A stretch of DNA of 64,000 bases, taken from contig JBAZXC010000001.1 of the NCBI GenBank assembly GCA_041660065.1, positions 72,535 to 136,534 of the forward strand, read 5' to 3'. The notes under the pieces are model-generated. The model ran no database searches. It had not been told where the DNA came from and was given only the letters and a program-made list of their open reading frames with translations. The DNA is from Parcubacteria group bacterium (GTDB taxonomy: Bacteria; Patescibacteriota; Minisyncoccia; Moranbacterales; GCA-2747515). Position 1 is the stretch's first letter, and each line of letters starts with the position of its first letter. Both the position numbers and the translations under genes were made by a program. This document shows, one piece after another, positions 1 to 64,000 of this stretch.

Positions 1-1
1 A

Positions 2-1495
2 GGGAGCGTGGCGATCATTCTTATCCTCAATATCTTGGCAATCCCTTTGTTTTATCTTTTTGTGCGACGATTTTTCGATCAAGGACTTTCTGTGGGACTT
101 ACCGGGATATTTTCTGTATCGATCTTTCTTATCACATATAGTCGTTTCGGGTGGAATCCGAATTTGATCTTGCCATTCACACTTCTTTTTGCATATGCGC
201 TCTTGCGCACGAGTGGACAGCAAAACAAAAATGCAGGATGGTGGCTTGTAACAGCGAGTATTGCACTTGCATTTATCAGCAGTATGCATTTTGTGGCTTT
301 TGTGACAATGCCTCTGATCGCAATCGTATATTTTACATGGGCGCGACCGTGGATCGCTGTGCGTTATTGGATATTGGCAGTTGCGGTATTCATATTTCTC
401 AATGTGCCCCTTATTATCAATGACATCAAGACAGGTGGAGATAATTTTGTCGCATTTATCGATGTGGCATTAAATCGTAGCGGTGGTGAAGATGTTGAAG
501 AAGGGGCGGAAGAAACGTCAAAGTCGCCGCATACATTATTGGATAAGGTTGTTTATAATATTGGGCAACATACGCAATTTTATTGGATGATTGTGACGGG
601 AGATCAGTTGGCTGCAATTCCGGAACTTGATGGAAGCGATCTGCAGTGTAGTTATGATTGTCGCTATGGACTTGTACGCGGTGTCATTTCATTTATTATG
701 ATCTTTTGTGCTTTCGGGTGCTGGGTATTTCTTTATCGCGCAGAAGAAGATCGAGAACGAAAGAATTTTCTCCGTCTCATATTGATATGGTCGGCAGTTT
801 TGTTTCTCGTATATACACCTCTGGCATATGATCTTGCTCCGCGATTTTTCCTTCTTAATGCGCCACTGGCTTTTGTGATCGTTGGGCTATTGCCAAAAGC
901 AATTTCCGCAGAGCATCAAAAATCAGGTCAAATATTTGCTACTATTTTAGTTATGCTGTGTATGGGTGCGAACCTCTATTTTCTCGCGCAGTATTACCAT
1001 GAATTAGCACGCGCAACAACGGACGCATCTCTCGTAATTGCACATCATGATCGTATTCTCAAAGAAAAAGTGCGTGTGACATATGCACAAATGATCGAGA
1101 TCGTGGATTGGATGGAGACGAAATATCGTGCGAATGGGGAGCCGCTTTTTGTGCACGCGCAACCGGAGTACAAAAGAGCGTTTTGGGAACGTGTGGATTA
1201 TCGTGATATTCCGCGTGATCATATTCCCGAAGATCTGAAGCCACTTTTCCGACAAGGTAATTATTTTATTATTATCCGTGCGCAATCAGAACAAAAAGAT
1301 TTCTTGGAAAAATTTTTAGTGGGGTTGGATGTGGTTGAAACCAAAAATTTTGGGACGTTGACCGGATATTATTTGCGTGCGAAACCGGAATTTGTCACGG
1401 ATGAAAAAAAAGTATTTCGTGAGAATGATAGGGATCCTGTGTTTGCAGATGGCGTACAAAAACGATATCTCTGGCGACAGATATTTGAAAAATAG
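2..1495 (+). CDS. GT-C type polytopic membrane glycosyltransferase (ArnT/PMT-like), 5'-partial
   Basis: Long ORF with many N-terminal TM helices followed by a soluble C-terminal domain. Frame is open from position 2, so the true start lies upstream of the window. Confidence 0.45.
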   Translation, partial: GSVAIILILNILAIPLFYLFVRRFFDQGLSVGLTGIFSVSIFLITYSRFGWNPNLILPFTLLFAYALLRTSGQQNKNAGWWLVTASIALAFISSMHFVAFVTMPLIAIVYFTWARPWIAVRYWILAVAVFIFLNVPLIINDIKTGGDNFVAFIDVALNRSGGEDVEEGAEETSKSPHTLLDKVVYNIGQHTQFYWMIVTGDQLAAIPELDGSDLQCSYDCRYGLVRGVISFIMIFCAFGCWVFLYRAEEDRERKNFLRLILIWSAVLFLVYTPLAYDLAPRFFLLNAPLAFVIVGLLPKAISAEHQKSGQIFATILVMLCMGANLYFLAQYYHELARATTDASLVIAHHDRILKEKVRVTYAQMIEIVDWMETKYRANGEPLFVHAQPEYKRAFWERVDYRDIPRDHIPEDLKPLFRQGNYFIIIRAQSEQKDFLEKFLVGLDVVETKNFGTLTGYYLRAKPEFVTDEKKVFRENDRDPVFADGVQKRYLWRQIFEK

Positions 1496-1578
1496 CGATG
1501 TGGATGGGTAACGATATGTTGTGAGGGTAATCCGGAGATGTTATAATTGTGGATAATTAAATACATAACAAAAAAAAT

Positions 1579-2553
1579 ATGGAAAGATTGAAGAAATACC
1601 TCGTTATTCTTGTTGTGGCAATTGTCGTGTTAGCGGCGATTATTACAGCATTGCGTATGACGAGCAATTCTCGTCCATCCAATAATACTGTGGGAGTTAC
1701 AAAGGGATTTGGTGCGCCAGGTGTCACGCGATCATCCGCACCGATGGACACAGTGATGTCTGCTACGAGTGGTAGGGATTCTATGGAGGGCATAGCTGTA
1801 GGGGAAATGGCACCAATGGCTGATGTGGAAAGTGTTCCCATAGAGAAAAAAGAGATCAAAAATGGCAGTTTGACGATGCGCGTCAATGATGTGGATCGTG
1901 CGGTAGAACAAATGACTGCAGTTGCTACAGAACACAAAGGTGAGGTCTATTCGTCAAATTTTTATCAAGATACGCAGGATATCAAAAGTGGAACCGTAGA
2001 GGTGCGTGTGCCGGTTGATCAATTTGGCAGTACGTTTGAGGCGCTCAAAAAAGTAGCGACGGTTGTGGTGGGCGAATCAACCTCTGGGCAAGATGTCACG
2101 CTGGCATATCGTGATTTGCAAGCACGGCTCAAGAATAAACAAGCTGAAGAACAATCTTTTCTCAAAATTCTTGAACAATCCGGTAAATTGTCAGATGTGA
2201 TCGATGTAACGCGAGAGGTATCGCGTGTGCGCGGAGAGATCGAGCAATTACAAGCGCAGATCACATATATGGAATCACAAACAGACTATGCCACGATCAC
2301 AATCTCTGTGACAGAGGATGAGAATGTGACTTTTTCCGATCAATGGCGACCATTGCAGGTGGCAAAAGAAACGATCAATGGACTACTGAGTGATATGCAG
2401 GGATTTGTAAATTTTGTGATCGTTTTGGTCATTCGTGTGATCCCGATCATGATCCTCTATGGATTTATCGCATGGGTTTTTTATGTTGTTGTCAAAAAGA
2501 TCATTCACGCACTGAGGGGTAAGAAAAATGATGTAAGTGTAAACAATCAATAA
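1579..2553 (+). CDS. membrane-anchored coiled-coil protein, DUF4349-like
   Basis: N-terminal TM helix, long Q/E-rich coiled-coil middle, C-terminal TM helices. Architecture typical of DUF4349. Confidence 0.45.
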   Translation: MERLKKYLVILVVAIVVLAAIITALRMTSNSRPSNNTVGVTKGFGAPGVTRSSAPMDTVMSATSGRDSMEGIAVGEMAPMADVESVPIEKKEIKNGSLTMRVNDVDRAVEQMTAVATEHKGEVYSSNFYQDTQDIKSGTVEVRVPVDQFGSTFEALKKVATVVVGESTSGQDVTLAYRDLQARLKNKQAEEQSFLKILEQSGKLSDVIDVTREVSRVRGEIEQLQAQITYMESQTDYATITISVTEDENVTFSDQWRPLQVAKETINGLLSDMQGFVNFVIVLVIRVIPIMILYGFIAWVFYVVVKKIIHALRGKKNDVSVNNQ

Positions 2554-2568
2554 TATAAGTTTTTTTCT

Positions 2569-2874
2569 ATGGATTTCTCCCAAATGAATGAAGAGATCAT
2601 TGCAACGGCGCAGGGATATTGTGACACGTATAGTATTGAACCGAGCAAAGAATTTGCCGTACTTAAGCTTTATGAAGAAGTGGGGGAGTTTGCACAGGCG
2701 TTTTTGATCCATGAGCGCATGAGTCGTCCGGAAAAATTCATGGACGAGAAGGATTCGCGGGAACGTATGGCGCAAGAGTTGGCTGATGTTGTCGGCATGT
2801 CACTTTTTGTGGCACATGTGCTGGGCATTGATATGGAGAAAGCGCTCCAAAAGAAATGGACCAACCGGGTTTGA
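2569..2874 (+). CDS. MazG-like nucleotide pyrophosphohydrolase (small all-alpha NTP-PPase)
   Basis: ~100 aa; EExGE-type motif (LYEEVGEFAQA) and downstream acidic metal-binding helix (ELADVV). Confidence 0.6.
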   Translation: MDFSQMNEEIIATAQGYCDTYSIEPSKEFAVLKLYEEVGEFAQAFLIHERMSRPEKFMDEKDSRERMAQELADVVGMSLFVAHVLGIDMEKALQKKWTNRV

Positions 2875-2907
2875 TTTATCAAAATGTAATTTATTAAACG
2901 AAAAAAT

Positions 2908-3657
2908 ATGGACATCAAGTCGACCACTATTACCAATATATGCTTGATCGCGATCGTCATCTGTGTGGCATATATGATCTTTGCGGGAAAAAATATCACC
3001 GTGGATATGAACCAGTCTTCTCTTGAGCACACGATCTCTGTCGATGGTAAGGCAGAAACATTTGTAAAGCCGGATACGGCAAAAGTGTCATTTGGTGTAA
3101 CGTCAAAAAATATATCAACTGATGTGGCGACAAAATCTGTCAATGAACGGATGAATACACTGGTGGGGGAGTTAGCAAAAAATGGTGTAGAGGAAAAAGA
3201 TATCAAAACGGTCAACTATGAGATCTCTCCGGAATATTCATATAATGACGGTGTACAGAGATTTGAGGGATATCGCGTGTCACAGCGTGTAGAAGTGATC
3301 ATGCGCGATTTGGAGAAGGTTTCCGATGTGTTGGGTGTTGTAAATAGTGCTGATCTCGATAATGTGTCACAACTGACATTCTTTGTGGATGACGATGAAT
3401 CGATCAAAAAGGAATTGCGTGAGCAAGCAATTGCTGATGCTGAAGAAAACGCACAGAAAATTGCAAAGAATCTCGGTGTGCAGATCGAAAGTGTGGTGAG
3501 TTTTTATGACTATAGTAACGATACGCCACCGTCGGAGCCTATGTATGCGATGGAAAAATCCGGTATGGGTGGCAGTGACGTGGCATCTGCGCCGGTTGTG
3601 CCGGAGGGAGAAAATCAATTTGTGTCAAAAATTTCTGTAACGTATAAGATCAAATAG
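2908..3657 (+). CDS. SIMPL/DUF541 family periplasmic protein
   Basis: N-terminal TM/signal anchor; length and sequence pattern of SIMPL (26 kDa periplasmic immunogenic protein) family. Confidence 0.55.
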   Translation: MDIKSTTITNICLIAIVICVAYMIFAGKNITVDMNQSSLEHTISVDGKAETFVKPDTAKVSFGVTSKNISTDVATKSVNERMNTLVGELAKNGVEEKDIKTVNYEISPEYSYNDGVQRFEGYRVSQRVEVIMRDLEKVSDVLGVVNSADLDNVSQLTFFVDDDESIKKELREQAIADAEENAQKIAKNLGVQIESVVSFYDYSNDTPPSEPMYAMEKSGMGGSDVASAPVVPEGENQFVSKISVTYKIK

Positions 3658-3705
3658 TATTTTTGGGTGATAGACAGATCATACGTAAACAAAAAGCCAC
3701 TTTTT

Positions 3706-4884
3706 TTAAGTGGTTTTTTGTTGCAACCGAATTGTATTGACTAGCATCGTGGCGATTGCCGCAAGGAGAAATGTCCATTGCAAACCAACAAATATGGCCA
3801 TGACCATCGCTGTAGCATAAAGGAAAATCCTTCCGATGTTTATAGCCATTTCTTTGATGACGGTAAATTCATCCACATAATGTCCTTGATCGGCTGAGAG
3901 ATCATAGGTGATCGCGTCAAGGGAATTTTGTGAGAGAGCTTTGGTGAGTTTGTGGTAGGTATCTGCAAGAAAAATGTGAAAGCCGGTGATAATGAATATT
4001 TTGACGAGCCATCCGAGTGCATAAAGGATGGAATTGATCTTTAGCATTTTTTTCCTTTTGTGGTGGGTATCGGCGTATCTACCGATGAACATTTCCAATA
4101 GCACTGTAACCCCGATCGTGAGTGCTGAAATCATTCCAATCGACATATAATCGCCATTGAGAAGATTGAAAATAAATATTGGCCAAATGATCGTACCGAC
4201 AGAAGATTCTGCACTATCGGCAACATATGCGATCATCGCAGGGCGATACTTTTTCGCGCAGAGGTTTCTCCATGTTTGCATATATGTCCATGAAAATTTT
4301 TCATGAACATTGGAAAGCGAGAGAAGAGGAATGAGTGACGTGGCATAAACGATTATGCCAACGATAAAGAGTAGTTGATAGGATGCATATGCAAGGATCA
4401 CACCCGCGATCAGTGGTGCAATGATGCCAATGATATGCATAGTTGCCATAAATGTGCTGACCTCACGCATGCGGTTGTTTTGATCGGAGAATGTAGCAAA
4501 CATGGTGTGATACGGCAGCCAGTATAATAAGCGAAATGCAGTGATAAAAAATAAGGCGATGCCGATCGTCTGGTGGATGTTTTGAGGTGTGGTGATGCCG
4601 AGAATGAGAAGAAAAAGGATGTCCGCGATCGTTGCAATATAGAGAGAGCCTTTTAAACTGAATTTCTCAATATATTTTGTGGTAAGTGGCAAAGGAAGCA
4701 GATAGAGAAAAGAGCCAATGAGATAGAATAATAGTACTTTTTGGATATTGTGTCCAAGCATTTCATACAAGAAAATTGGCACAAAGATCGCAAAAAATCC
4801 ATTTGAGAAAAAAACAATGGTGCGGCTAATATAAAGATATGTGAGGTCATGAGAAATTTTTCCGGTAAAATATTTGAAATTCAT
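3706..4884 (-). CDS. MFS-type transporter (12-TM membrane protein)
   Basis: 392 aa, highly hydrophobic throughout, with a two-halves architecture. Confidence 0.5.
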   Translation of the reverse strand: MNFKYFTGKISHDLTYLYISRTIVFFSNGFFAIFVPIFLYEMLGHNIQKVLLFYLIGSFLYLLPLPLTTKYIEKFSLKGSLYIATIADILFLLILGITTPQNIHQTIGIALFFITAFRLLYWLPYHTMFATFSDQNNRMREVSTFMATMHIIGIIAPLIAGVILAYASYQLLFIVGIIVYATSLIPLLSLSNVHEKFSWTYMQTWRNLCAKKYRPAMIAYVADSAESSVGTIIWPIFIFNLLNGDYMSIGMISALTIGVTVLLEMFIGRYADTHHKRKKMLKINSILYALGWLVKIFIITGFHIFLADTYHKLTKALSQNSLDAITYDLSADQGHYVDEFTVIKEMAINIGRIFLYATAMVMAIFVGLQWTFLLAAIATMLVNTIRLQQKTT

Positions 4885-4922
4885 TTTTGTTTTTTTATTG
4901 CGCGTAGTAAATTATATGGATG

Positions 4923-6410
4923 TCACATTCTTTTTTTGCGCTTCAGGAACAGTGCGATATCATGATCTGTAAGTTGTCCCGATATGCGTAGTGTCCCAAA
5001 ATAGATCACACACAGAATAATGCTGGAAATGATGAAAGTAAAAGTGCCTGCAGGGAGAAATATGGAGAAAAAGATCATTAGGATCGCGGCAATGATCGAC
5101 ATGATCCACAGCATGATCGGCATGTGCACGGCAAAGTGTTTTTTGATATAGATGAGTGATCCAATCATAAGGAAAAGTGAGGTAACAACAACGGAAAATG
5201 ATGCACCGATGAGTTCAAATTGTGGGATCAATATAAAGTTTAGCGTAACATTGAGAATAAGTCCCCACAGTGTGAGCCACATAGGGATCTTGACCAATCC
5301 GGCGCCGTTCAAAACAAAGCTAAGCACATAAAAAACCGTGAGAAATCCGGCACCGATCACATAAAGACTCATGGGGTACACCGCCTCAAGGTAGTCTTTG
5401 CCATAAATGAGGAGAATGGTTTGTCTGCTGTAGAGTGCGAGAAGTGTGACAAGCGGAAAAAGAACAAAAAGCATCAGGCGGAGAGATTTATTGATTAGGC
5501 TGGAGGTCTCTGTTTCTTTACGTTCGGCTGTTGTTTTGGAGATTGCCGGTAAAAGGATGATGGTAAGCGCGTAGAAGAGAAAATACGGGATCCGTCCGGC
5601 GGTGAGTGCGGCATTGTAAATACCGGTCAAGTGGTCGCTGTGAAGGAGTGATTTGACGAAGTAGAGATCAATTGTCGAAATGAGTTCATAGAAAAGCAAA
5701 AAGAGAGTTAATGGCCATGCGTAGTTGAGGATTGTCTTGGCAGAAAATGTTTTTGCTGTGCTCATGGGATGATCTTTGATCGCGGGAAAATAGCGATGTG
5801 TGATGATGATGTCGCAAATGATCGCAACGGAAAAAACAAAAAGTGGCGCGACGATATAACCTGAAATCGCACCCTTCACGCCAAAGAAATATGCGAGACC
5901 GATGATAAAAATCACGCGACTGGTTGCGCGCACAGTCTTGAGTATGGATTGCAGACGAAAGAAATGCAATCCGGTGTAAAAATAAAAATAAAAGGATGCT
6001 GCGGCGAAAGCGGGAATGATGAGGGCGGAGAGTTGAAAAAGCGGTGTGAGTGATGAATCGCCAAGGAGATAGGCAATGACCGGTGCGAGGATAAAAAATA
6101 CAACAGTGACACTTGCCATGAGAAGTGCTTGCATTTTCATGCTTTTGCGTTTGATCGGTCGAATCTGTTCCGGATCGCTTTCGATGATCTCGCTTAAATA
6201 TTTTGACATGGCGGTGGGGATGCCATTGCCAATCAAAATCACGATCATAGTGGTGAGTGTGATCACGAGACTGTAGCGACCATAATCATCCGGCTCAAGG
6301 ATGCGTCCAAGTGCGCTGTGGATGACATAACCGGCAGCGTTAAAAATGATTTCCGATATGGTGAGCCAGACGAGTGAACGGGAAAAATTTTTCATAAAAC
6401 AGAATGTCAA
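4923..6410 (-). CDS. polysaccharide biosynthesis protein / oligosaccharide flippase (MOP superfamily, Wzx-like)
   Basis: 495 aa with ~14 predicted TM segments; N-terminal motif pattern of MOP flippases. Confidence 0.6.
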   Translation of the reverse strand: MTFCFMKNFSRSLVWLTISEIIFNAAGYVIHSALGRILEPDDYGRYSLVITLTTMIVILIGNGIPTAMSKYLSEIIESDPEQIRPIKRKSMKMQALLMASVTVVFFILAPVIAYLLGDSSLTPLFQLSALIIPAFAAASFYFYFYTGLHFFRLQSILKTVRATSRVIFIIGLAYFFGVKGAISGYIVAPLFVFSVAIICDIIITHRYFPAIKDHPMSTAKTFSAKTILNYAWPLTLFLLFYELISTIDLYFVKSLLHSDHLTGIYNAALTAGRIPYFLFYALTIILLPAISKTTAERKETETSSLINKSLRLMLFVLFPLVTLLALYSRQTILLIYGKDYLEAVYPMSLYVIGAGFLTVFYVLSFVLNGAGLVKIPMWLTLWGLILNVTLNFILIPQFELIGASFSVVVTSLFLMIGSLIYIKKHFAVHMPIMLWIMSIIAAILMIFFSIFLPAGTFTFIISSIILCVIYFGTLRISGQLTDHDIALFLKRKKRM

Positions 6411-7007
6411 TCAATTACTTTTGTGTAAAACAGTTTCCAAAATTTGTGTGGCAATGACGGAACGATCGCGATCGCCGTCCAGGGACACAAAATGGAAAAG
6501 ATCATTGTATGTGTTGTATAAATTGTTTTTGTCGATAAGGTATGACACGCCTTGCGCAGGCGCAATATTGCGTTGCATGATCTTGTAGGGATCAACAGCG
6601 AGATAAAATGCATGGTCTGGCATGATCAGCATATTTTGAAAAAATGGGATGTATTTTTTACGGGAAAGATATGCGATGTTGACGATCATATCAAAAAAGT
6701 ATCGGTCGGATAAAATATAGTCATACTTTTGCCGAGAAAGTCGTGTGACCAATAAGCGAAAGCGCATCAGATCGATCACGAGTGCGATCTTGCGCATGCA
6801 GATCGCGATCCATGACGCATGTGAGACATCATACGTCTTACCGTCGGACGATCTTTTTTTACCTGCGTTGAGGATATTGGCAACAGAAAAGGTGATCGCA
6901 TGGAAATAAAAAACCTTATGACCGCGATTCTCAAGTTCTTTTTGCAATAGATCGATTTGGGTGGATTTTCCTGATCCGTCAAGGCCGGAAATTGAGATGA
7001 TTTGCAT
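6411..7007 (-). CDS. thymidylate kinase-like (d)NMP kinase
   Basis: P-loop ISISGLDGSGKSTQ and DRY motif (LSDRYFFD) typical of Tmk; 198 aa. Confidence 0.55.
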   Translation of the reverse strand: MQIISISGLDGSGKSTQIDLLQKELENRGHKVFYFHAITFSVANILNAGKKRSSDGKTYDVSHASWIAICMRKIALVIDLMRFRLLVTRLSRQKYDYILSDRYFFDMIVNIAYLSRKKYIPFFQNMLIMPDHAFYLAVDPYKIMQRNIAPAQGVSYLIDKNNLYNTYNDLFHFVSLDGDRDRSVIATQILETVLHKSN

Positions 7008-7192
7008 GAGAAAATGGTAATGATTATGCGGATTTTTCTGTACTCAAGTGTAGCACAAAATAGCATGAAATGGTAGTAATTTTACTGTGTTGATTATTAT
7101 TCTTCAAGCAGGTATTATTATGGTAGGTTTGCAGATTGTTCTTTGGCAAAAAGGCCGTGTTTGTTTTTTTATGCTTTTTTGAGAGGTGATCT

Positions 7193-7300
7193 ATGGAAAG
7201 TGTAGGGTGGGTCGTTCTTTGTGTGGCTGTTGTGATATTCACATTGCGTAAGAGAATTTATGAGAAGGTACAGTATTTGCTGTATAGACTTGGCTTTTGA
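7193..7300 (+). CDS. small hydrophobic peptide (35 aa), hypothetical
   Basis: ATG preceded by GAGAGGTGA RBS; single TM-like segment; followed by a strong terminator. Not in the ORF track (<60 aa). Confidence 0.25.
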   Translation: MESVGWVVLCVAVVIFTLRKRIYEKVQYLLYRLGF

Positions 7301-7312
7301 AAATCTGATGAT

Positions 7313-7347
7313 CGGGAGATCCACATACGGATCTCCCGGAATTTTTT
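7313..7347 (+). terminator. rho-independent terminator
   Basis: CGGGAGATCC-ACATAC-GGATCTCCCG perfect 10-bp stem followed by a T-run. Confidence 0.6.
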
Positions 7348-7352
7348 AAATA

Positions 7353-7916
7353 GTGTATCAAAGATATATGGCAGATGAACGTATAGATATTTGCGATGAG
7401 ACTAATCATCTGACAGGTTTTCAACGGATGAAAAGTGAAGCGCATGAAAACGGTTTATGGCACAGAGTGGCGCATGTGTGGATTTATAATACAAAGGGAG
7501 ATATCCTCATACAATTACGCGCAAAGGAGAAATTGCTGTATCCGAATAGGTGGGATGTATCGGTTGCAGGACATGTGGGTGCGGGGGAAGAACCTCTTGC
7601 ATCGGCACTGCGAGAAGTACAAGAAGAGATCGGACTCACGGTCAAAGAAGATGATCTGCAATTTTTTATGATCAGGAAAGTCGCTATGGTCTATGAAAAT
7701 ATACACAACAATGAATTTTATTACGTGTATTTCTTACCATTTGATGGAGATATTGCACAGGTGAAACTGCAAAAGGAAGAAGTGCAAGAAATTCGATTTG
7801 TCTCTACGCGGTGGATCACAGCAGATCTAAAAAATAATCCCGATAGATATGTGCGGCATGGCAAATACTGGAATGATGCAATAGATGGAATTGAAAGTAT
7901 TTTGCATAAGAAATAA
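7353..7916 (+). CDS. NUDIX hydrolase
   Basis: Nudix box GHVGAGEEPLASALREVQEEIGL. Confidence 0.75.
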   Translation: MYQRYMADERIDICDETNHLTGFQRMKSEAHENGLWHRVAHVWIYNTKGDILIQLRAKEKLLYPNRWDVSVAGHVGAGEEPLASALREVQEEIGLTVKEDDLQFFMIRKVAMVYENIHNNEFYYVYFLPFDGDIAQVKLQKEEVQEIRFVSTRWITADLKNNPDRYVRHGKYWNDAIDGIESILHKK

Positions 7917-7971
7917 ATAATTTTGTGAAAAAATCAATCGTAAAAAGAGATTAAATCATTATCGAATACAC

Positions 7972-8556
7972 ATGGACGAAATTCAAACACGAGATATTAT
8001 CAAAAAAGCACGTGAGATTTTTTATGTGATGGTTGATAATTTTGGATCAGATCCATACGGATTGCTTTCTCATGTGCCAGAAATGGAAAAATGGGCACAT
8101 TTTATGTTACGACGATATCCAAATGCTGATGCAGAAGTAGTGTTATTGGCAGTGTGGTTGCATGATATCGGACATTACCCGGTACCAACAGAAGAGGATC
8201 ACGCAGTGCGTGGAGAAATACGGGCGCGCGATTTTTTTGAAAAAGAAAATTATGCGACAGATCGTATGCACGCAGTATTGCATTGCGTGCGGGCGCATCG
8301 CTGTCGCGATGTTATGCCGGAAACCGTGGAAGCAAAGGTCGTCGCATTTATTGATTCTGCCAGTCACATGACAGATGCAATGTACTTCAATATGATGAAA
8401 GAAGATAAAGAAAAAAATGCACAGTTCAGGGTATACGCAAAAATGGAACGGGACTATCGAGACCTGGGTTTCTTTCCAGAGATGCAAGAGGAATTGAGAG
8501 GTATGCATGATGCGTGGAAGAACTTATTGCAAGAATATGAAAAAATTGACGTGTAG
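7972..8556 (+). CDS. HD-domain phosphohydrolase
   Basis: H..HD motif (WLHDIGHYP) and downstream His/Asp residues. Confidence 0.7.
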   Translation: MDEIQTRDIIKKAREIFYVMVDNFGSDPYGLLSHVPEMEKWAHFMLRRYPNADAEVVLLAVWLHDIGHYPVPTEEDHAVRGEIRARDFFEKENYATDRMHAVLHCVRAHRCRDVMPETVEAKVVAFIDSASHMTDAMYFNMMKEDKEKNAQFRVYAKMERDYRDLGFFPEMQEELRGMHDAWKNLLQEYEKIDV

Positions 8557-8603
8557 GAAATGTGATTGCACAGCATGTGGTATATAAATGTTAATGAAAT
8601 GTT

Positions 8604-9173
8604 ATGAGTAGAAGCACCCTGATCATTGTATCCGGTCTTCCCGGGACGGGAAAAACAACTTTGTCCAAAAGGATCTCTGATCAATTCGTCTTGCCTTTGG
8701 TTAGTATGGATGCAGTCAAAGAAACGATGTGGGATACCATGGGACATAAATTTGATTTTGAATTCAGTGACAAGATCGGTCGAACGGCATTTGAATTGGT
8801 GTTTTATTATATCAATGAAGCTTTGTCTAAGGGCGTCTCTTTGGTGGTCGAGGCACATTTTAGTCCGAAAAGAAATAATGAAAGAATAAACAAATTAAAA
8901 GAAATGTATGATGTCAATCTCTTGCAGATCCATTGTGACTGCGAAACAGAACCTTTGCGAAAAAGATTCAAAGAACGAATGAAAAAGGACAGCTATCATA
9001 AAGGACATAAGCACACCATAGATCTTTATGGGGAAGAGAGAATCTTGCATAGTTTGGGAATAAAAGACAAACGATTGGATATCAATGGCGTTACGTATGA
9101 CCTTGACACTACAAATCCGGAAGCAATCAATTATGAGAAATTATTTGGGTTTATAAAAGAACATATAAAATAG
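8604..9173 (+). CDS. P-loop kinase (AAA_33 / polynucleotide-kinase-like ATP-binding protein)
   Basis: Walker A GLPGTGKTT at the N-terminus; ~190 aa. Confidence 0.55.
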   Translation: MSRSTLIIVSGLPGTGKTTLSKRISDQFVLPLVSMDAVKETMWDTMGHKFDFEFSDKIGRTAFELVFYYINEALSKGVSLVVEAHFSPKRNNERINKLKEMYDVNLLQIHCDCETEPLRKRFKERMKKDSYHKGHKHTIDLYGEERILHSLGIKDKRLDINGVTYDLDTTNPEAINYEKLFGFIKEHIK

Positions 9174-9184
9174 ACAAAATTAGT

Positions 9185-9601
9185 ATGACAAGATTATGCA
9201 GTGCCTGCTTACTTGGTGTGCCGTGTCGCTATAATGGTGCGAGTAAGCCAAATGAAAAAATTTTAGTATTGGCAAAAAATGAAATGCTAATTCCCGTATG
9301 TCCGGAACAACTTGGTGGTTTGTCTACCCCACGCAAACCGGCAGAACGGTGTGGCAAATGTGTTGTTGCACGTGACGGAGAAGATGTGACAGAGCAATTT
9401 ATGCGTGGAGCACAAGAGGTTTTGAAAATCGCAAAACTTTATGATATAAAAAGTGCAATTTTCAAACAATGCAGCCCGTCATGTGGGTGCGGACAGATCT
9501 ATGATGGCAGTTTCACAGGAAGGATCATTAAAGGGGATGGCATTACCACGCAATTATTAAAAGAAAATGGTACAGAAGTTTTAAGCGATGAGGATGTGTG
9601 A
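9185..9601 (+). CDS. DUF523 protein (TudS-like putative Fe-S thiouracil desulfidase family)
   Basis: Conserved Cys pattern CLLGVPCRYNG ... CPE ... CSPSCG typical of DUF523. Confidence 0.55.
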   Translation: MTRLCSACLLGVPCRYNGASKPNEKILVLAKNEMLIPVCPEQLGGLSTPRKPAERCGKCVVARDGEDVTEQFMRGAQEVLKIAKLYDIKSAIFKQCSPSCGCGQIYDGSFTGRIIKGDGITTQLLKENGTEVLSDEDV

Positions 9602-9734
9602 TAACACAAGTATTTTTTGAACGAACCTTTACATCTTTTCATTTTTTTGTTAGACTTGGCACAATAAATTTTTTGCTCTTTAAACATCAATGAAATCGTA
9701 ATTTTAGATTGTAAAAAAATTAGAATCTGGAGGT

Positions 9735-10148
9735 GTGCTTATGGGCTGTCCATTTTGTGATGTAGTCAATATTAGTAAAATTGTGCTTTTCCAGACGGAT
9801 TTTGCAATTGCGATCATGAATCTTTACCCTGTGACACGAGGACATTTGCTCGTAGTGCCGAAGTTGCATGTGAGTTCTCTATCTGAATTGGGATATTCCT
9901 CTTGTTGTGATTTGATCACATCAATACAAAAGGTGACAAATATCGTTAAAATGCATTTAAAACCTGAGGGTGTAAATGTTTTTTTGAACGAAGGGAAAAT
10001 CGCCGGACAAACTCTCGAGCATTTACATGTCCATGTTGTTCCAAGATATATTGATGATAATCTAAGAAATTTTGAGAGAATGAATTCTGAGCGCATCCTA
10101 TTGTCAGAAAATGATAGTGCTAGGCTTAGAGAGATTTTTGGTCAATAA
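9735..10148 (+). CDS. HIT family hydrolase
   Basis: Histidine triad HLHVHVVP; N-terminal CPFC. Confidence 0.75.
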   Translation: MLMGCPFCDVVNISKIVLFQTDFAIAIMNLYPVTRGHLLVVPKLHVSSLSELGYSSCCDLITSIQKVTNIVKMHLKPEGVNVFLNEGKIAGQTLEHLHVHVVPRYIDDNLRNFERMNSERILLSENDSARLREIFGQ

Positions 10149-10304
10149 TCATTTTGCAATTAATATGCAGATGTATCTAGGAGCTCGATCAATATTGCAT
10201 TGGGCTCTTTTTGTAACCAATGTATCCGAGTATAAAATAGTATTTTTTGAAAAATCAGTTATTATATATAGCAAGTTTCATTAATAGTAAATTTTGGATA
10301 AAAT

Positions 10305-10877
10305 ATGATTTTTTTAGAAAAAGGCGAGATTTTGAAAAATAGAGAGTTCTATATTAATGAAATAAAGAATGGCAAGGTTTTTATATATCCTACTGATACG
10401 TTGTTAGGACTTGGGGCTGATGCTACAAATAAGAAAAGTGTGCAGAGGATTTTTTCTATCAAAAATCGCCGGAAAAAACCATTACTTGTTATTGCGCCGT
10501 CATTTCAGTGGATCAAAGATTCCTGTGTTATTTCATCATCCAATCTTTTGATGTTGAAAGAAAAACTTCCTGGGCCATATTCTTTTATTTTGACACTGAA
10601 AAATAATAATGCTATTGATGCGTTGGTAAACGCTGGGAAAGATAGTATAGGGATCAGGATGCCGGACTGTTGGTTTACGGATCTCGTTTGTCAATCAGGT
10701 GTTCCGTTCGTGACAACTTCTGTAAATGTATCCGGACAAGTTTCCATGCTAAAAATAGCTGATATTCCACAGTCTATGGTGGATCAGGTTGATTATGTAG
10801 TTGATGATGAAGCATCATTAAGCGGGGTGGCTAGTACGATCATTGATATAAGAGGAGAGGAAAAAGTGTTGCGCTAA
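10305..10877 (+). CDS. tsaC: L-threonylcarbamoyladenylate synthase (YrdC/TsaC/Sua5 domain)
   Basis: YrdC-domain motifs: YPTDTLLGLGADATNKKSVQRIFSIKNR. Confidence 0.7.
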   Translation: MIFLEKGEILKNREFYINEIKNGKVFIYPTDTLLGLGADATNKKSVQRIFSIKNRRKKPLLVIAPSFQWIKDSCVISSSNLLMLKEKLPGPYSFILTLKNNNAIDALVNAGKDSIGIRMPDCWFTDLVCQSGVPFVTTSVNVSGQVSMLKIADIPQSMVDQVDYVVDDEASLSGVASTIIDIRGEEKVLR

Positions 10878-10975
10878 GTTAGTCCAATATAGTACAAAAA
10901 AATAATATAGAAATGTTAAAAAATTGGAATGCAAAATGTGCTATAATACAAACATAATTTTTTCTTGAAACATCT

Positions 10976-11257
10976 ATGCAGATCAAAGAATTATTGAATC
11001 AAGGGCGTGATATATGGGGTGATCAAAAATTAACACTTTCGCAGGTCATTGTGCGTATGGGCAAAGTTTTTGGTGATCTGTGTCGATGGGAGCGTAATGC
11101 TAGTAAAGATCGGCAAATGCATACGGATGAAGAAATCAAAAAAGAACTTGGCAATATCATCTTTTCAACTATTCGCTGGTGTGACGATCTGGGATACGAT
11201 CCGGAAGAATGTGTGCAGATCGCAATCGATTGTCAGAAGAAATTTCCTAAATTATAA
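10976..11257 (+). CDS. MazG-like pyrophosphohydrolase domain protein
   Basis: ~90 aa all-alpha protein with a MazG-like acidic helix pattern; weak call. Confidence 0.4.
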   Translation: MQIKELLNQGRDIWGDQKLTLSQVIVRMGKVFGDLCRWERNASKDRQMHTDEEIKKELGNIIFSTIRWCDDLGYDPEECVQIAIDCQKKFPKL

Positions 11258-11276
11258 TAGACCATTTAATTTCTAT

Positions 11277-11346
11277 GTCATCCTGAACTTGTTTCAGGAT
11301 CTCGCAATTATATCTTGTATAGATGCTGAAACAAGTTCAGCATGAC
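11277..11346 (+). terminator. long inverted repeat / terminator-like hairpin
   Basis: 24-nt arms GTCATCCTGAACTTGTTTCAGGAT / ATGCTGAAACAAGTTCAGCATGAC are near-perfect reverse complements, 22 nt apart. Confidence 0.4.
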
Positions 11347-11412
11347 AAAATCCTGTTTCAACTATTTCTTGAGTAAAAAGAAAAAATGACATTTATATTA
11401 CCTAACTATTAA

Positions 11413-11877
11413 GTGGTTACTATGAAACATCGTATTCGTGCTGCAGCGATCATTATAGATGAAGAAAAGATCTTACTCATAAAACATGTACATCCCGTGA
11501 CTCAATTTACCTGGTGGGTCCCGCCAGGTGGCGGTGTTGAATTGGAAGACGCATCAATTATTGATTGTGTGAAACGTGAAGTATTTGAAGAAACAGGATT
11601 GCAAGTGGATGTAGAATCAGATCTCAGATTTATACGAGAATTTTTTGATAAGACGTATGATACGCTCAATATAGAAATCTTTTTTGACGCACGCGTCGTC
11701 GGTGGCAATTTATCGATGGAACATATCGCAGGAAATGGCGTTGATGAAGACTTTATCAAGGATGTAAAATGGTGCACGATCGCAGATTTGCAAAACGTCA
11801 TTGTTTATCCCGAAATTCTCAAAGACAATTTTGGCAGAAATGCAAAAAATATTTATCTTGGCAGACAAAGGGGTTAG
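11413..11877 (+). CDS. NUDIX hydrolase
   Basis: Nudix box GGGVELEDASIIDCVKREVFEETGL. Confidence 0.75.
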   Translation: MVTMKHRIRAAAIIIDEEKILLIKHVHPVTQFTWWVPPGGGVELEDASIIDCVKREVFEETGLQVDVESDLRFIREFFDKTYDTLNIEIFFDARVVGGNLSMEHIAGNGVDEDFIKDVKWCTIADLQNVIVYPEILKDNFGRNAKNIYLGRQRG

Positions 11878-11903
11878 CTTTTTTAGGGAGAGAGGTGTGA
11901 ATA

Positions 11904-13079
11904 TTATTGATTGATCTGCAGTTTGATCGATTTTGCGTAGTCGAGAAGGTGTGAAGAGAATGTTGCTGTCGTGGCATTCTTTTTTTTGTGTTTGTCCAGA
12001 GCGAGGTTGATGAGTTTTTGCAATAGCGTGTGAATATCTGTACCGCTTGCTTTCCATAAATGATGATACAATGTGCCGGGCATCGTGTTGATCTCATTTG
12101 CATACAATGTCGCATTTTTTTTGTCGTAGAGAAAATCAACGCGTGCGATGCCACTACATCCGAATAGTTTGTAAATTTCTACAGCCATATCTTGTACGGT
12201 TTTGGTCGTTTGCTTGTCGATGCGCGCAGGGATCACGATACTGCTTTGATCGTTGCCGAGCTGTGCGCCACCGTTTTCGAGATATTTTGCTTCATAACTG
12301 AAGTGTTCTCCGGCAAATGTGGATTCTTGTACGAGAGAGGGAACTGGTTGTGCATTTCCGAGAACCGCACAGGTGATATCCATGAGATTTTCCACGCTTT
12401 CCTCCACAATGATGCGTGTGTCATAATGTAGTGCGACTTCGCATGCATTGAGCAATTCTGCATCATCATGTGCTTTTGCAATACCGATGGACGAGCCAAG
12501 TCGTGCGGGCTTGATAAATACCGGCCAGTGTAAATTTTTGATCTGTGCAAGCACGTGATCTCTGTCGGCGTCCCAATCATCCTGTGTAAAATATGTAAAT
12601 GCTGTTGTGGGGATCTGTGCGCTTTTGTAGAGTTGCTTGGTGATGATCTTGTCCATGGTCATCGCGGAACTTGCGACATCGCAGCCGACGTAGGGGACAT
12701 TGCTCAATTCAAAGAGGCCTTGGATCGTGCCGTCCTCGCCATTCATGCCGTGAAAAGCCGGAAAGGCCAGATCAATGACTGTTTCTTTGGAGAAAAGACT
12801 TTTGGTTTTGATGATTAGGGTATTGTTCTTTGCATTGCAGAGAATCTCGCATGGAGGCATGTTTTTCAGCGTATCGGTAAAATCTTTCTGCGTAAAAAAT
12901 TTGAGCGAACCGATATCGTCATGAGAAAACCATGTGCCGTCCTTGTCTATATAGACAGGCACGACAGTATAGTTGAGTTTTTTGAGTTCGGCAATGATCA
13001 TTTGCCCGGTGATGATGGATACATCATGCTCGGGGTTTCTACTGCCAAAAAATACGCCAATTGTTAAATTTTGAGACAT
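11904..13079 (-). CDS. ddl: D-alanine--D-alanine ligase
   Basis: ATP-grasp Ddl N-terminal pattern (IGVFFGSRNPEHDVSIITG); length matches. Confidence 0.85.
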   Translation of the reverse strand: MSQNLTIGVFFGSRNPEHDVSIITGQMIIAELKKLNYTVVPVYIDKDGTWFSHDDIGSLKFFTQKDFTDTLKNMPPCEILCNAKNNTLIIKTKSLFSKETVIDLAFPAFHGMNGEDGTIQGLFELSNVPYVGCDVASSAMTMDKIITKQLYKSAQIPTTAFTYFTQDDWDADRDHVLAQIKNLHWPVFIKPARLGSSIGIAKAHDDAELLNACEVALHYDTRIIVEESVENLMDITCAVLGNAQPVPSLVQESTFAGEHFSYEAKYLENGGAQLGNDQSSIVIPARIDKQTTKTVQDMAVEIYKLFGCSGIARVDFLYDKKNATLYANEINTMPGTLYHHLWKASGTDIHTLLQKLINLALDKHKKKNATTATFSSHLLDYAKSIKLQINQ

Positions 13080-13090
13080 AGTGTGTATGA

Positions 13091-14455
13091 TTAAAAATAA
13101 TTATCAGTGAGGTCATTTTGAAAAATGATCGTGTCGCCACGACGGAGCACATTTTGCAGGTCATCGTGGGCGGCCTGTGTTGTGGGATATATTTTGTAAT
13201 TTGTAAATCCGTTTTTTTTCAAACTGTCGATGATGTATTGTGTTGCTGTGTTTTCGATCAGCAGTACGAGGTCGACATTTTTTGCATAAAGCTCTCCAAT
13301 AGTATTATGCACTGTTTTGGCATACGAGCCAAGCTCGACAAGTCCCGGCGTCAACACCACTTTTCTCCCAGTTGCTCTGCCCAAAACAGCAATTCCGCTC
13401 TGGATGCCATTGATATTTCCATTGTAACTGTCATCGATAACCATGATATCGGTTGTGGTGTTGTGGATCGGTTGCAATCTGTGAGGAATGTGTTCGATCT
13501 TGGATACACCGCGTTGCATATCTTCGAGTGATAGTGAGAGTTCTTGCGCGAGATGGAGGCATAAAAGGATCAACGTGACGTTGTGTTCTGCGAGGAGGAT
13601 TGTGTGAAATGGCGTACCATGCCACGAGAAATTCCAACCGCCAAAGTTTTCTTTTGCGCAAATGTTTTGTGCTTCTGTAAGGGAAACGGTGAGAGTATTT
13701 TTGAGAGAAAAGCGTTGAACGTTTTGTTTTATGATCGCATCATCAATGTTTAGCACGGAGAGACCGCTCGTGTTTTGTGGTAACTCGAATTTCGTTTGAG
13801 TGATCTTTTCGATACTGCCAAATCGTTCGATGTGGGATTGATTGATGCCGGTGAGAATAGAATATTGCGGTTGGACTATGTGGCAGATCGTCGCAATTTC
13901 TCCAGTGTGATGCGCTCCCATCTCGATGACAAACACATCGTATTTTGCGAGAGCGTCTTTGTTTTTTATGATAAAGTCGGCAATCCCGATGTCGGTATTG
14001 ATATTTTCCGGTGTTTTCAATACGGTGTATTTTTCTGCAAGGATCGTTGATAGAATTTCTTTTGTGCTGGTTTTGCCATAGCTTCCTGTGATGCCGATCG
14101 TGATGAGATTGCTTCGTGCAATGATGCGCTTTGCCTTGTTTTTTCTTGCATATTTCACTAGTGTGTCACATGGCTTCATGACAAAAAGTGCCATGCAAAG
14201 AATGATCGGCAGTATGATGATGAGAATGGGGAGGATAAAAAGCCATTGCAGTGCGTAAATGTATAGTGGCATGATGAATACACCCCAAAAGAGCATGACT
14301 GTTATGATCCACAAAACAGAGGCTTTTGTCGTCCAAACGATTTTTTGTCTTTTTTCCAACTGCCACCACAATGGATGTGTGTATGCAAAATTCAAAAACC
14401 GCTTACAGTCGTAGTTTTCGCTTTGGAGGATGTAAATGAGGTTTTTGAGGATCAT
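13091..14455 (-). CDS. murF: UDP-MurNAc-tripeptide--D-Ala-D-Ala ligase (Mur ligase family) with N-terminal TM extension
   Basis: Mur ligase P-loop GITGSYGKTSTKE; adjacent to ddl. Confidence 0.75.
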   Translation of the reverse strand: MILKNLIYILQSENYDCKRFLNFAYTHPLWWQLEKRQKIVWTTKASVLWIITVMLFWGVFIMPLYIYALQWLFILPILIIILPIILCMALFVMKPCDTLVKYARKNKAKRIIARSNLITIGITGSYGKTSTKEILSTILAEKYTVLKTPENINTDIGIADFIIKNKDALAKYDVFVIEMGAHHTGEIATICHIVQPQYSILTGINQSHIERFGSIEKITQTKFELPQNTSGLSVLNIDDAIIKQNVQRFSLKNTLTVSLTEAQNICAKENFGGWNFSWHGTPFHTILLAEHNVTLILLCLHLAQELSLSLEDMQRGVSKIEHIPHRLQPIHNTTTDIMVIDDSYNGNINGIQSGIAVLGRATGRKVVLTPGLVELGSYAKTVHNTIGELYAKNVDLVLLIENTATQYIIDSLKKNGFTNYKIYPTTQAAHDDLQNVLRRGDTIIFQNDLTDNYF

Positions 14456-15213
14456 ACAATTGCAGTTAAAAATAGATCGTCAAAAGCGTCAGAATTGTCG
14501 ATAAACACATAATGCCCTGCATGAGGAATGACGTGCAATTGAGAATTTTTGATCAGTCGCTCCATCAATTTGCCGTTTTCGAGCGGTGTTTCCGTGTCAT
14601 TTTCTCCCCAGATCAGCACTGTGGGTACAGTGATCTTTTGCAGGCGTTGTGTCAGGTCGTCAGTAATAATTTTTTGATATGTTTCGGTCAGTACGCCTGC
14701 GTGCAGATAATCCTCGGAGTCAATTTTTTTGTAAAACCATTTTCTCACGGAGTTTCTTAGTGTGCGCATACCCGGCAATGCAAATGGGATCTTGAAAATT
14801 TTTGCGATGATATAGAATCCGTATTTTTTTATATTTTTTTTGCGGATGCCGGCACTGCCGATCAAGATCAGCTTCTTGACGAGATTGCCGCGCGCGCAGT
14901 AGACGATGCCGATACTGCCGCCAAAAGAATGTCCGGCGATGATGGGATTTGTGATCTGCAATTTCTCTATGAAATGTGCAACAAAATCGACATAGTCATC
15001 CAGCGACCATGCTGTGGATGGCGTGTCACTCTCGCCAAATCCCGGCAGATCGACTGCGATCGCATTGGGACATTTTTGGAGCGTCTTGGCGAAGTGTGAT
15101 GCTTGTGATTGCCACCCATGGAGAAAGAGCAATGTATCTTGCGGATCAAAGTTTTCTGTGTGATAGTAGGTTGCACACATACCATTAATGATGATTTGTC
15201 GCTTGTTAAGCAT
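14452..15213 (-). CDS. alpha/beta-fold hydrolase
   Basis: HGW oxyanion motif and GHSFGG nucleophile elbow. Confidence 0.7.
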   Translation of the reverse strand: MLNKRQIIINGMCATYYHTENFDPQDTLLFLHGWQSQASHFAKTLQKCPNAIAVDLPGFGESDTPSTAWSLDDYVDFVAHFIEKLQITNPIIAGHSFGGSIGIVYCARGNLVKKLILIGSAGIRKKNIKKYGFYIIAKIFKIPFALPGMRTLRNSVRKWFYKKIDSEDYLHAGVLTETYQKIITDDLTQRLQKITVPTVLIWGENDTETPLENGKLMERLIKNSQLHVIPHAGHYVFIDNSDAFDDLFLTAIV

Positions 15214-15383
15214 GATCGTAATGATTTATAAGCTCTCTTCATGATGCCATAATTTGTTGTGCGGGTCAAAAGAAAAAAATGTAAATAATCATCTTTCTCT
15301 AAAAAACACCTTTAAGATTTCGTCGTTTTTCCTCGCAAAGACGTGTATTTTGTGAGATAGCTGATTGGCTTTTGGAAAAAAGT

Positions 15384-15419
15384 GAATAATTACAAAAAAA
15401 TTCTCCCACAAAATGCTTT
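15384..15419 (-). terminator. rho-independent terminator (minus strand)
   Basis: TCTCCCACAAAA-TGC-TTTTTGTGGGAGA stem; on the minus strand it is followed by a T7 run. Confidence 0.55.
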
Positions 15420-15447
15420 TTGTGGGAGAATGTGATGAATGATCTGA

Positions 15448-15678
15448 TCATTCCGGGGAGCCGTTCGGATCATGCTTTTTGTAAAAGATTGCAATGACGA
15501 TATCTCCATCGGCGCTCCTTCTTGTCATGAGTCTCTGTGTGACATAGATTTTGTTGCCCATTTTTTTGAGCCAAATGTTGATATCTGACATAAGATTAAG
15601 CAAACTACCATTTTCAAAAATCATCATTTGTTCCATGAAAGAACTCCTTTTTAGTGTTGGAAGAGTATTTACATACAA
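15448..15678 (-). CDS. hypothetical small protein
   Basis: 76-aa ORF whose start overlaps the stop of the upstream ORF; no recognisable motif. Confidence 0.3.
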   Translation of the reverse strand: MYVNTLPTLKRSSFMEQMMIFENGSLLNLMSDINIWLKKMGNKIYVTQRLMTRRSADGDIVIAIFYKKHDPNGSPE

Positions 15679-16073
15679 TCTCCGCAGAATGGTTCGAGGA
15701 TGTGCAGAGGTACCAATTCCAATGTAACGGGTTTTTCATCCGTAAGGGGATAGAGCATGGGACCAAAACAGCCGGATTGAGAAATGGTCGTAATGCATTT
15801 TGCGCCGTCTTCGTGTTCAAAATATACTGCGAGGCGATCTGTAGTATCCTCGATCCTAATTGGTCTGCATATACGCAATCCTTTTTCCAATGTACCGCTG
15901 CATACGATGAGTGATTCATTATAATCCGTGAGCATCATGAACAAATCATCCGTCTTGGGATGTTTCGCCAAGAATGCACAGATTAGTTCCGGATCCAATT
16001 CTTTTTGCAACACGTAGACCCCGTGCTCGCTCTGTGTGAGAGGGTATACTTTATTAAAAAGATCATTAGGCAT
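15669..16073 (-). CDS. hypothetical protein (134 aa, Cys-containing C-terminus)
   Basis: Perfect AAGGAGG RBS 7 nt upstream of the ATG; no recognisable family. Confidence 0.45.
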   Translation of the reverse strand: MPNDLFNKVYPLTQSEHGVYVLQKELDPELICAFLAKHPKTDDLFMMLTDYNESLIVCSGTLEKGLRICRPIRIEDTTDRLAVYFEHEDGAKCITTISQSGCFGPMLYPLTDEKPVTLELVPLHILEPFCGDCM

Positions 16074-16175
16074 AGAGACCTCCTTATTATTGAGTGAATG
16101 GATGAGATATAACGTTGTTAAAGAATCACTGTACTGTACTACAAAACTATGGATTTGGTCAAGGTTTTTTTATAT

Positions 16176-16209
16176 ATAAAATAAAAGGAGCAGATTATAA
16201 ATCTGCTCC
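16176..16209 (-). terminator. rho-independent terminator of rtcB (minus strand)
   Basis: GGAGCAG-N9-CTGCTCC hairpin followed on the minus strand by TTTTATTTT. Confidence 0.6.
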
Positions 16210-16228
16210 TGCAAAATTCTCTAGCCGT

Positions 16229-17728
16229 CTAATACACGATCACGCTCACCGGTTGCATCTTGGCGACGACGTGTGCGATGCCGTTTGCTTCGACGCCTTC
16301 GATGACGCGATTGATGTTTTTGTACCGTGCGGAGTCCTGGTTGACGACGATGGATGATTTGGCGTTATAGAGGCGTACGCCTTTTTCTTCCATTTTGGCA
16401 AAGAGCTCTTCTTTGTTGGTGATGGATTTTTCATTGATATTTTTGCCTTTGCCGGTTCCGTGCGGTGCGGAATAAAAACTTTCTGCATTACGGTCTGTGC
16501 CGACGCATATGTACGCATCAGTGCTCATGGACGAAGGGATAAATACCGGCTCGCCTGTGTCACGGTAGACGGGATGGTGTTGCATTTTGCTCGGACCATA
16601 GGCGCGGGATGTATTGTTGCGGTGTACCCATACGTCTTTGTCAAAGTGGTTTTCACGCGTGATCGAAATGTGAGGGAGATCATAGATGAGATCCATCTGT
16701 GGATCACGGTTGAGCGTTTTTTTGATCGTTTGGGAAATATTGTGCGCAATCACGGCACGGTTTGCCGTGCCAAAGTTTGATGCGGCGGCGCGTGCATTCA
16801 TATAAAGCTCGCCGTCAGGTCCACATGCATCATAGGTGAGCAATGATTGGTCGCCGGACATGTGTCGTGCGACTTTCTTTTGCATCTTTCGGTAGATCTC
16901 TTTTTTGGTCGAGTTGAATGTCATGCGACCGAGTGCGACCATGATCGCTTGTGAGAGATGTTCGCGTTTTTTTGCGGTGTGGGTGTACATGGTGTATTGA
17001 CCCAAGATGCCGGAACCCGTATGGATCATAAAAAGATATTGTCCTTTGGCGATGCCGAATTTTTCTGCGATTGTTGGGTCGATGATGTCGGTCACTTTCA
17101 TGAGATCGAGGAAATGATTGCCGGCGGCGCCGAGAATACCGAGGCGATATTGCGCAAAATGTAAATAGAGGCGGGGAATCGCGTCAAAAATATCTTGTGC
17201 CGTCATTTCTCTATCAAAGAAATTCCCGCCACTTTGTGTATTGGACAATTCATTTCGTGTGGTGATGCCAAAGTGATCGATCGCAACCGATGTGCCCTTG
17301 CGGCAGATGTCCACGATCGTATCAAATGGCGCATATGTGCCAACGAGTTTTTTGGTAGGGACTGTCTCAACGAGCTGTTCAAATAGCATCCGTATCTCTT
17401 CCGGTGATATATTGTCTTCGGTAAGAGATGTCTTGAGCAGGCGCATGCCACAGTTTGGGTCGGAGTCATTGACTTGTGGGAGGATATATTTATCCGATAC
17501 GATCGTTGTGCCGGAAGCGTTCTTGCGCCCGGGCTTGGAGCACACATCAGGCAGTGCGACTGTGTAACGGAAGAATATGTCTTTATTTGATGCGATGTTT
17601 TCGACTTGAATAAATGTTTGTTCTTCCGGCAAAATATCTTCGCTCATGAAAAATTGCGCCGGAACGGACATTTTTTCTGTCTTGAATTCGTGTAAATGTT
17701 CGGATTTTTTAGTGCAATGTGTTGACAT
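16229..17728 (-). CDS. rtcB: RtcB-family RNA ligase
   Basis: RtcB-like motifs PDVCSKPG, NCGMRLL, HTGSGILGQ, APHGTGKG; ~500 aa. Confidence 0.7.
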   Translation of the reverse strand: MSTHCTKKSEHLHEFKTEKMSVPAQFFMSEDILPEEQTFIQVENIASNKDIFFRYTVALPDVCSKPGRKNASGTTIVSDKYILPQVNDSDPNCGMRLLKTSLTEDNISPEEIRMLFEQLVETVPTKKLVGTYAPFDTIVDICRKGTSVAIDHFGITTRNELSNTQSGGNFFDREMTAQDIFDAIPRLYLHFAQYRLGILGAAGNHFLDLMKVTDIIDPTIAEKFGIAKGQYLFMIHTGSGILGQYTMYTHTAKKREHLSQAIMVALGRMTFNSTKKEIYRKMQKKVARHMSGDQSLLTYDACGPDGELYMNARAAASNFGTANRAVIAHNISQTIKKTLNRDPQMDLIYDLPHISITRENHFDKDVWVHRNNTSRAYGPSKMQHHPVYRDTGEPVFIPSSMSTDAYICVGTDRNAESFYSAPHGTGKGKNINEKSITNKEELFAKMEEKGVRLYNAKSSIVVNQDSARYKNINRVIEGVEANGIAHVVAKMQPVSVIVY

Positions 17729-17847
17729 GATTTTAATTTTATGATAAAAATATTCATTGGCTTCTTTATGAGATTTATGGTATCACAATCATAGCGAAAA
17801 ACCAATGACAGATGATCATTTTTCACAAAATTTTATAGGAGAAATTT

Positions 17848-18174
17848 ATGAAAAAATCATTTTTTGTTCTTTTTTTCCTTCTCAACCTCTTATTCTCTCA
17901 GGTGTGCGTGGTCACGGCAGAAGAGATCCCTCTCGGTAAAACGGGGGCGTTTCAGATCAATGATGAAACGTGGCGCGTTCATTTCAAAAAAATGGAAGGC
18001 CGTGTCTGCCGTGTCGATCTGCAAAAAATCGATGGGGAGGCAGTTGTTTTTTCTGAACCTGTCACATTTGATTTTGCGAGAGAGGAACGATATATCTGGA
18101 AGTCGGGCGTCAAGCTCACGATCTTCTATGTCCAAAAAGGGGTGATCGTTCTCGTGAATGGGGAAGAAGTGTGA
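17848..18174 (+). CDS. secreted hypothetical protein
   Basis: N-terminal signal peptide (MKKSFFVLFFLLNLLFSQVCVVTA). Confidence 0.5.
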   Translation: MKKSFFVLFFLLNLLFSQVCVVTAEEIPLGKTGAFQINDETWRVHFKKMEGRVCRVDLQKIDGEAVVFSEPVTFDFAREERYIWKSGVKLTIFYVQKGVIVLVNGEEV

Positions 18175-18184
18175 TGTATGAACA

Positions 18185-18224
18185 AGAGGATGTTTTCCGG
18201 CAGTATCGGAAACATCCTCTTTTA
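18185..18224 (+). terminator. rho-independent terminator
   Basis: ~14-bp stem AGAGGATGTTTTCCG / CGGAAACATCCTCT followed by TTTT. Confidence 0.6.
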
Positions 18225-18225
18225 G

Positions 18226-18345
18226 TTTATAAAGTTGAAAGTCTGTGAAGTCCATAAAGTAGAAAGTCCATAAAGTCAAAAGTCCGTAAAGGTAAAAGTT
18301 TGTAAAGTAGAAAGTCCATAAAGTCCGTAAAGTTATAAAGTTTTT
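18226..18345. repeat. degenerate 16-17-bp tandem repeat array (AAGTCCRTAAAGTNRA-like, ~7 units)
   Basis: Repeated AAAGTCCATAAAGT / AAAGTCCGTAAAG / AAAGTTTGTAAAGT units visible by eye; non-coding. Confidence 0.6.
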
Positions 18346-18410
18346 TCGCAATAGGTAAATAGGTCTTGCTTTACGCGTGGTGAAGTTGTTCGATAGACTG
18401 AAAAATTCTT

Positions 18411-18435
18411 GTCATTCCCGTGAAAACGGGAATCC
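18411..18435. repeat. REP-like palindromic element copy 1 (GTCATTCCCG-N6-CGGGAATCC)
   Basis: GTCATTCCCGTGAAAACGGGAATCC; same family as the copies at 55.9, 56.3 and 59.8 kb. Confidence 0.6.
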
Positions 18436-18448
18436 AAAACCATTCTAT

Positions 18449-19591
18449 TTACAGTGTATTATAGAGTGTGATGTATTCTTGGGCGGATTTTTGGATGTTG
18501 AAGTTTTGGTGTGCGTATGCGGAAGCGTTTTTGCCGAGCGTTTCTCTTTTTTCTTTGTTCTCGTACAGGTCAATGATGGCAGTAGTCAATGCTTTTGGAG
18601 AGTTTTTTGGGATCATGACAGAATTTTTATCATTGGAAAACTCTTGTAGGATCGGCAGATCGGAAATAATGACCGGCTTGCCACAGGCCATTGCCTCGAT
18701 CACTGCCAGAGGGATATCGAATTTACCGCGCATGTCTGAGACCGGGAATACGCTTATGTCCGACAAGTTATAGATGTCACTCATCTTATATATGCCACTG
18801 TCATGAAATGACACCTTGTGGAGGAGGTTGTTTTCTTTGAGTTTTGCGATCACCCTTTTTTTCTTTTGGGCATCTCTTTCGTTCTTTACGCGGACAGCGA
18901 GGGAGAGGCGGGCGGAGGGGATCTTTTGCGCTACGCTGATAAAGCTCGTGATCACCGTGTCCATCGCGCCGAGGCGGATGTATTCTCCGGTAAAATTGAT
19001 GATGAAATCATCTTTCGTAAAACCGGAACTTTCCAGCAAAGTGTGATCTTTTTCTCGCGGTTGATAGTCGGTGAGATCTATGCCCGGGTAGATTTTGTGG
19101 ACATTGACCAGTCCCAGCGCTTTTAGTTTATTTTTCGCATAGTCCGAATATGTGGTGATGATATCGCCAAACATCATTTCTTTCATTTCCATATCGCTAA
19201 ACAAGTCTTCGCGGAGCGTGGCGACGGTTTGGATGGTTTTGGATCGGCCTTTCAACAAATTTTTGATGACCCATGAATTGCTCTTTGTGGGGGTAAAGAA
19301 ATAGTGTGTGATGTCAAAGGTATTTTTGTGGAAAAATTGAAAAAACAACGAGCGTATCTTGTCGGAAAGTTTAAAGTCTTTTTGTGAGTATTTGTAGATC
19401 CTCTCTTGGATGACAGTGGCGGGTAGTTCCGGCAGTTGTTTTGCTGTTATGAGATGGATTTCTGTGGCGGGTGAAACAGTGCCGATCTCTCTGGACAAAG
19501 CATAGGCAAAATTCTTGCTCGCCTCATCCCACGGGGGCGTGATCGGGCGGGAAACATAGAGGATTTTTCTAGGGTTTTGGGTCATTGACAT
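18449..19591 (-). CDS. glycosyltransferase family 1 (GT4-like)
   Basis: GT-B fold with a C-terminal EAMACGKPVI-type motif. Confidence 0.75.
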   Translation of the reverse strand: MSMTQNPRKILYVSRPITPPWDEASKNFAYALSREIGTVSPATEIHLITAKQLPELPATVIQERIYKYSQKDFKLSDKIRSLFFQFFHKNTFDITHYFFTPTKSNSWVIKNLLKGRSKTIQTVATLREDLFSDMEMKEMMFGDIITTYSDYAKNKLKALGLVNVHKIYPGIDLTDYQPREKDHTLLESSGFTKDDFIINFTGEYIRLGAMDTVITSFISVAQKIPSARLSLAVRVKNERDAQKKKRVIAKLKENNLLHKVSFHDSGIYKMSDIYNLSDISVFPVSDMRGKFDIPLAVIEAMACGKPVIISDLPILQEFSNDKNSVMIPKNSPKALTTAIIDLYENKEKRETLGKNASAYAHQNFNIQKSAQEYITLYNTL

Positions 19592-19635
19592 GTGATTAAA
19601 TTTATGCTATAATAAACAGTTGTTCGTTAATATAT

Positions 19636-19941
19636 TTGAAAAGATCAATTGAATCCATTATAGCACATAGAGTGTGCAAGGGAGGGATTATGTTTATACC
19701 TTATGCTATATTAAATCTGATAATGTTCATTGTTTTTACGGTCACTGGAAATTGTATTATTATTCTCTTAAACTTCGTTGTCGTTGTATTCGGTTATAGA
19801 GAACTTCCGTACGAATATCTCAGTTCTTATGTCACTTCTATTGCACTCTGTTTGATAATGGCGGTGGATTGTGTTCTCATGAGCCGCTCCGTGAAACCTG
19901 CCATAAGAAGTGGAAATTTAAAGAATGAAGAAAGCTTCTAA
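19636..19941 (+). CDS. small integral membrane protein, hypothetical
   Basis: Three hydrophobic segments; followed by a terminator. Confidence 0.4.
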   Translation: MKRSIESIIAHRVCKGGIMFIPYAILNLIMFIVFTVTGNCIIILLNFVVVVFGYRELPYEYLSSYVTSIALCLIMAVDCVLMSRSVKPAIRSGNLKNEESF

Positions 19942-19957
19942 TTAGACTTTCTTCAAG

Positions 19958-19997
19958 AACGACCTTATATTCATATATGAGGTCGTTTTTATTTTTT
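19958..19997 (+). terminator. rho-independent terminator
   Basis: ACGACCT ... AGGTCGT stem followed by a T-run. Confidence 0.55.
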
Positions 19998-20056
19998 CTC
20001 GAGTCGTTGCAGGAGCAGGTTTTACAACCTGTTCCTTTTGTTTATGCAAAACAAAT

Positions 20057-20106
20057 AGGAGGAGCGCAGTACAACTGTGCTCCTGCGAATTCGTTTTTAT
20101 TTTTTC
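20057..20106. terminator. bidirectional terminator hairpin (GGAGCNCAG...CTGNGCTCC family)
   Basis: AGGAGGAGCGCAGT-ACAA-CTGTGCTCCT followed by a T-run on the plus strand and a T-rich tract on the minus strand. Confidence 0.5.
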
Positions 20107-20441
20107 TCGATCATTTTTTCTTTGCCATCTTTTGTGACAGTGATCGTGATGGGATTTGTTGTTTTTTCCACGGTGATGATCTGGTGATTATCTTTTGTGA
20201 TGAAAACATCTTCAGAAACAAGTGTGATTTCACCAGCGATTGCAGTATAGTGAAATGTTGCGTCGGCGGAGTGATTGTCGATCGCGAATGAGTGATTGTC
20301 CTGAGCAAACGGATCGACAAAGTAAATGCTCCAGAAATTCTCATCGTGTTCACGTTGGGTTTTTTCGGTGTATGCCAAGAACAGTATGCTTGCGCTGAGG
20401 CAGATGAGGATGGTTGCGATGATCATGATCTGATTTTTCAT
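20097..20441 (-). CDS. secreted/anchored hypothetical protein
   Basis: N-terminal signal anchor (MKNQIMIIATILICLSASILFLAY). Confidence 0.45.
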   Translation of the reverse strand: MKNQIMIIATILICLSASILFLAYTEKTQREHDENFWSIYFVDPFAQDNHSFAIDNHSADATFHYTAIAGEITLVSEDVFITKDNHQIITVEKTTNPITITVTKDGKEKMIEKK

Positions 20442-20450
20442 AATAGAGAG

Positions 20451-20517
20451 TTTATAAAGTTATAAAGTCTCAGCCAAAGGCTGACCCGCCTCGGGCGGGA
20501 TAAAGTTGAAAGTTTTT
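20451..20517. repeat. intergenic block with TTTATAAAGTT motif repeats and two short GC hairpins
   Basis: TTTATAAAGTTATAAAGTCT ... CAGCCAAAGGCTG, CCCGCCTCGGGCGGG ... ATAAAGTTGAAAGTTTTT; shares its motif with the 18.2 kb array. Confidence 0.4.
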
Positions 20518-20521
20518 AAGG

Positions 20522-22504
20522 TTATTGTTTTCTGATGAATAGGCTGAGTTTGTCATTTTGGTAGATGCGGGAGAATTGATCGTTGTGGAGGAACTGTCCG
20601 GCATCTTGTTCTGTGGAGACCAGTACTGCGCCAATGTGGAGGTTGTCATAGCATTGCACTGCCGTGGAGGAGTCCGGTGCGGTGATCATATCCAGTGTGC
20701 ATGTCTCGCGATCCGGATTGGTTTCATAGCGTGCAAGGAGTGCGCGGGAGAGAGGATACGAGTAATCATAGGCGAAAAAGATCTTGAGCCACGTGTCTGC
20801 GGTGATGTAGTTGTGATCTTTGATCATCCAAAAATCGTTTTGGACAAGTTTGCTCTTGAAAACGGTGCTGGCGTATTCACCGGCGTGAAAGGTTTGGAGT
20901 GCATCGTTGGTCTGCGGCGCGTTGTTCATCGATGTCGCGTTGTCGCGCAGTCCTGTGGTGCAGATGAATGTGAGGATGAGCAGGCATGTGGCTGAGAGCA
21001 TCCACTGGGGTACAGCGAGAGAGTCTTTGTTGATCAGTCTGTCAAAAAGCCATGTAACGGCAAAAGCAGTGAGAATTGCGAGAGGAAAAATATTGTACGT
21101 GGCGATACGGCTGGAGATGATATTGATGTAAAGCGTCTGCGGTGCGAGACTCATGAGAAGTATGGATGCTCCCCATCCGATAAAAAAAGCACAACCAAAA
21201 ATATTGATACGCACAGCATCATGTCGCACTTTTGCGCTAAAGAGATATTTCCTGCCAGCAATCGCTGTGAGGAGAAATAATCCGATCACGCCAAAGACGA
21301 AGCGTGCTTCGCCGGTCATGGCAAGTAAGTCTGCGAATGGTGTGCCGGTGCGTGATGACTTGCTCGGTGCACCGACAGAATCAGCAATGACGGAGCTGTC
21401 GAGATATGCGGGTGGTGCGATCACAAAGAGCATCGTTGCGGCAATGATGATGAGGGGAATGATGTAATAGTTTTTGAGAAGTCCAAAGATCTTTGTATAA
21501 TCCGACCAGCGATTTCTTTGCAAAATGATAAAAGTGAGCAAACTAAAGATAAATACATAACCAAAAATGAGTGTGCTCAAGTGATGTGTATACGCAAGTG
21601 CGGTGGTGAGGATCACAGCGGGCACAAGAAGAAGGGCTCTCTTTTCGGTGAAAGCACGATAAAAGAAATAGATGATCGCAGGAATGAGGAGATTGCCGAG
21701 GAGATTGCCGATCACACCGCCACTGACAAATTTTGCCTGCGCTCCGCTGATCGCCCAGAGCGGTCCGATCACGAGGAGGGTGACGATGGCGATCAATGCG
21801 CCACGGGGATGTTTTTTACATACTCTGCGTACGAGGACAAACATCATAAGTGCTGTGAAAATATTGATCACGAGGAGAAACAGTGATGGGAATGTGCTGA
21901 TGACGGATAGATGGGTGAGAATTGCGATCACGCCGAGAAAGATATGCTCGCCGACGATAAAGTCTGCAATTTTATGTGGTGCTGTAAGTTGGGCTGGATC
22001 GGAACTCGTGTCAATCTCGATCTTTTGATAATCAGGCAATGATTTGTCAACGGCAATTTTTTCTACCCAATAGAGATGATGACCGAGGTCGGTCGCTGTG
22101 GGGAAGATCGCATTGATGAGAAAGATCGATTTTATGCAGATCATGAAAAAAATGAGAAACGCGATCACAAAGGTTTGTGTGTGAGAAAATGTGAAGATGT
22201 CGGTGTGTGTCTGTGTCGTTTTTCTGTGTAAAAATAATGATGCAATGAGAAGCGGGACAATGATGCTCGCAAAGAGTGTCAAGAGATGTGCGGGCGTGAG
22301 GGATATGTTGAAATGATCGATGCCGATCACGGACAATGTGATGAGCGCAAAACCGATCGGCACGCTGAGCACGAATTTTTCCAACAATGCGAATTGGTTG
22401 CGTGCAAAGAATGCACGAAGAAAAAGCCATCCCGGCACGATCAGTAATCCAAGTGTTACGCTGATAAACAGGATCTGCTGTACGAAAAAATCATCTATGG
22501 ACAT
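20522..22504 (-). CDS. large polytopic membrane protein (possible GT-C/YfhO-like glycosyl- or polymer-transferase)
   Basis: 660 aa; >12 TM segments in the N-terminal two thirds, then a soluble C-terminal domain. Confidence 0.5.
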   Translation of the reverse strand: MSIDDFFVQQILFISVTLGLLIVPGWLFLRAFFARNQFALLEKFVLSVPIGFALITLSVIGIDHFNISLTPAHLLTLFASIIVPLLIASLFLHRKTTQTHTDIFTFSHTQTFVIAFLIFFMICIKSIFLINAIFPTATDLGHHLYWVEKIAVDKSLPDYQKIEIDTSSDPAQLTAPHKIADFIVGEHIFLGVIAILTHLSVISTFPSLFLLVINIFTALMMFVLVRRVCKKHPRGALIAIVTLLVIGPLWAISGAQAKFVSGGVIGNLLGNLLIPAIIYFFYRAFTEKRALLLVPAVILTTALAYTHHLSTLIFGYVFIFSLLTFIILQRNRWSDYTKIFGLLKNYYIIPLIIIAATMLFVIAPPAYLDSSVIADSVGAPSKSSRTGTPFADLLAMTGEARFVFGVIGLFLLTAIAGRKYLFSAKVRHDAVRINIFGCAFFIGWGASILLMSLAPQTLYINIISSRIATYNIFPLAILTAFAVTWLFDRLINKDSLAVPQWMLSATCLLILTFICTTGLRDNATSMNNAPQTNDALQTFHAGEYASTVFKSKLVQNDFWMIKDHNYITADTWLKIFFAYDYSYPLSRALLARYETNPDRETCTLDMITAPDSSTAVQCYDNLHIGAVLVSTEQDAGQFLHNDQFSRIYQNDKLSLFIRKQ

Positions 22505-22621
22505 AAGAGGTCAATTAATTCTTCTCCCATTAGCATAACATAATAGTGTATTATAAAACAGATGCGTTTTGATGAAGAAAAAATCATCGCTTGCGATTTG
22601 TATGTGTATCAGTGGCAACTG

Positions 22622-22695
22622 TTGCAGGATCACAGTTAAGTGGTGCTTTATGTGTAAAAAATGAAAGAAGCAGGTTGTAAACCTGCTCCTGCAAG
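22622..22695. repeat. direct repeat copy A (terminator-containing) flanking the nitrilase-family gene
   Basis: TTGCAGGATCACAG...GTGCTTTATGT...GAAAGAAGCAGGTTGTAAACCTGCTCCTGCAAG; near-identical to 23678..23763. Confidence 0.6.
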
Positions 22696-22784
22696 AGGAC
22701 TACTTATTTAAATTCACCCGTTGTTCATTGTCTAAGAAAAAGCTATACTGACAATATATTTTTATATCAGGAGATAATAGCTCT

Positions 22785-23594
22785 ATGAAGTTTAACATTG
22801 CTGTTGTACAATTTGAAACCATACGAAAATCTCCAAAAGAAAATTTGCAAAAAGCGGAGCAATTTATAAAAAAAGCAGCATCGTCACATGCAAATATTAT
22901 CGTCTTTCCTGAGAATTTCATCGCTGGATCAATGGAAGAACAATTCAAATATTTCTCCGATTCACGTGAATATTGCACGTATTTTCAACGTCTTGCCAAA
23001 AAATATGCAATTGATATCGTTCCGGGTTCACTTGCCGAAAAAAGCATGTCCAATCTTTATAATACTGCCTATTACATTGACGCAGAGGGAAAGATACGAT
23101 CACGATATCGAAAGATCCACCTTTGGCATCCCGAAAAACCGGTCTTTCGTTCGGGAAAAAAAGTTTTTGTTTTTGATACAAGGTACGGAAAAGTCGGGCT
23201 TATCATTTGTTGGGATCTATTTTTTCCTGAAATGTTCAGGAAAATGTTAAAAATGGGGGTTTCGACCGTTATTTGTCCGAGTTATTGGAGTTATGGAGAT
23301 GCTGGGAAAGGCTTGAAGTATAACAAAAATTCTGAGGCTACACTAATTGATTCGCTTTGTATTGGTAGGGCATTTGAAAATGAAATTATTTTTGTGTATT
23401 GTGGCGCTGTTGGAAAAATAGATACAAATAAAAAACAAGATCTATTGATAGGACATTCTCAGATAACAGTACCATTCAAAGGAGTTTTAAAGAAGTTTGA
23501 CCACAATCGAGAACAGATGTTCGTTCAAGAAGTGGACACTGCTATCCTTGATGATGCTGAACATGTGTATAGGGTTAAGACTGATCTATCTTAA
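22785..23594 (+). CDS. carbon-nitrogen hydrolase (nitrilase superfamily)
   Basis: Catalytic triad context: FPE (Glu), Lys region, IICWD (Cys). Confidence 0.8.
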   Translation: MKFNIAVVQFETIRKSPKENLQKAEQFIKKAASSHANIIVFPENFIAGSMEEQFKYFSDSREYCTYFQRLAKKYAIDIVPGSLAEKSMSNLYNTAYYIDAEGKIRSRYRKIHLWHPEKPVFRSGKKVFVFDTRYGKVGLIICWDLFFPEMFRKMLKMGVSTVICPSYWSYGDAGKGLKYNKNSEATLIDSLCIGRAFENEIIFVYCGAVGKIDTNKKQDLLIGHSQITVPFKGVLKKFDHNREQMFVQEVDTAILDDAEHVYRVKTDLS

Positions 23595-23602
23595 AGCTGA
23601 TA

Positions 23603-23645
23603 TGAGGTTGATAAAAAAATAGCTATCATTCGTTTATGTAAACGA
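23603..23645 (-). terminator. hairpin terminator (minus-strand orientation)
   Basis: Perfect 15-bp inverted repeat GCTATCATTCGTTTA / TAAACGAATGATAGC; T-run on the minus-strand side. Confidence 0.45.
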
Positions 23646-23677
23646 ATGATAGCGATCGTAGTGTGAACGGGAATCTA

Positions 23678-23763
23678 TTGCAGGATCACAGCTATACCGT
23701 GCTTTATGTTTTTGTTATGTGTAGAAAAACGAAAGAAGCAGGTTGTAAACCTGCTCCTGCAAG
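23678..23763. repeat. direct repeat copy B (terminator of the downstream minus-strand GT gene)
   Basis: Same ~85-bp sequence as 22622..22695, with an internal indel. Confidence 0.6.
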
Positions 23764-23804
23764 GTCTGAAAATTCTCTCTTAAGAGGAGAAGGTGTAATG
23801 AGGT

Positions 23805-24935
23805 TTATAAATTTTTCAGAACATCGAGATATTTTTGGGCGATCTTTTCCCAGCTAAAATGTTCAATGGTATAGAGACGTGCATTTTTGCCAAAAGACTC
23901 TCGATCGAAATCATCTGAGAGAACTTCGATGATCTTTTTAATCCACATCTGCGCATTCTCGTGTTCGATGAGAAAGCCGTTTTTGCCATCGTGGACGGCA
24001 TCTTTGAGTCCTTGAAAATTTGATGCGATGACGACACGTTCGCATGTGGCGGTTTCGACGGCATTGATGCCAAAGCCTTCCATAGATCCCGGGATGTCAA
24101 TATTGGGAGAGATGACGAGATCGACGGTGTTGAAGAGGATGATCTTCTCCGCGTCTGGACGATTGGGGAGGAGAAAGACGCGATCATGGAGGTTGTGCTT
24201 TTCTACCATTTTTTGCGCAAGCGGGAGGACATTGTCATCGCCGGCGGTTGTGTTTGATACAGCGCCACCCATTGCGACAAAGATGATATCTCGCGGGAGA
24301 AATGGCATCACCTGATCCAAAAACCATGCAACGCCTTTGTGTGGCACAAAACGACCCATGCGCAAGATCACTTTTTTGTCTGTGAGGTCGGTATGTAATA
24401 ATTGTGCCAATTCTTCGCGCGTATGGGTGAAGAAATACTCCTGTGGGTCAATGCCGTTTGGGATGAATGTGCATCTGTCTCTGTCGATCTCAAATCGTAC
24501 AGCCTCCGTGATCGTGTGCGTGCCGACGGCGATCAGTTTGTCCATGTGGCGCAATGCGGGGATGTTGACGGTGCGATAGACTTTGCCGAGGAGAGAGTTC
24601 TTTTGCGCATAGGTGATATCAAGTCCGTGCACGATGGAGATAAATTTTTTGTGCGGATAAAATATGTGTGCGATGCGACCGAGCGGGGATAATACACCAT
24701 CGCCAAAAAGCACCGCGTCATGTCGTGGCAGGAGAAAAAGCATTTTGCACAGTGCATACGGCAAAAAGAATGGCAAAAATTTCTTGCCTTTTGTGTTGGC
24801 GAGGATCGTGGTCGGCGTGATATCCTTTAATGCGTGCGCGATGCCGTAGTTTTGATTTTCGATCCCGCCAAATACCGGTGGATACGCGCGTGAGATGAAT
24901 AAGATGCGCAAATCCTTATCGGATAATGTAGACAT
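23805..24935 (-). CDS. glycosyltransferase family 1 (GT4-like)
   Basis: GT-B fold, N-terminal LRILFISRAYPPVFGGIE. Confidence 0.8.
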   Translation of the reverse strand: MSTLSDKDLRILFISRAYPPVFGGIENQNYGIAHALKDITPTTILANTKGKKFLPFFLPYALCKMLFLLPRHDAVLFGDGVLSPLGRIAHIFYPHKKFISIVHGLDITYAQKNSLLGKVYRTVNIPALRHMDKLIAVGTHTITEAVRFEIDRDRCTFIPNGIDPQEYFFTHTREELAQLLHTDLTDKKVILRMGRFVPHKGVAWFLDQVMPFLPRDIIFVAMGGAVSNTTAGDDNVLPLAQKMVEKHNLHDRVFLLPNRPDAEKIILFNTVDLVISPNIDIPGSMEGFGINAVETATCERVVIASNFQGLKDAVHDGKNGFLIEHENAQMWIKKIIEVLSDDFDRESFGKNARLYTIEHFSWEKIAQKYLDVLKNL

Positions 24936-24939
24936 GGTT

Positions 24940-25902
24940 TTATAAAATTACTTTGAAGTTATATTTTTGTTTACGCATACGGTACATGGTTTCCTCTGTG
25001 AGTTGGCGGTTGGTCTTGATCATATCGGCGATGAGTGCAAAAACGAGAAATTGCATTCCGACAAAAAACAGTACGATTGATACGAGGAGATAGTTGCGGT
25101 AGGGTGTGATCTGGAGTTCGGGGAGATAGAGCGCGAGGAATAAGATAAACACGAGCACTGATAAAAGGACGACAAAAAGTCCCGGGATGCCAAAAAACTT
25201 CATCGGACGCACATCGCGTATGGCTTTGATGATGATCTTTGCGCTGTTGTTGACAAAATTCCACACACCTAAAACGACGCGCGATTTGCGACCTTCAAAA
25301 TATTGGACGGTTACGGGGACCCATGTGAGTTTGAGATTTTTGCCGATGGCATCGATGATCGTTTCTTGGGTATAAGTAAAGCCAATCACAGTATTGAGTC
25401 GCAAGAGCGCTTCGCGATTATGTGCGCGGAATCCACACGTGAGATCGTGGATCTCGACATTGAGAAATGCGCCAACAAGCTTTGCGGCGAATTTGTTGAG
25501 AACTTTTTTGATCAGAGGGATACCGTTTGCTTTACCGGCTTTGAATCGATCGCCAATCGTCATGTCTGCATCTCCATCCAGAATTGGTTTGAGCATGGCG
25601 CCGATCTGTTGGGGATCGAACTGACCATCTGCGTCAATGTTGACCATGATGTCAGCGCCGTTCTCCAGTGCACTGCGTACGGCGGAGTTAAATGCAATGC
25701 CGAGACGGCGGTTGGTCTTGTGGACGACAACAATATCTGCGCCGGCTTCTCTGGCGGCATCTGCCGTGCCATCGCGTGATCCGTCATCGACCACTTGGAT
25801 AAGTACCTCGGAAATGCCGTCAAAAGAGCGGGGGATTGCGCGAATCGTTTTGCCAATGGATTTTGCTTCGTTGTATGCCGGCATGTTGATGATCAATTTC
25901 AT
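24940..25902 (-). CDS. glycosyltransferase family 2 (polyprenyl-phosphate sugar synthase, DPM1/GtrB-like) with C-terminal TM helices
   Basis: PAYNE..., VDDGS.D.T motifs; two C-terminal TM helices. Confidence 0.8.
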   Translation of the reverse strand: MKLIINMPAYNEAKSIGKTIRAIPRSFDGISEVLIQVVDDGSRDGTADAAREAGADIVVVHKTNRRLGIAFNSAVRSALENGADIMVNIDADGQFDPQQIGAMLKPILDGDADMTIGDRFKAGKANGIPLIKKVLNKFAAKLVGAFLNVEIHDLTCGFRAHNREALLRLNTVIGFTYTQETIIDAIGKNLKLTWVPVTVQYFEGRKSRVVLGVWNFVNNSAKIIIKAIRDVRPMKFFGIPGLFVVLLSVLVFILFLALYLPELQITPYRNYLLVSIVLFFVGMQFLVFALIADMIKTNRQLTEETMYRMRKQKYNFKVIL

Positions 25903-25989
25903 AATGTTTTATCAGCGTTAGTATTTAGGATAATACATGATATATGTTTCCGTGAGATTTGTCTATATTATACACTATAGGACGTCCTC

Positions 25990-26018
25990 TTGACAAAAAA
26001 ACATTTTTCCCCTATAAT
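25990..26018 (+). promoter_or_regulatory. consensus sigma70-type promoter (TTGACA-17-TATAAT)
   Basis: TTGACA at 25990-25995, a 17-nt spacer, TATAAT at 26013-26018. Confidence 0.6.
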
Positions 26019-26024
26019 CACCTT

Positions 26025-26205
26025 AATATTTAAACCAGTTCCTTAATTGAAAAAGTGTGTGGTGACCGCCTACGGCAACACCTCCATGTCAATGCTTCCC
26101 GCTCGCGATACACCTCCTTTCTCTTCGCGCACAAGACCGTATTTTTATGGTTGCCACACACTTTTTCTTCTTTTGCAGCTTCGATCATTCGAGGCTGTTT
26201 TTTTA
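26025..26205 (+). ncRNA. candidate small structured RNA of unknown class
   Basis: Canonical promoter, then a 19-nt closing stem (26049-26067 pairs with 26149-26167) enclosing ~80 nt, then the terminator CAGCTTCGA-TCAT-TCGAGGCTG + T7 (26176-26204). No convincing ORF. Confidence 0.3.
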
Positions 26206-26346
26206 TGACTTTTTGCCATAATTGTAAAAGTGTGCAAGAATACGCGGTTGAATGTCTGTGTGTGCGGGTGTATAATGATTGCATACAAAAAAACATTCAT
26301 TGATCAATGGAAAGTATATAAATATTTTTGGTAAGGGGCATTATAT

Positions 26347-27501
26347 ATGAATATTGGTATCAACGCATCGTTCATGCGAAAGCCCGGTACGGGCATTGGA
26401 CAGGTGACGACGCATTTTCTTCATGAGCTCATTCGACGGTCACATACTGATCGATCGTTCAAAAATCATAAATTCTTCATCTATAGTGAAGAGCTGATCG
26501 ATATGGATTTCCCCAAGAATTTTACGTGCAGACATTTCTTGCCACATTACTATCGACGGGATGATCTTTTCCGCAGACTGTTGTGGGAGAAATTTTCTTT
26601 ACCGTGCTGTGCGCATCGGGATAAATGTGATGTGCTCATCAGTTTGTATCAGTCGGCGACTGTGATCAAGTACACGGACATGCGTCACATCATGGTGGTA
26701 CATGATGTGATCCCGCATATTTTTGCAGAGTATTTGGACAATATGCGGAAGAAAATTTATTGGAAATATGTTGAAAAAGGGATGTATGGATCACATAAGA
26801 TCATCGCTGTATCCGAGTATACAAAGATCGATCTTGCAACGCGACTCAATATCAAAGAACAAAAGATTACCGTTGCGCCAATTGCTGTGGATCCGATTTT
26901 TAGCAATATCGTGTCACAAGAAGAGATGGATCGTGTGATGGATGTATATAAACTTGAAAGTAAGAAGTACATATATACAGGTGGCGGTTTGGAGTTGCGC
27001 AAATGTGCGGATCGTACATTGCGTGCATACAAGATGTTGCGTGAACGGATACCTGATGCGCCGACCCTTGTCATTTCAGGAAAACTGATGCCGGAGCTTG
27101 CCCCGCTTATTGTTGATGTGGAACAAATCGTTTATGATCTGGGACTTGTGGATCACGTGCGCATCATCGGATTTGTACCGCAGGCAGATCTGCCGGCACT
27201 TTATAAAGGCGCAGTTTGTTTTGTCTTTCCGTCATTGTACGAAGGTTTTGGCATGCCGGTACTGGAGGCAATGAATATTGGCACACCGGTGATCACGTCA
27301 AGGGATTCCAGTTTGTCGGAAGTTGGTGGTGATGCGGTTGTGTATGCCGAGCATGATGATGAAGCGTTGTGTGAAAAAATGCGCGAGGTGATCCTCGATC
27401 ACACATTACAAGAAATGATCAGTGCAAAAGAAAAAGAACAAGCACAAAAATTTTCTTGGCAATCTTTTGTTGAAAAGATTTGGGAAACGGTTACAATGTA
27501 G
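26347..27501 (+). CDS. glycosyltransferase family 1 (GT4-like)
   Basis: GT-B fold; C-terminal FVFPSLYEGFGMPVLEAM motif. Confidence 0.75.
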   Translation: MNIGINASFMRKPGTGIGQVTTHFLHELIRRSHTDRSFKNHKFFIYSEELIDMDFPKNFTCRHFLPHYYRRDDLFRRLLWEKFSLPCCAHRDKCDVLISLYQSATVIKYTDMRHIMVVHDVIPHIFAEYLDNMRKKIYWKYVEKGMYGSHKIIAVSEYTKIDLATRLNIKEQKITVAPIAVDPIFSNIVSQEEMDRVMDVYKLESKKYIYTGGGLELRKCADRTLRAYKMLRERIPDAPTLVISGKLMPELAPLIVDVEQIVYDLGLVDHVRIIGFVPQADLPALYKGAVCFVFPSLYEGFGMPVLEAMNIGTPVITSRDSSLSEVGGDAVVYAEHDDEALCEKMREVILDHTLQEMISAKEKEQAQKFSWQSFVEKIWETVTM

Positions 27502-27503
27502 AT

Positions 27504-29054
27504 ATGAAAAGTCTTTTGGAGAATACGAAGATACTTGCTGTGGTCACTGCACTTTTTGGTGTGTGTATGATCATGATTGGTCGTGCGGATTTTTTTGCCT
27601 CGATGCCACTTTTTGTTGTGGGTGGCGTTTTTTGCGTTGCAGTCGGCATTGCTATTTTTCGTCCGGCATTTGGCTTTGCGTTGTTTATTTCTGCATTGCC
27701 TTTTGAGATCATAAGCGTCTTGCCCGAGAATGTCGGATTGTCTGTCCGTCCGTATCAACTATTGGGTGTGGCATTGTGCTGTGCGATCCTGTGGATCTAT
27801 GTGCGCAGAGATGTGACTATTACGGATGTGCGAGCATCCATTATGGATTTTTTGGTCGGTATTTTTCTTTTAGTGAGTTTTATGACTGTGCGATGGGCTG
27901 TCGATCCGTCGCTGGCATTGCAACAGACGATCATTCTTGCGTCTTTTGTTGTGTTGTATTTTGTGTCGCGATTTTTCGTCACGGATGTGCATCGAGTGAT
28001 TGCGGTCTTGCCGATCATTGTTGTAAGCGGAGGTGTAATGAGTGTCTATGCGATCGTACAAAATATTCTTTTTTTGCAAGGAGGCGATCATCAAGAATTT
28101 ATGCCGGGACGTCCAAATGCGTTTTTTGCGGAGCCGGATTGGCTGGGAGTATATTTCGTCTTTGTCTTTGCGGCATGCATTGCATACCTTTATTACAACG
28201 CGCATCACAAACATGTGTGGCGGTTTTTCGATGTGTCTTTGTGGAGCGTAACGACTACAGTTGCGGTTGCGATGATCCTGACGGTTGCGCGGAGTGCATG
28301 GGTGGGCGTTGCGTCTGTGAGTGCTGTATATTTGCTCGTTGTTTTTCTCTCGCGGAAGTATAAAATGTTTGCACGGCATGCTCTGTGGCTTGGGAGTGTC
28401 GCGGTTGTCAGCATGGGGGTCGTGCTGTATGCACCTGTGACGAATTTTGAATTGGACAATCGTATCCAAAGCACAACTACGGGATTGCAAGAAATTACCG
28501 TGTCATGCACACAAGAGAGTGCGGGTGCACAACTCAGTGCACAAAAAGAAATTGATGATGTTGCGGAACTTTCTGCATATGGCTGTCGTCATATTGATCT
28601 CGAAGAAATTGAGAAGGAAAAAATGACGGGGCATACGGTTGTAAAGGTTTTGCGCAATGATCCCAATGTCGCTGTGCGTGCAAAGACTTATGATCATGTG
28701 ATCCAGCTTGTCCGTGCGCGTCCGTTTACCGGTTATGGGTGGGGGAGCAGCGGTGATTTGCTTGGCAATGATGAACAGGGCACACCACTCAATGCGAGTA
28801 ATATCTTTTTGGAGACGGCGTTGTCGATCGGTGTGATCGGTCTGGGAGTGTTGGTATTGTTTTTTGGTGCAATTGGTGTCCGTGCGCTTCATGTGATGTA
28901 TTGCGCGCATGATGAAGTGACGCGGAGCGTGGCTGTGTTTAGCGTGATCGGACTTGTGGCGATCATCGTACCAAATCTTTTTAATGCGGGATTGTTTTTG
29001 GGTTTTGTGTGGGTGTATTTTGCACTGGTTGCACCTTTGTTCAAAAAGATATAA
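27504..29054 (+). CDS. O-antigen ligase/polymerase-like membrane protein (Wzy_C family)
   Basis: ~12 TM helices with a large periplasmic loop; start taken as the ATG right after the upstream stop (the ORF-track start 27480 overlaps the previous gene). Confidence 0.55.
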   Translation: MKSLLENTKILAVVTALFGVCMIMIGRADFFASMPLFVVGGVFCVAVGIAIFRPAFGFALFISALPFEIISVLPENVGLSVRPYQLLGVALCCAILWIYVRRDVTITDVRASIMDFLVGIFLLVSFMTVRWAVDPSLALQQTIILASFVVLYFVSRFFVTDVHRVIAVLPIIVVSGGVMSVYAIVQNILFLQGGDHQEFMPGRPNAFFAEPDWLGVYFVFVFAACIAYLYYNAHHKHVWRFFDVSLWSVTTTVAVAMILTVARSAWVGVASVSAVYLLVVFLSRKYKMFARHALWLGSVAVVSMGVVLYAPVTNFELDNRIQSTTTGLQEITVSCTQESAGAQLSAQKEIDDVAELSAYGCRHIDLEEIEKEKMTGHTVVKVLRNDPNVAVRAKTYDHVIQLVRARPFTGYGWGSSGDLLGNDEQGTPLNASNIFLETALSIGVIGLGVLVLFFGAIGVRALHVMYCAHDEVTRSVAVFSVIGLVAIIVPNLFNAGLFLGFVWVYFALVAPLFKKI

Positions 29055-29110
29055 TATCTATTTGAATGAGTTGCATGATCGATCAATATCAGAATAAAGG
29101 AGAAAAAAGC

Positions 29111-29329
29111 ATGGCAGAGAAGATCAATATGTTACACGGCAAAAAAGTCATCGTGGCTTCCTGTGACGACAATGGCGATCGTCAATGTACGATTCGATCG
29201 GGATGTGAAAAACCACATCCATTTGAAGCTGTTGATGATAAAAGTGGCACTGTAGTACACGCATTTCCGGCGTATGTCGCCAAAGAGTTGCGCGAGAAAG
29301 GATGCACATCAAATATGATGCTTGTATAA
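29111..29329 (+). CDS. small Cys-containing hypothetical protein (72 aa)
   Basis: AAGGAG RBS 7 nt upstream of the ATG; own terminator; four Cys residues. Confidence 0.35.
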   Translation: MAEKINMLHGKKVIVASCDDNGDRQCTIRSGCEKPHPFEAVDDKSGTVVHAFPAYVAKELREKGCTSNMMLV

Positions 29330-29350
29330 CACAGCGCATCATCAATCCAA

Positions 29351-29387
29351 ACAGGATCGTTGCGACGATCCTGCTTTTCTTTTTTTT
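29351..29387 (+). terminator. rho-independent terminator
   Basis: CAGGATCGT-TGCG-ACGATCCTG followed by a T-rich run. Confidence 0.55.
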
Positions 29388-29434
29388 GTAAAAGCTGGTA
29401 TGATGGATGATATAAATATTTGTATGTATGAAAT

Positions 29435-30580
29435 TTGTATTTTCGTATGAAAATCGCGATCGACATTCGTAATATTGGCAAAGGGCGCACCGGTGATGAA
29501 GTGGTGTTTTTTGAACTTGTGCGGCATCTCGCGCAGATCGATGCACAAAACGAGTATCATCTTTTGATCGATATGCGTGCAGATGATGCATTGCGTCGCA
29601 TTGAAACGCAATTGGACATCACGGGCAAAGAGAATTTCCAATTGGTTCCATGTGGAACGGGTAACAAATTTGTCTGGAACGCGATTACAGCGTCGCGATA
29701 TTGTCGCCGGAAGAAAATCGATATCTATCACACACAATATATCATTCCATTTTTTATGCCGTCATGGACAAAGATTGTGACGCATATCCATGATGTGTCA
29801 TTTTGTGCCCATAAAGAATTGATCAAAAAGAGTGATGCTTTTTTCTTGAATATCCTAATCCCCCGCGCGATCAAAAAATCGCATGCGGTGGTCGCTGTGT
29901 CGCAATTTACTAAAGACGAGATCGTGCGATATTATCATTGTCCGCAGGAGAAGGTGTGTGTCATACCCAATGCGGTGAGTATGTACTGTGATCCGCTTTT
30001 GCGCGCAGAGGATGTGCGTGCAAAATATCATGTGCCGGAGATGTTTATCATGGCGCTTGGGACAATGCAACCGCGCAAAAATATTTCTTTTCTTATTGAA
30101 GTGTTTGTCTCTCTTGCACAGGAGCGTGGCGATGTGTCTTTGGTTTTGGTGGGTAAAAAAGATCACAATTTTGATCTGATGATCCAACGTGTGCTTGGGA
30201 GTTATCCACAGGTCGCAGATCGTGTGATTTTTACCGGATATGTGTCGGATGCGGAAAAATGTTGTTTGTACAAAATGGCACGTGTTTTCGCTTTCCCGTC
30301 AATTTACGAGGGTTTTGGCATCCCAATCCTTGAGGCTTTTTCTGTCGGGACGCCGGTTGTTGCCAGTGATATTTTGCCACATAGAGAGGTGGCGGGAGAG
30401 GGCGCTTTGTACTGTGATCCACAGAGTATTGACCAATGGAAAAAAATGTTGTATGATGTTTTGGATAATGATAAAATGCGGAAAGATTTACAAAAAGGAT
30501 CACAAGAACAGATAATAAAATTTTCATGGAAAGAATCAGCTCAAAAACTCGTATCACTCTATAAGTCCCTTTGTGGATGA
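29435..30580 (+). CDS. glycosyltransferase family 1 (GT4-like)
   Basis: GT-B fold; FAFPSIYEGFGIPILEAF motif. Confidence 0.8.
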   Translation: MYFRMKIAIDIRNIGKGRTGDEVVFFELVRHLAQIDAQNEYHLLIDMRADDALRRIETQLDITGKENFQLVPCGTGNKFVWNAITASRYCRRKKIDIYHTQYIIPFFMPSWTKIVTHIHDVSFCAHKELIKKSDAFFLNILIPRAIKKSHAVVAVSQFTKDEIVRYYHCPQEKVCVIPNAVSMYCDPLLRAEDVRAKYHVPEMFIMALGTMQPRKNISFLIEVFVSLAQERGDVSLVLVGKKDHNFDLMIQRVLGSYPQVADRVIFTGYVSDAEKCCLYKMARVFAFPSIYEGFGIPILEAFSVGTPVVASDILPHREVAGEGALYCDPQSIDQWKKMLYDVLDNDKMRKDLQKGSQEQIIKFSWKESAQKLVSLYKSLCG

Positions 30581-30645
30581 TAATTATGATAAAGAATGGT
30601 TGGAGCACAAGGGGGATTTTTGTTTTATATAACTAATTTTAAGAT

Positions 30646-31824
30646 ATGATGAGAAACAACATGACGTCGCGACAATCTGTCGATAATAATCCTGTGGCAA
30701 AAAAGAGAAGCAAGAAAAAGGTTGTAATTGCTATAGCTGTTGCTGTGCTTTTATTAGGTGGGTGCGCATTCGCTGCAAACACAGTACTTAACAAGGTTGC
30801 GCCAAATAGCAATATTTTGAGGAGTTTGGTCAAAAATTTACCTTTGGTGGAAGATAGATTGGATGGCGAGTCTGATGGACGCATCAACATCGTTCTTTTA
30901 GGCATGCGTGGCAAAGGTGTCACGGGCGGGGGCACGCTTGCTGATACGATCATGGTGTTGAGTATTCGTATCGCAGAAAATGCAGAAGGAAATAAAGAAT
31001 ACAAAGCATCAATGATCTCAGTGCCACGTGATCTTTATGTGACGATTCCCGGCACAACAACCAACACGAAGATCAATGGTGTGTATGCATATGGAGAAGA
31101 GAAAGGAAAGGGTCGGGGCATGGAGGCGATGAAGCAGATATTGCAGGATATTTCCGGTCAGCCGATGCAATATGCAGTGGAAATCAATTTTGAAGGGTTC
31201 AAGCAGGTTGTTGATGCGCTTGGTGGCGTGGAAGTGAATCTCGCACAAGACTTTATCGAGCCGGTGCAATTTCATGAGGCTAAAGTGTGTGATCCAAATG
31301 TGTTTACGGTGAAAAGCGGACAATATGAGACAAAGATCGATAAGGATCATGGAGGTAAGATTGTAGCGCAATATCCGCTTTGTTACAATGCACATGAAGA
31401 ATGTGGTGGAGTGTTCAAGGTGCCGGCCGGCGTGTCTATTCTCGATGGAGAAAGAGCGTTATGTTATGTACGCGCACGCTATACATCCAGTGATTTTGAT
31501 CGCGCGCGTCGTCAGCAGGAAGTGATCGGTCAGATCAAACAGAAAGCTCTTTCTATGGGTGTATTGACTGATTTTGGCAAAGTACAAGGAATCTATAGTG
31601 CCTTGAGTGATAATGTCAATACGGATATGGAACTCTGGGAGATGCAACGATTTTTTGATCTGTATAAAAAGATGGGTGACGATGTGGTGATCACACACAA
31701 GGTCTTGGATAACTCGGAAGAAGGATTGTTATATTCTCATGAAGGCGATGAGCGTGGATACATTTTGATTCCGCGCGGTGATACATATGATCGCATCCGA
31801 GAATTATTTGCAAACATTATCTAG
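30646..31824 (+). CDS. LytR-CpsA-Psr (LCP) family cell-wall glycopolymer phosphotransferase
   Basis: N-terminal TM anchor; LCP core motifs (INIVLLGMRG ... DTIMVLSI ... SVPRDLYV). Confidence 0.8.
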   Translation: MMRNNMTSRQSVDNNPVAKKRSKKKVVIAIAVAVLLLGGCAFAANTVLNKVAPNSNILRSLVKNLPLVEDRLDGESDGRINIVLLGMRGKGVTGGGTLADTIMVLSIRIAENAEGNKEYKASMISVPRDLYVTIPGTTTNTKINGVYAYGEEKGKGRGMEAMKQILQDISGQPMQYAVEINFEGFKQVVDALGGVEVNLAQDFIEPVQFHEAKVCDPNVFTVKSGQYETKIDKDHGGKIVAQYPLCYNAHEECGGVFKVPAGVSILDGERALCYVRARYTSSDFDRARRQQEVIGQIKQKALSMGVLTDFGKVQGIYSALSDNVNTDMELWEMQRFFDLYKKMGDDVVITHKVLDNSEEGLLYSHEGDERGYILIPRGDTYDRIRELFANII

Positions 31825-31894
31825 GGAGTAGGTGGTGGGGAGTAGGTTGTAGAAAACAAGCATTCCACATCCTGCATTCTCTAGTCTAAATTTC

Positions 31895-32716
31895 ATGCCA
31901 AAAGTTTCTATTGCTGTACAAAGTTACAAAAATCCCGAGATGCTCTCGTTGTGTTTGCGTTCTGTTCGTGAACATTGCGCGCAGATCGATTACGAGCTTA
32001 TTGTTGCGGATTGTGCAACGGAAGAGGTGACGATCGCGATGATGCGTGAGGATTTCCCCGAGGCAACATTCATTCCGCATGAGGAGAATGTCGGTTTTGG
32101 TGCAATGGTCAATGCGTGTATTGATCATGCACAAGGAGAATATATTTTCTTTATCAACCCGGACACGATCTTGGAGACGGAAACTGTTCCGCGGCTGATC
32201 ACATTTATGGATGCGCATGCACAAGTTGCATTGTGTGGTCCGCGACAAAAGAATTTCAATGGAAAAATAGAAAATACACGGTTTCGGTTTTATCAACCGA
32301 TGACGATCGTTTATCGGCGTACGTTTCTCAAAAAGTTTGCATTTGCCAAAAAACATCTTGCACACTTTGAGATGAAAGATGTTGAGCGAAATGAACCATA
32401 TCCTGTGGAATGGGTGATTGGCAGTGCGATGTTCGTGCGTCGCAGTGCGATGGAAGAGGTTGGCAAGATGGACTCGCGGTTTTTTATGTATATGGAGGAT
32501 GTGGATTGGTGTCGACGATTTTGGGAGAAGGGGTATGTCGTGTGCTATAATCCACAAGTGACGATGTATCATTTCTATGGTAAGGGTAGTGCAAAAGGCG
32601 GATTTTTTAGAGGATTGCTTTTTAATCGCTTGACGTGGATTCATATCGCAAGTGGGATCAAATATTTTCGTAAATATCGCAATCGTCCGTTACCGGATAT
32701 TGCACAAAAAATTTAA
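31895..32716 (+). CDS. glycosyltransferase family 2
   Basis: GT-A fold, DxD context (IFFINPDT). Confidence 0.8.
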   Translation: MPKVSIAVQSYKNPEMLSLCLRSVREHCAQIDYELIVADCATEEVTIAMMREDFPEATFIPHEENVGFGAMVNACIDHAQGEYIFFINPDTILETETVPRLITFMDAHAQVALCGPRQKNFNGKIENTRFRFYQPMTIVYRRTFLKKFAFAKKHLAHFEMKDVERNEPYPVEWVIGSAMFVRRSAMEEVGKMDSRFFMYMEDVDWCRRFWEKGYVVCYNPQVTMYHFYGKGSAKGGFFRGLLFNRLTWIHIASGIKYFRKYRNRPLPDIAQKI

Positions 32717-32727
32717 CAAAAAAATTC

Positions 32728-34017
32728 ATGAATGAAGAAATAATCATTGGGGCTGAAAAGGATGTAAAAAAACAAAACAAAATCATTATGCGTGTCATGA
32801 CAATTTTTGTTGCGTTGTTTTTTTCTGCGATCTTTTTTATTTTTGGATATGGAGTTGGGCGTGATCATCGCGTGAAGGATGTGCCATTTGATTTTGCCAC
32901 GATAGAAAATAAAACAGGCGAGGAAAGTGTTGATTTCTCGTTGTTTTGGGATGTGTGGGATCTTGTAAGGGAAAAATACGTCGATCATGACAATCTTAAA
33001 GCGCAAGATATGATCTATGGTGCGATCAACGGTATGCTTGCGGCAACAGGTGATCCGTACACAGTATTCCTCAATCCGGAAGATAATGCGGCACTTAATG
33101 AAGAATTAAGTGGTAGCTTTGAGGGCATTGGTGCGGAAGTGGGCATAAAGGATAGTATTGTGACGATTGTGGCACCGCTGGAAGATTCACCGGCACAAAA
33201 AGCGGGACTTCGCGCGGGAGATAAGATTGTGGAAATTGAGGGACAGACGACAGCGGAGATGACGATCGATGATGCGGTAAAACTGATGCGTGGACCAAAA
33301 GGTACAGAATTACATCTTAAAATTTTCCGCGTGGGTGATGGAAATAACACGGATACACAGGACATTGTTGTTGTGCGCGATACAATTCATCTCGACAGCG
33401 TGCGTGTGGATTTCTTGGAAAATGACAGTATTGCACATATCAAGATCTTGCAATTTGGGGATGATACGATCCGTGAGTTCAATCAGGTCGTTTCCGATGT
33501 GATGAATAAGCATGTGAGCGGCATCATTGTGGACGTGCGTAATGATCCCGGAGGAATTCTTCATACAGCTACGGTGGTTGCGAGCAAGTTTTTGCCAAGT
33601 AACGCCGTTGTGGTGATCGAGGAGGATGCACAGGACAAGCGTACCAATCTCTACACAACAGGGGCGCATCCTTTTTTGGATGTGCCGGTAGTCGTGCTTA
33701 TCAATGAGGGGAGCGCAAGCGCATCGGAAATTTTAGCTGGAGCATTGCGTGATAATCGCAGTGATGTCGTTTTGGTTGGAAAGAAATCGTTTGGCAAAGG
33801 ATCTGTTCAAGAGTTGATCCCGACAAGTGATACGACAGCGGCAAAGATCACTGTGGCAAAGTGGCTTACACCAAAGGGTGACCAAATAAATCAAAAGGGC
33901 ATTACGCCTGATGAAGTAGTTGAATATACAGAAGAGGATTATAAGAATGATCGGGATCCGCAACTCGATAAGGCGATCGAGATCATGAAAATAAAAATTC
34001 AGCAAACAAAAAGGTAG
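32728..34017 (+). CDS. ctpA: carboxyl-terminal processing protease (S41) with PDZ domain
   Basis: PDZ segment (AGLRAGDKIVEIEG) and S41 catalytic region (GSASASEILAGAL); N-terminal TM anchor. Confidence 0.85.
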   Translation: MNEEIIIGAEKDVKKQNKIIMRVMTIFVALFFSAIFFIFGYGVGRDHRVKDVPFDFATIENKTGEESVDFSLFWDVWDLVREKYVDHDNLKAQDMIYGAINGMLAATGDPYTVFLNPEDNAALNEELSGSFEGIGAEVGIKDSIVTIVAPLEDSPAQKAGLRAGDKIVEIEGQTTAEMTIDDAVKLMRGPKGTELHLKIFRVGDGNNTDTQDIVVVRDTIHLDSVRVDFLENDSIAHIKILQFGDDTIREFNQVVSDVMNKHVSGIIVDVRNDPGGILHTATVVASKFLPSNAVVVIEEDAQDKRTNLYTTGAHPFLDVPVVVLINEGSASASEILAGALRDNRSDVVLVGKKSFGKGSVQELIPTSDTTAAKITVAKWLTPKGDQINQKGITPDEVVEYTEEDYKNDRDPQLDKAIEIMKIKIQQTKR

Positions 34018-34069
34018 GTGTGTACAAAGGTGATTTTTTCTGCAGATATTCGAAATAATGTTTTGGTGA

Positions 34070-34096
34070 TTAGCACTGTACTTGACCGAGTGCTAA
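34070..34096 (+). promoter_or_regulatory. CIRCE operator (HrcA binding site) upstream of groES
   Basis: TTAGCACTG-N9-GAGTGCTAA, one mismatch from the CIRCE consensus TTAGCACTC-N9-GAGTGCTAA; immediately followed by TGATATAAT (extended -10). Confidence 0.75.
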
Positions 34097-34154
34097 TTAT
34101 TGATATAATGAGAGAGGATCATACGTAAAATGTTATCAGTAAATTGTAAATACT

Positions 34155-34427
34155 ATGAGTACGAAAATTACACCACTTGGTGAGAATGTTTTGATCAAAA
34201 TGGCCACGCCAGAAACAAAAACAGCATCGGGAATTTTTATTCCGGAATCGGTAAAAAATGAACGATCGCAAAAAGGTACTGTAATTGCAGTGGGAGAAAG
34301 CAAAAAGATCACAGTAAAAAAAGGACAGGTTGTCATGTTCAAAAAATATGGTGGCGAAGAAATAACTGTTGATGGGGTGGATCATGTAATCGTGAAGGCA
34401 GAAGAAATCATCGCAGTTGTAGCATAA
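34155..34427 (+). CDS. groS: co-chaperonin GroES
   Basis: 90 aa, canonical Cpn10 sequence (ITPLGENVLIK ... GIFIPES ... GTVIAVGE). Confidence 0.9.
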   Translation: MSTKITPLGENVLIKMATPETKTASGIFIPESVKNERSQKGTVIAVGESKKITVKKGQVVMFKKYGGEEITVDGVDHVIVKAEEIIAVVA

Positions 34428-34451
34428 ACAACATATGACAGAAAACCCGAA

Positions 34452-34478
34452 TACATGTATTCGGGTTTTGATGTGTAA
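34452..34478 (+). terminator. rho-independent terminator after groES
   Basis: AAACCCGAATACA-TGTATTCGGGTTTT, perfect palindrome followed by T's. Confidence 0.7.
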
Positions 34479-34707
34479 ATTCAATATTAAACAGTTGCAT
34501 TGTAAAAAATCTGTGATTGTTTAAGCAGTTTTTGTTATATGGATGTAAAAAACAGTGGGTGTACAATATTTGCATAGAGGGCTAAAACGTGGTATGATAA
34601 TCACGTTTTATGAATTAATCTATATTATATCTACAAAAACCGCGTAGTCTTGGACATGTAGGATAGGAGCGGTGTATGCGGATGATTTTTAAGAGACACA
34701 AAAAAAT

Positions 34708-35310
34708 ATGATTGAACAAAAGGAGCAGGAAAGCATGAAAGATTTTATCATCGAAGTGGTCAAGATGTTTTTTTTGGCACTTGTGATCATTGTGCCGGTG
34801 CGCATGTTTCTCGTACAGCCGTTTATCGTGCGTGGAGCAAGTATGGAGCCGAATTTCCATGAAAAGGAATATTTGATCATCAATGAATTTGGTTATAAAA
34901 ATACACCAATCAATATTTTGGGAAAAGAGATCGTGACGGTAAAGCCACATAAAGACTTTGATCGTTTGGATGTGATCGTCTTTCGCGCACCACACGATGA
35001 GAAACAATTTTATATCAAGCGCGTTGTAGGGTTGCCGGGTGAGACGGTTTTGGTTGATAATGGTGATGTAACAATTATTAATGTGGAACATCCGGAGGGA
35101 TTTACTCTTTCTGAGGGAGCATATCTTCCGGAAGGACGAAAAACAAATGGTTCGCAGAAAGTCGTTTTGAAAGAAAATGAATATTATGTATTGGGAGATA
35201 ATCGCCCGGCAAGTAGTGATTCGCGTGTTTTTGGTCCGCTTAATAAGGATGCAATAATCGGCAGAGTATTACTTCGCGCATGGCCGGTCAGCCAAATTAC
35301 GATGTTTTAA
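34708..35310 (+). CDS. lepB: signal peptidase I
   Basis: S26 motifs GASMEP, KRVVGLPGE, GDNR..S.DSR. Confidence 0.85.
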   Translation: MIEQKEQESMKDFIIEVVKMFFLALVIIVPVRMFLVQPFIVRGASMEPNFHEKEYLIINEFGYKNTPINILGKEIVTVKPHKDFDRLDVIVFRAPHDEKQFYIKRVVGLPGETVLVDNGDVTIINVEHPEGFTLSEGAYLPEGRKTNGSQKVVLKENEYYVLGDNRPASSDSRVFGPLNKDAIIGRVLLRAWPVSQITMF

Positions 35311-35373
35311 ATGCGGTGACACAAAAAATACAAAGTATCACATAGTTTCTAAAATCATTTATTTATAATAATT

Positions 35374-36732
35374 ATGACTCGACAAGTATCGGCAAAAAAG
35401 ACGGTAAAAAAACGCGAAACAACAAAGGCGGAAGAGCAATTGGTGTTGCAAACAGTGCGCGGCATGCGTGATATTTTGCCCGGAGACCAGCCATATTGGC
35501 AGCAAATCAGGAAAGTGTTGGAAAAGCGATCGATCGAGTACGGGTTTTCTCGTATTGATACGCCGTTGGTGGAGTTTGAAAACATTTTTACACGTCCGAT
35601 CGGTGAGGGTACGGATATTGTCGATAAGGAGATGTACACATTTCGTACGAAGGGTGGAGATCAGGTGTCGTTGCGTCCGGAATTGACGGCGTCGATCTGT
35701 CGCGCATACATTCAGCACGGCATGTCTATTTTGCCAAAACCAATCAAGTTGTTTTCTCTGGGACCGGTATATCGATATGATCGACCGCAAGAGGGGCGAT
35801 ATCGTGAATTTTATCAAACAGAGTTTGATATTTTTGGAGAGATTGATCCGATCTTGGATGCACAGGTGATGCAAATCGCACACCGTGTTCTCAAGAGTCT
35901 TGGCATCAACAATGTGCAATTTAGTGTGAATTCTATCGGAACAGTAGAGTCACGCAAAGAATATTTGCGTTTGCTCAAGGCGTATTTTCGATCAAAAAAA
36001 GCCAAGCTTCCGACGCGATTTCGTGATATGATCGAAACAAATCCATTGCGCATTTTTGATGCAAAAGATGATAAATGTATGCAGGTATGTGCTGGTGCAC
36101 CACAGGCGATTGATCATTTGGACAAAGAATCACGTGATCATTTCAAGCATTTATTGGAATATTTGGATGAACTGGATCTGCCATACACTATTGATCCGCA
36201 ATTGGTGCGGGGGTTGGATTATTATACGCGAACAGTTTTCGAAATTTATGCAAATGACGGTGAAGGTAAGCGCCATGCTCTTGGGGGTGGCGGACGATTT
36301 GATGGTTTGATCGATTTGTTTGGTGGAGAATCGACGCCGGCAATTGGTTTTGCTTTTGGTATTGATCGATTAATCATGGAGATGAAACGTGTAAAAGCAA
36401 AAAAGTATCAAACGCCTCAGCCGCATGTCTTTATGGCGCAATTGGGTGATTTGGCAAAGAAAAAAAGCCTTAAATTGTTTGCAGAGATCGAACAGGCAGG
36501 CATTCTGGTTGCGGAAAGTTTTGGACGCGGCAGTCTCAAGACGCAATTGCGTCATGCGGGGAAATTGGGTGTGGATCTTACATTGATCATCGGGCAGCAG
36601 GAGGCATTGGACGAGACTGTCATTGTCAAAAATATGATGACAGGGACACAAGAGACGGTTTCTCAAAAGAAGATCGTTAATTTTGTCAAAAAGAATTTGA
36701 AAGAATCTGCAAAACTTGTAAAATCAAGGTAA
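35374..36732 (+). CDS. hisS: histidine--tRNA ligase
   Basis: Class II aaRS HisRS motifs (GMRDILP ... FRPEL). Confidence 0.9.
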   Translation: MTRQVSAKKTVKKRETTKAEEQLVLQTVRGMRDILPGDQPYWQQIRKVLEKRSIEYGFSRIDTPLVEFENIFTRPIGEGTDIVDKEMYTFRTKGGDQVSLRPELTASICRAYIQHGMSILPKPIKLFSLGPVYRYDRPQEGRYREFYQTEFDIFGEIDPILDAQVMQIAHRVLKSLGINNVQFSVNSIGTVESRKEYLRLLKAYFRSKKAKLPTRFRDMIETNPLRIFDAKDDKCMQVCAGAPQAIDHLDKESRDHFKHLLEYLDELDLPYTIDPQLVRGLDYYTRTVFEIYANDGEGKRHALGGGGRFDGLIDLFGGESTPAIGFAFGIDRLIMEMKRVKAKKYQTPQPHVFMAQLGDLAKKKSLKLFAEIEQAGILVAESFGRGSLKTQLRHAGKLGVDLTLIIGQQEALDETVIVKNMMTGTQETVSQKKIVNFVKKNLKESAKLVKSR

Positions 36733-36742
36733 TCATGGTACC

Positions 36743-37096
36743 ATGGAAGACTGTATTTTTTGTAAAATTGCACATAAGGATATTCCCACAAAATTTTTGT
36801 ATGAGTCGGAGCGTGTTGTGGCATTTCGGGATACTCATCCGATTGCGCCGGTGCATGTTTTGGTCATACCAAAAAGGCATATTCCTTCAATGAATGATGT
36901 GACCAAGGATAATGCGGAATTATTGGGGGAATTATTGCTTGTCGTACAAAGTGTTGCAAAAGATCTGGATATTGCACAAAGTGGATATAAAACACTTATC
37001 CGCACAGGGAAGCACGGTGGACAAGAAGTGCCCCATATCCATGTGCATCTCATTGGCGGTGCGCGACTATCGGAAAATATTCGTCCGATTGCGTAA
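36743..37096 (+). CDS. HIT family protein (HinT-like)
   Basis: CIFCKI N-terminus and HIHVHLIGG histidine triad. Confidence 0.8.
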   Translation: MEDCIFCKIAHKDIPTKFLYESERVVAFRDTHPIAPVHVLVIPKRHIPSMNDVTKDNAELLGELLLVVQSVAKDLDIAQSGYKTLIRTGKHGGQEVPHIHVHLIGGARLSENIRPIA

Positions 37097-37185
37097 AAGT
37101 GATGACGTAGAGCAAATTCAACACAGCGTTTGTTCTATCGTCCACATTTTTGTGGAGGCATTAGTAGAAAGGAGAGTGACCTTAT

Positions 37186-37441
37186 GGTTTACGTATACAA
37201 GAAAAATGATCGTGAAACAACTGAAAATTTGATTAAACGCTTTACGCGACGTGTGCAGCAAAGCGGTGTTTTGATGCATGTGCGAAGGAACCGTTTTGCT
37301 TCTGATGAAAAAAGCAAGATCGAACGCCGACAAGAAGCATTGTATAAGAATAAGATGCGTAAAGAAGTTGGAAAACTTAAAAAACTTGGACGTTTTGACG
37401 AAGATTCTTTTAAAGAATTGAAGAAAAAAATTAAAGGTTAA
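37186..37441 (+). CDS. rpsU: 30S ribosomal protein S21
   Basis: S21-like basic pattern (LIKRFTRRVQQSGVL.HVRRNRF); AAGGAGAG RBS upstream. Start trimmed relative to ORF-track start 37130. Confidence 0.65.
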
Positions 37442-37530
37442 AAAAGACGTCGTGGTGTTTCATGCACAAAATATTTTTGTGCATGTATACAGATTATGTC
37501 TTGAATATATATAAAATTTAAAAAAAGCAT

Positions 37531-37983
37531 ATGTTGCTACGCAAACAAATCCTTGAAGATCTCAAAACTGCGATGAAAAATGGAGAAACCGATATTCGTG
37601 ATACATTGCGCGTTATCGATAGTATGATCAAAAATGAAGAAATCGCACAAAAGAAACGAGAGGATGGTTTGGATGATGCAAATACGATTGCGATTGTAAA
37701 GCGTGCAATCAAGCAAAGAAAAGATAGTGCGCAACAATTCCGCCAAGGTGGCAGAGAGGATCTTGCGCAAAAAGAAGAACGCGAGATCGCGATCGTTGAA
37801 AAATATTTGCCACTGCAGATGGGTGAAGAAGAGGTGCGTGTAGTCGTCAAGAAGATCATTGAAACCGTTGGTGCGTCTTCAAAGGCCGATATGGGTAAAG
37901 TGATGGGGCCAGTGATGAAAGAAATTGGCGATACGGCAGATGGTGCTGTCGTGCGAACAATCGTGGAAGAATTTTTGTCATAA
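37531..37983 (+). CDS. GatB/YqeY domain protein
   Basis: Full-length YqeY-like sequence (~150 aa). Confidence 0.8.
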   Translation: MLLRKQILEDLKTAMKNGETDIRDTLRVIDSMIKNEEIAQKKREDGLDDANTIAIVKRAIKQRKDSAQQFRQGGREDLAQKEEREIAIVEKYLPLQMGEEEVRVVVKKIIETVGASSKADMGKVMGPVMKEIGDTADGAVVRTIVEEFLS

Positions 37984-37997
37984 GCAGCAGTTGTTTT

Positions 37998-38465
37998 ATG
38001 GGAATCAAAGTCGAACTTAACGCTGGTGAATATACACGTTGCTATAGTCGGAAATTATTGCAATGCATTGCACGTAAGACGGTTGATGCATCACAGAAAG
38101 TGAATAGCAAACTCAAAAATATCACTATTAGTGTTGCAATTGTAGATGAAGATGAAATTCAGCGTGTCAATAGAGAATTTCGTGGTAAAGATCGTGTAAC
38201 GGACGTGATTTCTGTCGGAGATTATAGCGATGATCGTGATATAACATCAGAAAGGGAAAAAGAGATTTTTCTCGGGGAGGTGATTTTGTGCTATAATTAC
38301 ATTATTAGATCTGCGCAAGAGAACGGTGTTTCTGCAGATGAGGAGTTTTTTTCTGTCTATACACATGGTATACTACATTTACTCGGTTTTGTGCATGGAA
38401 AAAAGATGTTTCTATTGCAGGATGCGATTGTGGGAGATGTTAACTCATGTTTAGTGTCTTTATGA
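37998..38465 (+). CDS. ybeY: rRNA maturation endoribonuclease YbeY
   Basis: H..HGxLHLxGxxH zinc motif (HGILHLLGFVH). Confidence 0.8.
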   Translation: MGIKVELNAGEYTRCYSRKLLQCIARKTVDASQKVNSKLKNITISVAIVDEDEIQRVNREFRGKDRVTDVISVGDYSDDRDITSEREKEIFLGEVILCYNYIIRSAQENGVSADEEFFSVYTHGILHLLGFVHGKKMFLLQDAIVGDVNSCLVSL

Positions 38466-38827
38466 AAGGATATACAATTGTAGGGAGTATAAAAGCCGCT
38501 ATGCGAGGATTGATTTATGCCTTTCAACGTGAAAGGAATTTCCGTGTAGAAACATATGTTGCTGTGGTTATTATTGGTGCGCTTTTTGGCTTGCATGCGT
38601 CATTGATACATTCAACAATTATTGTCACAATGATTTTTTTGGTTTTTATGATAGAATTGATGAATACTGCTATCGAGCGTGTTGTGGATATTTTAAAACC
38701 GCAGAAACATCCATATGCGGGTGTAATTAAAGACGTGTCAGCTGCCTCCGTGCTTGTTCTCAGTATTGGTGCAAGTATCGTTGGCGTTATGATCTTTGTG
38801 CCACTGATTATTGCGGCAATAAAGTAA
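38447..38827 (+). CDS. dgkA: diacylglycerol/undecaprenol kinase (DgkA family)
   Basis: Three-TM small kinase with E.LNTAIE..VD motif. Confidence 0.7.
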   Translation: MFSVFMKGYTIVGSIKAAMRGLIYAFQRERNFRVETYVAVVIIGALFGLHASLIHSTIIVTMIFLVFMIELMNTAIERVVDILKPQKHPYAGVIKDVSAASVLVLSIGASIVGVMIFVPLIIAAIK

Positions 38828-38839
38828 AAAAACAGTATT

Positions 38840-40093
38840 ATGAAAACAAACATCATTACAAGTATTGATCTCGGATCATCAACAGTGCGATGTGTCGTTG
38901 CGGATGTGTCGCAGGATGATGGACAGGTGCGTGTCTTGGGTGCCGGTATTGTGCCATCTGCCGGTATGCGACGAGGTGCAGTTGTAGACATCAATGATGC
39001 AGCGGATGCAATTGCTTCTGCAGTGGAAAAAGCAGAGCAGATGAGTGGAGAAAAAGTGAGAAATGCTATTGTGAGCATTGGTGGTGTTGGTATTATCGTT
39101 AAGGAAACACAAGGCGTCATCGCAATTGGACGTGCTGATGGAGAAGTGAATGAGGATGATGTTGTCCGTGTGATCGATGCTGCACAAGCGATTTCTATCC
39201 CAACAAACAATGAGATCATCCACGTCATTCCCCGATCTTTCCGTCTTGATGATCAGAGAGACATAAAAGACCCTGTAGGATTGAGGGGCGTGCGTTTGGA
39301 AGTTGATGCGGTAATTGTGGAAGCGCCTGGCAATCATGTAAAAAATCTTACAAGCGCAATGGAGCGTGCGGCTGTCGGCGTGGAGGACTTTATCATTGAG
39401 CCGCTTGCAGCTGCTGAAGCGACGTTGACAAAAAAACAAAAGGAGCTTGGCGTTGTCATGATCAACTTGGGAGCGAGCACGACATCACTCGCTGTATACG
39501 AGGAGGGAGAGTTGATTCACACATCAGTTTTGCCCGTTGGGTCTGATTTTATTACACATGATATTGCTATTGGATTGCGCACAGAAATTGATATTGCTGA
39601 AAGGGTGAAATTTGAGTTTGGGAGTGCTGACATCAATAGTGTTGACAAAAAGAGTATGATCGATCTCTCGCATTTTGATGATCGGGAGAAAGATCTGGTG
39701 TACCATCAACATGTTCTAGAGATCATCCAAGCACGTCTTGATGAAATTTTTGATCTTGTCGTGAAAGAATTGGAAAAAATTGGCAAAGACCAGTTGCTTC
39801 CGGCGGGCGCGGTACTGACAGGTGGGGGAGCGCACTTGCCGCATATCGTTGACTTCGCAAAAGAAAAATTACGGTTACCCGTATCAATTGGGCAGCCGGC
39901 ACATTTACTTGGTGTCGTGGATCATGTAGATGATTCATCGTACGCGACAGTCGTAGGCCTTTTATTGTGGGCTTTGCATGAAGGAAATCATGGTGGCTCA
40001 CATTTTGGAACAGGCGCAATCAGTTCACTTGGCGGAAAAATCAACGACATGTCGGCGAAATTGCGTAGCACTTTTGGCAAATTTTTGCCATAA
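38840..40093 (+). CDS. ftsA: cell division protein FtsA
   Basis: Actin-like ATPase; IDLGSSTVRCVVA N-terminus; adjacent to ftsZ. Confidence 0.9.
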   Translation: MKTNIITSIDLGSSTVRCVVADVSQDDGQVRVLGAGIVPSAGMRRGAVVDINDAADAIASAVEKAEQMSGEKVRNAIVSIGGVGIIVKETQGVIAIGRADGEVNEDDVVRVIDAAQAISIPTNNEIIHVIPRSFRLDDQRDIKDPVGLRGVRLEVDAVIVEAPGNHVKNLTSAMERAAVGVEDFIIEPLAAAEATLTKKQKELGVVMINLGASTTSLAVYEEGELIHTSVLPVGSDFITHDIAIGLRTEIDIAERVKFEFGSADINSVDKKSMIDLSHFDDREKDLVYHQHVLEIIQARLDEIFDLVVKELEKIGKDQLLPAGAVLTGGGAHLPHIVDFAKEKLRLPVSIGQPAHLLGVVDHVDDSSYATVVGLLLWALHEGNHGGSHFGTGAISSLGGKINDMSAKLRSTFGKFLP

Positions 40094-40178
40094 TGTACAA
40101 GCTGTGTATATTGTTCATATTGACAGTAGTCTTACACGCATGGTACAGTGAAAAACTGTAGGATATAGTTAATTTTTT

Positions 40179-41585
40179 GTGGACTTTCTAACTACTATAA
40201 TTAATGTTATGGCGGAAGTAAAAACGGATATAGAAACATTTTCACGAATTAAGGTGATTGGTGTCGGTGGAGGTGGTGGAAACGCGATCACGCGCATGAT
40301 TGATGCAAATCTTAAGGGTGTGGAGTTTGTTGCGATCAATACCGATACACAAGCATTGCATCACTCTCGTGCGGAAGAAAAGGTGCATATCGGCAAGAGT
40401 CTTACAAAGGGATTGGGTGCCGGAATGAATCCTGAAGTTGGAAGACAGGCTGCAGAAGAAAGTCGAGAAGAAATTCAAAATGTGCTCAAGGGTGCAGATA
40501 TGGTTTTCGTGACGTGTGGCCTTGGTGGTGGCACAGGAACAGGTGCGGCACCAGTGGTTGCGGAAACGGCAAAAGAACTTGGTATTCTTACTGTTGCAGT
40601 TGTGACAAAACCATTTTCTTTCGAAGGGTCGCGCAGACGGGCGATTGCAGAAGAAGGTCTTGCTGCGTTGAAAAAAAGAGTTGATACGATCATCACAATT
40701 CAAAATGACAAGATTCTCTCGATCATCGATAAGAAGACAAGTCTCGTGAATTCTTTCCGTATTGTTGATGATGTTTTGCGACAAGGTGTGCAGGGGATCT
40801 CGGATATTATTTGCAATAGTAGTTCGGAAAGCGTTAATGTGGATTTTAAAGATGTGGAGACAACGATGTCAAATAGCGGAGATGCCCTTATGGGTATTGG
40901 GATTGCTACGGGAGAAAATCGTGCTTCTGAAGCAGCAAGAGCTGCTGTGAACAGCCCTTTGCTTGACCTCTCAATTGATGGAGCAAAGCGCGTGCTTTTC
41001 AACATCACAGGAAGTAGTGATATCACAATGTTTGAGGTTGAAGAAGCATCAAACGTTATCACAGAATCAGTGGATCCTGATGCGCGTATCATTTTTGGTA
41101 CGGTTATTGATGATAATTTACCAAAGGGTGAGATACAAATCACTGTCGTGGCTACAGGTTTTGACGATGATGATGGATTTCAAGAAGATGCGGAGATAAA
41201 AAAGAAAGAAGATGTGGCAAGTACTAGAACTCGTGGTTTTGGCGTTACTGGTCGTGCTGCTGTTGCGGCGGGTAATGAAGAATACGATGGGTCATATGAG
41301 ACAAAAGGGGACTATGATCAGGAGTCTCGCTATAGGGAGCCTGTACGAGCCTCATTCAATGGCACAAGACGAGGCGTTGGGAGCGTCAATAGTGATATGC
41401 GGTCCAAGATAACGAATGATATCGATATTGCGTCACAAAATTCCATGAAGCCAAAGATGATCATTGAGGAACCGATCAATATATCGCCACGTGCAATGAC
41501 GCCTTCTATAAAAAACATTATTGCAGAGGATGACACGGATTTTGACATACCAGCATTTATCAGAAAAAAAATGAAAAAAAATTAA
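40179..41585 (+). CDS. ftsZ: cell division protein FtsZ (with ~130-aa C-terminal extension)
   Basis: Tubulin signature [14 protein letters not shown]; [13 protein letters not shown]. Confidence 0.9.
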
Positions 41586-41597
41586 TGATCTTTTTTA

Positions 41598-41625
41598 CAC
41601 TCGCAATACCAGCGAGTGTTTTTTA
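41598..41625 (+). terminator. rho-independent terminator after ftsZ
   Basis: CACTCGC-AATACCA-GCGAGTG + T6. Confidence 0.6.
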
Positions 41626-41694
41626 TTTAGCTTTTTTTAACATGTTGACACAAGCATTAATCTTTTTGGAAGGTGAAAAAACTCTTAAAATGCA

Positions 41695-41727
41695 CAAAAC
41701 CTCCGGATCGCTGCCGGAGGTTTTGTG
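41695..41727. terminator. bidirectional terminator hairpin
   Basis: AAACCTCCGG-ATCGCTG-CCGGAGGTTTT, T/A-rich on both sides. Confidence 0.5.
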
Positions 41728-41776
41728 TTAAGAAGGTACGCATGATATTTTAGATATGCATTTTTTGTAAAATCGG

Positions 41777-42583
41777 CTATAAACCGGTCACATGTTGTGC
41801 ATATGTGTTGAGATGCTCAAGTTGTCTATCGTTGAGCGTTCGCGCTTTCATGATCGCATCGTTGATTGATGTATTGGAGAATGAAAGGGATGTTTCAGGA
41901 TGAATTCTCTGGGTCGTTTGTATGCGACGCAAGTAGTCTTCGATATAGATTTTGTGCGCAGGGGTGAGGTCGGTAATATTGTTTTGTGCAATATGTTGTG
42001 CGACAGCCTTGCGCGCAAGTGTCGTTACGCTATCTCCTGGTACTGCTGTAACCGTAATAACACCATCTTTGCTTTGGGATTCAATGACTTCTTGCACGAC
42101 ATCTTTTGCTGATTTCTTTTCTGGTTCTTGTGATGTCGCTGGTTCCTCAGTGCTTTGTTGCTCCGCGGCAATTTCATTTTTTGTTGTTTCTTGCGCATCA
42201 GGTATGACTGCGGCGGAATTTTCTTCCTGCACTGGCGTGTCCTTGCCTACGGACATGGCGGTTGTATCGCTGGTAGATTTTTGTTTTTCTTCATCCTTTA
42301 TTTCATCAATGATCTCATTGACCTCACTATTTTTTTCCGTACCTATGGCAACGTCTTTTAGCTGAGAGTCGTCAATTACAACATTGGAATGAGAATTTCT
42401 TTTTGAATAAGAATAAATTGCAAAAACCAATAGTATTACAATGCCGATACTTATGATAATGCGGAGATTGTCTTGAATCCAGTGGGACATATTGTTATCT
42501 TCAGTCATTGGATATAACACCATCCTTTCTAGTTTTAAATTGTTAAATAGCTTGCGTTGAAGCCGTCCGCCATAGGCGGACAA
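41777..42583 (-). CDS. membrane-anchored hypothetical protein with acidic/Ser-Thr-rich linker
   Basis: One TM helix near the N-terminus, low-complexity E/S/T-rich middle, conserved-looking C-terminal domain. Confidence 0.45.
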   Translation of the reverse strand: MSAYGGRLQRKLFNNLKLERMVLYPMTEDNNMSHWIQDNLRIIISIGIVILLVFAIYSYSKRNSHSNVVIDDSQLKDVAIGTEKNSEVNEIIDEIKDEEKQKSTSDTTAMSVGKDTPVQEENSAAVIPDAQETTKNEIAAEQQSTEEPATSQEPEKKSAKDVVQEVIESQSKDGVITVTAVPGDSVTTLARKAVAQHIAQNNITDLTPAHKIYIEDYLRRIQTTQRIHPETSLSFSNTSINDAIMKARTLNDRQLEHLNTYAQHVTGL

Positions 42584-42691
42584 CGAAATTCTTTATTAAT
42601 TGTACAGTCATTATCAGTAGCGTCAACATAGACAAACAGTAGTTAATTTGGTCTAATAAGGAGATGGTAACATAGTGATAATTATTCGTTT

Positions 42692-43180
42692 ATGTCAATA
42701 TCTGCGATTTTGCTGTTTATTATGGTCGTTGTGTTTTTTATTGTGGGTCTTTTGGGTATTTTTCTTCCGGTTATTCCAAGTTTGCCTGTGGTGTGGTGTG
42801 GTATTTTTTTCTATGGTGTTTTGACGAATTTTTCTGAGGTGACGATCACGGTCGTAGTTATTACGGGTGCGCTTATGATCATTGGAACCGTATGTGATCT
42901 TTTTGTCGGTTCATTTGGTGCAAAAAAATATGGAGCGAGTTGGGCAGGAATCTGTGGTTCATTTTTTGGTGGCATGATTGGTGCGATTATTTTTAATATT
43001 GGTGGATTTATTATTGGAACTTTCGTTGGTGCATTTGTCGGTGAATTTATTTTTTATAAAAAGACGCATGCGGCATTGAAAGCAGGTGCGGGAACGATCG
43101 TGGGATTTCTCTTTGGCATTGCGATAAAAATATTTATTGCGTTCGTCATGTTCGGTATTTTTATTTTTGCCCTTTTCTAA
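42692..43180 (+). CDS. DUF456-like small membrane protein
   Basis: Four TM segments, Gly-rich helices. Confidence 0.5.
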   Translation: MSISAILLFIMVVVFFIVGLLGIFLPVIPSLPVVWCGIFFYGVLTNFSEVTITVVVITGALMIIGTVCDLFVGSFGAKKYGASWAGICGSFFGGMIGAIIFNIGGFIIGTFVGAFVGEFIFYKKTHAALKAGAGTIVGFLFGIAIKIFIAFVMFGIFIFALF

Positions 43181-43316
43181 TTTGCAAACTATTGATATAA
43201 TAAAATAAGTTTGATATAATATTAATATAAAACAAAATTATTTTTTAAATAAAAAATAATTTGTGTGTAAATAGAAAATAAAAATAGAAAGGAAGGTGAC
43301 ATTATTTTATGGCAGC

Positions 43317-43448
43317 AAAGAAAAAAGCAACAAAGAAAAAAGTTGCAAAGAAAGCAACAAAGAAAAAAGTTGTAAAGAAAGCAACAAAGAAAAAAGCAGT
43401 AAAGAAAGCAACAAAGAAAAAAGCAGCAAAGAAGAAATAGTGTTTTCC
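43317..43448 (+). CDS. Lys/Ala-rich histone H1-like small basic protein (43 aa) built from 24-nt tandem repeats
   Basis: ATG with AAGGAAGGTGA RBS; sequence MAAKKKATKKKVAKKATKKKVVKKATKKKAVKKATKKKAAKKK; followed by a terminator. Not in the ORF track (<60 aa). Confidence 0.5.
43321..43440. repeat. 24-nt tandem repeat (x5) encoding ATKKKxxKK units
   Basis: Repeated GCAACAAAGAAAAAAGTTGCAAAGAAA-like units. Confidence 0.7.
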
Positions 43449-43480
43449 TCAACTGTTTATATCTGAAATATTTAAACCAG

Positions 43481-43512
43481 AAACCCCGGCAATGTCCGGG
43501 TTTTTGGTTTTT
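43481..43512 (+). terminator. rho-independent terminator
   Basis: AAACCCCGG-CAATGT-CCGGGTTTTT. Confidence 0.45.
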
Positions 43513-43578
43513 GGTGAAATTGCACGAGATGAAGCAAGGATCTTAGGTGGACTATACGGTGCATTTATATGAGAAGCT

Positions 43579-44475
43579 CTATATGCGAGCAGAAAATAGG
43601 CGAGTCTTTCCAGTCAGATCGCAAAAAAACGTCATGTCTTTTTTTGTGCAGTTGTTTTTGTGCATAAACTCTGTGAGGACATCTTTTTGCTTAGGGTCGA
43701 TTTCATAAAAAAGTAAGAATGTCTTTTGGGGATTATTCTTTTTTAGAGATAGGATCTGTCTTGTAAGTTTTTTGTAATAGGCTAGTCCACCATCATCTGC
43801 CCATAAGGCAATTGACGGTTCGTACTGCAGTGCAAAAGATTCTTTTTTTGTCATGAGGGTAGATTTTTCTTCTATGTCTACATAGGGAAGATTTGCGATG
43901 ATGATTATTTGTGTATAATGTGATGCGGATAGCAAGTCACGCAAACAATTATTATGAAGAAGGTCAGACACGTAAAAGCGGATGCAATCATCAACTGAAT
44001 GACGTGTGGCATTTCTTTTTGCAACTGTGAGCGTTTTTGGCGATATATCGGTTGCGATCATATCCAGGTGCTTCTGTGAGGGCAATAATTCTTTGGCGAG
44101 TGTGATCGCGATTATGCCACTACCAGTTCCAATATCAATAATTGCGGTATCTGAGAAATTTGTGGAATGTAGTTGCTTGATCACATCAATGATGAGCTCT
44201 GTCTCCGGGCGAGGTATGAGCGTGTCAGGTGTTACAAAAAAAGAGCGGTTGTAAAACTCTTTTTCTCCGGTGATATAGGCAAGGGGAGTATGTTGGGCTC
44301 TTTTTTTTAGGGCGACAATGATTTCTTGTTGTACGTGCGGAGTAATGATGTCGGTATTGTGTGCAAGGACAAAATTGCGATCTTTCTTTAAAACAAAGGC
44401 AATAATCAATTCAATGTCAATGCGATCAAGTATTTCTTGCCAATCATGGATGATGTCTTCTATTGTTTGTAGCAT
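43579..44475 (-). CDS. prmC: HemK/PrmC-family protein-(glutamine-N5) methyltransferase
   Basis: SAM-binding DIGTGSG and NLPY(V) (NPPY-like) motif. Confidence 0.7.
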   Translation of the reverse strand: MLQTIEDIIHDWQEILDRIDIELIIAFVLKKDRNFVLAHNTDIITPHVQQEIIVALKKRAQHTPLAYITGEKEFYNRSFFVTPDTLIPRPETELIIDVIKQLHSTNFSDTAIIDIGTGSGIIAITLAKELLPSQKHLDMIATDISPKTLTVAKRNATRHSVDDCIRFYVSDLLHNNCLRDLLSASHYTQIIIIANLPYVDIEEKSTLMTKKESFALQYEPSIALWADDGGLAYYKKLTRQILSLKKNNPQKTFLLFYEIDPKQKDVLTEFMHKNNCTKKDMTFFCDLTGKTRLFSARI

Positions 44476-44499
44476 GATTTTATAGGGTTATGGGTAAAA

Positions 44500-44528
44500 T
44501 TGACAAAAATAGGGACTTTTGATACAAT
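44500..44528 (+). promoter_or_regulatory. sigma70-type promoter (TTGACA-17-TACAAT)
   Basis: TTGACA at 44500-44505, 17-nt spacer, TACAAT at 44523-44528. Confidence 0.55.
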
Positions 44529-44613
44529 GGGCAGTCATGTAATAATTGACGATTCAGTTGGTTGCTTCTTGTTGATTTTTGCGTATTTTTGTTTTATATG
44601 AAACGATAGTGAT

Positions 44614-45540
44614 ATGATCAGATTATATACAGTATTGATGTTTGTAGCAATTCTTGGCATGGGTGCATATGCAGTTTTTGTTGTGTTGCAACCGCAATAT
44701 GTTTCACACACCTCTTTTATTATTACACAAAAAGATCATGCGATACAATTTACACAGATGGATCGTGTCGTAAATGATATTGTGTTTATTGCGCAGGAGT
44801 CCATATATGATAATTCTGTCGTCAAACAATATAATGCACGTGTGAACATTGCGTCTGCGGGCGACGCGAATGTCATTTTGATCGATGTATATGCAAAAGA
44901 TCCGCGTGTAATAAAAAACGTGGAAAAAAATGTTTTTGAGGAAATGACAAAAAGTGTTCGTATGTATTATACAGAGGATGCGGTGTCGATGCGTACACTG
45001 CACCATGATCGTATGCCACAACATACGAGATTTTCACGCTTCTTTACATATGGGATTATGGTGGTCATTGTTGCTGGCATAGTTGCCGGTGTGCGTGTAT
45101 TATATTACTATATTGATCAGACGCGTGATAAGCGTGTGCGTGTGACATCACTTGACGGTAAAAAAATTTTTGAGAAGTTCCATTTCAATCCTGTGATGGA
45201 AAAACATGAGGAAGATGCGCAACCTAAAGCGCAAAAGGATAAAGAAGAGGAAATTATCATAAGTGAAAGCGATCACAAAATAGACCAGCAATCAAAAGAA
45301 GAGACAAAAAAAGAACAATCACTTGCATATACAGAAGCGAAAGATGTGCGTACAATGAATGTGGCGACAATCCCGGGGGGATTAGCTGCAACTCCGGGCA
45401 ACCTTCCGGTAGTTGATGTTGGTGCGTTAGGTTTTGTGACGACACAATCGCGCATAAATGAAAGCGCAGTTGAAACAAATGAACCGACAGAAGATGAATT
45501 GAAGGCACGACTCAATGATTTATTGCGAGGTAAATTATAA
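44614..45540 (+). CDS. bitopic membrane protein, Wzz-like chain-length-determinant topology (hypothetical)
   Basis: TM at the N-terminus and a second TM at ~aa 150-175 flanking a soluble domain; C-terminal low-complexity tail. Confidence 0.35.
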   Translation: MIRLYTVLMFVAILGMGAYAVFVVLQPQYVSHTSFIITQKDHAIQFTQMDRVVNDIVFIAQESIYDNSVVKQYNARVNIASAGDANVILIDVYAKDPRVIKNVEKNVFEEMTKSVRMYYTEDAVSMRTLHHDRMPQHTRFSRFFTYGIMVVIVAGIVAGVRVLYYYIDQTRDKRVRVTSLDGKKIFEKFHFNPVMEKHEEDAQPKAQKDKEEEIIISESDHKIDQQSKEETKKEQSLAYTEAKDVRTMNVATIPGGLAATPGNLPVVDVGALGFVTTQSRINESAVETNEPTEDELKARLNDLLRGKL

Positions 45541-45544
45541 AAAT

Positions 45545-46921
45545 ATGATGCAAAAAAAATTAGTGAAAAATGTGATATTTTTTGTACTTGTGGCTGTGAT
45601 CATTGCGATGATCATCTTGTTTTTTTCTCTAAAAAATAATCCACAAAAATTGGTTAACATTGCATATACAACATCAAAAATTTTACCACTTGGAGATCGA
45701 TATAATACAGCTGTAGCATTGGCACACTATATTTTACAAAACGACGATCAAGAACGAACGTTCTTGATTCTTTTGCAAAATAATATGGAATTGCGTCCCG
45801 GTGGCGGATATATCGGCTCATTTGCCATTGTGACGGTTAAAAATGGCGCTGTGGTCAAGAGTGCGGTGCATGATACGGCAAATTTTGACGGGAGGATCCC
45901 TGATGCTCTGGAGCCGCCATATCCGATGAAAGAAACGATGCATATTCCATCATGGAAACTGCGCGATAGTAATTGGATGCCTGATTTTCCAACAAATGCA
46001 CGTGTTGCAGAAAATTTTTATACATTGGGCGGCGGTACGGAAAAATTTGATGGTGTGATTGCTGTCAATGCGACAATTCTTGACATGATTCTCGATGTTA
46101 CCGGTCCGATTACGCTTGATGATTATCCGCATACGTTTAAAAGTGGCGATGCAATCATGACGTTGGAATATCAAGTTGAGAAAGGATATAAGGAGCAAGA
46201 TATTGAAAAAGGTGATCGCAAGGTTATCATGGATGCATTGATGAAAGAAATTGTGCGTCGTGTTGCGGATGTCTCTGTACAAGAAAAGATTGGTTTGGTA
46301 AATATGTTCGTCCAATCGTTTGATAATAAAGACATACAAGTGTATCTCGATGATGAAAAAATGGCGCAGATGATCAGCGCAGTCAATTGGCAGGGATCTG
46401 TTGACGCAACATGGGATAAAGATTATTTGATGGTTGTTGATGCGAATCTGGCATCATATAAAACGGATCATGTTGTAAAGCGCAGTGTGGATTATGATAT
46501 TGATCTTTCTGGTACGATTCCCCAAGCAGTGCTCACTGTTCATTATGAAAATACTGCAACACAAAAGGATTGGAAGACATACGATTATCAAACATATCTC
46601 AGGATATACACGCCAGAAGATACATGGTTTACAGAAGTACCACAATGCGTATTACCACCGCAATATGGATCAAAATATGGCAAACGATATGTAGGTTGTC
46701 TCGTGCAGGTGCCACTTGGGACAGAAAAAGATGTGGTTGTGCGATATAATTTGCCGATTGATATGAAGAATAAATATCCATATGATCTTAAAATTCAAAA
46801 ACAATCCGGCGTACATGATGTGCCGGTTGCTGTCCACGTACATAATCCTGGATCAACGGTAGCAGATGAATATTCGTTTGTGATGGACATGGATACTACA
46901 CTGTCTGAATTGAAGAAATAA
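45545..46921 (+). CDS. DUF4012 domain protein
   Basis: N-terminal TM anchor and RPGGGYIGSF motif characteristic of DUF4012; start moved to the in-frame ATG after the upstream stop. Confidence 0.6.
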   Translation: MMQKKLVKNVIFFVLVAVIIAMIILFFSLKNNPQKLVNIAYTTSKILPLGDRYNTAVALAHYILQNDDQERTFLILLQNNMELRPGGGYIGSFAIVTVKNGAVVKSAVHDTANFDGRIPDALEPPYPMKETMHIPSWKLRDSNWMPDFPTNARVAENFYTLGGGTEKFDGVIAVNATILDMILDVTGPITLDDYPHTFKSGDAIMTLEYQVEKGYKEQDIEKGDRKVIMDALMKEIVRRVADVSVQEKIGLVNMFVQSFDNKDIQVYLDDEKMAQMISAVNWQGSVDATWDKDYLMVVDANLASYKTDHVVKRSVDYDIDLSGTIPQAVLTVHYENTATQKDWKTYDYQTYLRIYTPEDTWFTEVPQCVLPPQYGSKYGKRYVGCLVQVPLGTEKDVVVRYNLPIDMKNKYPYDLKIQKQSGVHDVPVAVHVHNPGSTVADEYSFVMDMDTTLSELKK

Positions 46922-46946
46922 CAGTGGAATGAATATTGTGGACAAG

Positions 46947-46976
46947 AAAAACACGTGTTTATAGCACGTGTTTTTT
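46947..46976 (+). terminator. rho-independent terminator
   Basis: AAAACACGTG-TTTATAG-CACGTGTTTT + T's. Confidence 0.6.
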
Positions 46977-47033
46977 GTGGTATAGTGATACGTGGGAAAT
47001 GAGTATTTATAATATACACTAATTTATATCATT

Positions 47034-47540
47034 ATGAATAGATTTGAAGGTGGTATACAAGATGTGGCACATAAGAAAGTAGAAAATGGTTTCGATCCCG
47101 ATAAAACAATTCGGATAGAACCTATGGAAAACGACAAAGATGAATTGTCACAGCAACTCCGTGAATTAGAAAATTGGAAAAAAGGGATTATTGATGTACG
47201 AGATCGTCGTCATTCAGATGATGATACAATTCTAAAAAAAATTGATGAAAAGATTGCACAAATAAAACTTGAAAAGGAAAAGAGAAGAATATTCAATATC
47301 ATTGATAATGTTGGCGGAGCATATTCTCCGCCAGATGATCGTGAGATCTCTGCAGAAGAAATGAAAAAAACTATTGAAACCGTTTTGATTACTCATATGA
47401 TCGATGATGATCCGAGATCATCGAACTATATTCCAGAATCGCCGATTTATGGTACAAGAAAAAATTTACGTGACAAGGTGCGAGAACTATTGGATATTGC
47501 ACCGAAAAAACCAGATATCAAAAAAGATTTCATGATATAA
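47034..47540 (+). CDS. hypothetical charged/coiled-coil protein
   Basis: 168 aa, K/E/D-rich, no recognisable motif. Confidence 0.4.
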   Translation: MNRFEGGIQDVAHKKVENGFDPDKTIRIEPMENDKDELSQQLRELENWKKGIIDVRDRRHSDDDTILKKIDEKIAQIKLEKEKRRIFNIIDNVGGAYSPPDDREISAEEMKKTIETVLITHMIDDDPRSSNYIPESPIYGTRKNLRDKVRELLDIAPKKPDIKKDFMI

Positions 47541-47719
47541 CAGGGAGTATTCGAGTGGAAAAACAAATATACACACCCGCGTGGTCTTTTTTGTCACTAC
47601 ATATGGAAATCTTGCAAAAATCGAGAAAACCTGATATACTGATTATATTGAATTCTTCACATCGGGGATGTGGCGGTTTCTGTTGTTTATAGGGTATAAT
47701 CTGTTTTACAAATGATTCT

Positions 47720-47917
47720 ATGGCTGTTCCAAAGCAAAGACATAATGTTTCGCGTCGCGAGCGACGGCGCAAACACAATATTTCAAAAATTGCAGTAAGC
47801 ACAACGCAAAAATGTGCTTCATGTGGCGAGGAGAAGTTGCCACATCGTGTATGTGTTTCGTGTGGCATGTATCGTGGGACACAATACAAAGAAGTGGTGA
47901 AAAAAGTGAGTGCATAA
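47720..47917 (+). CDS. rpmF: 50S ribosomal protein L32
   Basis: [18 protein letters not shown]-terminus and C-x2-C ... C-x2-C zinc ribbon. Confidence 0.85.
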
Positions 47918-47957
47918 AGGACGAGCGTATATTTTAAAATACAAAAGTAACATTATT

Positions 47958-48446
47958 ATGGCAAATCGACATCTCCAACGTTCAATCGCAATGCAAAGTC
48001 TTTTTGAATGGGATTTTCGCGGACAAGAAGATGATCGTGTTGTTATGATCGTGACACATAATTGTGCGGAGTTTGCACCCGGTGCGGACAATTTTGCTTT
48101 TGTAAATGCTCTTGTTTCCGGTACTGTGGAAAAAATTGATGATATTGATCCACTGATCTCCAAGTGTGCGCCAGAGTGGCCACTTGAGCAGATTGCTACA
48201 GTAGATCGAAATATTCTTCGTTTAGGCACGTATGAATTGCTCTTTGGTAATTATGATGAAACTCCGCCAAAAGTTGCGATCAATGAGGCTATTGAGCTTG
48301 CAAAGACCTACGGTGGCGATAGTAGTGCACGTTTTGTTAATGGTGTTTTAGGTACGATCTATCGTGAAATGGGTGAGCCAATGAAGGATGATGATGCATC
48401 AAAGGCCAAGCAACGTCGAGTGAAAACAAAAGAAAAAACAACATAA
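47958..48446 (+). CDS. nusB: transcription antitermination factor NusB
   Basis: NusB-like helical domain ([12 protein letters not shown] ... [10 protein letters not shown]); start set at MANRHLQR. Confidence 0.7.
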
Positions 48447-48538
48447 GAATTTTTATAAGTAATTCAAAGCATGTTCAATGTGTTTTCATGTCAGTAAATG
48501 ATTACTGATTTACATACATAGGACATTCTTTACGTGGC

Positions 48539-49228
48539 ATGATGGATATTCACGCTTTTTCACATACATGTGGGATTAGTATTGTTAATCCTGATCTTTT
48601 TATTGAGGCGATGACACATCGCTCATATCTCAATGAGAACAAAAATCACAAGCATCCGCACAATGAGCGCTTGGAGTTTCTGGGCGATGCTGTTTTGGAA
48701 CTCATTGTGACGGAATATCTTTTTCAGAATTTTCACAATCCTGAAGGTGAATTGACGGCATGGCGCGCAGCACTCGTCAATGGAGAAATGCTTGCAGTCG
48801 TTGCGCATGAGATTGGCATTGAGAGTTTTTTGCTTATGAGTAGAGGAGAATCCAAGGATACAGGCAAGGCGCGTAATTACTTATTGGCAAATGCAATTGA
48901 GGCGATCATCGGAGCGATCTATTTGGACCAAGGATATGACGCGGCAAAAGAATTTATCACTATGCACATTATAAAGCATATTAATGAAATTTTAGAAAAA
49001 AAATTATATTTGGATCCAAAAAGCTTTTTCCAAGAAAAGGCGCAAGAAGCGGTAAATGTTACGCCACATTATAAATTGATCAGCGAGTCTGGGCCGGATC
49101 ATGATCGTGTGTTTATTGTGGGCGTGTATCTGAGTGATGAAAAAGTGGCAGAAGGCAGTGGTAGAAGTAAACAAGAAGCACAGCGCGAAGCGGCACGTAT
49201 TGCTTTGGAAGTTAAAAAATGGCTCTAG
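48539..49228 (+). CDS. rnc: ribonuclease III
   Basis: RNase III signature ERLEFLGDAVLE plus a C-terminal dsRBD. Confidence 0.9.
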   Translation: MMDIHAFSHTCGISIVNPDLFIEAMTHRSYLNENKNHKHPHNERLEFLGDAVLELIVTEYLFQNFHNPEGELTAWRAALVNGEMLAVVAHEIGIESFLLMSRGESKDTGKARNYLLANAIEAIIGAIYLDQGYDAAKEFITMHIIKHINEILEKKLYLDPKSFFQEKAQEAVNVTPHYKLISESGPDHDRVFIVGVYLSDEKVAEGSGRSKQEAQREAARIALEVKKWL

Positions 49229-49245
49229 CTCAAATGATACGGTGA

Positions 49246-49288
49246 ACAGACTTTTGTAAAAAAGCATCATGCGTTTGTCGCATGATAC
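49246..49288. terminator. bidirectional terminator between convergent rnc and rhodanese genes
   Basis: TCATGCG-TTTGT-CGCATGA hairpin with A/T runs on both sides. Confidence 0.45.
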
Positions 49289-49295
49289 GCTTTTT

Positions 49296-50144
49296 TTATT
49301 TTACGACAGGATAGTTGTATTTTTCCCATGCGTCAAAACCACCTTTTATTGTTTTTGTGTTAATGAAATTGAGATCATAGAGGAGGGCACCTGCTTCAAA
49401 GCTGAGGGTGTCATTTGCGCCATAAACAAATATTTTATAGCCACTTGGCAGTGTATCATAGTGATATTCTAATTCAGAGAAGGGAATATTAATTGATCCT
49501 GCAATGTGACCTGTCGCAAAATTACCGGGACGTCGCGTATCAAGGATGACGGTCTTTTTCATCTCTTCCAGATTTTTAATGATCATGAAAACATCACGTG
49601 GTTCTACAAACTGCACTTTGCTTGTGTTTGCAAATGTTTGTTCCGTTGTTGGTGCAATGAGGGAATAACCGTTATTTGTCCATTGCGCAATGCCACCAGA
49701 GAGATTAAAAACCGTATTATTGGTCGGGGTGATGTCCTTATAGTAGGAGATGATCGTAGACTCGTCACCGGTAGCTGTGACGAGTATGATCGTGTCATGC
49801 AATTGCGTTGACGCAATATCGTTAATGGGATAGCTGCCCGCAATATGACCGGCATCGAATAATGATCTGTCGCGCATGTCAATGATCATCATATGTGCAC
49901 GATCTGTAAGGATTTTTGTGGAAAGTTCCTTTGCATCGATCTGTGGAATAACGGTTTTGACAGCGGGGGTTTCATCAGCATTGCTTATTTCTGTGTCAGA
50001 AGATTTTGTGCTAGTCTCGATCATTGTGTCATCTTTTGCATCTTTTTCATTTTTGATGGTAGTATAGCGTGTCATTGTCCACACCAAAAGACCTACAATG
50101 ATAATTGCAAGTGCAACGATAATGTTTTTATCAGTCTTTTTCAT
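49296..50144 (-). CDS. tandem rhodanese-domain sulfurtransferase, membrane-anchored
   Basis: N-terminal TM anchor; two rhodanese-like modules with conserved GH/CxxG-type loops. Confidence 0.65.
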   Translation of the reverse strand: MKKTDKNIIVALAIIIVGLLVWTMTRYTTIKNEKDAKDDTMIETSTKSSDTEISNADETPAVKTVIPQIDAKELSTKILTDRAHMMIIDMRDRSLFDAGHIAGSYPINDIASTQLHDTIILVTATGDESTIISYYKDITPTNNTVFNLSGGIAQWTNNGYSLIAPTTEQTFANTSKVQFVEPRDVFMIIKNLEEMKKTVILDTRRPGNFATGHIAGSINIPFSELEYHYDTLPSGYKIFVYGANDTLSFEAGALLYDLNFINTKTIKGGFDAWEKYNYPVVK

Positions 50145-50162
50145 GATATTTCTCGCATAATT

Positions 50163-51410
50163 TTAGTGAAGGACAGCACCTTCGAAATCTTTGTATCCGT
50201 TCAAAAAATCATATACTGGCATGACAGCTTTGCATTCCGGCTGGATTGATTCGAGGATGATCGCAGTGTCAAAGGTTTTTATACATAGTTGGTCACGCGC
50301 AATAAATACTGTCCCTGGGAGAAGATCTTTTTGTTCATCTGATAATTCGCCCGTAAAGGGATAAATGCCACGAAGCTTGATGCGGATGATGTGGCTTTCT
50401 CGAACCTCCCAATATCCAAAAATGCCAGGCCACGGATACAATGCGCGATAGCGATTGTAGATCTCTTCCGTTGTATCAGTCCATTGGATATGGCCGTCTT
50501 CACGGTCGATCATTTGACAGAGTGTTGCTTGCGCAGAATCCTGCTCCGTCGGTGTGATGGAGTGATCTAAGATTTTTGGGCATGTTTCGATGAACAACTT
50601 TGCGCCAACGCGAGAGAGTTTTTGCGTAAGTTCATCTGCTTTTTCATGATCCTCAATCGTCACTTTCTCTTGTGCAAAAATAGCACCGGTATCCATACCA
50701 GTATCCATGCGCATAATGGTTACACCAGTCTCTTTGTATCCAAGGAGAAGAGCATTTTGAATTGGGGATGATCCGCGTAGTTTTGGAAGAAGTGATGTGT
50801 GAATGTTTATGGCGCCAATTTTAGGAATTTTAAGGACTTCTTGCGGTAATATTTTGCCATAAGAAGCAACGACGATCGCATCTGGTGCGATGCTCTTTAT
50901 TTTATCAATAGTTTCTGCATCAAACTTATATGGTTGGATGAGAGGGATATTGTTCTGCATGGCGACATCTCGAACAGGATTTAAGGCAAGTGCACGATTG
51001 ATCCCGGTTTTTTTTCTGCCAAGTTTTTTTTCTGGCTGTGTTATGACTGCTGCGAGATTGCATTTGGCATGTGCAAGCATTTCATTGAGAATGTGCGATG
51101 CAAACTCTCCTGTACCCATAAAAATCGTTTTGATCGTGCCGGTATGCTTTTTGGGAAAAGGTTTCTTTTCTTGTGTTGGCAAAGGGGCTTCTGCCGGCGA
51201 GGGCGATTGCGTCAGCGGTGTTTCGGCAGGTGTAGAAGTCTCTGCATTTTGCAGTTGCGTCTCATCTGAATCTTTCAAAAGAGAGACCGGGTTTTCCTGG
51301 AGGTTTTCTGTTGAGATGTCTTCGTGCACAGACACAGGCGACTCGTGTGTGTCGGCATCAATAGTGATGTTTTTTGGTTTAACCTTTTTGATGTCTTCTA
51401 ATATGCTCAT
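50163..51410 (-). CDS. fmt: methionyl-tRNA formyltransferase with ~95-aa low-complexity N-terminal extension
   Basis: Fmt N-domain (IFMGTGEFA ... HTSLLPKLRGSSPIQ) and C-terminal domain; Pro/Thr/Glu-rich leader. Confidence 0.8.
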   Translation of the reverse strand: MSILEDIKKVKPKNITIDADTHESPVSVHEDISTENLQENPVSLLKDSDETQLQNAETSTPAETPLTQSPSPAEAPLPTQEKKPFPKKHTGTIKTIFMGTGEFASHILNEMLAHAKCNLAAVITQPEKKLGRKKTGINRALALNPVRDVAMQNNIPLIQPYKFDAETIDKIKSIAPDAIVVASYGKILPQEVLKIPKIGAINIHTSLLPKLRGSSPIQNALLLGYKETGVTIMRMDTGMDTGAIFAQEKVTIEDHEKADELTQKLSRVGAKLFIETCPKILDHSITPTEQDSAQATLCQMIDREDGHIQWTDTTEEIYNRYRALYPWPGIFGYWEVRESHIIRIKLRGIYPFTGELSDEQKDLLPGTVFIARDQLCIKTFDTAIILESIQPECKAVMPVYDFLNGYKDFEGAVLH

Positions 51411-51424
51411 ATGGATTTTTATGA

Positions 51425-52003
51425 CTATGAAATATTTATTTCTTCACGAATGGCCTTCTGTTGAGCATAACGATCGGTGATCAATATACCATTTAAATGG
51501 TCGATCTCATGCTGGCAAACAACGGCGAGAAGGGCGCTGGCCTTTAGTTTATTTTTCATCCCGTTTGCATCAATGTACTGTACAGTGATTTTTTGATGGC
51601 GGATGATCGGTAATTCTTGATCGGGCACACTGAGACAGCCCTCCGTAAAGATGATCATTTCCGGCGATCGTGTGATGATCTTTGGATTGATCAGCGTGAA
51701 CTGCTGGCCGTCGAGATCGATCACAGCGATTTGTTTTGACACATTGATCTGTGGTGCCGCGAGTCCGACGCCGTTCTCAAGTTTCATGATCTCATACATG
51801 CGCGTGATAAGACCTTGCATTTCAGCACTTCCGATGTCTGACGCGGACGCTGCCTTTTTGCCCAAAACAGGATCACCAATCTCTATAATATTGCCACTGT
51901 GGGCATTTTTCTGATGGTATAACATACCTGTATTATGACGTATTTTTTGACTGTAGTCAAAAAGAATTGCGGCTACGAATTTTTGACATTTGGGGTGTGT
52001 CAT
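51425..52003 (-). CDS. def: peptide deformylase
   Basis: Motifs GVGLAAPQ, EGCLS, HEIDHLNG. Confidence 0.85.
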   Translation of the reverse strand: MTHPKCQKFVAAILFDYSQKIRHNTGMLYHQKNAHSGNIIEIGDPVLGKKAASASDIGSAEMQGLITRMYEIMKLENGVGLAAPQINVSKQIAVIDLDGQQFTLINPKIITRSPEMIIFTEGCLSVPDQELPIIRHQKITVQYIDANGMKNKLKASALLAVVCQHEIDHLNGILITDRYAQQKAIREEINIS

Positions 52004-52110
52004 GCGATGATGGTCTATTCAGTCCAATGGGGGACTGAGAACGTGTTTTTTTACATCATACACAAAGAAAAGGGAGGTGATGAGTATGCGATGCCTTTCG
52101 CGAGGCATAT

Positions 52111-52794
52111 ATGCTGTGCCCCACAGACACATGGATCAAGGGATTGGCTTGTGCGGTGGCAGTGCGGCATCCGGTATTTTTCCCCGAAGTGAATTTTGGC
52201 GGGGATAATAAAATGGAACAGCTGATCGAAAAAGTCGATCTGGCAACGCTTGACGGTGTGATCAAAGATGAAAACCCGGATCTGTGGCGCAGACATCGAT
52301 TTGTCGCGGTGAAATTTATCGTCAATCGCGCAGTGACACATGAGCTCGTCCGGCACCGCCCGTGTTCGTTCTTGCAGGAAAGCCAGCGGTACTGTAATTA
52401 TGGTCTGGACCGTTTTGATAAGCGGGTGACATTCATCAAGCCGTTATTTTTCCCCGAGGATTCAGAGGAATATCAGGATTGGCTGGAGGCTGTAGAATTC
52501 ACAGCAAAAAAATATTTTAAGCTTCTCAAAACGTCAACACCGCAGGCGGCACGTACCGTATTCGCAAACAGTTGCAAGACGGAGATCATCGTTTTTACCA
52601 ACATCGAACAATGGAATCACATCCTGCATCTTCGCACAAGTTCCGCAGCAGAGCCGTCCATGCGCGAGGTTATGATCCCATTGCAAAAGGCAATGCAGGA
52701 GATGTTCCCGCGAGACTCATTTGATAAGCGGATTCCCGAGGCATATGCTCAGTTTCCATGGGAGTGGGATGCATTTTGTCTGGAATATCCGTGA
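52111..52794 (+). CDS. thyX: flavin-dependent thymidylate synthase ThyX-like (N-terminally short)
   Basis: ThyX signature RHR-X7-S (VRHRPCSFLQESQRY) and downstream LHLR...E motif; start may be the internal MEQL (52213). Confidence 0.55.
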   Translation: MLCPTDTWIKGLACAVAVRHPVFFPEVNFGGDNKMEQLIEKVDLATLDGVIKDENPDLWRRHRFVAVKFIVNRAVTHELVRHRPCSFLQESQRYCNYGLDRFDKRVTFIKPLFFPEDSEEYQDWLEAVEFTAKKYFKLLKTSTPQAARTVFANSCKTEIIVFTNIEQWNHILHLRTSSAAEPSMREVMIPLQKAMQEMFPRDSFDKRIPEAYAQFPWEWDAFCLEYP

Positions 52795-52820
52795 CGCGCT
52801 GTTTTTGTGAGATGTATTAT

Positions 52821-52860
52821 ACCGCCTATGGGAGAATTCCTGTAGGCGGTCTATTTTTTG
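52821..52860 (+). terminator. terminator-like hairpin
   Basis: ACCGCCTATGGG ... CCTGTAGGCGGT + T6. Confidence 0.45.
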
Positions 52861-52913
52861 AGTTATTATATAAATAATGGTACGATAGCTTTGATAAAAG
52901 ATGTATCAAAAAT

Positions 52914-53398
52914 ATGTTAAAAATTGCGTGTAAAAATAATTTTGACAAAATAGTTGATGTGCCAGCGGATAAATTCGTCTTTCGTCCCAGTGCGTACGGT
53001 GTGATCGTTCAAGATGATCGTGTGCTTATGTTGCGCAATAGAAGTAATGGAAAATTGTGGTTTCCTGGTGGCGGTGTGGATATTGGTGAAAAGATCGATA
53101 ATGGATTGTACAGAGAAATGCAAGATGAGACGGGGTTGCAGGTCGAGATCAATAATATGGTTCTTTTTAAAGAGAATTTTTTTACTATCAACCATTAGAT
53201 GAGGCATATCATGCGTTCCTATTCTTTTTTGCATGTACTGTGACGGGTGGCACATTGCATCATGATGAGCTTGTAGATGATCGAGAGTCCACAAAACCTC
53301 GATGGATTGATCGCACAACGCTTAAAAAAGAGGATATAAGCGATTTACAAGATGATCTGTACCATCTCATTACTCATTTTGAGGAATATATTTTTTAA
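52914..53398 (+). pseudogene. NUDIX hydrolase with frameshift (N-part 52914..53198, C-part frame 2 from ~53201..53398)
   Basis: N-part carries the Nudix box (GGGVDIGEKIDNGLYREMQDETGL) and stops at TAG 53196; the NUDIX C-terminal segment (EAYHAFLFFFACTVTGG...) continues in another frame. Shift is at or just after a T7 homopolymer (53177-53183). Confidence 0.5.
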
Positions 53399-53590
53399 AT
53401 AGTCCAGTCGTATTTTGTCAGATTGTTAGTTGATCTCACTAAAATCCTGCGTCTTGTCAGGTCGCAATTACTGAGAGAAGTTGTCTACAGGTCTACCTAT
53501 CTAATTATCTAATAATCCAGTTATTTTTTTCTTTGAATATTATAAAAAAAGTGGTAGAATGGTGGGGTTAAATCCTTACTTTTTGATCCT

Positions 53591-53920
53591 ATGAATTTCA
53601 GTGAATATCAAAGTGAATCACGCAAAACAGCGCTGTATCCTGATGTGGGGAAGAATTTCGTCTATCCGACGCTTGGGTTGGCGGGTGAGGCGGGGGAAGT
53701 GGCGGACAAGCTCAAAAAGACGATCCGTGATGATGGCGGTGTTTTGACAGCAGAAAAAAAACAGGAAGTAGGCAAGGAATTGGGCGATGTGCTTTGGTAC
53801 GTGGCACAGGTTGCGTCGGAGCTTGGACTGTCGCTTGATGAAGTCGCACAGGCAAATTTGGAGAAATTATTTAGTCGTAAAGAGCGCGGGACATTGACCG
53901 GGAGCGGAGACAATCGATAG
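53591..53920 (+). CDS. MazG-like nucleotide pyrophosphohydrolase
   Basis: AGEAGEVAD ... ELGDVLWY motifs. Confidence 0.7.
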   Translation: MNFSEYQSESRKTALYPDVGKNFVYPTLGLAGEAGEVADKLKKTIRDDGGVLTAEKKQEVGKELGDVLWYVAQVASELGLSLDEVAQANLEKLFSRKERGTLTGSGDNR

Positions 53921-53966
53921 AAAGAAGAGGTATATGTCATTGGAAATAGGATAAGAAATACGATGT

Positions 53967-54365
53967 ATGTCAGAAGATTATCACAAAAGCATTTATAGTT
54001 ATACGGATTTGGATGTTTATAAGAGAGCATATAAATTGTCTATTATTGTATGTACAAAGTTGATCATCAAGTTGCCAAAAGAAGAGCAATTCGTTCTTGT
54101 GGATCAGTTGCGAAGATCGTTCAAAGCAATACCGCGTTTGATTGCAGAGGGATTTGGTAAAAAACATCAGAAAAAAGGTTTTCAAAAATATTTAGATGAT
54201 GCAATTGCTGAAAATAATGAAACGATTGTGAGCCTTTCACATGTACGAGATATTTACCATAAGTGTGTAAATAAATCATCAATAGAAAAAATGATCAGTG
54301 AATATGAGATTGTGGGCAAACAACTGTTTAGATTAAAACAAAGTTGGAACAAATTTTCTCAATGA
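53967..54365 (+). CDS. four-helix-bundle protein (23S rRNA intervening-sequence protein family)
   Basis: DLDVYKRAYKL ... LPKEEQFVLVDQLRRSFKAIPRLIAEGFGKKH matches the family signature. Confidence 0.7.
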   Translation: MSEDYHKSIYSYTDLDVYKRAYKLSIIVCTKLIIKLPKEEQFVLVDQLRRSFKAIPRLIAEGFGKKHQKKGFQKYLDDAIAENNETIVSLSHVRDIYHKCVNKSSIEKMISEYEIVGKQLFRLKQSWNKFSQ

Positions 54366-54422
54366 ACCAAAAAACAAATATCCGATGACTATTCCTAATG
54401 CTAATAACTTAACCTTATAACT

Positions 54423-55898
54423 ATGTCAAAAAAGTATAACGTGACAATCGGTATGGAGATCCATGTGGAGCTCAAGACAGAGTCAAAGATGTTTTCCGGT
54501 GCGCCAAATCATTTGGGTATGGAGAAGACGCCAAACATGTCGATCGATCCCGTGACGATGGCGCTGCCGGGCAGTTTGCCGGTGCCAAACAGGAAGGCGA
54601 TCGAATTTGTCCAAAAAGCGGGACTCGCATTGGACTGTGAGATCGCGCGCAAAAGCAAATTTGATCGCAAAAATTATTTTTATCCCGATCTGCCAAAGGG
54701 GTATCAGATCTCGCAATACGATATGCCTCTGTGTGAGCATGGCAAGGTGATGATCGGCGATAAAGAGGTTGGCATTACGCGTATCCACATGGAAGAGGAC
54801 ACAGGGAAATCCACGCATCCGGCCGGTGCGTCATATTCCCTTGTGGATCTCAATCGTGCGGGTGTGCCTCTTATGGAACTCGTGACCGAGCCGGATATCA
54901 CCAGCGGAGCGCAGGCGAGAATGTTTTGTCAGAAGTTACAGCAGATCTTTCGCTATATCGATATCGCCGATGCGGATATGGAAAAAGGACAGATGCGCTG
55001 TGAGGTGAACATTTCTCTTTATAAAGAAGGTGCCGATCGTCTTAGTGGACAGAAGGTGGAGGTAAAAAATCTCAGTTCATTTCGTGTTGTAGAAAGAGCG
55101 ATCGATTATGAGATCGAACGGCAAGCCAAGGCGTTGGATGGTGGCGAAGTGATCGTGCAAGAGACGCGCGGATGGGATGATGCAAAAGGTAAGACTGTAT
55201 CACAACGCAAAAAAGAAAATGCGCATGATTATCGCTATTTCCCGGAGCCGGATATTCCGCCGATGACATTTACCGACGAGTACGTGGAGCAATTGCGTCG
55301 TACTTTGCCGGAGTTGCCGCGACAAAAGGAAGAGCGTTTTATCAAAGAATACGGTCTGAGTGTGCAAAACTGCTCTGTAATCACGGCGGATATCGCGATG
55401 GCAAATTACTTTGAGCATGTTGTCAGTGAGATCATGGAAAAAAAGGCGTCCGGTGAAATGCGATCCGAACCCGAAAAGGCCATAAAACTTGCCGCAAACT
55501 ATTTGGTCAGCGAAGTGCAAAAACATCTCGTCAAAGAAGGACAGAGCATTGATGATATAAAAATTTCCGCGGAGAATTTTGCCGAACTCATGGCAATCGT
55601 TGCAGATGGCACGATCAATTCGTCGGCGGCACAGATCGTTTTGGAAGAAATGTTTTATGGTAAGGACGATGACCCAAGTCATATTATCGAAGCAAAAAAT
55701 CTCTCACAGGTGTCAGACACGGGTGCATTGGAACAGCATGTCGATGACGTTCTTGCGCAGAATGCACAGTCTGTGGAGGATTACAAAGCCGGCAAAGAAA
55801 ATGCGATCAAGTACCTTATGGGACAAGTAATGAAAGTTTCCGGCGGAAAAGCCAATCCACAAATGGTGATGGAGATCTTGAAAGAAAAGTTGAAATAA
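54423..55898 (+). CDS. gatB: Asp/Glu-tRNA amidotransferase subunit B
   Basis: GatB N-terminal (IGMEIHVEL) and C-terminal GatB/YqeY domain. Confidence 0.9.
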   Translation: MSKKYNVTIGMEIHVELKTESKMFSGAPNHLGMEKTPNMSIDPVTMALPGSLPVPNRKAIEFVQKAGLALDCEIARKSKFDRKNYFYPDLPKGYQISQYDMPLCEHGKVMIGDKEVGITRIHMEEDTGKSTHPAGASYSLVDLNRAGVPLMELVTEPDITSGAQARMFCQKLQQIFRYIDIADADMEKGQMRCEVNISLYKEGADRLSGQKVEVKNLSSFRVVERAIDYEIERQAKALDGGEVIVQETRGWDDAKGKTVSQRKKENAHDYRYFPEPDIPPMTFTDEYVEQLRRTLPELPRQKEERFIKEYGLSVQNCSVITADIAMANYFEHVVSEIMEKKASGEMRSEPEKAIKLAANYLVSEVQKHLVKEGQSIDDIKISAENFAELMAIVADGTINSSAAQIVLEEMFYGKDDDPSHIIEAKNLSQVSDTGALEQHVDDVLAQNAQSVEDYKAGKENAIKYLMGQVMKVSGGKANPQMVMEILKEKLK

Positions 55899-55972
55899 TC
55901 ACTGTTGCGGTGTAATGCTCGTTGTCATTCCCGCGCAGCCTGCCTGCCGGTAGGCAGGGCGGGAATCCAGAT
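55875..55972. repeat. direct repeat left copy (last 8 gatB codons + spacer + nested REP)
   Basis: ~85% identical to 56306..56415, which encodes ILKEKLR* in place of gatB ILKEKLK*. Confidence 0.65.
55921..55972. repeat. REP-like palindromic element copy 2 with nested inner palindrome
   Basis: GTTGTCATTCCCGCGCAG-CCTGCCTGCCGGTAGGCAGG-GCGGGAATCCAGAT. Confidence 0.6.
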
Positions 55973-55978
55973 TTGTCT

Positions 55979-56263
55979 ATGAAAAACTATTTTGTTTATA
56001 TATTGGCAAGCAAAAGAAATGGCACTCTTTATATTGGTATAACGAGCAATTTGCAAAGACGCATATATGAGCATAAAACAAAACAGATTAAAGGATTCAC
56101 AGAAAGATATGGCGTAGATCATCTTGTATATTTTGAGCAGACGACGGATGTGTACAGTGCTCTAACAAGGGAAAAACAATTAAAAAAGTATAACAGACTA
56201 TGGAAATTGCGATTGATTGAAGAACAGAATCCGCAGTGGCAGGATCTTTCAGAAGATTTGTAA
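55979..56263 (+). CDS. GIY-YIG nuclease family protein (UPF0213/YhbQ-like, ~94 aa)
   Basis: YFVYILASKRNGTLYIGITSNLQRRIYEHK = GIY-YIG core with Arg and Glu. Start set at MKNYF; the ORF-track start 55922 lies inside the repeat. Confidence 0.7.
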   Translation: MKNYFVYILASKRNGTLYIGITSNLQRRIYEHKTKQIKGFTERYGVDHLVYFEQTTDVYSALTREKQLKKYNRLWKLRLIEEQNPQWQDLSEDL

Positions 56264-56266
56264 TAT

Positions 56267-56297
56267 TCTAGATTCCCGCCTTCGCGGGAATGACAAC
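56267..56297. repeat. REP-like palindromic element copy 3 (inverted relative to copy 2)
   Basis: TCTAGATTCCCGCCTTCGCGGGAATGACAAC; its reverse complement matches the ends of copy 2 (GTTGTCATTCCCG...CGGGAATCYAGA). Confidence 0.6.
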
Positions 56298-56305
56298 ATA
56301 TAATA

Positions 56306-56415
56306 ATCTTGAAAGAAAAGTTGAGATAATTATGTTGTGATATTGGGAATGGGCATTGTCATTCCTGTGCAACCTGCCTGCCGGTAGGCAGGGTAGGCAG
56401 GGCAGGAATCCAGAT
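56306..56415. repeat. direct repeat right copy (gatB-tail-like fragment + nested REP copy 4)
   Basis: ATCTTGAAAGAAAAGTTGAGATAA ... ATTGTCATTCCTGTGCAACCTGCCTGCCGGTAGGCAGGGTAGGCAGGGCAGGAATCCAGAT. Confidence 0.6.
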
Positions 56416-56418
56416 CTA

Positions 56419-56994
56419 TTAGATCAACACATTGATGTGGAAGAAATAGTAGATCGTGCCAATCACTTCATGGATGAAAAATTGGGGCTCTTTGAAGTAG
56501 CGACCGTGATAGTAGTTTGCACGGTGGAGAGAAAAATCTGTAATGCCATGTTGTCTCGCAAGGACGGCGATGCGTCCGAGATGAAAGTCATTGGAAACAA
56601 AGACAAAACTTTTATTTTTGGGGAGATTTTTGATCGTGGCGTGCGTGTTGAGTCCGTTGTAATCCTCGATGATGTCTTCGGTGGCAACGTTGTTTTTTTG
56701 CGCCAAGTCTAGCATGACGTCTACTTCGTGTGCGCCATACGTACTGGGACCGCCGGAAAGAACAAGGCAGGACACAGTATTATTCTTATATAATCCAATG
56801 CCGGTCATTGTGCGGTCATAGAGTGCATGTGATGGGATGGCATCACGCCACACGGCAGCACCAAACACCACAGCGCAATCTTTTGGCTCTGTGGATGCAT
56901 GGAAATAATTTGCAATTGTGTAAAATGCGCTTGCAAAGATGACTGTAAATATTATAGCAATCAGCGCAATGCAGATCTTGATGAATTTTTTCAT
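56419..56994 (-). CDS. DUF218/YdcF (SanA/ElyC-like) membrane-anchored protein
   Basis: N-terminal TM anchor; DUF218 motifs (VVFGAAVW ... LVLSGG). Confidence 0.65.
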   Translation of the reverse strand: MKKFIKICIALIAIIFTVIFASAFYTIANYFHASTEPKDCAVVFGAAVWRDAIPSHALYDRTMTGIGLYKNNTVSCLVLSGGPSTYGAHEVDVMLDLAQKNNVATEDIIEDYNGLNTHATIKNLPKNKSFVFVSNDFHLGRIAVLARQHGITDFSLHRANYYHGRYFKEPQFFIHEVIGTIYYFFHINVLI

Positions 56995-56997
56995 GAG

Positions 56998-57948
56998 TTA
57001 TGGTGTGTATAAAAATTTCTTTGCAAATGTATGTGCTTCTTTCTCTTTTGTAATACGCCTGATCGGTGCATTTTGTTTCTCCCAGCGGCGGATCCAGGTC
57101 TCTTGTCTTTTGGCATAGTGTTTGAGGTCGCGGATCGTATTGTCGCGCATGAGATCAAATGAGACTTGTCCTCGCACATAGCGTGTACACCACTTGTACT
57201 CCAGTCCAAAGCTTTCCAAACGTGACCAAGGCACATGAAGGGTATGATGTGCATGGATGATCTCGTCAAAAATGCCGGTATCAAACCATGTGTCCATGCG
57301 TTTTTCAATGCGCGCGTTTAGTATATCACGCGGATGCATGATTGCGAGGATGAGGTCGCTCTGCGGATCGATCGGTATGCGCTTTTCTTGCGGTACGCTT
57401 CCAAGTGCTGTGGCGATTTCGATCGCGCGGATGAGTCGGACAGGATTATTGGGATCGATCTTTTGCGCATAGATGGGATCCAGTGATCGCAGTGTGGCGA
57501 GTAATTGTGTGCATGTTGATTTTTGCAACGATGTGCGTAAAGGAGGATTTGGCAGTACGGAGGGGAATACCGCATTTTCAATGAGTGCTTGTGCCCAAAA
57601 CAGTGTGCCACCGCAGATGATCGGCAATTTTTTCCTTTGCTGGATGTCTTTTTGAATGCGCATGGCTTTGCGAACAAATTTTCCTGCGTTGTATGGGGTG
57701 TTGGGATGGACAATATCGATCATGTGATGACGAATGCCATTGGAAAGATAGACGGATTTCTTGCAACCGGAAAAATCCGTATACAACGTAAGATGTCCGG
57801 GTTCTTTGCCGGTGCCAATTGTAAGGTTGCGGTGGATTTGGCGCGAGTCTGCACTGATGATCTCACCGGAAAATTGCTTCGCCAGAGCAATGGCGATAGC
57901 TGATTTGCCTGAGGCAGTCGGTCCGATGATGGTGATACGCTTCGGCAT
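56998..57948 (-). CDS. miaA: tRNA dimethylallyltransferase
   Basis: P-loop GPTASGKS and MiaA-conserved regions. Confidence 0.85.
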   Translation of the reverse strand: MPKRITIIGPTASGKSAIAIALAKQFSGEIISADSRQIHRNLTIGTGKEPGHLTLYTDFSGCKKSVYLSNGIRHHMIDIVHPNTPYNAGKFVRKAMRIQKDIQQRKKLPIICGGTLFWAQALIENAVFPSVLPNPPLRTSLQKSTCTQLLATLRSLDPIYAQKIDPNNPVRLIRAIEIATALGSVPQEKRIPIDPQSDLILAIMHPRDILNARIEKRMDTWFDTGIFDEIIHAHHTLHVPWSRLESFGLEYKWCTRYVRGQVSFDLMRDNTIRDLKHYAKRQETWIRRWEKQNAPIRRITKEKEAHTFAKKFLYTP

Positions 57949-57971
57949 ATGGTTTTTTGTGCATATGACAA

Positions 57972-59723
57972 TTATTGTGATTGTAGTTTTGTGATGAAAT
58001 CATCCACGCTGGTTGTTCCTTCGTCATCATTTTCTCGTGAACGGATGGATACGGTTTTATCAGCGACTTCTTTTTCGCCAACGACAAGGATATAAGGCAC
58101 TTTCTCTTTTTGTGCAACGCGCACGCGTTTGCCGAGTGTTTCGGATTGGTCATACAGTTCTACGCGAAAATCGTCTTGCATCAATCGATCACACACCTCT
58201 TTGCCATAGTCATTGAATTTGTCCGATACGGGGATGACAACAATTTGTACAGGAGAGAGCCAGAGGGGAAATGCGCCGGCAAAGTGTTCGATGATCACCG
58301 AGAGAAAGCGTTCCAATGAACCGGCGATTGCGCGGTGGAGCATGACGGGGGTTTGTTTGGCGTTTGTTTCGTCGGTATATTCCAATCCAAATCGCTCCGG
58401 CATCACGAAGTCGAGTTGTGCTGTTGCCAATTGCCACTCGCGTCCGATCGCATCACGGAACATGAAGTCTAATTTCGGTCCGTAAAATGCGGCTTCACCT
58501 TCTACACGTTTGTAAGGGAGGTTTTCTTTTTTAGCGATGTCTTCCAATGTTTTCTCCGCTTTGTCCCATTTGGCGGGGTCGCCGAGATATTTTTCCGGTG
58601 TCTTGGGATTGCGCACGGAAACAGAAACCCAATAATCACCCTCATTGAACATGTTGAGCGATGTGTAGAAATCCTTGATCACTGAGACGATGCCACCGAC
58701 CTCTGTTTCGATCTGAGCGGGTGTGCAAAATACGTGTCCATCGTCCTGAGAGATCGAGCGTACGCGCGAAAGTCCCAAGAGTTCTCCCGCTTGTTCATCG
58801 CGATATACCATAGTCGTTTCCATATAACGCACCGGTAAGTCGCGGTACGAGCGTTGGTGTGATGCATAGATCTGTGTGTGATGGGGGCAGTTCATCGGTT
58901 TCATCACAAACTCTTGATCGGACTGACCTTTGACTTTGAATAATTCATCGCCAAACTTTGCCCAATGTCCTGATTTTTCGTAGAGATCTTTTTTGGTGAT
59001 GTGAGGGATCGTGACTTTTTGATAACCGAATTTTTTCTGGAGGTTTTGGATCTTTTCGACGATCAGATCGCGCAGAAGTGTGCCTTTTGGTGTGAAGAGA
59101 GGAAGTCCGCCACCGACAAGTTCGGAGAATGTAAAGAGATCCAGCTCTTTGCCGAGTTTGCGGTGATCGCGTCGCTTTGCTTCCTCGATGCGCGCAAGGT
59201 AGATATCTAATTCTTCTTTGGTGTCAAAGAGTACACCGTAAATACGCGTAAGCTGTTCGCGCTTCTCGTCGCTTTTCCAGTATGCGCCGGCCAGACGTGT
59301 GATCTTGAGTGCAGATGCGTCGATCTCTTTGCTGTTTTCCACGTGTGGGCCACGGCAGAGGTCGGCAAAATCTTTGGATGTATATACTGAAACGATTGCT
59401 TCACCACTAGTTGCGAGATCGTCAATGAGCTCCAATTTGTATTTTTGATCCTTGAATTGACCTTTTGCTTCGGCGATAGAAATTTCTGATCGCTCAAACG
59501 GGATATTGTGACTGATCATTTTTTTCATGCGCTTCTCGATCTGTTTGAGGTCAGCCTCCGTGATCGGTTGTGCGGTTTCGATATCATAATAAAATCCGTC
59601 ATCGACAATCGGTCCGATACCAAAGAGTGCATCGGGTCGGATCTCTCGCACAGCCATTGCGAGGAGATGGGCGGCGGAATGGCGTTTTTTATTTAGCTCT
59701 TCTGATGGGTTGTGTGAACACAT
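57972..59723 (-). CDS. thrS: threonine--tRNA ligase
   Basis: Class II ThrRS catalytic and anticodon-binding domains (e.g. FMFRDAIGREWQLATAQLDF); lacks a long N-terminal TGS region. Confidence 0.9.
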   Translation of the reverse strand: MCSHNPSEELNKKRHSAAHLLAMAVREIRPDALFGIGPIVDDGFYYDIETAQPITEADLKQIEKRMKKMISHNIPFERSEISIAEAKGQFKDQKYKLELIDDLATSGEAIVSVYTSKDFADLCRGPHVENSKEIDASALKITRLAGAYWKSDEKREQLTRIYGVLFDTKEELDIYLARIEEAKRRDHRKLGKELDLFTFSELVGGGLPLFTPKGTLLRDLIVEKIQNLQKKFGYQKVTIPHITKKDLYEKSGHWAKFGDELFKVKGQSDQEFVMKPMNCPHHTQIYASHQRSYRDLPVRYMETTMVYRDEQAGELLGLSRVRSISQDDGHVFCTPAQIETEVGGIVSVIKDFYTSLNMFNEGDYWVSVSVRNPKTPEKYLGDPAKWDKAEKTLEDIAKKENLPYKRVEGEAAFYGPKLDFMFRDAIGREWQLATAQLDFVMPERFGLEYTDETNAKQTPVMLHRAIAGSLERFLSVIIEHFAGAFPLWLSPVQIVVIPVSDKFNDYGKEVCDRLMQDDFRVELYDQSETLGKRVRVAQKEKVPYILVVGEKEVADKTVSIRSRENDDEGTTSVDDFITKLQSQ

Positions 59724-59800
59724 ATGTTTTTTAATTAGTCCTGTCGCTCACGAGCGACGGGATGATTGGTTAATAATTAATAATGAATTTATTGATTTAA

Positions 59801-59828
59801 TGTCATTCCCGTGCAGACGGGAATCTAG
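59801..59828. repeat. REP-like palindromic element copy 5
   Basis: TGTCATTCCCGTGCAGACGGGAATCTAG. Confidence 0.6.
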
Positions 59829-59846
59829 TCAATAAAATATGTTGTG

Positions 59847-59876
59847 CTGGATTCCCGCCTATGCGGGAATGACAGC
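59847..59876. repeat. REP-like palindromic element copy 6 (inverted; 18 bp from copy 5)
   Basis: CTGGATTCCCGCCTATGCGGGAATGACAGC. Confidence 0.6.
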
Positions 59877-59954
59877 TATGAGATATTTTTGCAGTGCTGC
59901 CTTGATCTTGCCGAGAGGTATTCGTTTTTGTTGAGGAGAGATCCACCCGAGGCG

Positions 59955-59974
59955 CCTGCCTGCCGGTAGGCAGG
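59955..59974. repeat. stand-alone copy of inner palindrome CCTGCCTGCCGGTAGGCAGG
   Basis: Identical 20-mer to the inserts in REP copies 2 and 4. Confidence 0.5.
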
Positions 59975-60218
59975 GATTAATTTTTCTTTTAGAAAAATTA
60001 AAAAGCGTCAACAACAAATACTGCAAACTTTGTACTGAGACCCTTCTTTGGAGAGGGGCGGTTCCACTCAGTTTCCCGTTTTTGTTGTGGGCGCTCTTTG
60101 GATCGTGCATCTCACGTGTACACGTCATTACGCAGACTCCATAGTTTGGTAGGCTATATCATCATCTGTATGAAATTGTACTTGTATTGTGGCATGAAAA
60201 ATGGCAGGATGTCAAGCA

Positions 60219-60247
60219 TTGACAAAATACAAATCGTATGCTATAAT
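60219..60247 (+). promoter_or_regulatory. consensus sigma70-type promoter (TTGACA-17-TATAAT)
   Basis: TTGACA at 60219-60224, 17-nt spacer, TATAAT at 60242-60247; AAAGGAGA RBS before the ATG at 60319. Confidence 0.6.
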
Positions 60248-60318
60248 GTACGGTTGTTATTTTTTGTTCGTTTTATCATCAAAAAAGCGCATATTGCGCA
60301 CAAAAAAGGAGAAATGGT

Positions 60319-60879
60319 ATGAATACTGTTGCGAGAAGTTTGTCAGATTTGGGTTTGGCCATTGCTTCATATGATCCGTCTCACAGGGCACCAAAAGTCC
60401 GGCGACCGAAAAAAGAGAAAAAGAGGATCGTCGTCATGCAGAAAGTCAGTGAAACGAAAGGCGGGTCACAGACTACCGATGAAAAAGTCGTAAAACCTGT
60501 AGCTCCTCGGTACACATCCATCACGACAGAAACCGGCGTAAAAATCCGGGTGCCAAAAAAGAATGGTCTGGAGTATAAGGAAGAGTATTTCTTAAGCGGA
60601 AGGTGCATTGAAGCGCACTATCATCATGTGTGTGGACTCGACAAGAAAGGCGTTCTCAATAGATTCTTTTATGGGATCAAAGAAGAGCATTTTGGTAAAA
60701 ATATTATTACCACAGTTGTCGTTGTGGAAAAAACAATGCCGGACGGTCATGTGTTCACGATGACTAATATCTACAACACGCCGGAGGCTGTGAAAAAAAG
60801 TACGTTCACCATGCCAATCGGAGGTGACAAGGGCATAAAGATCATCCAGTCACAGTCGCAACACATCGTATTTGCGTAA
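60319..60879 (+). CDS. hypothetical protein (basic disordered N-terminus + ~120-aa C-terminal domain)
   Basis: Good promoter, RBS and terminator; no recognisable family. Confidence 0.45.
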   Translation: MNTVARSLSDLGLAIASYDPSHRAPKVRRPKKEKKRIVVMQKVSETKGGSQTTDEKVVKPVAPRYTSITTETGVKIRVPKKNGLEYKEEYFLSGRCIEAHYHHVCGLDKKGVLNRFFYGIKEEHFGKNIITTVVVVEKTMPDGHVFTMTNIYNTPEAVKKSTFTMPIGGDKGIKIIQSQSQHIVFA

Positions 60880-60894
60880 CCGATGTCAGTCTCC

Positions 60895-60932
60895 ACAGGA
60901 AAGCAAAATGCTTTCTTGTGGGGATTTTTTAT
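60895..60932 (+). terminator. rho-independent terminator
   Basis: CCACAGGAAAGC-AAAAT-GCTTTCTTGTGG + T-run. Confidence 0.5.
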
Positions 60933-61056
60933 TTCATTGTGGTTACAGATGTATTAATATTGACTTTGTGGTGTATATTATGATACGATGATCTGTCGTT
61001 GGGAATATGTGATAGTCACTTAGTTTGTTAACAAATAGGAGAGGAGAAGTAAAACA

Positions 61057-61773
61057 ATGGCCAAAAAAATGACAGGGGAAGTGGTAAGGAAGCGGTATCA
61101 GGGTCGACTGGAAAAAACTGCGAAATATGTCGCGAAACTGATTTGCAACGAAATTGATAAAAAAATAAATGCTTATAGCAGTCAAGATGCGAGTCAGCAT
61201 GCAAAGTTTAGCGTTTTTATCGACAAAATAACCAGTGGCAATAAGTATAAATTACCGCAAGGGATGTTGGAATGGCGGTTTGCAAGTCCTATAAACTCTT
61301 GCAATTACCAGCCTCTGGTTGATCGGATTGTCGAACACATACGTGCGTATTACGCTGATTGGTCGAGAGTAGAACTGAATGGTTTTAAAGATAAGTTGAG
61401 AGAGGCATATATCGTTTTGGATGCCGGCTTCAAAGTGTCGACCGAGATCCGTCATCCGTGTGATCTTGATAATATCTTTCGAGATCGCAGAAGAGAAATG
61501 GTGCTGTATTTTGTCAATGGTATCCGTGCGGAGATCGAAAAGAGATACGGAAAGCAGTCTTCGTGCCAACAGATCTTTACTGATGATATGATATATCAAT
61601 CAGACCTATCGCTTGATATGAAGGAGGCACAGGAACTCTTCCAGGATGTACGGCGTGTATTATTGGATGATAAATGGCAGATTGACCTCTATCCAAAACC
61701 GGACAATGTTGCTCAAGAAATGTTGTTTGCAAATAAGAAATATGCATTTTGTATCACTGCATTTAAGTTGTAA
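61057..61773 (+). CDS. hypothetical protein (238 aa)
   Basis: Strong RBS (AGGAGAGGAG) and terminator; no recognisable family. Confidence 0.5.
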   Translation: MAKKMTGEVVRKRYQGRLEKTAKYVAKLICNEIDKKINAYSSQDASQHAKFSVFIDKITSGNKYKLPQGMLEWRFASPINSCNYQPLVDRIVEHIRAYYADWSRVELNGFKDKLREAYIVLDAGFKVSTEIRHPCDLDNIFRDRRREMVLYFVNGIRAEIEKRYGKQSSCQQIFTDDMIYQSDLSLDMKEAQELFQDVRRVLLDDKWQIDLYPKPDNVAQEMLFANKKYAFCITAFKL

Positions 61774-61787
61774 ACAACAGACGACAC

Positions 61788-61827
61788 AGCCGCCACAGCT
61801 TAGGTAAAAGCAGTGGCGGTTTTTTTT
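61788..61827. terminator. bidirectional terminator (convergent with dnaE)
   Basis: CCGCCAC-N-GTGGCGG + T8. Confidence 0.55.
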
Positions 61828-64000
61828 ATTCCTGCGTAATTGCTGACGCGTCAACGATCGTGCACAGTTTTGCTTTGCATGCGTCGGTAAATGTGATGAT
61901 ATAGGATGTGCGCATTTTTTGTCCGTTGTGGATGAGAAATACATGAGCATTGCCACTCTCGCAGGTATCGAGAATTTCTTTGATCTGCGCGATGGTCTCG
62001 TAGGTGCTGTTGTCGGGGAGGGTGATAAATAATTTGGTTTTGGTGAGAAGGGTATTTTTTTCTTCCTTCTTTTTTGTGATGCTTTCTTTTGTGTCACCGT
62101 ATTTTTTGCGGGTACTCATGATGCTTTTTGCGTAGTCATTTTTTTCCGGTACGATCTCTTCGATCTCGTTGGCGATAAATTTGAGTTCATCGTCTTTGTC
62201 GGAAAGATTTCCTTTCATCACAACAGCCTTGCCTTCTACGAGGAGGTCTTTGTGTTCTTCCAGCATCTTGGGAAAAATCAGACATTCCGTTGTGCTTTTG
62301 CCGTCTTCGAGTGTGACAAATGCCATATTTTTTCCACTTTTTGTCAGGATGATTTTGATCGCGATGATGATGCCACCGATCGAGATCATTTTATTTGCTT
62401 TGTCTTTTTTGAGATCATTGAGTGGTGTACACATATAGTCGAGGAAATCGCGGTATTCGTTGGATGGGTGATCGGAGATGTATAGACCGATGAGTTGTTT
62501 CTCCCATGCGAGGTGTTGTCTTTTGCCGGAGTCGATGCCTTTTTTGAGTTTGATCTCTGCGCGCGAGAGGAGTTCGGTGCCAAAAAGGGAATGCTGATTG
62601 GTCTGTGTGCTGGAACGCAAGTCTTTGACAAATGCGAGAATGGTGTCCATGGTAGCAAGGATATCATCGCGTGATGCAAAACTGTCGAACGCGCCAACCA
62701 TCGCCAGAGCGTCAAGTGATTTTTTGTTGAGATCGCGGATGGTAATGCGTGTGCAGAGGTCGGAGAGATCTCTATATTTTCCACCGCGTTTGCGCTCTTC
62801 GACAATTTCGCGCGCAACAGGACGTCCGACGTTTTTGATCGCATTGAGTCCGAAGCGGATGCGCGGATTTTTCTTTTTTATGTCGGCGGGATCATAGATC
62901 ACGGCAAACTCCTGGAAACTTTCATTGATATCGGGTGGAAGGACGGTAATGCCCATATCGCGACACTCGGCGGCCTCGATCGCGATGCGGTCGGTGTTGC
63001 CTTGGTCGGATGTCATGAGCGCGGCCATGAATTCTGCTGGATAGTGCGCTTTGAGATAGGCGGTCTGATAACCGATGAGACCATAGCACGCCGCATGCGA
63101 ACGATTGAATCCATAACCGGCGAATGGTTCGATGAACGCAAAGACTTTTTCTGCGATCTCTTTTTTCACACCATGAGCAACACATCCTTCGACAAATTTG
63201 ATCTTTTGCTCTTTGATGAGTTTGATGATCTTTTTGCCCATCGCCTTGCGCAAGATGTCCGCTTCTCCCAGTGTGAATCCTGCCAAATCCTGTGCGATAC
63301 GCATGACTTGTTCTTGATAGACGGCAACGCCATAGGTGTCAGCGAGGATCGCTTCCAGCTTGGGGTGGAGATAGGTTACTTTTTTCTTGCCGTGCTTGCC
63401 ATCGACGAAATCAGGGATCCATTCCATCGGTCCCGGACGATAGAGAGCAACCATTGCGATAATATCTTCCAATACAGTTGGCTTGAGTGCTTTGAGATAG
63501 CGTTTCATGCCACTGGATTCCAATTGAAATACGCCGGTGGTATGCGCGCTTTGTAAGAGTTTGTATGTTTTAACATCGTCAAGAGGGATTTGCTCGATGT
63601 CGATCTTGCGTCCGTGGATCTTTTTGACAATGCGGAGGGTGTTTTGGATGATCGTAAGGTTTTTGAGTCCCAAGAAGTCCATTTTGAGTAGCCCGATCTT
63701 TTCGACGGCGGAGAATTTGGTGCTGGATGCATATTGCGTCACTGTTGCTTCATCATCACCGGAGACGCGTTGCATTGCGGTGTATTCTACAACGGGTTTG
63801 TCTGTGATCACAACGCCGCATGCATGTACGGAAGAGTGACGGCACAAACCCTCCAAGCGTCTGGCGGTATCAATGAGGTCGCGTGCATCGGAATTTTCCT
63901 TATGGAGACGCTTGAAATCCGGTACTTCTGCCAGTGCTTTGTCAATCGATGTAAGCTCGGGGATGAGTTTTGCCACTTGATCGCAAAAATTATATGGATA
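61826..64000 (-). CDS. dnaE: DNA polymerase III alpha subunit, C-terminal ~720 aa (5'-partial; start beyond window end)
   Basis: DnaE palm/fingers/OB-fold regions (e.g. GLLKMDFLGL, FNRSHAACYG); ORF runs to the window edge. Confidence 0.85.
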   Translation of the reverse strand, partial: YPYNFCDQVAKLIPELTSIDKALAEVPDFKRLHKENSDARDLIDTARRLEGLCRHSSVHACGVVITDKPVVEYTAMQRVSGDDEATVTQYASSTKFSAVEKIGLLKMDFLGLKNLTIIQNTLRIVKKIHGRKIDIEQIPLDDVKTYKLLQSAHTTGVFQLESSGMKRYLKALKPTVLEDIIAMVALYRPGPMEWIPDFVDGKHGKKKVTYLHPKLEAILADTYGVAVYQEQVMRIAQDLAGFTLGEADILRKAMGKKIIKLIKEQKIKFVEGCVAHGVKKEIAEKVFAFIEPFAGYGFNRSHAACYGLIGYQTAYLKAHYPAEFMAALMTSDQGNTDRIAIEAAECRDMGITVLPPDINESFQEFAVIYDPADIKKKNPRIRFGLNAIKNVGRPVAREIVEERKRGGKYRDLSDLCTRITIRDLNKKSLDALAMVGAFDSFASRDDILATMDTILAFVKDLRSSTQTNQHSLFGTELLSRAEIKLKKGIDSGKRQHLAWEKQLIGLYISDHPSNEYRDFLDYMCTPLNDLKKDKANKMISIGGIIIAIKIILTKSGKNMAFVTLEDGKSTTECLIFPKMLEEHKDLLVEGKAVVMKGNLSDKDDELKFIANEIEEIVPEKNDYAKSIMSTRKKYGDTKESITKKKEEKNTLLTKTKLFITLPDNSTYETIAQIKEILDTCESGNAHVFLIHNGQKMRTSYIITFTDACKAKLCTIVDASAITQE

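Follow-up and report, generated by a model that had tools for sequence, protein, structure and literature searches.

A tract of A-rich tandem repeats that reads largely as lysine in one frame raises two questions, namely whether it is a gene at all and, if so, what its product could do in the cell. Such a tract lies between a gene for a DUF456 membrane protein and prmC in the window, that is, the whole 64,000-nucleotide stretch of DNA from a Parcubacteria group bacterium that was analyzed here, and it had been predicted to be an unannotated 43-codon gene. The gene and its ATG start are confirmed and the predicted peptide, MAAKKKATKKKVAKKATKKKVVKKATKKKAVKKATKKKAAKKK, is exact: 24 of its 43 residues are Lys and none is acidic or aromatic, so that its net charge is about +24. 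No other ORF of 25 aa or more in any of the six frames of the window reaches 30% Lys. Its position had been given as 43317-43448, which is shifted by +8 nt relative to the actual span, 43309-43440. The features of the locus are listed below.

Upstream of ftsZ: ftsA
40179-41585, plus strand: ftsZ
41777-42583, minus strand: conserved membrane protein with an acidic linker, function unassigned; likely true start at 42508, preceded by TAGAAAGGATGGTGT at 42517-42531
42692-43180, plus strand: DUF456 membrane-protein gene, directly upstream of the small ORF; found there in closer relatives only
43192-43220, plus strand: sigma-70-type promoter (-35 box TTGATA at 43192-43197, 17-nt spacer, TG-extended -10 box TATAAT at 43215-43220; 11/12 matches)
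43222-43452, minus strand: antisense ORF of 76 aa (MRKTLFLLCCFF...), whose composition mirrors the Lys-coding repeat
43235-43262, plus strand: AT-only inverted repeat or 5'-UTR hairpin, AAATTATTTTTT-AAAT-AAAAAATAATTT, with a perfect 12-bp stem and a 4-nt loop
43285-43299, plus strand: extended Shine-Dalgarno-like (SD) motif TAGAAAGGAAGGTGA, which contains AAGGAAGGTGA and ends 9 nt before the ATG
43309-43440 including the stop, plus strand: CDS of the polybasic micro-protein (ATG start, TAG stop at 43438-43440, 43 codons)
43324-43433, plus strand: intragenic tandem repeat (Tandem Repeats Finder, TRF: period 27 nt, or 9 codons encoding ATKKKxxKK; 4.1 copies; 95% matches; score 178)
43485-43514, plus strand: intrinsic terminator, CCCGG-CAATGT-CCGGG followed by TTTTTGGTTTTTGG
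43579-44475, minus strand: prmC (release-factor glutamine methyltransferase), the convergent neighbor and synteny anchor of the family
44614-45540, plus strand: gene for a 308-aa protein, function unassigned
45515-46921, plus strand: DUF4012 gene

Expression signals had been predicted on both sides of the ORF and they are indeed present. The TTGATATAAT noted upstream occurs in two copies, which make up the promoter, and transcription is predicted to start near 43227, giving an A/T-rich leader of ~80 nt in which the inverted repeat begins ~8 nt after the start. A promoter box of the form TTGAttTt-17-TATAAT stands at the equivalent position in the syntenic orthologs L005, L012, L010, L013, and L014 (described below). 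The ribosome-binding site AAGGAAGGTGA is found where it was expected, within TAGAAAGGAAGGTGA, of which the window has one exact copy against 0.09 expected. The terminator hairpin also holds, with a GC stem and a T-run; it scores on the minus strand as well and separates the polylysine gene from the convergent prmC. In five relatives (L005, L009, L010, L013, and L014) its loop CAATG(A/T) is constant while the stems covary (CCGCGG/CCGCGG, CACGG/CTGTG, CACAG/CTGTG, CCCCGG/CCGGGG, and CTCTAG/CTAGGG, respectively). The locus thus fits the proposal that a small gene with its own promoter, RBS, and terminator was missed by a length cut-off.

The repeat itself had been described as five tandem 24-nt units, and this needs correction: the unit given with it, ATKKKxxKK, has 9 residues and hence occupies 27 nt rather than 24, which is the period that TRF returns, in 4.1 copies and with a score well above chance expectation. 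In the window protein each unit consists of 5+4 residues (ATKKK+VAKK), of which 3+2 are basic. From promoter to terminator, the region reads as a compact, self-contained plus-strand transcription unit.

As far as can be checked, the gene is unannotated, as had been claimed. An exact-sequence look-up of the window peptide returned no gene with a matching product on record, those of five orthologs returned no record, and in an independent Logan assembly (L001), whose DNA at the locus is identical, the small gene is uncalled. The 43-aa peptide had no match in Pfam at E≤1 and no family in NCBIfam, where the best hit was a ValRS tail (E 0.55), and nothing was found in a word-indexed set of 5.8 billion proteins. 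Sequences in the PDB gave only non-significant matches (E 0.47 and 0.61, the latter to S8e). A phmmer search of 1.84 billion representatives gave 3 matches and no small ortholog among them; one match, with an EEATKEEVV repeat, is acidic and was rejected as an artefact, and another, of 268 aa, has the ATKKKVAKK unit of the window peptide fused to an acidic half and lies in a different gene context. Rfam assigned no family in the window, and the matches around the locus and in the leader of one metagenome copy (L041) were at chance level only. Literature searches found no account of such micro-proteins in CPR/Patescibacteria. Direct homology searches come back empty because the peptide is of low complexity, and the family was therefore traced by synteny through contigs carrying PrmC homologs.

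The window PrmC, whose next relatives include proteins labeled Moranbacteria or Moraniibacteriota, points to an uncultured CPR/Patescibacteria genome. Wherever gene order holds, prmC is followed downstream by a Lys/Arg-rich ORF on the other strand; this is so in six relatives, listed here with the identity of their PrmC to that of the window, which together with the window give seven syntenic genes.

L005 (PrmC identity 84%): 47 aa, MAAKKKAAKKATKKKVAKKATKKKVAKKATKKKVVKKATKKKAAKKK
L012 (PrmC identity 44%): 24 aa, MAAKKATKKKVAKKVVKKVAKKKK, uncalled in L012
L009 (PrmC identity 47%): 78 aa
L010 (PrmC identity 47%): 71 aa as called
L013 (PrmC identity 44%), a Moraniibacteriota MAG: 89 aa
L014 (PrmC identity 48%): 99 aa

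A PrmC scan of genome contigs reached only three distant CPR genomes (35-38% identity), none of which has a Lys-rich ORF nearby. A metagenome scan was keyed on the 15-nt SD TAGAAAGGAAGGTGA followed by ATGGC, which occurs at no fewer than 120 loci, and a polybasic ORF, such as MAKKKKVAKKKKAAKKKKKK or MAAKKKAVKKVAKKKVAKKAVKKVAKKKVAKKAVKKVAKKKVTAKKKKK, follows the motif in 39 of the matches listed. Gene context was analyzed for 38 of these 39 loci, including one broken by a contig end. Among the matches listed, 35 of the 38 show the ORF converging on a prmC homolog and/or lying beside a homolog of the 41777-42583 gene, and the latter homolog adjoins it in 27 of the 38. This membrane-protein gene, for which a Pfam search gave no family, is in most relatives the divergent neighbor of the polylysine gene. 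The three remaining loci (L051, L116, and L121) are without a homolog of either gene: the contig of L051 is too short for gene context, and L116 and L121 adjoin a protein of 413-414 aa with a weak match to PHP_C. Judged by their position, the ORFs at the 35 loci are orthologs of the window gene, and the family is one of positional orthologs in Parcubacteria/Moranbacteria-like CPR bacteria. Because the SD motif served as the search key, the metagenome set is biased toward strongly signaled copies.

Family members range from 17 to 99 aa, many of them having only 17-25 aa, and consist of 55.4% K, 18.9% A, 10.7% V, 6.4% T, 3.8% R, and 0.8% Pro (~59% K+R), with no Asp, Glu, or aromatic residue. They are built almost wholly of (A/V/T)(A/V/T)KKK and xxKK units, and only the ends recur, with MA(A)KKK at the start and a run of K/R at the end, the rest being repeat. 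Repeat number is variable, as had been suggested: the closest relative, L005, has 4.6 copies of the 27-nt unit of the window and differs from it by a 12-nt in-frame indel, and the length of the product varies across the family. In the distant orthologs the repeat periods are 87, 57, 30, 15, and 12 nt, every one a multiple of 3.

That the Lys frame is the one under selection is evident from a comparison of these genes. It is the sole sense frame open in all seven syntenic genes, since the +2 frame has stops in 7/7 and the +3 frame has 2-12 stops in 5/7, including L012, L009, L013, and L014. An ORF of the latter frame in the window (43296-43466, MTLFYGSKEKSNKEKS...) was rejected on account of those stops. 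Many Lys codons (AAA/AAG) are replaced in distant orthologs by Arg codons of the CGN type, a change that takes two or three substitutions, so that charge is kept and DNA sequence is not. The placement of AAG codons is likewise not random. The longest A-run in each of 39 unique family ORFs measures 5-8 nt (mean 6.67), while shuffling AAA and AAG among the Lys positions gives a mean longest run of 9.7 and in none of 500 shuffles a value as low as that observed; AAG codons break up poly(A), which is what one would expect if it matters that the Lys frame is transcribed and translated accurately. Between the window and L005, the promoter and leader are 99.2% identical and the ORF 97.0%, compared with 87.5% for DUF456, 87.8% for prmC, and 90.8% for ftsZ among the flanking coding sequences. 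The frame, whose disruption by indels in relatives would have counted against the original prediction, is kept in six of the seven syntenic genes and in every complete metagenome copy. The exception is L010, in which a 1-nt shift near the 3' end makes the conserved C-terminus (...ARKPAKRKTIRRKK*) run on in the +3 frame, whether through a misassembled A-run or through a recent mutation. As for the 76-aa minus-strand ORF, it had been called spurious and rightly so, since all of the conserved expression signals are on the plus strand; antisense frames are open only because the codons used for Lys, Arg, Ala, Val, and Thr do not give rise to TTA, CTA, or TCA.

With a frame kept in relatives, constraint at the protein level, and a start, RBS, promoter, and terminator of its own, the polylysine gene is real, conserved, and under selection as a coding sequence, and its expression signals are strong and conserved. 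The contrary view would be that there is no gene and that an A-rich tandem DNA repeat is open by chance in several frames, and it can point to the fact that five of six frames are open at the window locus, that the gene is uncalled in the window genome and in L001, and that HMMER finds no homologs, although this last is owing to low complexity. It is already contradicted by the results on frame, synteny, identity, and codon placement. The other sense frames gain stops in distant orthologs while the Lys/Arg frame remains open, Lys to Arg codon swaps, 3n periods, and AAG placement all oppose a chance repeat, the ATG, SD, promoter, and terminator are conserved, and the ORF is more conserved than the neighboring genes. 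We regard this view as hardly credible.

The leader is of interest both for its structure and for what it indicates about expression. In most family members the -10 box is followed by an AT-only hairpin or palindrome whose symmetry is kept while its sequence differs: a G-U pair occurs in L012 and AAAAATTTTT arms occur in L013, and the stems of two metagenome copies (L073 and L074) are 14-16 bp long. When 40 non-redundant leaders were each shuffled 100 times, a stem as long as that observed arose in no more than 5 of the shuffles for 19 of them. Folded as RNA, the window hairpin has little stability (-7.6 kcal/mol, z -0.85), and the element may be either an mRNA stabilizer or an operator. A second element, an invariant GGTCGA within AAAACAAAA-GGTCGA-AAACAAAA, is present in 29 of the 40 leaders, which do not include those of the window and its close relatives. 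The third is the 15-mer TAGAAAGGAAGGTGA, which in CPR-like metagenome contigs also precedes genes for HU (PF00216), bS21, uL10, and small zinc-ribbon proteins; among the matches listed, HU follows it at 9 loci and a 70-85-aa CxxC zinc-ribbon protein at 20. As it is common to HU, bS21, and uL10, the motif marks genes that are normally abundantly expressed and so points indirectly to high expression of the polylysine gene, whose product is, on this evidence from sequence, probably abundant. Apart from one extra A, TAGAAAGGAAGGTGA resembles TAGAAAGGAGGTGA, which is the full complement of a 16S 3' end of the Bacillus type. Neither the window nor any of the loci retrieved contains a 16S gene; TAGAAAGGAAGGTGA may be the exact complement of the 16S 3' end of this lineage, for which UCACCUUCCUUUCUA would be the candidate sequence.

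What the product itself might do has to be approached through its physical properties. AlphaFold, run on the single sequence, predicts one helix (residues 2-42, pLDDT 93) and no tertiary structure, and this should be read as helical propensity only. The 9-residue unit spreads the non-basic residues around the predicted helix, leaving it without an amphipathic face, and the window protein lacks both a signal peptide and any hydrophobic segment.

Of the kinds of protein that have been described, the closest are chlamydial Hc2 (HctB; PF07382) and Hc2-like proteins such as Bordetella BpH1. These proteins, the Hc2-like ones of which occur in Bordetella, Burkholderia, and others, contain pentamers of Lys/Arg plus Ala/Val/Thr/Pro in varying repeat number and bind both DNA and RNA (PMC2848022). 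The polylysine family is like Hc2 in its short-period repeats of Lys/Arg with Ala/Val/Thr/Pro, its apparently evenly spread charge, the absence of acidic residues from the repeats, and a repeat number and length that are polymorphic between strains or species. It differs in that Hc2 has 165-237 aa and carries conserved stretches outside the repeats at its N- and C-terminal ends, whereas the polylysine family has 17-99 aa and is repeat only; in that charge is denser, with 3/5 or 2/4 basic residues (~59%) compared with 2 per pentamer (40%) in Hc2; and in being found in CPR with a conserved synteny and leader of its own. Among Pfam models only HC2 touches the long orthologs, giving 7.0-8.6 bits (E 2.4-7.8) for those of 78, 89, and 99 aa and not reaching the gathering cutoff of 40 bits, and it has no match in the window protein or in orthologs of 52 and 66 aa. 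The likeness is compositional, and common descent with Hc2 is not something that low-complexity sequence of this kind allows to be judged.

The original prediction of a histone H1-like product stands as to composition and fails as to fold and family, since the H1 globular domain is missing and the HC2 scores stay far below cutoff. Specifically, the winged-helix globular domain of linker histones H1/H5 (PF00538) is absent according to both Pfam and the single helix in AlphaFold, and neither method gives any HU or winged-helix fold. The resemblance is rather to the C-terminal domain of H1 and to the tails of bacterial HU, HupB/MDP1, Ku, and TopA, which are also Lys/Ala-rich and acid-free. Tails of the H1/HU type lack order in the free state, should take on helical form once nucleic acid is bound, and owe their binding to charge. 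They are attached, however, to folded DNA-binding domains, whereas the polylysine peptide is a tail-like whole protein with almost no Pro. The further comparison with AlgP-like KPAA repeats did not hold. AlgP (AlgR3) and PhaF of Pseudomonas, also termed histone H1-like, do have Lys-rich tandem repeats and bind polyanions, namely DNA, polyphosphate granules, or RNA (PMC9239181, PMC12818456), but the repeats are KPAA/AAKP with abundant Pro and ~25% Lys, the proteins run to hundreds of residues, and PhaF has extra domains. With Pro at only 0.8% in the family and absent from the window protein, the repeats here are not of the AlgP type. Finally, protamines and the ribosomal micro-proteins eL41, bTHX, bS22, and bL37 share with the polylysine peptide a size of ~20-50 aa, ~60% basic residues, the lack of a fold, and, by analogy in the case of the peptide, nucleic-acid binding; they differ in being Arg-based, not built of repeats, and of fixed length with a conserved sequence, and no match to the bTHX, bS22, bL37, or eL41 families was found in Pfam or NCBIfam and no significant one among PDB sequences. 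The polylysine family is hence a member of none of the HC2, H1, AlgP/PhaF, or ribosomal micro-protein families and at most works like them.

The reading toward which we lean, with moderate confidence, is that of a domain-less polycation that binds nucleic acid electrostatically and without sequence specificity, serving in the neutralization and compaction of DNA and possibly acting on RNA. The peptide would neutralize the charge of nucleoid DNA, and possibly of RNA, irrespective of sequence, and would probably turn helical upon binding, like the H1 C-terminal tail, Hc2, and protamines. What is conserved in the family is charge density, the lack of acidic residues, and strong expression, and what is not conserved is sequence or length, which fits a non-specific polyelectrolyte function; that the peptide is highly abundant, binds nucleic acid, and serves in compaction or as a counter-ion is inferred. 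Since DNA is bound in vitro by any polycation, the analogy with Hc2 and H1 is weak evidence for a nucleoid role in vivo, and such a role is further opposed by the lack of a significant sequence link to any characterized nucleoid protein and by the fact that these genomes already encode HU.

The same properties of the peptide also fit an association with ribosomes or RNA, and one alternative, which we consider unlikely, is therefore a ribosome- or rRNA-associated micro-protein similar to eL41. Very basic peptides such as eL41, bTHX, bS22, and bL37 sit in grooves of the rRNA, the ribosomes of CPR bacteria are missing some proteins and rRNA segments, and the many orthologs of 17-25 aa are comparable to eL41 in size and charge. 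The exact 15-nt SD is common to the polylysine, bS21, and uL10 genes, the polylysine gene adjoins prmC, itself a gene for a translation-termination factor, and the C-terminal extension of uS19, which is Ala/Lys-rich, is specific to Parcubacteria (PMC9297842). The SD does not, however, discriminate between a ribosomal and a nucleoid role, since HU, a nucleoid protein, has the same one. Moreover, a six-fold variation in length (17-99 aa) and a low-complexity, repeat-driven sequence are at odds with known ribosomal micro-proteins, which have a fixed length and a conserved sequence, and ribosomal family matches were lacking in Pfam and NCBIfam and non-significant in the PDB.

It is also conceivable, but very improbable, that the product is of little importance and the ORF is a translational or regulatory device, such as a sensor of Lys-tRNA or of stalling, or a means by which convergent transcription modulates prmC. 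Poly-Lys tracts perturb elongation, the convergence with prmC is conserved, and a leader that is long, conserved, and structured (the AT hairpin, and GGTCGA in 29/40) suggests regulation. Yet the gene has no co-directional downstream gene and is followed by a covarying terminator in the relatives inspected, the placement of AAG breaks slippery A-runs, which would work against a stalling or slippage device, and the Lys to Arg swaps keep charge but neither codons nor tRNA identity. There is about as little reason to expect that the peptide binds another polyanion, such as polyphosphate granules or anionic envelope polymers, or that it leaves the cell as a cationic or cell-penetrating effector directed at the host of this presumably episymbiotic bacterium. 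Oligolysines are cell-penetrating, and support for this reading comes from composition. The Lys-rich repeat protein AlgP localizes to polyphosphate granules (PMC9239181). Against it stand the lack of a signal peptide, hydrophobic segment, or amphipathic face, the absence of secretion or ppk genes adjacent to the polylysine gene, and repeats that are not KPAA.

Returning to the polycation that we favor, a wider proposal can be built on it, although as a whole it must be called doubtful: this CPR clade may make a ribosomally encoded oligolysine of 17-99 aa as a major intracellular polycation, substituting for protamines or polyamines in compacting DNA and RNA in cells of minimal metabolism, with dosage set through the leader (AT hairpin, GGTCGA box, and 15-nt SD) and possibly with feedback of the peptide on its own AT-rich leader. 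Very little is known of the cell biology of Parcubacteria-type CPR bacteria, in which the DNA is packed very densely; should the peptide prove abundant, these organisms would have a nucleoid or RNA counter-ion not listed before. What appears to be new, plausibly and by analogy with known polycations, is a domain-less, ultra-short, Lys-based variant of the H1/Hc2/protamine kind with a conserved locus and leader in CPR.

This conserved gene has escaped three filters, namely the ORF length cut-off, the masking of low complexity in homology searches, and trypsin-based proteomics. An oligolysine goes unseen by annotation, homology search, and metaproteomics alike because it is below the length threshold, of low complexity, and destroyed by trypsin, which would cut it into fragments of 1-4 residues. 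Its position next to prmC provides a recognizable landmark, a synthetic 20-43-mer would be a cheap test object, and the conserved leader with its 15-nt SD, shared with HU, bS21, and uL10, offers a handle for predicting highly expressed genes in uncultured lineages. For annotation the consequence is small but real, in that a gene call is due for the plus-strand micro-ORF and the 76-aa minus-strand ORF should be removed.

The 15-nt Shine-Dalgarno-like motif (SD) at window 43285-43299, ahead of the polylysine gene, the 43-codon Lys-rich ORF, looks from its downstream genes like a lineage-wide "super-SD" of abundant small nucleic-acid-binding proteins. The exact 15-mer TAGAAAGGAAGGTGA followed by ATGGC was found in at least 120 matches (sites L015-L134), and the genes downstream were polylysine genes in 39 of the 120 matches listed. 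Among these same matches were also nine HU genes and 20 genes for a CxxC zinc-ribbon protein of 70-85 aa starting MAYQ(Q)D..., and bS21 and uL10 genes likewise carry TAGAAAGGAAGGTGA-ATGGC upstream. Set against the sequence complementary to the canonical 16S 3' tail, TAGAAAGGAAGGTGA has one extra A.

Comparison of the upstream sequences indicates that a structured leader is a conserved trait of the polylysine family, comprising the positional orthologs of this gene.

Window 43227-43308: leader of the polylysine gene; the leaders in the metagenome loci L017-L123 span some 45-125 nt ahead of their Lys-rich ORFs.

In the family leaders, the -10 box is followed on its 3' side by an AT-only hairpin or palindrome, the symmetry of which is preserved while its sequence varies, and in some of them a second, GC-containing hairpin precedes the SD. 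The hexamer GGTCGA, embedded as AAAACAAAA-GGTCGA-AAACAAAA, is invariant in 29 of 40 non-redundant leaders among the matches listed; it is absent from the leaders of the window and its closest relatives. No Rfam family matches the polylysine leader.

Lys-rich micro-ORFs of 19-27 aa, with an SD identical to that of the polylysine family, were found in another context.

L116 1766-1831, minus strand: Lys-rich micro-ORF.
L121 3854-3937, plus strand: Lys-rich micro-ORF.
L051 1052-1111, plus strand: Lys-rich micro-ORF.

Their upstream region differs from that of the family (TGTGGATAACT…TTGAC(A/G)-17-TATAAT, then an AT palindrome), no homolog of prmC or unk268, the neighbours of the polylysine gene, occurs near them, and in L116 and L121 the micro-ORF is convergent with the gene for a 413-414-aa protein that has a weak PHP_C match at most. 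They could represent a second locus type for the family or more than one origin. The repeat unit itself recurs in a larger protein.

L135 5001-5807: P0122, a protein of 268 aa in an unrelated context, adjoining glutaredoxin and Tad-domain genes.

From its likely start, MAKKK, P0122 continues with about 11 copies of the 9-aa polylysine unit ATKKKVAKK, after which its C-terminal half is strongly acidic, and it may be a relative, fused and self-neutralising, or else a convergent copy of the repeat.

Irregularities of frame and repeat were seen in relatives.

L010 6946-7161, minus strand: polylysine ortholog.

This ortholog is shifted in frame by 1 nt in an A-rich stretch near its 3' end, such that the product as called has an unrelated end (…QHANLQNVRQYVEKNNAVLIQNF) and the conserved C-terminus ARKPAKRKTIRRKK, with its stop, is found in the +3 frame; the shift is an assembly error or, alternatively, a genuine slippage mutation. 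In L006 and L007, Logan assemblies of the relative with 84%-identical PrmC, the contigs end at 7104, exactly within the 27-nt repeat (reference, L005 7034-7177), which fits short-read assembly failure and repeat-number heterogeneity in the population alike.

The divergent neighbour of the polylysine gene is conserved as well, with a homolog in 27 of 38 metagenome loci among the matches listed.

Window 41777-42583 as listed, likely true start 42508, minus strand: membrane protein of unknown function (unk268).

Its product, for which Pfam gave no match, combines a single TM segment with a very acidic linker, rich in Glu/Asp/Ser/Thr, and ends in a conserved domain at the C-terminus. A near-copy of the SD, TAGAAAGGATGGTGT, lies at 42517-42531 ahead of the likely start, implying that the start as listed, TTG at 42583, has been placed too far upstream. 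On the far side of this gene, a 48-aa hydrophobic ORF (window 41585-41731, plus strand) begins at the ftsZ stop codon; it is called as a gene in the annotation of L001, an independent assembly with identical locus DNA, and L014 has a called gene of 55 aa in the equivalent position, flanked by ftsZ and the divergent neighbour.

Follow-up and report, generated by a model that had tools for sequence, protein, structure and literature searches.

Introduction

The Ssn family, published in 2025, pairs an ssDNA-specific endonuclease with its own hairpin repeats, SRM/NTS (Chenal et al., Nat Commun; PMC11893778). SsnA proteins from three Neisseria species and Wolbachia bind the cognate hairpin only in ssDNA and in one orientation only. 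All four cut a few nucleotides 5' of the motif, and the characterised members leave dsDNA uncut (PMC11893778). In Neisseria, SsnA limits the recombination of motif-bearing ssDNA taken up in transformation, and roughly half of the dRS3 repeats are now regarded as NTS. The NTS-ssnA-NTS layout has already been likened to insertion sequences and to REP/RAYT, with mobility as a hypothesis (PMC11893778).

We analysed a window of 64 kb from a Parcubacteria group bacterium, in which a small nuclease gene lies between inverted hairpins downstream of gatB. The Ssn system, its layout and the REP/RAYT comparison are already known. The element in the window is of a kind recognised since the 2025 description; the analogy to REP/RAYT drawn in an earlier note on the window is the same one made in the Discussion of PMC11893778. 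New here is comparative evidence (empty sites, an alternative cassette and flanking duplications) suggesting that nuclease-plus-hairpin cassettes move. The locus is very probably an inserted Ssn-family SRM-ssnA-SRM module, with the duplication as a secondary footprint.

The literature searches returned nothing relevant tying GIY-YIG to repetitive extragenic palindromic sequences or COG2827, and no paper on ssnA mobility later than PMC11893778. The window differs from the published family in its Parcubacteria/CPR host, in a second palindrome within the loop of its left SRM, and in a host duplication of about 100 nt; Patescibacteria, duplications, direct repeats and target sites are all absent from the text of PMC11893778.

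A Parcubacterial ssnA homologue between inverted hairpins

The features of the locus are as follows.

54423..55898, + strand: gatB, Asp/Glu-tRNA amidotransferase subunit B (NCBIfam GatB equivalog NF004012, E = 4e-186)
55875..55972: direct duplication copy A, comprising the end of gatB including the stop codon, a spacer of 22-24 nt and the left SRM
55923..55970, + strand: left SRM/NTS hairpin, TGTCATTCCCGCGCAG[..]GCGGGAATCCAG (fold, published consensus)
55939..55958: nested palindrome CCTGCCTGCCGGTAGGCAGG in the loop of the left SRM
55979..56263, + strand: ssnA homologue, a 94-aa single-domain GIY-YIG nuclease (ORF list, Pfam, family alignment)
56268..56295, - strand: right SRM/NTS hairpin, TGTCATTCCCGCGAAGGCGGGAATCTAG (consensus match, pattern, fold)
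56306..56415: direct duplication copy B, comprising a gatB-tail pseudo-copy, a spacer and a second nested SRM
56357..56413, + strand: SRM inside copy B, stem ATTCCTG/CAGGAAT
56419..56994, - strand: DUF218/YdcF-family gene, the convergent downstream host gene (Pfam PF02698, E = 1.9e-16)

The 94-codon GIY-YIG gene recognised in the earlier note was confirmed by a Pfam PF01541 match over residues 3-74 (E = 2.7e-16). Its sole other Pfam match, a weak one, was to T5orf172, and no HUH/Y1 (IS200/IS605 TnpA-like) transposase domain was found by Pfam. In a 31-sequence alignment of the family, Y7, Y18, R28, H32 and E65 were invariant and N72 nearly so (at least 90%). The spacing of Y7, Y18 and E65 is that of Y6, Y17 and E64 in Neisseria meningitidis SsnA, the residues mutated in the published work (PMC11893778).

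Homologues number more than 7,900; the 120 best matches share 65-86% identity and bear names from several phyla. Betaproteobacterial homologues (Nitrosomonadales L022; Burkholderiales L017, L054 and L070; Ottowia L066) match the window protein at 60-71% identity, and SsnA proteins of different phyla share 57-71%. Viral relatives are rare, 25 among 2.9 million viral contigs. NCBIfam holds no specific model for the window protein, its sole match being TIGR01453, below the cut-off. The PDB holds no Ssn structure and gave as sole match the distant UPF0213 protein BH0048 (E = 0.002). Exact-sequence look-ups returned no record identical to the window GatB or SsnA. The 64-kb window carries a single copy of ssnA.

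The window locus shares with the Ssn family the 94-aa single-domain protein with catalytic Tyr/Tyr/Glu at the mutated positions, an SRM within 500 bp of the gene in either flank, the two in opposite orientations, and further SRM copies in nearby intergenic DNA. We infer that the protein has the same ssDNA-cutting activity as characterised SsnA, because its length is identical, its catalytic residues are kept, and its flanking motif TGTCATTCCCGCGAAGGCGGGAATCTAG agrees with the Neisseria NTS consensus CGTCATTCCCGCGMAVGCGGGAATCYRG at 27 of 28 positions.

Hairpin repeats in the window

The right SRM conforms to the published degenerate SRM pattern, HGTCWYN(0-2)YYVSBRHN(0-5)WNVSBRGN(0-2)RNCYNB, and forms an 8-bp hairpin when folded as ssDNA. 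The left SRM conforms after removal of the 20-nt nested palindrome, and is then one position off the NTS consensus (PMC11893778); its ssDNA fold has an energy of -16.3 kcal/mol (z = -3.8). The orientation of the left SRM places the predicted SsnA cut 5' of the motif, on the gatB side, and the predicted cut at the right SRM likewise falls 5' of its motif, on the DUF218 side. The inverted repeat around the nuclease gene, also noticed earlier, is real: two pairs of arms are complementary at 94% over 18 nt (55921-55938 and 56280-56297) and at 93% over 14 nt (55958-55971 and 56267-56280).

Compared with copy A, the SRM within copy B shows a compensated C-G to T-A change in its stem; a 9-nt internal repeat lies in its nested palindrome. 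Three further palindromic features lie elsewhere in the window.

18410..18437, + strand: solo SRM-like hairpin TGTCATTCCCGTGAAAACGGGAATCCAA (palindrome search, fold)
59801..59874: gene-less convergent SRM pair (59801-59828 on the + strand, 59847-59874 on the - strand, 18 nt between)
59955..59974: solo nested palindrome CCTGCCTGCCGGTAGGCAGG, outside any SRM

SRM copies occupy four loci in 64 kb, where chance would give 0 for the palindrome and 0.12 for SRM-pattern matches. The arrangement ATTCCCG-N(3-30)-CGGGAAT occurs five times in the window and never in 100 shuffles, and CCTGCCTGCCGGTAGGCAGG was found at three loci (0 expected). All true SRM copies lie between long ORFs; the 3' tail of the solo hairpin at 18410 does not conform to the published pattern. 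Each of the six window SRMs reads TGTCAT...AATC, with the orientation-giving GTC at the 5' side and C directly 3', and all form hairpins as ssDNA (z between -2.7 and -5.8).

Rfam matches (FtrB, WsnRNA46 and microRNA models) were all sub-threshold and all fell on the palindromes, so we rejected a structured RNA gene. Derivation of the gene-less pair from an ssnA unit by deletion was also unsupported, its 18-nt gap being unlike the inner ends of the unit.

Layout of homologous loci

We surveyed 80 homologous loci from many phyla, of which 75 had usable flanks. An SRM on the + strand upstream and one on the - strand downstream of the gene were present in 59 of the 75, and 73 had at least one flanking SRM. 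Nuclease and palindrome are a true pair, as had been proposed from the window alone, and linkage of this GIY-YIG family to the hairpin repeat holds nearly everywhere in the sample.

Copies in different genomes are homologous only between roughly positions -50 and +320 relative to the start codon, from one SRM to the other. Two MAGs carry two copies each (L007/L055 and L018/L048), and for L007 and L055, which are 81% identical, homology is likewise confined to the SRM-SRM span. One identical SsnA protein (P0080) occurs on 55 contigs and had the same neighbours in all 18 contigs that were read.

The gatB/DUF218 site in relatives

Close relatives of the locus were obtained through protein searches with the GatB C-terminus and DUF218. 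Empty sites, which the earlier note had proposed to look for, were found in two of them, with gatB/DUF218 spacers of 40 nt (L163) and 63 nt (L173). A third relative, L081, carries ssnA at the same site but without the duplication, and a fourth, L168, carries a DUF559 nuclease cassette there. L081 and L168 both belong to ERZ909603, from a single groundwater sample. Between these two the gatB ends are 95% and the DUF218 ends 90% identical, whereas the inserts are unrelated.

None of 80 more distant gatB loci (45-66% protein identity) had ssnA in the flanks retrieved, which reached up to 2.5 kb downstream, and in about 40 of these miaA lies directly downstream of gatB. A metagenome scan with GatB, in which the closest relative had 66% protein identity, gave gatB facing miaA and no close empty site. 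In closer relatives gatB faces DUF218 with a terminator alone between them. Judged from these loci, the SRM-ssnA-SRM module at gatB is an insertion, since the distant arrangement is gatB-miaA, the closer one is an empty gatB-DUF218 spacer, and ssnA and DUF559 are alternatives in a near-identical pair. The presence of ssnA at this site in L081 implies that it may be a long resident.

A direct duplication beside the module

A duplication of about 100 nt brackets ssnA and the right SRM. The earlier description of a repeat of about 110 bp at roughly 85% identity agrees with our alignment: MAFFT on padded regions gave 83% mean column identity between copies A and B. Copy A takes in the last 24 nt of gatB, the upstream host gene, and 10 nt separate the outer end of the right SRM from the start of copy B. 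The similarity falls into three segments, of 25 nt (96%, the gatB tail), 46 nt (87%) and 24 nt (96%), and copy B is longer by two blocks, one of 4 nt and one of 9 nt. As had been read earlier, copy B would encode ILKEKLR* (ATC TTG AAA GAA AAG TTG AGA TAA). The repeat copies differ by substitutions and indels, so an assembly artefact was rejected as their source.

With SRMs masked, the local alignment of left and right flanks in the window scored 48; the maximum among 462 mismatched flank pairs from other loci was 32. Flanking non-SRM duplications stood clearly above this null in 4 of 77 loci, and L024 was borderline. In three of them, from three unrelated phyla, host DNA is likewise duplicated around the unit, over 203 nt (L006), 49 nt (L028) and 46 nt (L035). 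These duplications always adjoin the outer SRM ends, and each of the three duplicated segments includes an in-frame stop codon, presumably that of the upstream gene.

The duplicated block in the window includes the left SRM, which would not be expected if a complete two-SRM unit had simply duplicated its target site. The duplication probably does not date from ssnA's first arrival at the gatB site. It is younger than the split between the window and L081, because L081 is filled without the duplication and its intergenic DNA is unalignable with that of the window, while the two copies are still 83% alike. A candidate degraded gatB-tail copy to the right of the L081 unit was rejected, as 240 of 2000 shuffles reached its local-alignment score.

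Discussion

The window system is a functional analogue of REP/RAYT (REPtron) pairs and not a member of them. As in those pairs, the gene is flanked by inverted copies of a dispersed hairpin repeat, and Ssn homologues recognise the hairpin as ssDNA; the gene-less convergent pair at 59801-59874 recalls REP/BIME. RAYT is an HUH/Y1 transposase with a covalent DNA intermediate, whereas the window protein is a hydrolytic GIY-YIG nuclease. IS200/IS605 elements also have subterminal hairpins recognised in ssDNA and cleavage a short distance away, but they use the Y1 transposase TnpA, are cut at both ends on the same strand and leave no target duplication. The SRMs are inverted and thus give one cleavable site per strand, and long duplications sometimes accompany them. 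The core ATTCCC-N8-GGGAAT is identical to that of Neisseria dRS3/NIME, although dRS3 was defined without an associated protein.

The module resembles an insertion sequence as a discrete unit between terminal inverted repeats, with inter-copy homology ending there, and in having filled (window, L081) and empty (L163, L173) sites among relatives. Insertion sequences leave target duplications of characteristic length; the flanking duplications clearly above the null, in 4 of 77 loci, range from 46 to 203 nt, and the block in the window includes an SRM. As to copy number, the window has one copy, and two MAGs have two each, of which L007 and L055 are only 81% identical. I-TevI-type homing endonucleases and the endonuclease of Penelope-like elements share the catalytic fold, but they carry DNA-binding or reverse-transcriptase modules and act on dsDNA, and neither an intron nor a retroelement accompanies the window locus. 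The target duplications of Penelope-like elements likewise vary in length.

How the module arrived and how the duplication arose can be pictured from the geometry of the hairpins. The inverted orientation of the SRMs would place the predicted cuts just outside the module, one per strand. The start of copy B, about 10 nt out from the right SRM, would lie near the predicted bottom-strand SsnA cut, and the duplication is probably a secondary, lineage-specific scar of illegitimate joining at the right end of the module. Such a scar could stem from a staggered-cut insertion that duplicated the target, or a related donor could have supplied an SsnA-trimmed ssDNA fragment that integrated on one side only, anchored by homology. 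SsnA cleaves by hydrolysis and is not known to have strand-transfer activity. A bolder reading is that SRM-ssnA-SRM modules are active mobile elements outside any transposon classification, with the gatB-tail duplication as their footprint; we offer it tentatively and consider it rather unlikely. The bare GIY-YIG ssDNA nuclease would cut each strand once outside its own hairpins, producing a single-stranded fragment with the module at its 5' end. This fragment would then be installed by host recombination beside gene 3' ends or terminators, by one-ended homology-anchored or staggered-cut joining, with scars of 46-203 nt in which a stop codon, presumably from the gene upstream, is often included. 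On this reading, different nuclease-plus-palindrome cassettes (ssnA, DUF559) would compete for the gatB/DUF218 spacer as a hot spot.

Exchange of cassettes by ordinary homologous recombination in the conserved flanking genes, with the duplication produced by one illegitimate crossover, is an alternative that we take seriously without expecting it to be correct. It would make the gatB/DUF218 spacer a hot spot that holds ssnA with SRMs, DUF559 with its own palindromes, or nothing, with no element-encoded transposition. Patescibacteria are naturally transformable, which favours this explanation, as do the unrelated inserts between the 95% and 90% identical flanks of L081 and L168 in one groundwater sample. 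The 17% difference between copies A and B and the compensated stem change would fit donor and recipient alleles. Cassette exchange does not account for units that lie in hundreds of unrelated contexts across many phyla and share homology no further than the SRMs; some illegitimate insertion step would still be needed. It is doubtful, too, that the protein is a domesticated host nuclease with the SRMs as its genomic targets and the repeat of about 100 nt a product of slippage or unequal crossover, unrelated to mobility. Empty or differently occupied sites in relatives speak against domestication, as do inter-copy homology that stops at the limits of the unit, in one MAG as well as across phyla, 57-71% protein identity across phyla, and host duplications around the unit that recur in unrelated genomes next to the outer SRM ends. 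Hairpin repeats do promote local rearrangement, which lends weight to a fixed local duplication, and the window has one ssnA copy. The shared site in L081 fits a domesticated host function as well as mobility, and the invariant neighbours of P0080 (18 of 18 contigs) are compatible with domestication. The role in Neisseria, which is at host level and modulates transformation (PMC11893778), also fits it.

The earlier note had suggested a small mobile or homing unit. The empty sites and the repeat linkage uphold the part about an inserted, movable cassette; homing in the dsDNA sense found no support. Spread of a classical GIY-YIG homing endonuclease, which cuts an empty dsDNA allele and is copied in by double-strand-break repair, could draw on the GIY-YIG domain, on presence/absence polymorphism at the gatB/DUF218 site, and on the weak similarity to TIGR01453 (group I intron endonuclease, E = 6e-5). 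That match scores 23.1 bits against a cut-off of 56, and the protein is a bare 94-aa catalytic domain without a DNA-binding module, intron or intein. The unit also occupies many unrelated sites and not one cognate homing site, and characterised Ssn members cut only ssDNA (PMC11893778). We regard homing as extremely improbable.

Among closely related uncultured Parcubacteria, the gatB/DUF218 spacer exists with ssnA, with another cassette and with no insert. The window duplication begins beside a predicted cleavage site, and similar footprints occur in three unrelated phyla. These observations bear on two questions posed by the 2025 description, namely the mobility of NTS-ssnA-NTS units and Ssn biology outside Neisseria. 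If the footprints are insertion scars, they would mark a route by which a nuclease without transposase chemistry spreads together with its own hairpins, and this would account for large repeat expansions such as those of dRS3/NTS in pathogenic Neisseria and of the Wolbachia and Rickettsia repeats. If they are mere local rearrangements, the locus would be an ordinary further member of the Ssn family. The locus extends this family to CPR bacteria; as these organisms rely on DNA uptake, a nuclease that restricts ssDNA is probably important to them.

Palindromes in predicted gene starts

The TTG starts listed at 55922 and 56356 are translated palindromes, as had been suspected from the window, and homologues begin at the methionine of MKNY. 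Extended homologues in the databases carry similar palindrome-derived peptides, for example SFPRRRES, VIPAKAGIQ and WIPDQVGND.

The ssnA locus and its hairpin repeats

The convergent genes gatB and DUF218/YdcF are separated in the window, part of a Parcubacteria-group metagenome-assembled genome, by 520 nt, which hold a nuclease gene between inverted hairpin repeats (SRMs) and one copy of a direct duplication. The elements listed in the earlier note were all found in the window sequence.

Features of the locus and other copies of the repeat family in the window

54423-55898, plus strand: gatB, upstream host gene
55923-55970, plus strand: left hairpin repeat, TGTCATTCCCGCGCAG[CCTGCCTGCCGGTAGGCAGG]GCGGGAATCCAG (inner bracket, insert), 24 nt after the gatB stop codon
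55979-56263, plus strand: ssnA, 94-codon ORF between the hairpins, 8 nt after the left one
56268-56295, minus strand: right hairpin repeat, the left repeat's sequence without the bracketed insert, 4 nt after ssnA
56306-56415: duplication copy B (the final 24 nt of gatB again, a spacer and the insert-bearing hairpin), starting 10 nt past the outer end of the right hairpin
56419-56994, minus strand: DUF218/YdcF gene, downstream host gene, its stop codon 3 nt from copy B
18410-18437: solo SRM-like copy
59801-59874: convergent repeat pair without a gene

The inverted arms around ssnA are 93-94% complementary. As the note proposed, translation running through the palindromes accounts for the TTG "starts" at 55922 and 56356. 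Many database homologues show a like artefact, with palindrome-derived peptides at the N terminus (SFPRRRES, VIPAKAGIQ, CHSRGSGNP) or the C terminus (WIPDQVGND, WMPDRVGHD).

The pattern ATTCCCG-N(3-30)-CGGGAAT was found five times in the window and never in 100 shuffles. Counting the degenerate one in copy B, the repeat totals six copies at four loci, with three copies around the nuclease gene, and all six carry the asymmetric flanks TGTC...C. Folded as ssDNA, each copy forms either an 8-bp stem closed by a 4-nt loop or a stem that holds a second, nested hairpin (z-scores -2.7 to -5.8).

The nested 20-nt palindrome CCTGCCTGCCGGTAGGCAGG is itself an independent small repeat. With its variants it is found at 55939-55958, 56373-56392 and, as a solo copy, 59955-59974 of the window, at 863-882 of L081 (a comparison locus from another genome) and in the spacers of L166 and L168. 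It sits in SRM loops, alone, or within an unrelated DUF559-associated palindrome, and occupies the left SRM in the window and the right SRM in L081. Its distribution resembles that of an independent mini-element that inserts into hairpin loops. Degenerate ~11-nt tandem units (aaagtccataaag / aaagtccgtaaag ...) lie at 18230-18345, in intergenic DNA just upstream of the solo SRM. Sub-threshold Rfam matches to FtrB (a Francisella sRNA) and WsnRNA46 (a Wolbachia sRNA) fall exactly on SRMs (56253-56310 and 59779-59903; best E = 0.009), which suggests that transcription of SRM-type repeats may be the source of these sRNA families.

SsnA and the Ssn family

The ssnA product is a bare GIY-YIG domain (PF01541, E = 2.7e-16). 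The Ssn family was described by Chenal et al. (Nat Commun 2025, PMC11893778). In that study, the 94-aa SsnA of N. meningitidis (CDD family cd10448) bound the 28-nt NTS CGTCATTCCCGCGMAVGCGGGAATCYRG, only as ssDNA and in one orientation, cut a few nucleotides upstream of it, did not use dsDNA or RNA as substrates, and reduced transformation by NTS-containing DNA. An SRM was nearby in 71% of homologues, and on both sides in 42%.

The right repeat of the window agrees with the NTS consensus at 27 of 28 positions. The published degenerate SRM pattern has four matches in the window against 0.12 expected; the right repeat fits it, and the left repeat does so only after the nested 20-mer is removed. 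Residues Y7, Y18 and E65 of the window protein correspond to Y6, Y17 and E64, mutated in PMC11893778, and are invariant in the family alignment. A PDB search found no solved Ssn structure. On the features that can be tested in sequence (size, catalytic residues and flanking motifs), the window protein is an Ssn family member. The family was already described, and the window locus extends it to CPR bacteria.

A protein homology search returned at least about 8,000 matches; the best 120 are 65-86% identical to the window SsnA and carry the names Parcubacteria, Moranbacteria, Margulisbacteria, Deltaproteobacteria, Ignavibacteriales, Zixibacteria and Omnitrophica. One genome per GTDB species was also scanned, which gave at least 559 confirmed relatives among the 600 candidates listed, and the best 80 of these loci (56-71% identical) span about twenty phylum-level groups. 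A search of IMG/VR found only 25 relatives (L174-L198) among 2.9 million viral contigs, and several keep SRM-like hairpins with strongly diverged stems, e.g. GTCACCCCGGGCTTGACCCGGGGTCC and GTCGGCCCGGGCTTGACCCGGGCC. Few phages carry the family, and the hairpins vary together with the protein.

Layout of ssnA units across phyla

In nearly all flanks of the best 80 loci, GTCATTCCCGCGnnnGCGGGAATCCAG lies just upstream of ssnA and its reverse complement just downstream, with lineage-specific stem variants (ATCCCCG, ACCCCCG, ATTCCGG, ATTGCCC). With a simple hairpin detector, 59 of the 75 loci having both flanks showed SRM(+) upstream and SRM(-) downstream, 14 had one of the two and 2 had neither, so the link between GIY-YIG genes and this repeat recurs elsewhere. 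Median gaps to the gene are 24 nt on the start-codon side and 9 nt on the stop-codon side. Homology between units of different genomes sets in ~35-60 nt ahead of the start codon and stops ~30-50 nt past the stop codon, i.e. at the outer SRM ends, and it likewise ends there between two units of a single MAG (L007 and L055, 81% identical).

The outer half-site (..GGGAATGACA.. or TGTCATTCCCGC..) recurs 2-7 times in "stutter" arrays just outside units, downstream of ssnA in L013, L014, L023, L041, L063 and L067 and upstream in L001, L003, L041 and L079. At least three same-orientation half-sites occur on one side in 9 of 80 loci, and outward orientation exceeds the opposite one ~4 : 1 over all 80. 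Repeated rounds of cutting and repair at the cleavage site may have left these arrays as scars.

Polymorphism of the gatB/DUF218 site

In 80 gatB loci of 45-66% protein identity, with flanks fetched up to 2.5 kb downstream of gatB, ssnA was absent; in ~40 of them gatB directly faces miaA. In close relatives, whose final 324 nt of gatB share 76-82% nt identity with the window, gatB faces DUF218-miaA across a variable spacer.

Spacers between gatB and DUF218 in close relatives

L163: 40 nt, terminator hairpin only
L173: 63 nt, terminator only
L169-L172: 127 nt, unrelated hairpins
L081: 615 nt, SRM(-), SRM(+), ssnA (86% aa identity to the window), SRM(-)
L168: 661 nt, DUF559 (Vsr-like endonuclease) gene with a copy of a different composite palindrome on each side

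L081 and L168, both from one groundwater sample, are 95% identical at the gatB end and 90% at the DUF218 end; between these flanks they have no common sequence. At the gatB end, identity to the window is slightly higher for the empty L163 (82%) than for the filled L081 (79%). Presence, absence and type of cassette therefore vary at this site, over short and moderate evolutionary distances alike. Empty sites, which the note had suggested looking for, thus exist (L163, L173). The note's reading of a possible mobile or homing unit, analogous to REP/RAYT, is supported in part: it holds for the nuclease/hairpin pairing and for the module's absence from the site in relatives; the element is not new, as the family had been published.

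In L168 (3038-3700; ENA ERZ909603 k127_89207) the DUF559 gene encodes 116 aa and is flanked by two direct copies of the composite palindrome (CACCCTCATCCGCCC...GGGAGAAGGGGTAA...CCCTCTCCCTCTGGGAGAG...GGTGAGGGTG); the observation also takes in L166:1572-1683 and L167:1668-1691. The arrangement looks like a second small-nuclease/palindrome pairing, allelic to the ssnA module. A PF05635 (23S-rRNA-intervening-sequence-protein) gene at 53967-54365 lies between MazG and gatB in the window (53591-54365). MazG and gatB are 55 nt apart with nothing between in L169, and MazG is the next called gene, 122 nt off, in L168, so that this gene is a second presence/absence difference adjoining the ssnA site.

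Flanking duplications

Copies A (55875-55972) and B show 83% aligned identity, with two short insertions in B; the three gap-free segments are 96%, 87% and 96% identical. The copy of the gatB tail is absent from L081, though ssnA occupies the same site. The duplication is younger than the split between window and L081, because their intergenic DNA is no longer alignable, yet the copies are still this alike. It is probably not the scar of ssnA's first arrival, unless the two lineages acquired ssnA independently. The copy B hairpin is kept through a compensated C-G to T-A change, consistent with ongoing selection on the hairpin or with derivation from another allele.

After masking of all SRM-like sequence, we compared the 250-400 nt left of each of 77 units with those right of it; 462 mismatched pairs of flanks served as the null (maximum score 32). 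Four of the 77 loci scored clearly above this null, and a fifth was borderline.

Duplicated flanks around ssnA units

L006, Gammaproteobacteria: 203 nt, ~98% identical, score 386
L028, Saccharibacteria: 49 nt, score 78
L035, Kapaibacterium: 46 nt, score 77
Window, Parcubacteria: ~100 nt unmasked, score 48
L024, Deltaproteobacteria: ~25 nt, score 34 (borderline)

L006, L028 and L035 share three features: their left copy stops 5-7 nt short of the left SRM (distance taken to TGTCAT or a variant), their right copy begins 4-13 nt outside the right SRM, and an in-frame stop codon, presumably that of the upstream gene, as with gatB in the window, lies within the duplicated segment. A unit bracketed in this way is the expected trace of insertion with a long, variable target duplication, and is equally expected from one-ended illegitimate integration beside a homologous anchor. 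Unlike these three, the window's duplicated block includes the left SRM, as would be seen if the unit had inserted next to a solo SRM already in place, or if one copy came from a donor and the other from the recipient. We treat the flanking duplications as a lead and not a result, because their frequency is low (~5%) and the null consists of mismatched flanks, not matched ordinary genes.

A possible route of module transfer

In homologues, the protein recognises the hairpin in ssDNA and cuts 5' of it (PMC11893778). The window gene has the family's size and catalytic residues, and canonical, inverted SRMs flank it; relatives lack the module at this site, and homology between modules ends at the SRMs. 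Inverted SRMs would give one cleavable site per strand, at the module's 5' boundary. Since the right SRM is on the minus strand and the published cut lies a few nt 5' of the motif, the bottom-strand cut would be expected within the 10-nt gap between the right SRM and copy B. Any ssDNA copy, from transformation uptake or a replication fork, would be trimmed to a fragment with the module at its 5' end and host DNA 3' of it. Integrating through its single homologous arm, such a fragment would bring the module into an empty allele. The same integration could leave a duplication, its length set by the joining point of the non-homologous end. A host-level function like that in Neisseria, holding back recombination of SRM-marked DNA, is compatible with this integration route and may keep the gene intact.

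PMC11893778 gives no evidence of module movement, and its text does not mention duplication, direct repeats or target sites. New relative to it are the empty and alternatively filled sites, the unit-limited homology and the recurrent flanking duplications, which make the mobility of Ssn modules a testable question.

In L162 (1-2845; homologue P0080, listed on 55 contigs, 18 of which were read), an ssnA unit with several SRMs lies between a DUF4131/Competence (ComEC N-terminal) ORF and a separate Lactamase_B ORF. This unit may be inside or beside a split comEC, a setting of note because SsnA affects natural transformation in Neisseria.

Follow-up and report, generated by a model that had tools for sequence, protein, structure and literature searches.

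Short palindromes recur in the intergenic DNA of the 64-kb stretch analysed here (the window), which comes from a Parcubacteria (Candidate Phyla Radiation, CPR) MAG, and the question that they raise, most visibly upstream of thrS, is what family of repeats they belong to and which gene, if any, goes with them. A first-pass annotation had listed seven sites of an outer palindrome, ATTCCCG-N6-CGGGAAT. The palindrome is real and far above chance, with four exact matches in the 64-kb window (18414, 56272, 59805, and 59851) against a chance expectation of 0.01, but the sites number six rather than seven: these four and two more in which, as that annotation had seen, a 20-nt inner palindrome lies in the loop (55923-55970 and a degenerate copy at 56357-56413). 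The seventh, at 59955, is no outer copy, since it holds the inner palindrome only and its flanks form no stem of the outer type.

The outer repeat has a published counterpart. About half of the neisserial dRS3 copies are 28-nt oriented hairpins named NTS, with the consensus CGTCATTCCCGCGMAVGCGGGAATCYRG (Chenal et al., Nat Commun 2025, PMC11893778), and NTS-like 'Ssn-related motifs' (SRM) flank homologues of the 94-aa single-domain GIY-YIG protein SsnA (cd10448) across phyla (PMC11893778). The copies in the window equal the 28-nt NTS consensus save for the first base, a T for a C, and because of that base the strict NTS pattern has no match in the window; the published degenerate SRM pattern has four, three of which are canonical copies, against 0.12 expected. 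With dRS3 the repeats share an identical core, ATTCCC-N8-GGGAAT, a likeness that had been set aside as coincidental in the first-pass annotation. This judgement does not stand: the likeness is one of homology, since the NTS/SRM motif, which accompanies ssn in different phyla, has dRS3 as its core. The repeats of the window also share intergenic clustering with the neisserial dRS3/NIME arrays, but, unlike these, they have no RS units of 50-150 bp lying between the copies and no connection with the integration of filamentous phages, for which dRS3 is a target in Neisseria (PMC11893778); in addition, dRS3 as first defined ignores the oriented flanks.

Including a variant pair at 11276-11347, there are eight SRM copies in the 64-kb window, a strong local enrichment. 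Every one is intergenic, and they fold as 8-bp ssDNA hairpins, the simple copies with z of about -4 to -7 against shuffled controls. The stems are bordered by non-palindromic flanks, TGTCAT on the 5' side and C-YAG on the 3' side, which give the repeat an orientation. A solo copy on the plus strand (18410-18437; TGTCATTCCCGTGAAAACGGGAATCCAA; -8.3 kcal/mol, z -4.2) lies between convergent genes and adjoins a 16-nt tandem repeat array. The head-to-head pair without cargo that had been described upstream of thrS was recovered as such, with arms at 59801-59828 (plus strand; an SRM-pattern match; -7.6 kcal/mol, z -5.0) and 59847-59874 (minus strand; -12.6 kcal/mol, z -6.9) separated by an 18-nt spacer. 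The variant pair, found by a hairpin scan anchored on GTCAT and absent from the first-pass annotation, is likewise inverted and cargo-less with an 18-nt spacer (11276-11302 and 11321-11347; stems ATCCTGAA and ATGCTGAA; folds of -6.1 and -6.7 kcal/mol, z -4.0 and -4.6), and sits between a MazG-like ORF and a NUDIX ORF. A candidate remnant at 23665 has about 12 nt in common with the 3' half of the SRM and is contained in another repeat, distinct from the SRM (22614-22653 / 23670-23709). The general reading of a REP/BIME-like family of hairpin repeats with inverted doublets holds, and its description as dispersed is an extrapolation, since it is based on eight SRM copies within 64 kb of genome.

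Variation of the SRM stems within the window is compensatory, with C-G replaced by T-A, C-G by G-C and, in the degenerate copy, CG by TA. Thus ATTCCCGC pairs with GCGGGAAT and ATTCCCGT with ACGGGAAT, the degenerate copy at 56357-56413 has ATTCCTG and CAGGAAT, and the two arms of the variant pair, TGTCAT-CCTGAAC-TTGT-TTCAGG-ATCT and TGTCAT-GCTGAAC-TTGT-TTCAGC-ATCT, differ by a compensatory C-G to G-C change. Related loci in other genomes carry further stem types, each with its complement (ATTCCCAT/ATGGGAAT, ATCCCCGT/ACGGGGAT, and ATGCCCGT/ACGGGCAT). Covariation of this kind is the same signal whether the hairpin forms in DNA or in RNA, and an RNA-level role, as terminators, as stabilisers of mRNA 3' ends or as small RNAs from the inverted pairs, has some features in its favour: the copies are intergenic, some follow stop codons, and a T-rich tail comes after the solo inner palindrome (59955). 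The pair upstream of thrS (59791-59887) also gave sub-threshold Rfam matches to WsnRNA46 (Wolbachia sRNA 46; 29.6 bits, gathering threshold 65.3) and FtrB (Francisella sRNA B; 27.3 bits, gathering threshold 66), sharing with them the arrangement TGTCAT-hairpin-ATCCAG ... CTGGAT-hairpin-ATGACA, but these scores are far under the gathering thresholds, at which Rfam had no match in the whole window. The terminator reading of the SRMs, which the first-pass annotation had raised, was rejected because no copy has a T-run, and none has a terminator-like score; the solo inner palindrome does score in this way (fold -8.0 kcal/mol, z -1.3 in context). The SRMs stand in both orientations relative to neighbouring genes and also upstream of thrS and ssn, and an RNA-level role leaves their conserved non-palindromic flanks and their tight association with a nuclease gene unexplained. 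The characterised Ssn homologues, moreover, do not bind RNA (PMC11893778). We regard this explanation as quite unlikely. In the same leader region, a T-box upstream of thrS was suspected from the motif GAGTGGAACCGCC, which is conserved with a related locus (L207), and was rejected because no T-box came up when 59650-60330 was searched against Rfam by E-value.

The nuclease gene in question, also absent from the first-pass annotation, is an ORF on the plus strand (55979-56263) between two inverted SRM copies, so that the suggestion made there to look for a GIY-YIG gene near the repeats was borne out. On its left is the SRM with the inner palindrome in its loop (55923-55970, plus strand; TGTCATTCCCGCGCAG...GCGGGAATCCAG), and on its right an SRM on the minus strand (56268-56295; TGTCATTCCCGCGAAGGCGGGAATCTAG as read on that strand; an SRM-pattern match; -8.9 kcal/mol, z -3.9). 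The order is therefore SRM, 8 nt, ORF, 4 nt, SRM, with the ATG 8 nt past the left repeat and the right repeat 4 nt past the stop codon. The 94-aa product matches Pfam PF01541 (2.7e-16, residues 3-74), the other Pfam match being a weak, overlapping T5orf172, and it has no second domain by Pfam. A 'GIY-YIG nuclease family protein' from a Parcubacteria group MAG has the same sequence (100% identity). The gene is the sole one of its kind in the window (tblastn, single copy), with gatB, miaA, thrS, and dnaE, all ordinary housekeeping genes, as neighbours. More than 7,900 homologues were found in a family of thousands of members that spans the CPR and many other phyla. Residues Y7, Y18, R28, H32, and E65 are invariant in 21 Ssn homologues, and three of these probably correspond, judging from a constant one-residue offset rather than from an alignment, to Y6, Y17, and E64, which are essential in N. 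meningitidis SsnA (PMC11893778). The closest solved structure is UPF0213 BH0048, a weak match (PDB, E 0.002), and PADLOC, PHROGs, and NCBIfam gave nothing beyond weak generic GIY-YIG or homing-endonuclease matches.

As the repeats fit NTS/SRM and an ssn homologue lies between inverted copies, we concluded that the system is one already known, met here in a new host. That the repeats and the gene together form an Ssn/SRM system in Parcubacteria (CPR), a small ssDNA-specific GIY-YIG nuclease with its cognate hairpin repeats, is in our assessment highly probable. The likeness to the systems of N. meningitidis, N. elongata, N. wadsworthii, and Wolbachia (PMC11893778) extends to a near-identical 28-nt oriented hairpin, TGTCATTCCCGC-loop-GCGGGAATCYAG, to a 94-aa single-domain GIY-YIG gene between inverted copies (N. 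meningitidis SsnA is itself 94 aa long) and to intergenic, scattered copies. The differences are a Parcubacteria (CPR) host, Patescibacteria being absent from the text of that paper (PMC11893778), natural composite hairpins with a second, 20-nt palindrome in the loop, inverted pairs without an ORF and with an 18-nt spacer, a target duplication of about 100 bp around ssn, the coexistence of a second SRM variant (stem ATCCTGAA) and the fact that the system is known here from sequence alone.

Four purified Ssn homologues bind the hairpin as ssDNA only and on one strand, cut a few nucleotides 5' of it, and do not cut dsDNA or RNA (PMC11893778); the identity of the SRM loop is dispensable and engineered loop extensions are tolerated in vitro (PMC11893778). 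By analogy with these homologues, the Ssn of the window would cleave ssDNA. Where the DNA becomes single-stranded, in replication, repair or uptake, each SRM would fold into its 8-bp hairpin, and Ssn would bind that hairpin on just one of the two strands, cutting a few nucleotides to its 5' side, as in the four characterised enzymes. The inner palindrome would then form a second hairpin module at the loop position at which Ssn tolerates engineered extensions in vitro.

Two established kinds of mobile repeat resemble this arrangement. Clustered, inverted, intergenic hairpin repeats look like the REP doublets or BIMEs mobilised by a RAYT (an IS200-like Y1 transposase), and the likeness to REP/BIME-RAYT and IS200/IS605 elements includes a small nuclease gene between inverted hairpin repeats, doublets without an ORF and the recognition of ssDNA hairpins. 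The inner palindrome even contains GTAG, and a RAYT-like ORF lies within 200 nt of it in 2 of the 120 listed loci at which it occurs. However, the gene that stands between the repeats encodes a GIY-YIG and not an HUH/Y1 enzyme, the SRM has TGTCAT as its 5' flank without the GTAG of REPs, and transposition is not demonstrated. A RAYT near the copies, for which a search had also been suggested, was not found in the window by tblastn with one RAYT query, and at both of the RAYT loci the RAYT has its own, different flanking repeats, with the inner palindrome merely nearby. A RAYT-mobilised family is extremely unlikely on these grounds. Classical MITEs, that is, derivatives of DDE transposons with TIRs, are suggested by the pairs of about 74 bp, which resemble TIR-only elements, and integrase att sites by dRS3 as a known phage integration target, the role it plays for neisserial filamentous phages. 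Inspection of the flanks of 59801-59874 and 11276-11347, however, gave no direct repeat or target-site duplication around either pair, the full-length partner encodes the 94-aa GIY-YIG protein only, with no transposase or integrase between the repeats, and no prophage-like content was seen beside the copies. We therefore consider MITEs or att sites very unlikely, and retain an Ssn/SRM system as the preferred reading.

Further evidence for the cassette as a unit comes from related genomes. In all five independent close homologues examined (72-86% identity), a plus-oriented SRM lies just 5' of ssn and a minus-oriented SRM just 3' of it, and in the compact cassettes (the window, L204, L205, and L207) 8 nt precede the ATG and 4-6 nt follow the stop codon. 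The gene neighbourhoods of the homologues are unrelated: one follows an NYN gene, one is in a glycosyltransferase cluster, one follows an RNase HII gene and one precedes thrS. The last, in GCA_026990515.1 (L207), is an intact SRM-ssn-SRM cassette directly upstream of thrS-miaA, with a ThrRS 75% and a MiaA 59% identical to those of the window, and at its exact place upstream of thrS the window holds the ORF-less pair 59801-59874, as established by direct sequence reading and protein synteny. The 18-nt spacer of this pair (59829-59846) stands where L207 has 8 nt, the ssn ORF and 4 nt; its start is like the 8-nt leader and the 'AT' of the start codon, its end is like the 3' end of ssn, and it resembles the spacer of the variant pair (11303-11320). 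The inverted repeat at this site reaches into the 3' end of ssn with 76% complementarity. Because this spacer resembles the leader and start of ssn and its 3' end, we read the ORF-less pairs as cassettes with the ORF deleted, and this is the most likely origin of the pair 59801-59874. The direction of the polymorphism at the thrS site, loss in the window as opposed to gain in L207, is suggested by a similarity of the spacer to the ends of ssn that is itself weak.

The ssn gene of the window is moreover flanked by a direct duplication of about 100 bp, a third feature not noted in the first-pass annotation, the two copies of which align with 83% mean column identity. Copy 1 (55875-55972, plus strand) consists of the last 24 nt of gatB (ORF 54423-55898), ending in ILKEKLK*, a spacer and the SRM with the inner palindrome, whereas the orphan copy 2 (56306-56415, plus strand) has a remnant of the gatB end (ILKEKLR*), a spacer and the degenerate SRM (56357-56413), in which the inner palindrome (56373-56392) is followed by an extra 9-nt arm repeat, GTAGGCAGG (56393-56401). 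In an unrelated genome (L003), a 174-nt duplication with 99% identity surrounds the ssn, which stands there in a dense array of several SRM variants. Such duplications may reflect a circular or tandem intermediate integrated by recombination within the repeated segment, and they do not fit cut-and-paste transposition. In its behaviour the ssn cassette resembles a mobile module, selfish or domesticated, which is gained, lost and subject to decay. To our knowledge, a transposition mechanism is known for no Ssn cassette.

The inner palindrome, CCTGCCTGCCGGTAGGCAGG (hereafter PT), had been treated as a variant of the outer family. It occurs in the window as three identical copies, at 55939, 56373, and 59955, with none expected by chance; the last, which the first-pass annotation had correctly identified as a solitary occurrence, is an exact copy on the plus strand (59955-59974) in the long thrS leader region, with no recognisable SRM around it. 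In the left SRM of the cassette, PT (55939-55958) lies between the GCAG loop and the 3' stem arm, and this composite (folded as 55918-55975) forms a nested, two-storey ssDNA hairpin of -16.3 kcal/mol (z -3.9). Within the SRMs of the window, the 20 nt of PT are inserted cleanly where the loop ends on its 3' side (GCAG-PT-GCGGG). The related locus L060 has it at the same SRM position and in the same orientation (GAAA-PT-GCGGG), and at L204, whose cassette is 86% identical, the downstream SRM contains it with one substitution, again in the same position and orientation. Judged by these contexts, the inner palindrome is a separate, independent hairpin module inserted at the 3' end of the SRM loop, and its description as a mere variant of the outer family fails on this and on two further observations, a cross-phylum spread and an associated GIY-YIG subfamily of its own.

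In a scan with one genome per species, the exact 20-mer was found in at least 120 genome stretches, where chance would give about one match in 596 Gb over both strands. Hosts among the matches listed include Bacteroidota, Patescibacteria, Ignavibacteria, Omnitrophota, Chloroflexota, Planctomycetota, Nitrospirota, and deltaproteobacteria. The flanking sequences are unrelated from one locus to the next, although among the matches listed the preceding base is G in 68% and the following base G in 56%. In 11 of the 124 listed matches, as compared with 0.8 in permuted controls, the 20-mer directly adjoins a perfect stem of at least 6 bp and so lies in the loop of another hairpin, and in 10 cases among the matches listed, as compared with 0.7 in controls, it stands between direct repeats of at least 6 nt. 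The loops that host it, among the same matches, belong to SRMs, to a terminator and to the 20-mer itself; self-nested copies and duplicated arms also exist there, and a duplicated arm is likewise present in the window at 56393-56401.

Clustering of the ORFs around the listed matches yielded one recurrent family near the 20-mer, situated 14-120 nt away in seven loci. It is a second GIY-YIG subfamily (GIY-YIG-2) of about 80 aa, 36% identical to the Ssn of the window and with the C-terminal motif REKYLKSGxGKEFLK, and a tRNA gene is directly downstream of it in five of the six loci checked. The converse test took the protein as its starting point and used 80 metagenome loci that encode GIY-YIG-2, with a search alignment built from three closer sequences. 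By manual count of a per-locus table, a palindrome lies 25-80 nt upstream of the gene in about 65 of the 80 loci, mostly in a perfect form, P0 (CCTGCCTGCCGGCAGGCAGG), with 58 exact copies as compared with seven of the T13 variant found in the window. A tRNA gene on the same strand starts within about 100 nt downstream, again in about 65 of the 80, several of the other loci ending before that point; the tRNA types are Arg, Asn, Leu, Thr, Lys, Phe, Met, His, and Gly. The GIY-YIG-2 family comprises at least 780 clusters at 90% identity, cultured Pedobacter and Cyclobacterium among them, all annotated as 'GIY-YIG nuclease family protein' and nothing more.

The relation between palindrome and tRNA is specific. 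In the 52 loci with both, the 14 nt to the left of the palindrome match the downstream tRNA in 42 and the 14 nt to its right in 36; both sides match in 32, and in all 32 the two matches are contiguous in the tRNA, from which it follows that the palindrome is an exact 20-nt insertion. The insertion point falls in most cases at tRNA positions 20-24, where the D-loop ends on its 3' side. The unit starts with the 5' half of a tRNA, which extends to the anticodon loop and holds P0 in its D-loop, and continues with the GIY-YIG ORF and then an intact tRNA. Units can be tandem (L115), and in one (L160) the ORF has collapsed to a few codons, ATG AAT TAT TTA TAA. The 64-kb window itself contains no tRNA and no GIY-YIG-2 gene; its three copies are of the T13 variant PT, with 19 of 20 bases in common with P0, and lie in SRM loops or alone, the PT of the window and the P0 units following the same rule of insertion at the 3' end of a loop.

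From these associations we infer that the 20-mer is the cognate site of GIY-YIG-2 and is itself mobile. We tentatively propose, at somewhat less than even probability for the model as a whole, that P0 may be a mobile 20-nt module that lands at the 3' ends of loops (tRNA D-loops, the SRM, a terminator and its own loop), that as the cognate site of GIY-YIG-2 it may belong to units in Bacteroidota, Patescibacteria, and other phyla which would constitute a homing-like element targeting and restoring tRNA genes, and that the SRM-PT composites of the window would be intersections of the two systems. The units resemble free-standing GIY-YIG homing endonucleases and tRNA-restoring integrative elements in placing a small GIY-YIG ORF at a conserved gene, part of which is duplicated as the target while the intact tRNA is kept, and their tandem and ORF-decayed copies recall the life cycle of homing endonucleases. 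They differ from both in that the protein has about 80 aa and no DNA-binding domain, that there is no intron and that the evidence here is confined to sequence; the fixed 20-nt perfect palindrome in the D-loop of an orphan tRNA half is a feature of their own. No description of the 20-mer, or of a link between GIY-YIG genes, tRNAs, and palindromes, was found in the open-access literature, and tRNA goes unmentioned in the Ssn paper (PMC11893778).

In Neisseria, Ssn restricts incoming ssDNA in transformation, and CPR bacteria are thought to depend on DNA uptake; the outer repeats and their gene extend the Ssn/SRM ssDNA-nuclease system, published in 2025, to the Candidate Phyla Radiation. They also bear on the hypothesis of the Ssn authors, who likened the NTS-ssnA-NTS layout to an insertion sequence (PMC11893778), through a filled and an empty orthologous site, pairs in which the ORF has collapsed and, in two unrelated genomes, duplications of the target. 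These duplications, the nested composite and the decayed pairs, none of them reported in PMC11893778, are new details for the question of the system's mobility, and the natural SRM hairpins with a palindrome in the loop parallel the engineered loop extensions and offer ready substrates for work on specificity. The inner palindrome, for its part, draws attention to numerous small GIY-YIG genes beside tRNA genes, each with a fixed 20-nt palindrome, and this widespread and apparently undescribed unit is the part that seems to us most worth following. If it is a true mobile or homing system, it would represent a new and very compact class and another source of sequence-specific nucleases, present in culturable Bacteroidota.

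The second small GIY-YIG subfamily, found in metagenome loci L124-L203, encodes proteins of about 80 aa with the motif REKYLKSGxGKEFLK, and its units share a layout in which an orphan tRNA 5' half is followed by the ORF and then by an intact tRNA. The D-loop of the orphan half holds P0, the perfect form of the inner palindrome (CCTGCCTGCCGGCAGGCAGG). Examples lie at L160 2430-2880, L115 6990-7720 (minus strand) and L146 680-1050. Many tRNA species serve as neighbours and the hosts belong to many phyla; part of the units are in tandem, and in part the ORF is reduced to a few codons. In two Chitinophagaceae loci, an IS200-like/RAYT ORF lies less than 200 nt from the 20-mer (L018 3560-4180 and L075 1-860), and the repeats flanking this ORF differ from the 20-mer (GGCGTAGCCACGGTGC... 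/ ACTACGGACTTCAGTCCGTAGT).

Within the window, gatB lies directly downstream of a 132-aa ORF on the plus strand (53967-54365) for a 23S rRNA-intervening sequence protein, a four-helix bundle (PF05635, 6.6e-19). Small ORFs of this kind, too, are commonly encountered as isolated insertions. Near the ends of the ORF there were no clear hairpins, only TGTCAT and ATGAC fragments.

Other repeats were also present. A 16-nt AAGTCCATAAAGTAGA-like unit is repeated in tandem at least five times at 18223-18325, between convergent genes and some 85 nt upstream of the solitary Ssn-related motif (SRM) at 18410; the copies resemble iterons or an array of binding sites. Four copies of a GGAGCAG-N9-CTGCTCC hairpin followed by TGCAA (16167-16214, 20041-20088, 22647-22694 and 23715-23762) are probably terminators. 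The last two belong to a longer repeat common to 22614-22694 and 23670-23762, and the possible remnant of the outer palindrome that the first-pass annotation placed at 23665 proved to be contained in it. The 27-nt AAAGCAACAAAGAAAAAAGTTGCAAAG-like tandem repeats at 43321-43443 would, if coding, encode a lysine-rich repeat.

The long leader upstream of thrS contains a segment, GCGCCCACA...CTGAGTGGAACCGCCCC...GGGTCTCAG, conserved between the window (60040-60100, minus strand) and L207 (GCA_026990515.1; 1670-1790). A strong promoter-like site (60215-60186, minus strand) precedes it, and a consensus TTGACA-17-TATAAT site at 60219-60247 faces the opposite way. The Rfam search at E up to 1 gave no match here, to a T-box or otherwise.

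SRMs also varied in other genomes. In the unrelated genome L003, the ssn gene sits inside a BIME-like array (5600-6710) made up of at least four variants of the SRM, one of them 40 nt long with an enlarged loop, and a 174-nt direct duplication with 99% identity flanks the gene (5711-5884 and 6327-6500). In L207, the loop of the upstream SRM of the ssn cassette (1820-1874) carries an insertion unlike the 20-mer, ccctgtaccgtctggtacttt, a small hairpin in its own right with a GCGGAG direct repeat on both sides. The different hairpin in this loop suggests that small hairpin inserts land in SRM loops quite generally.
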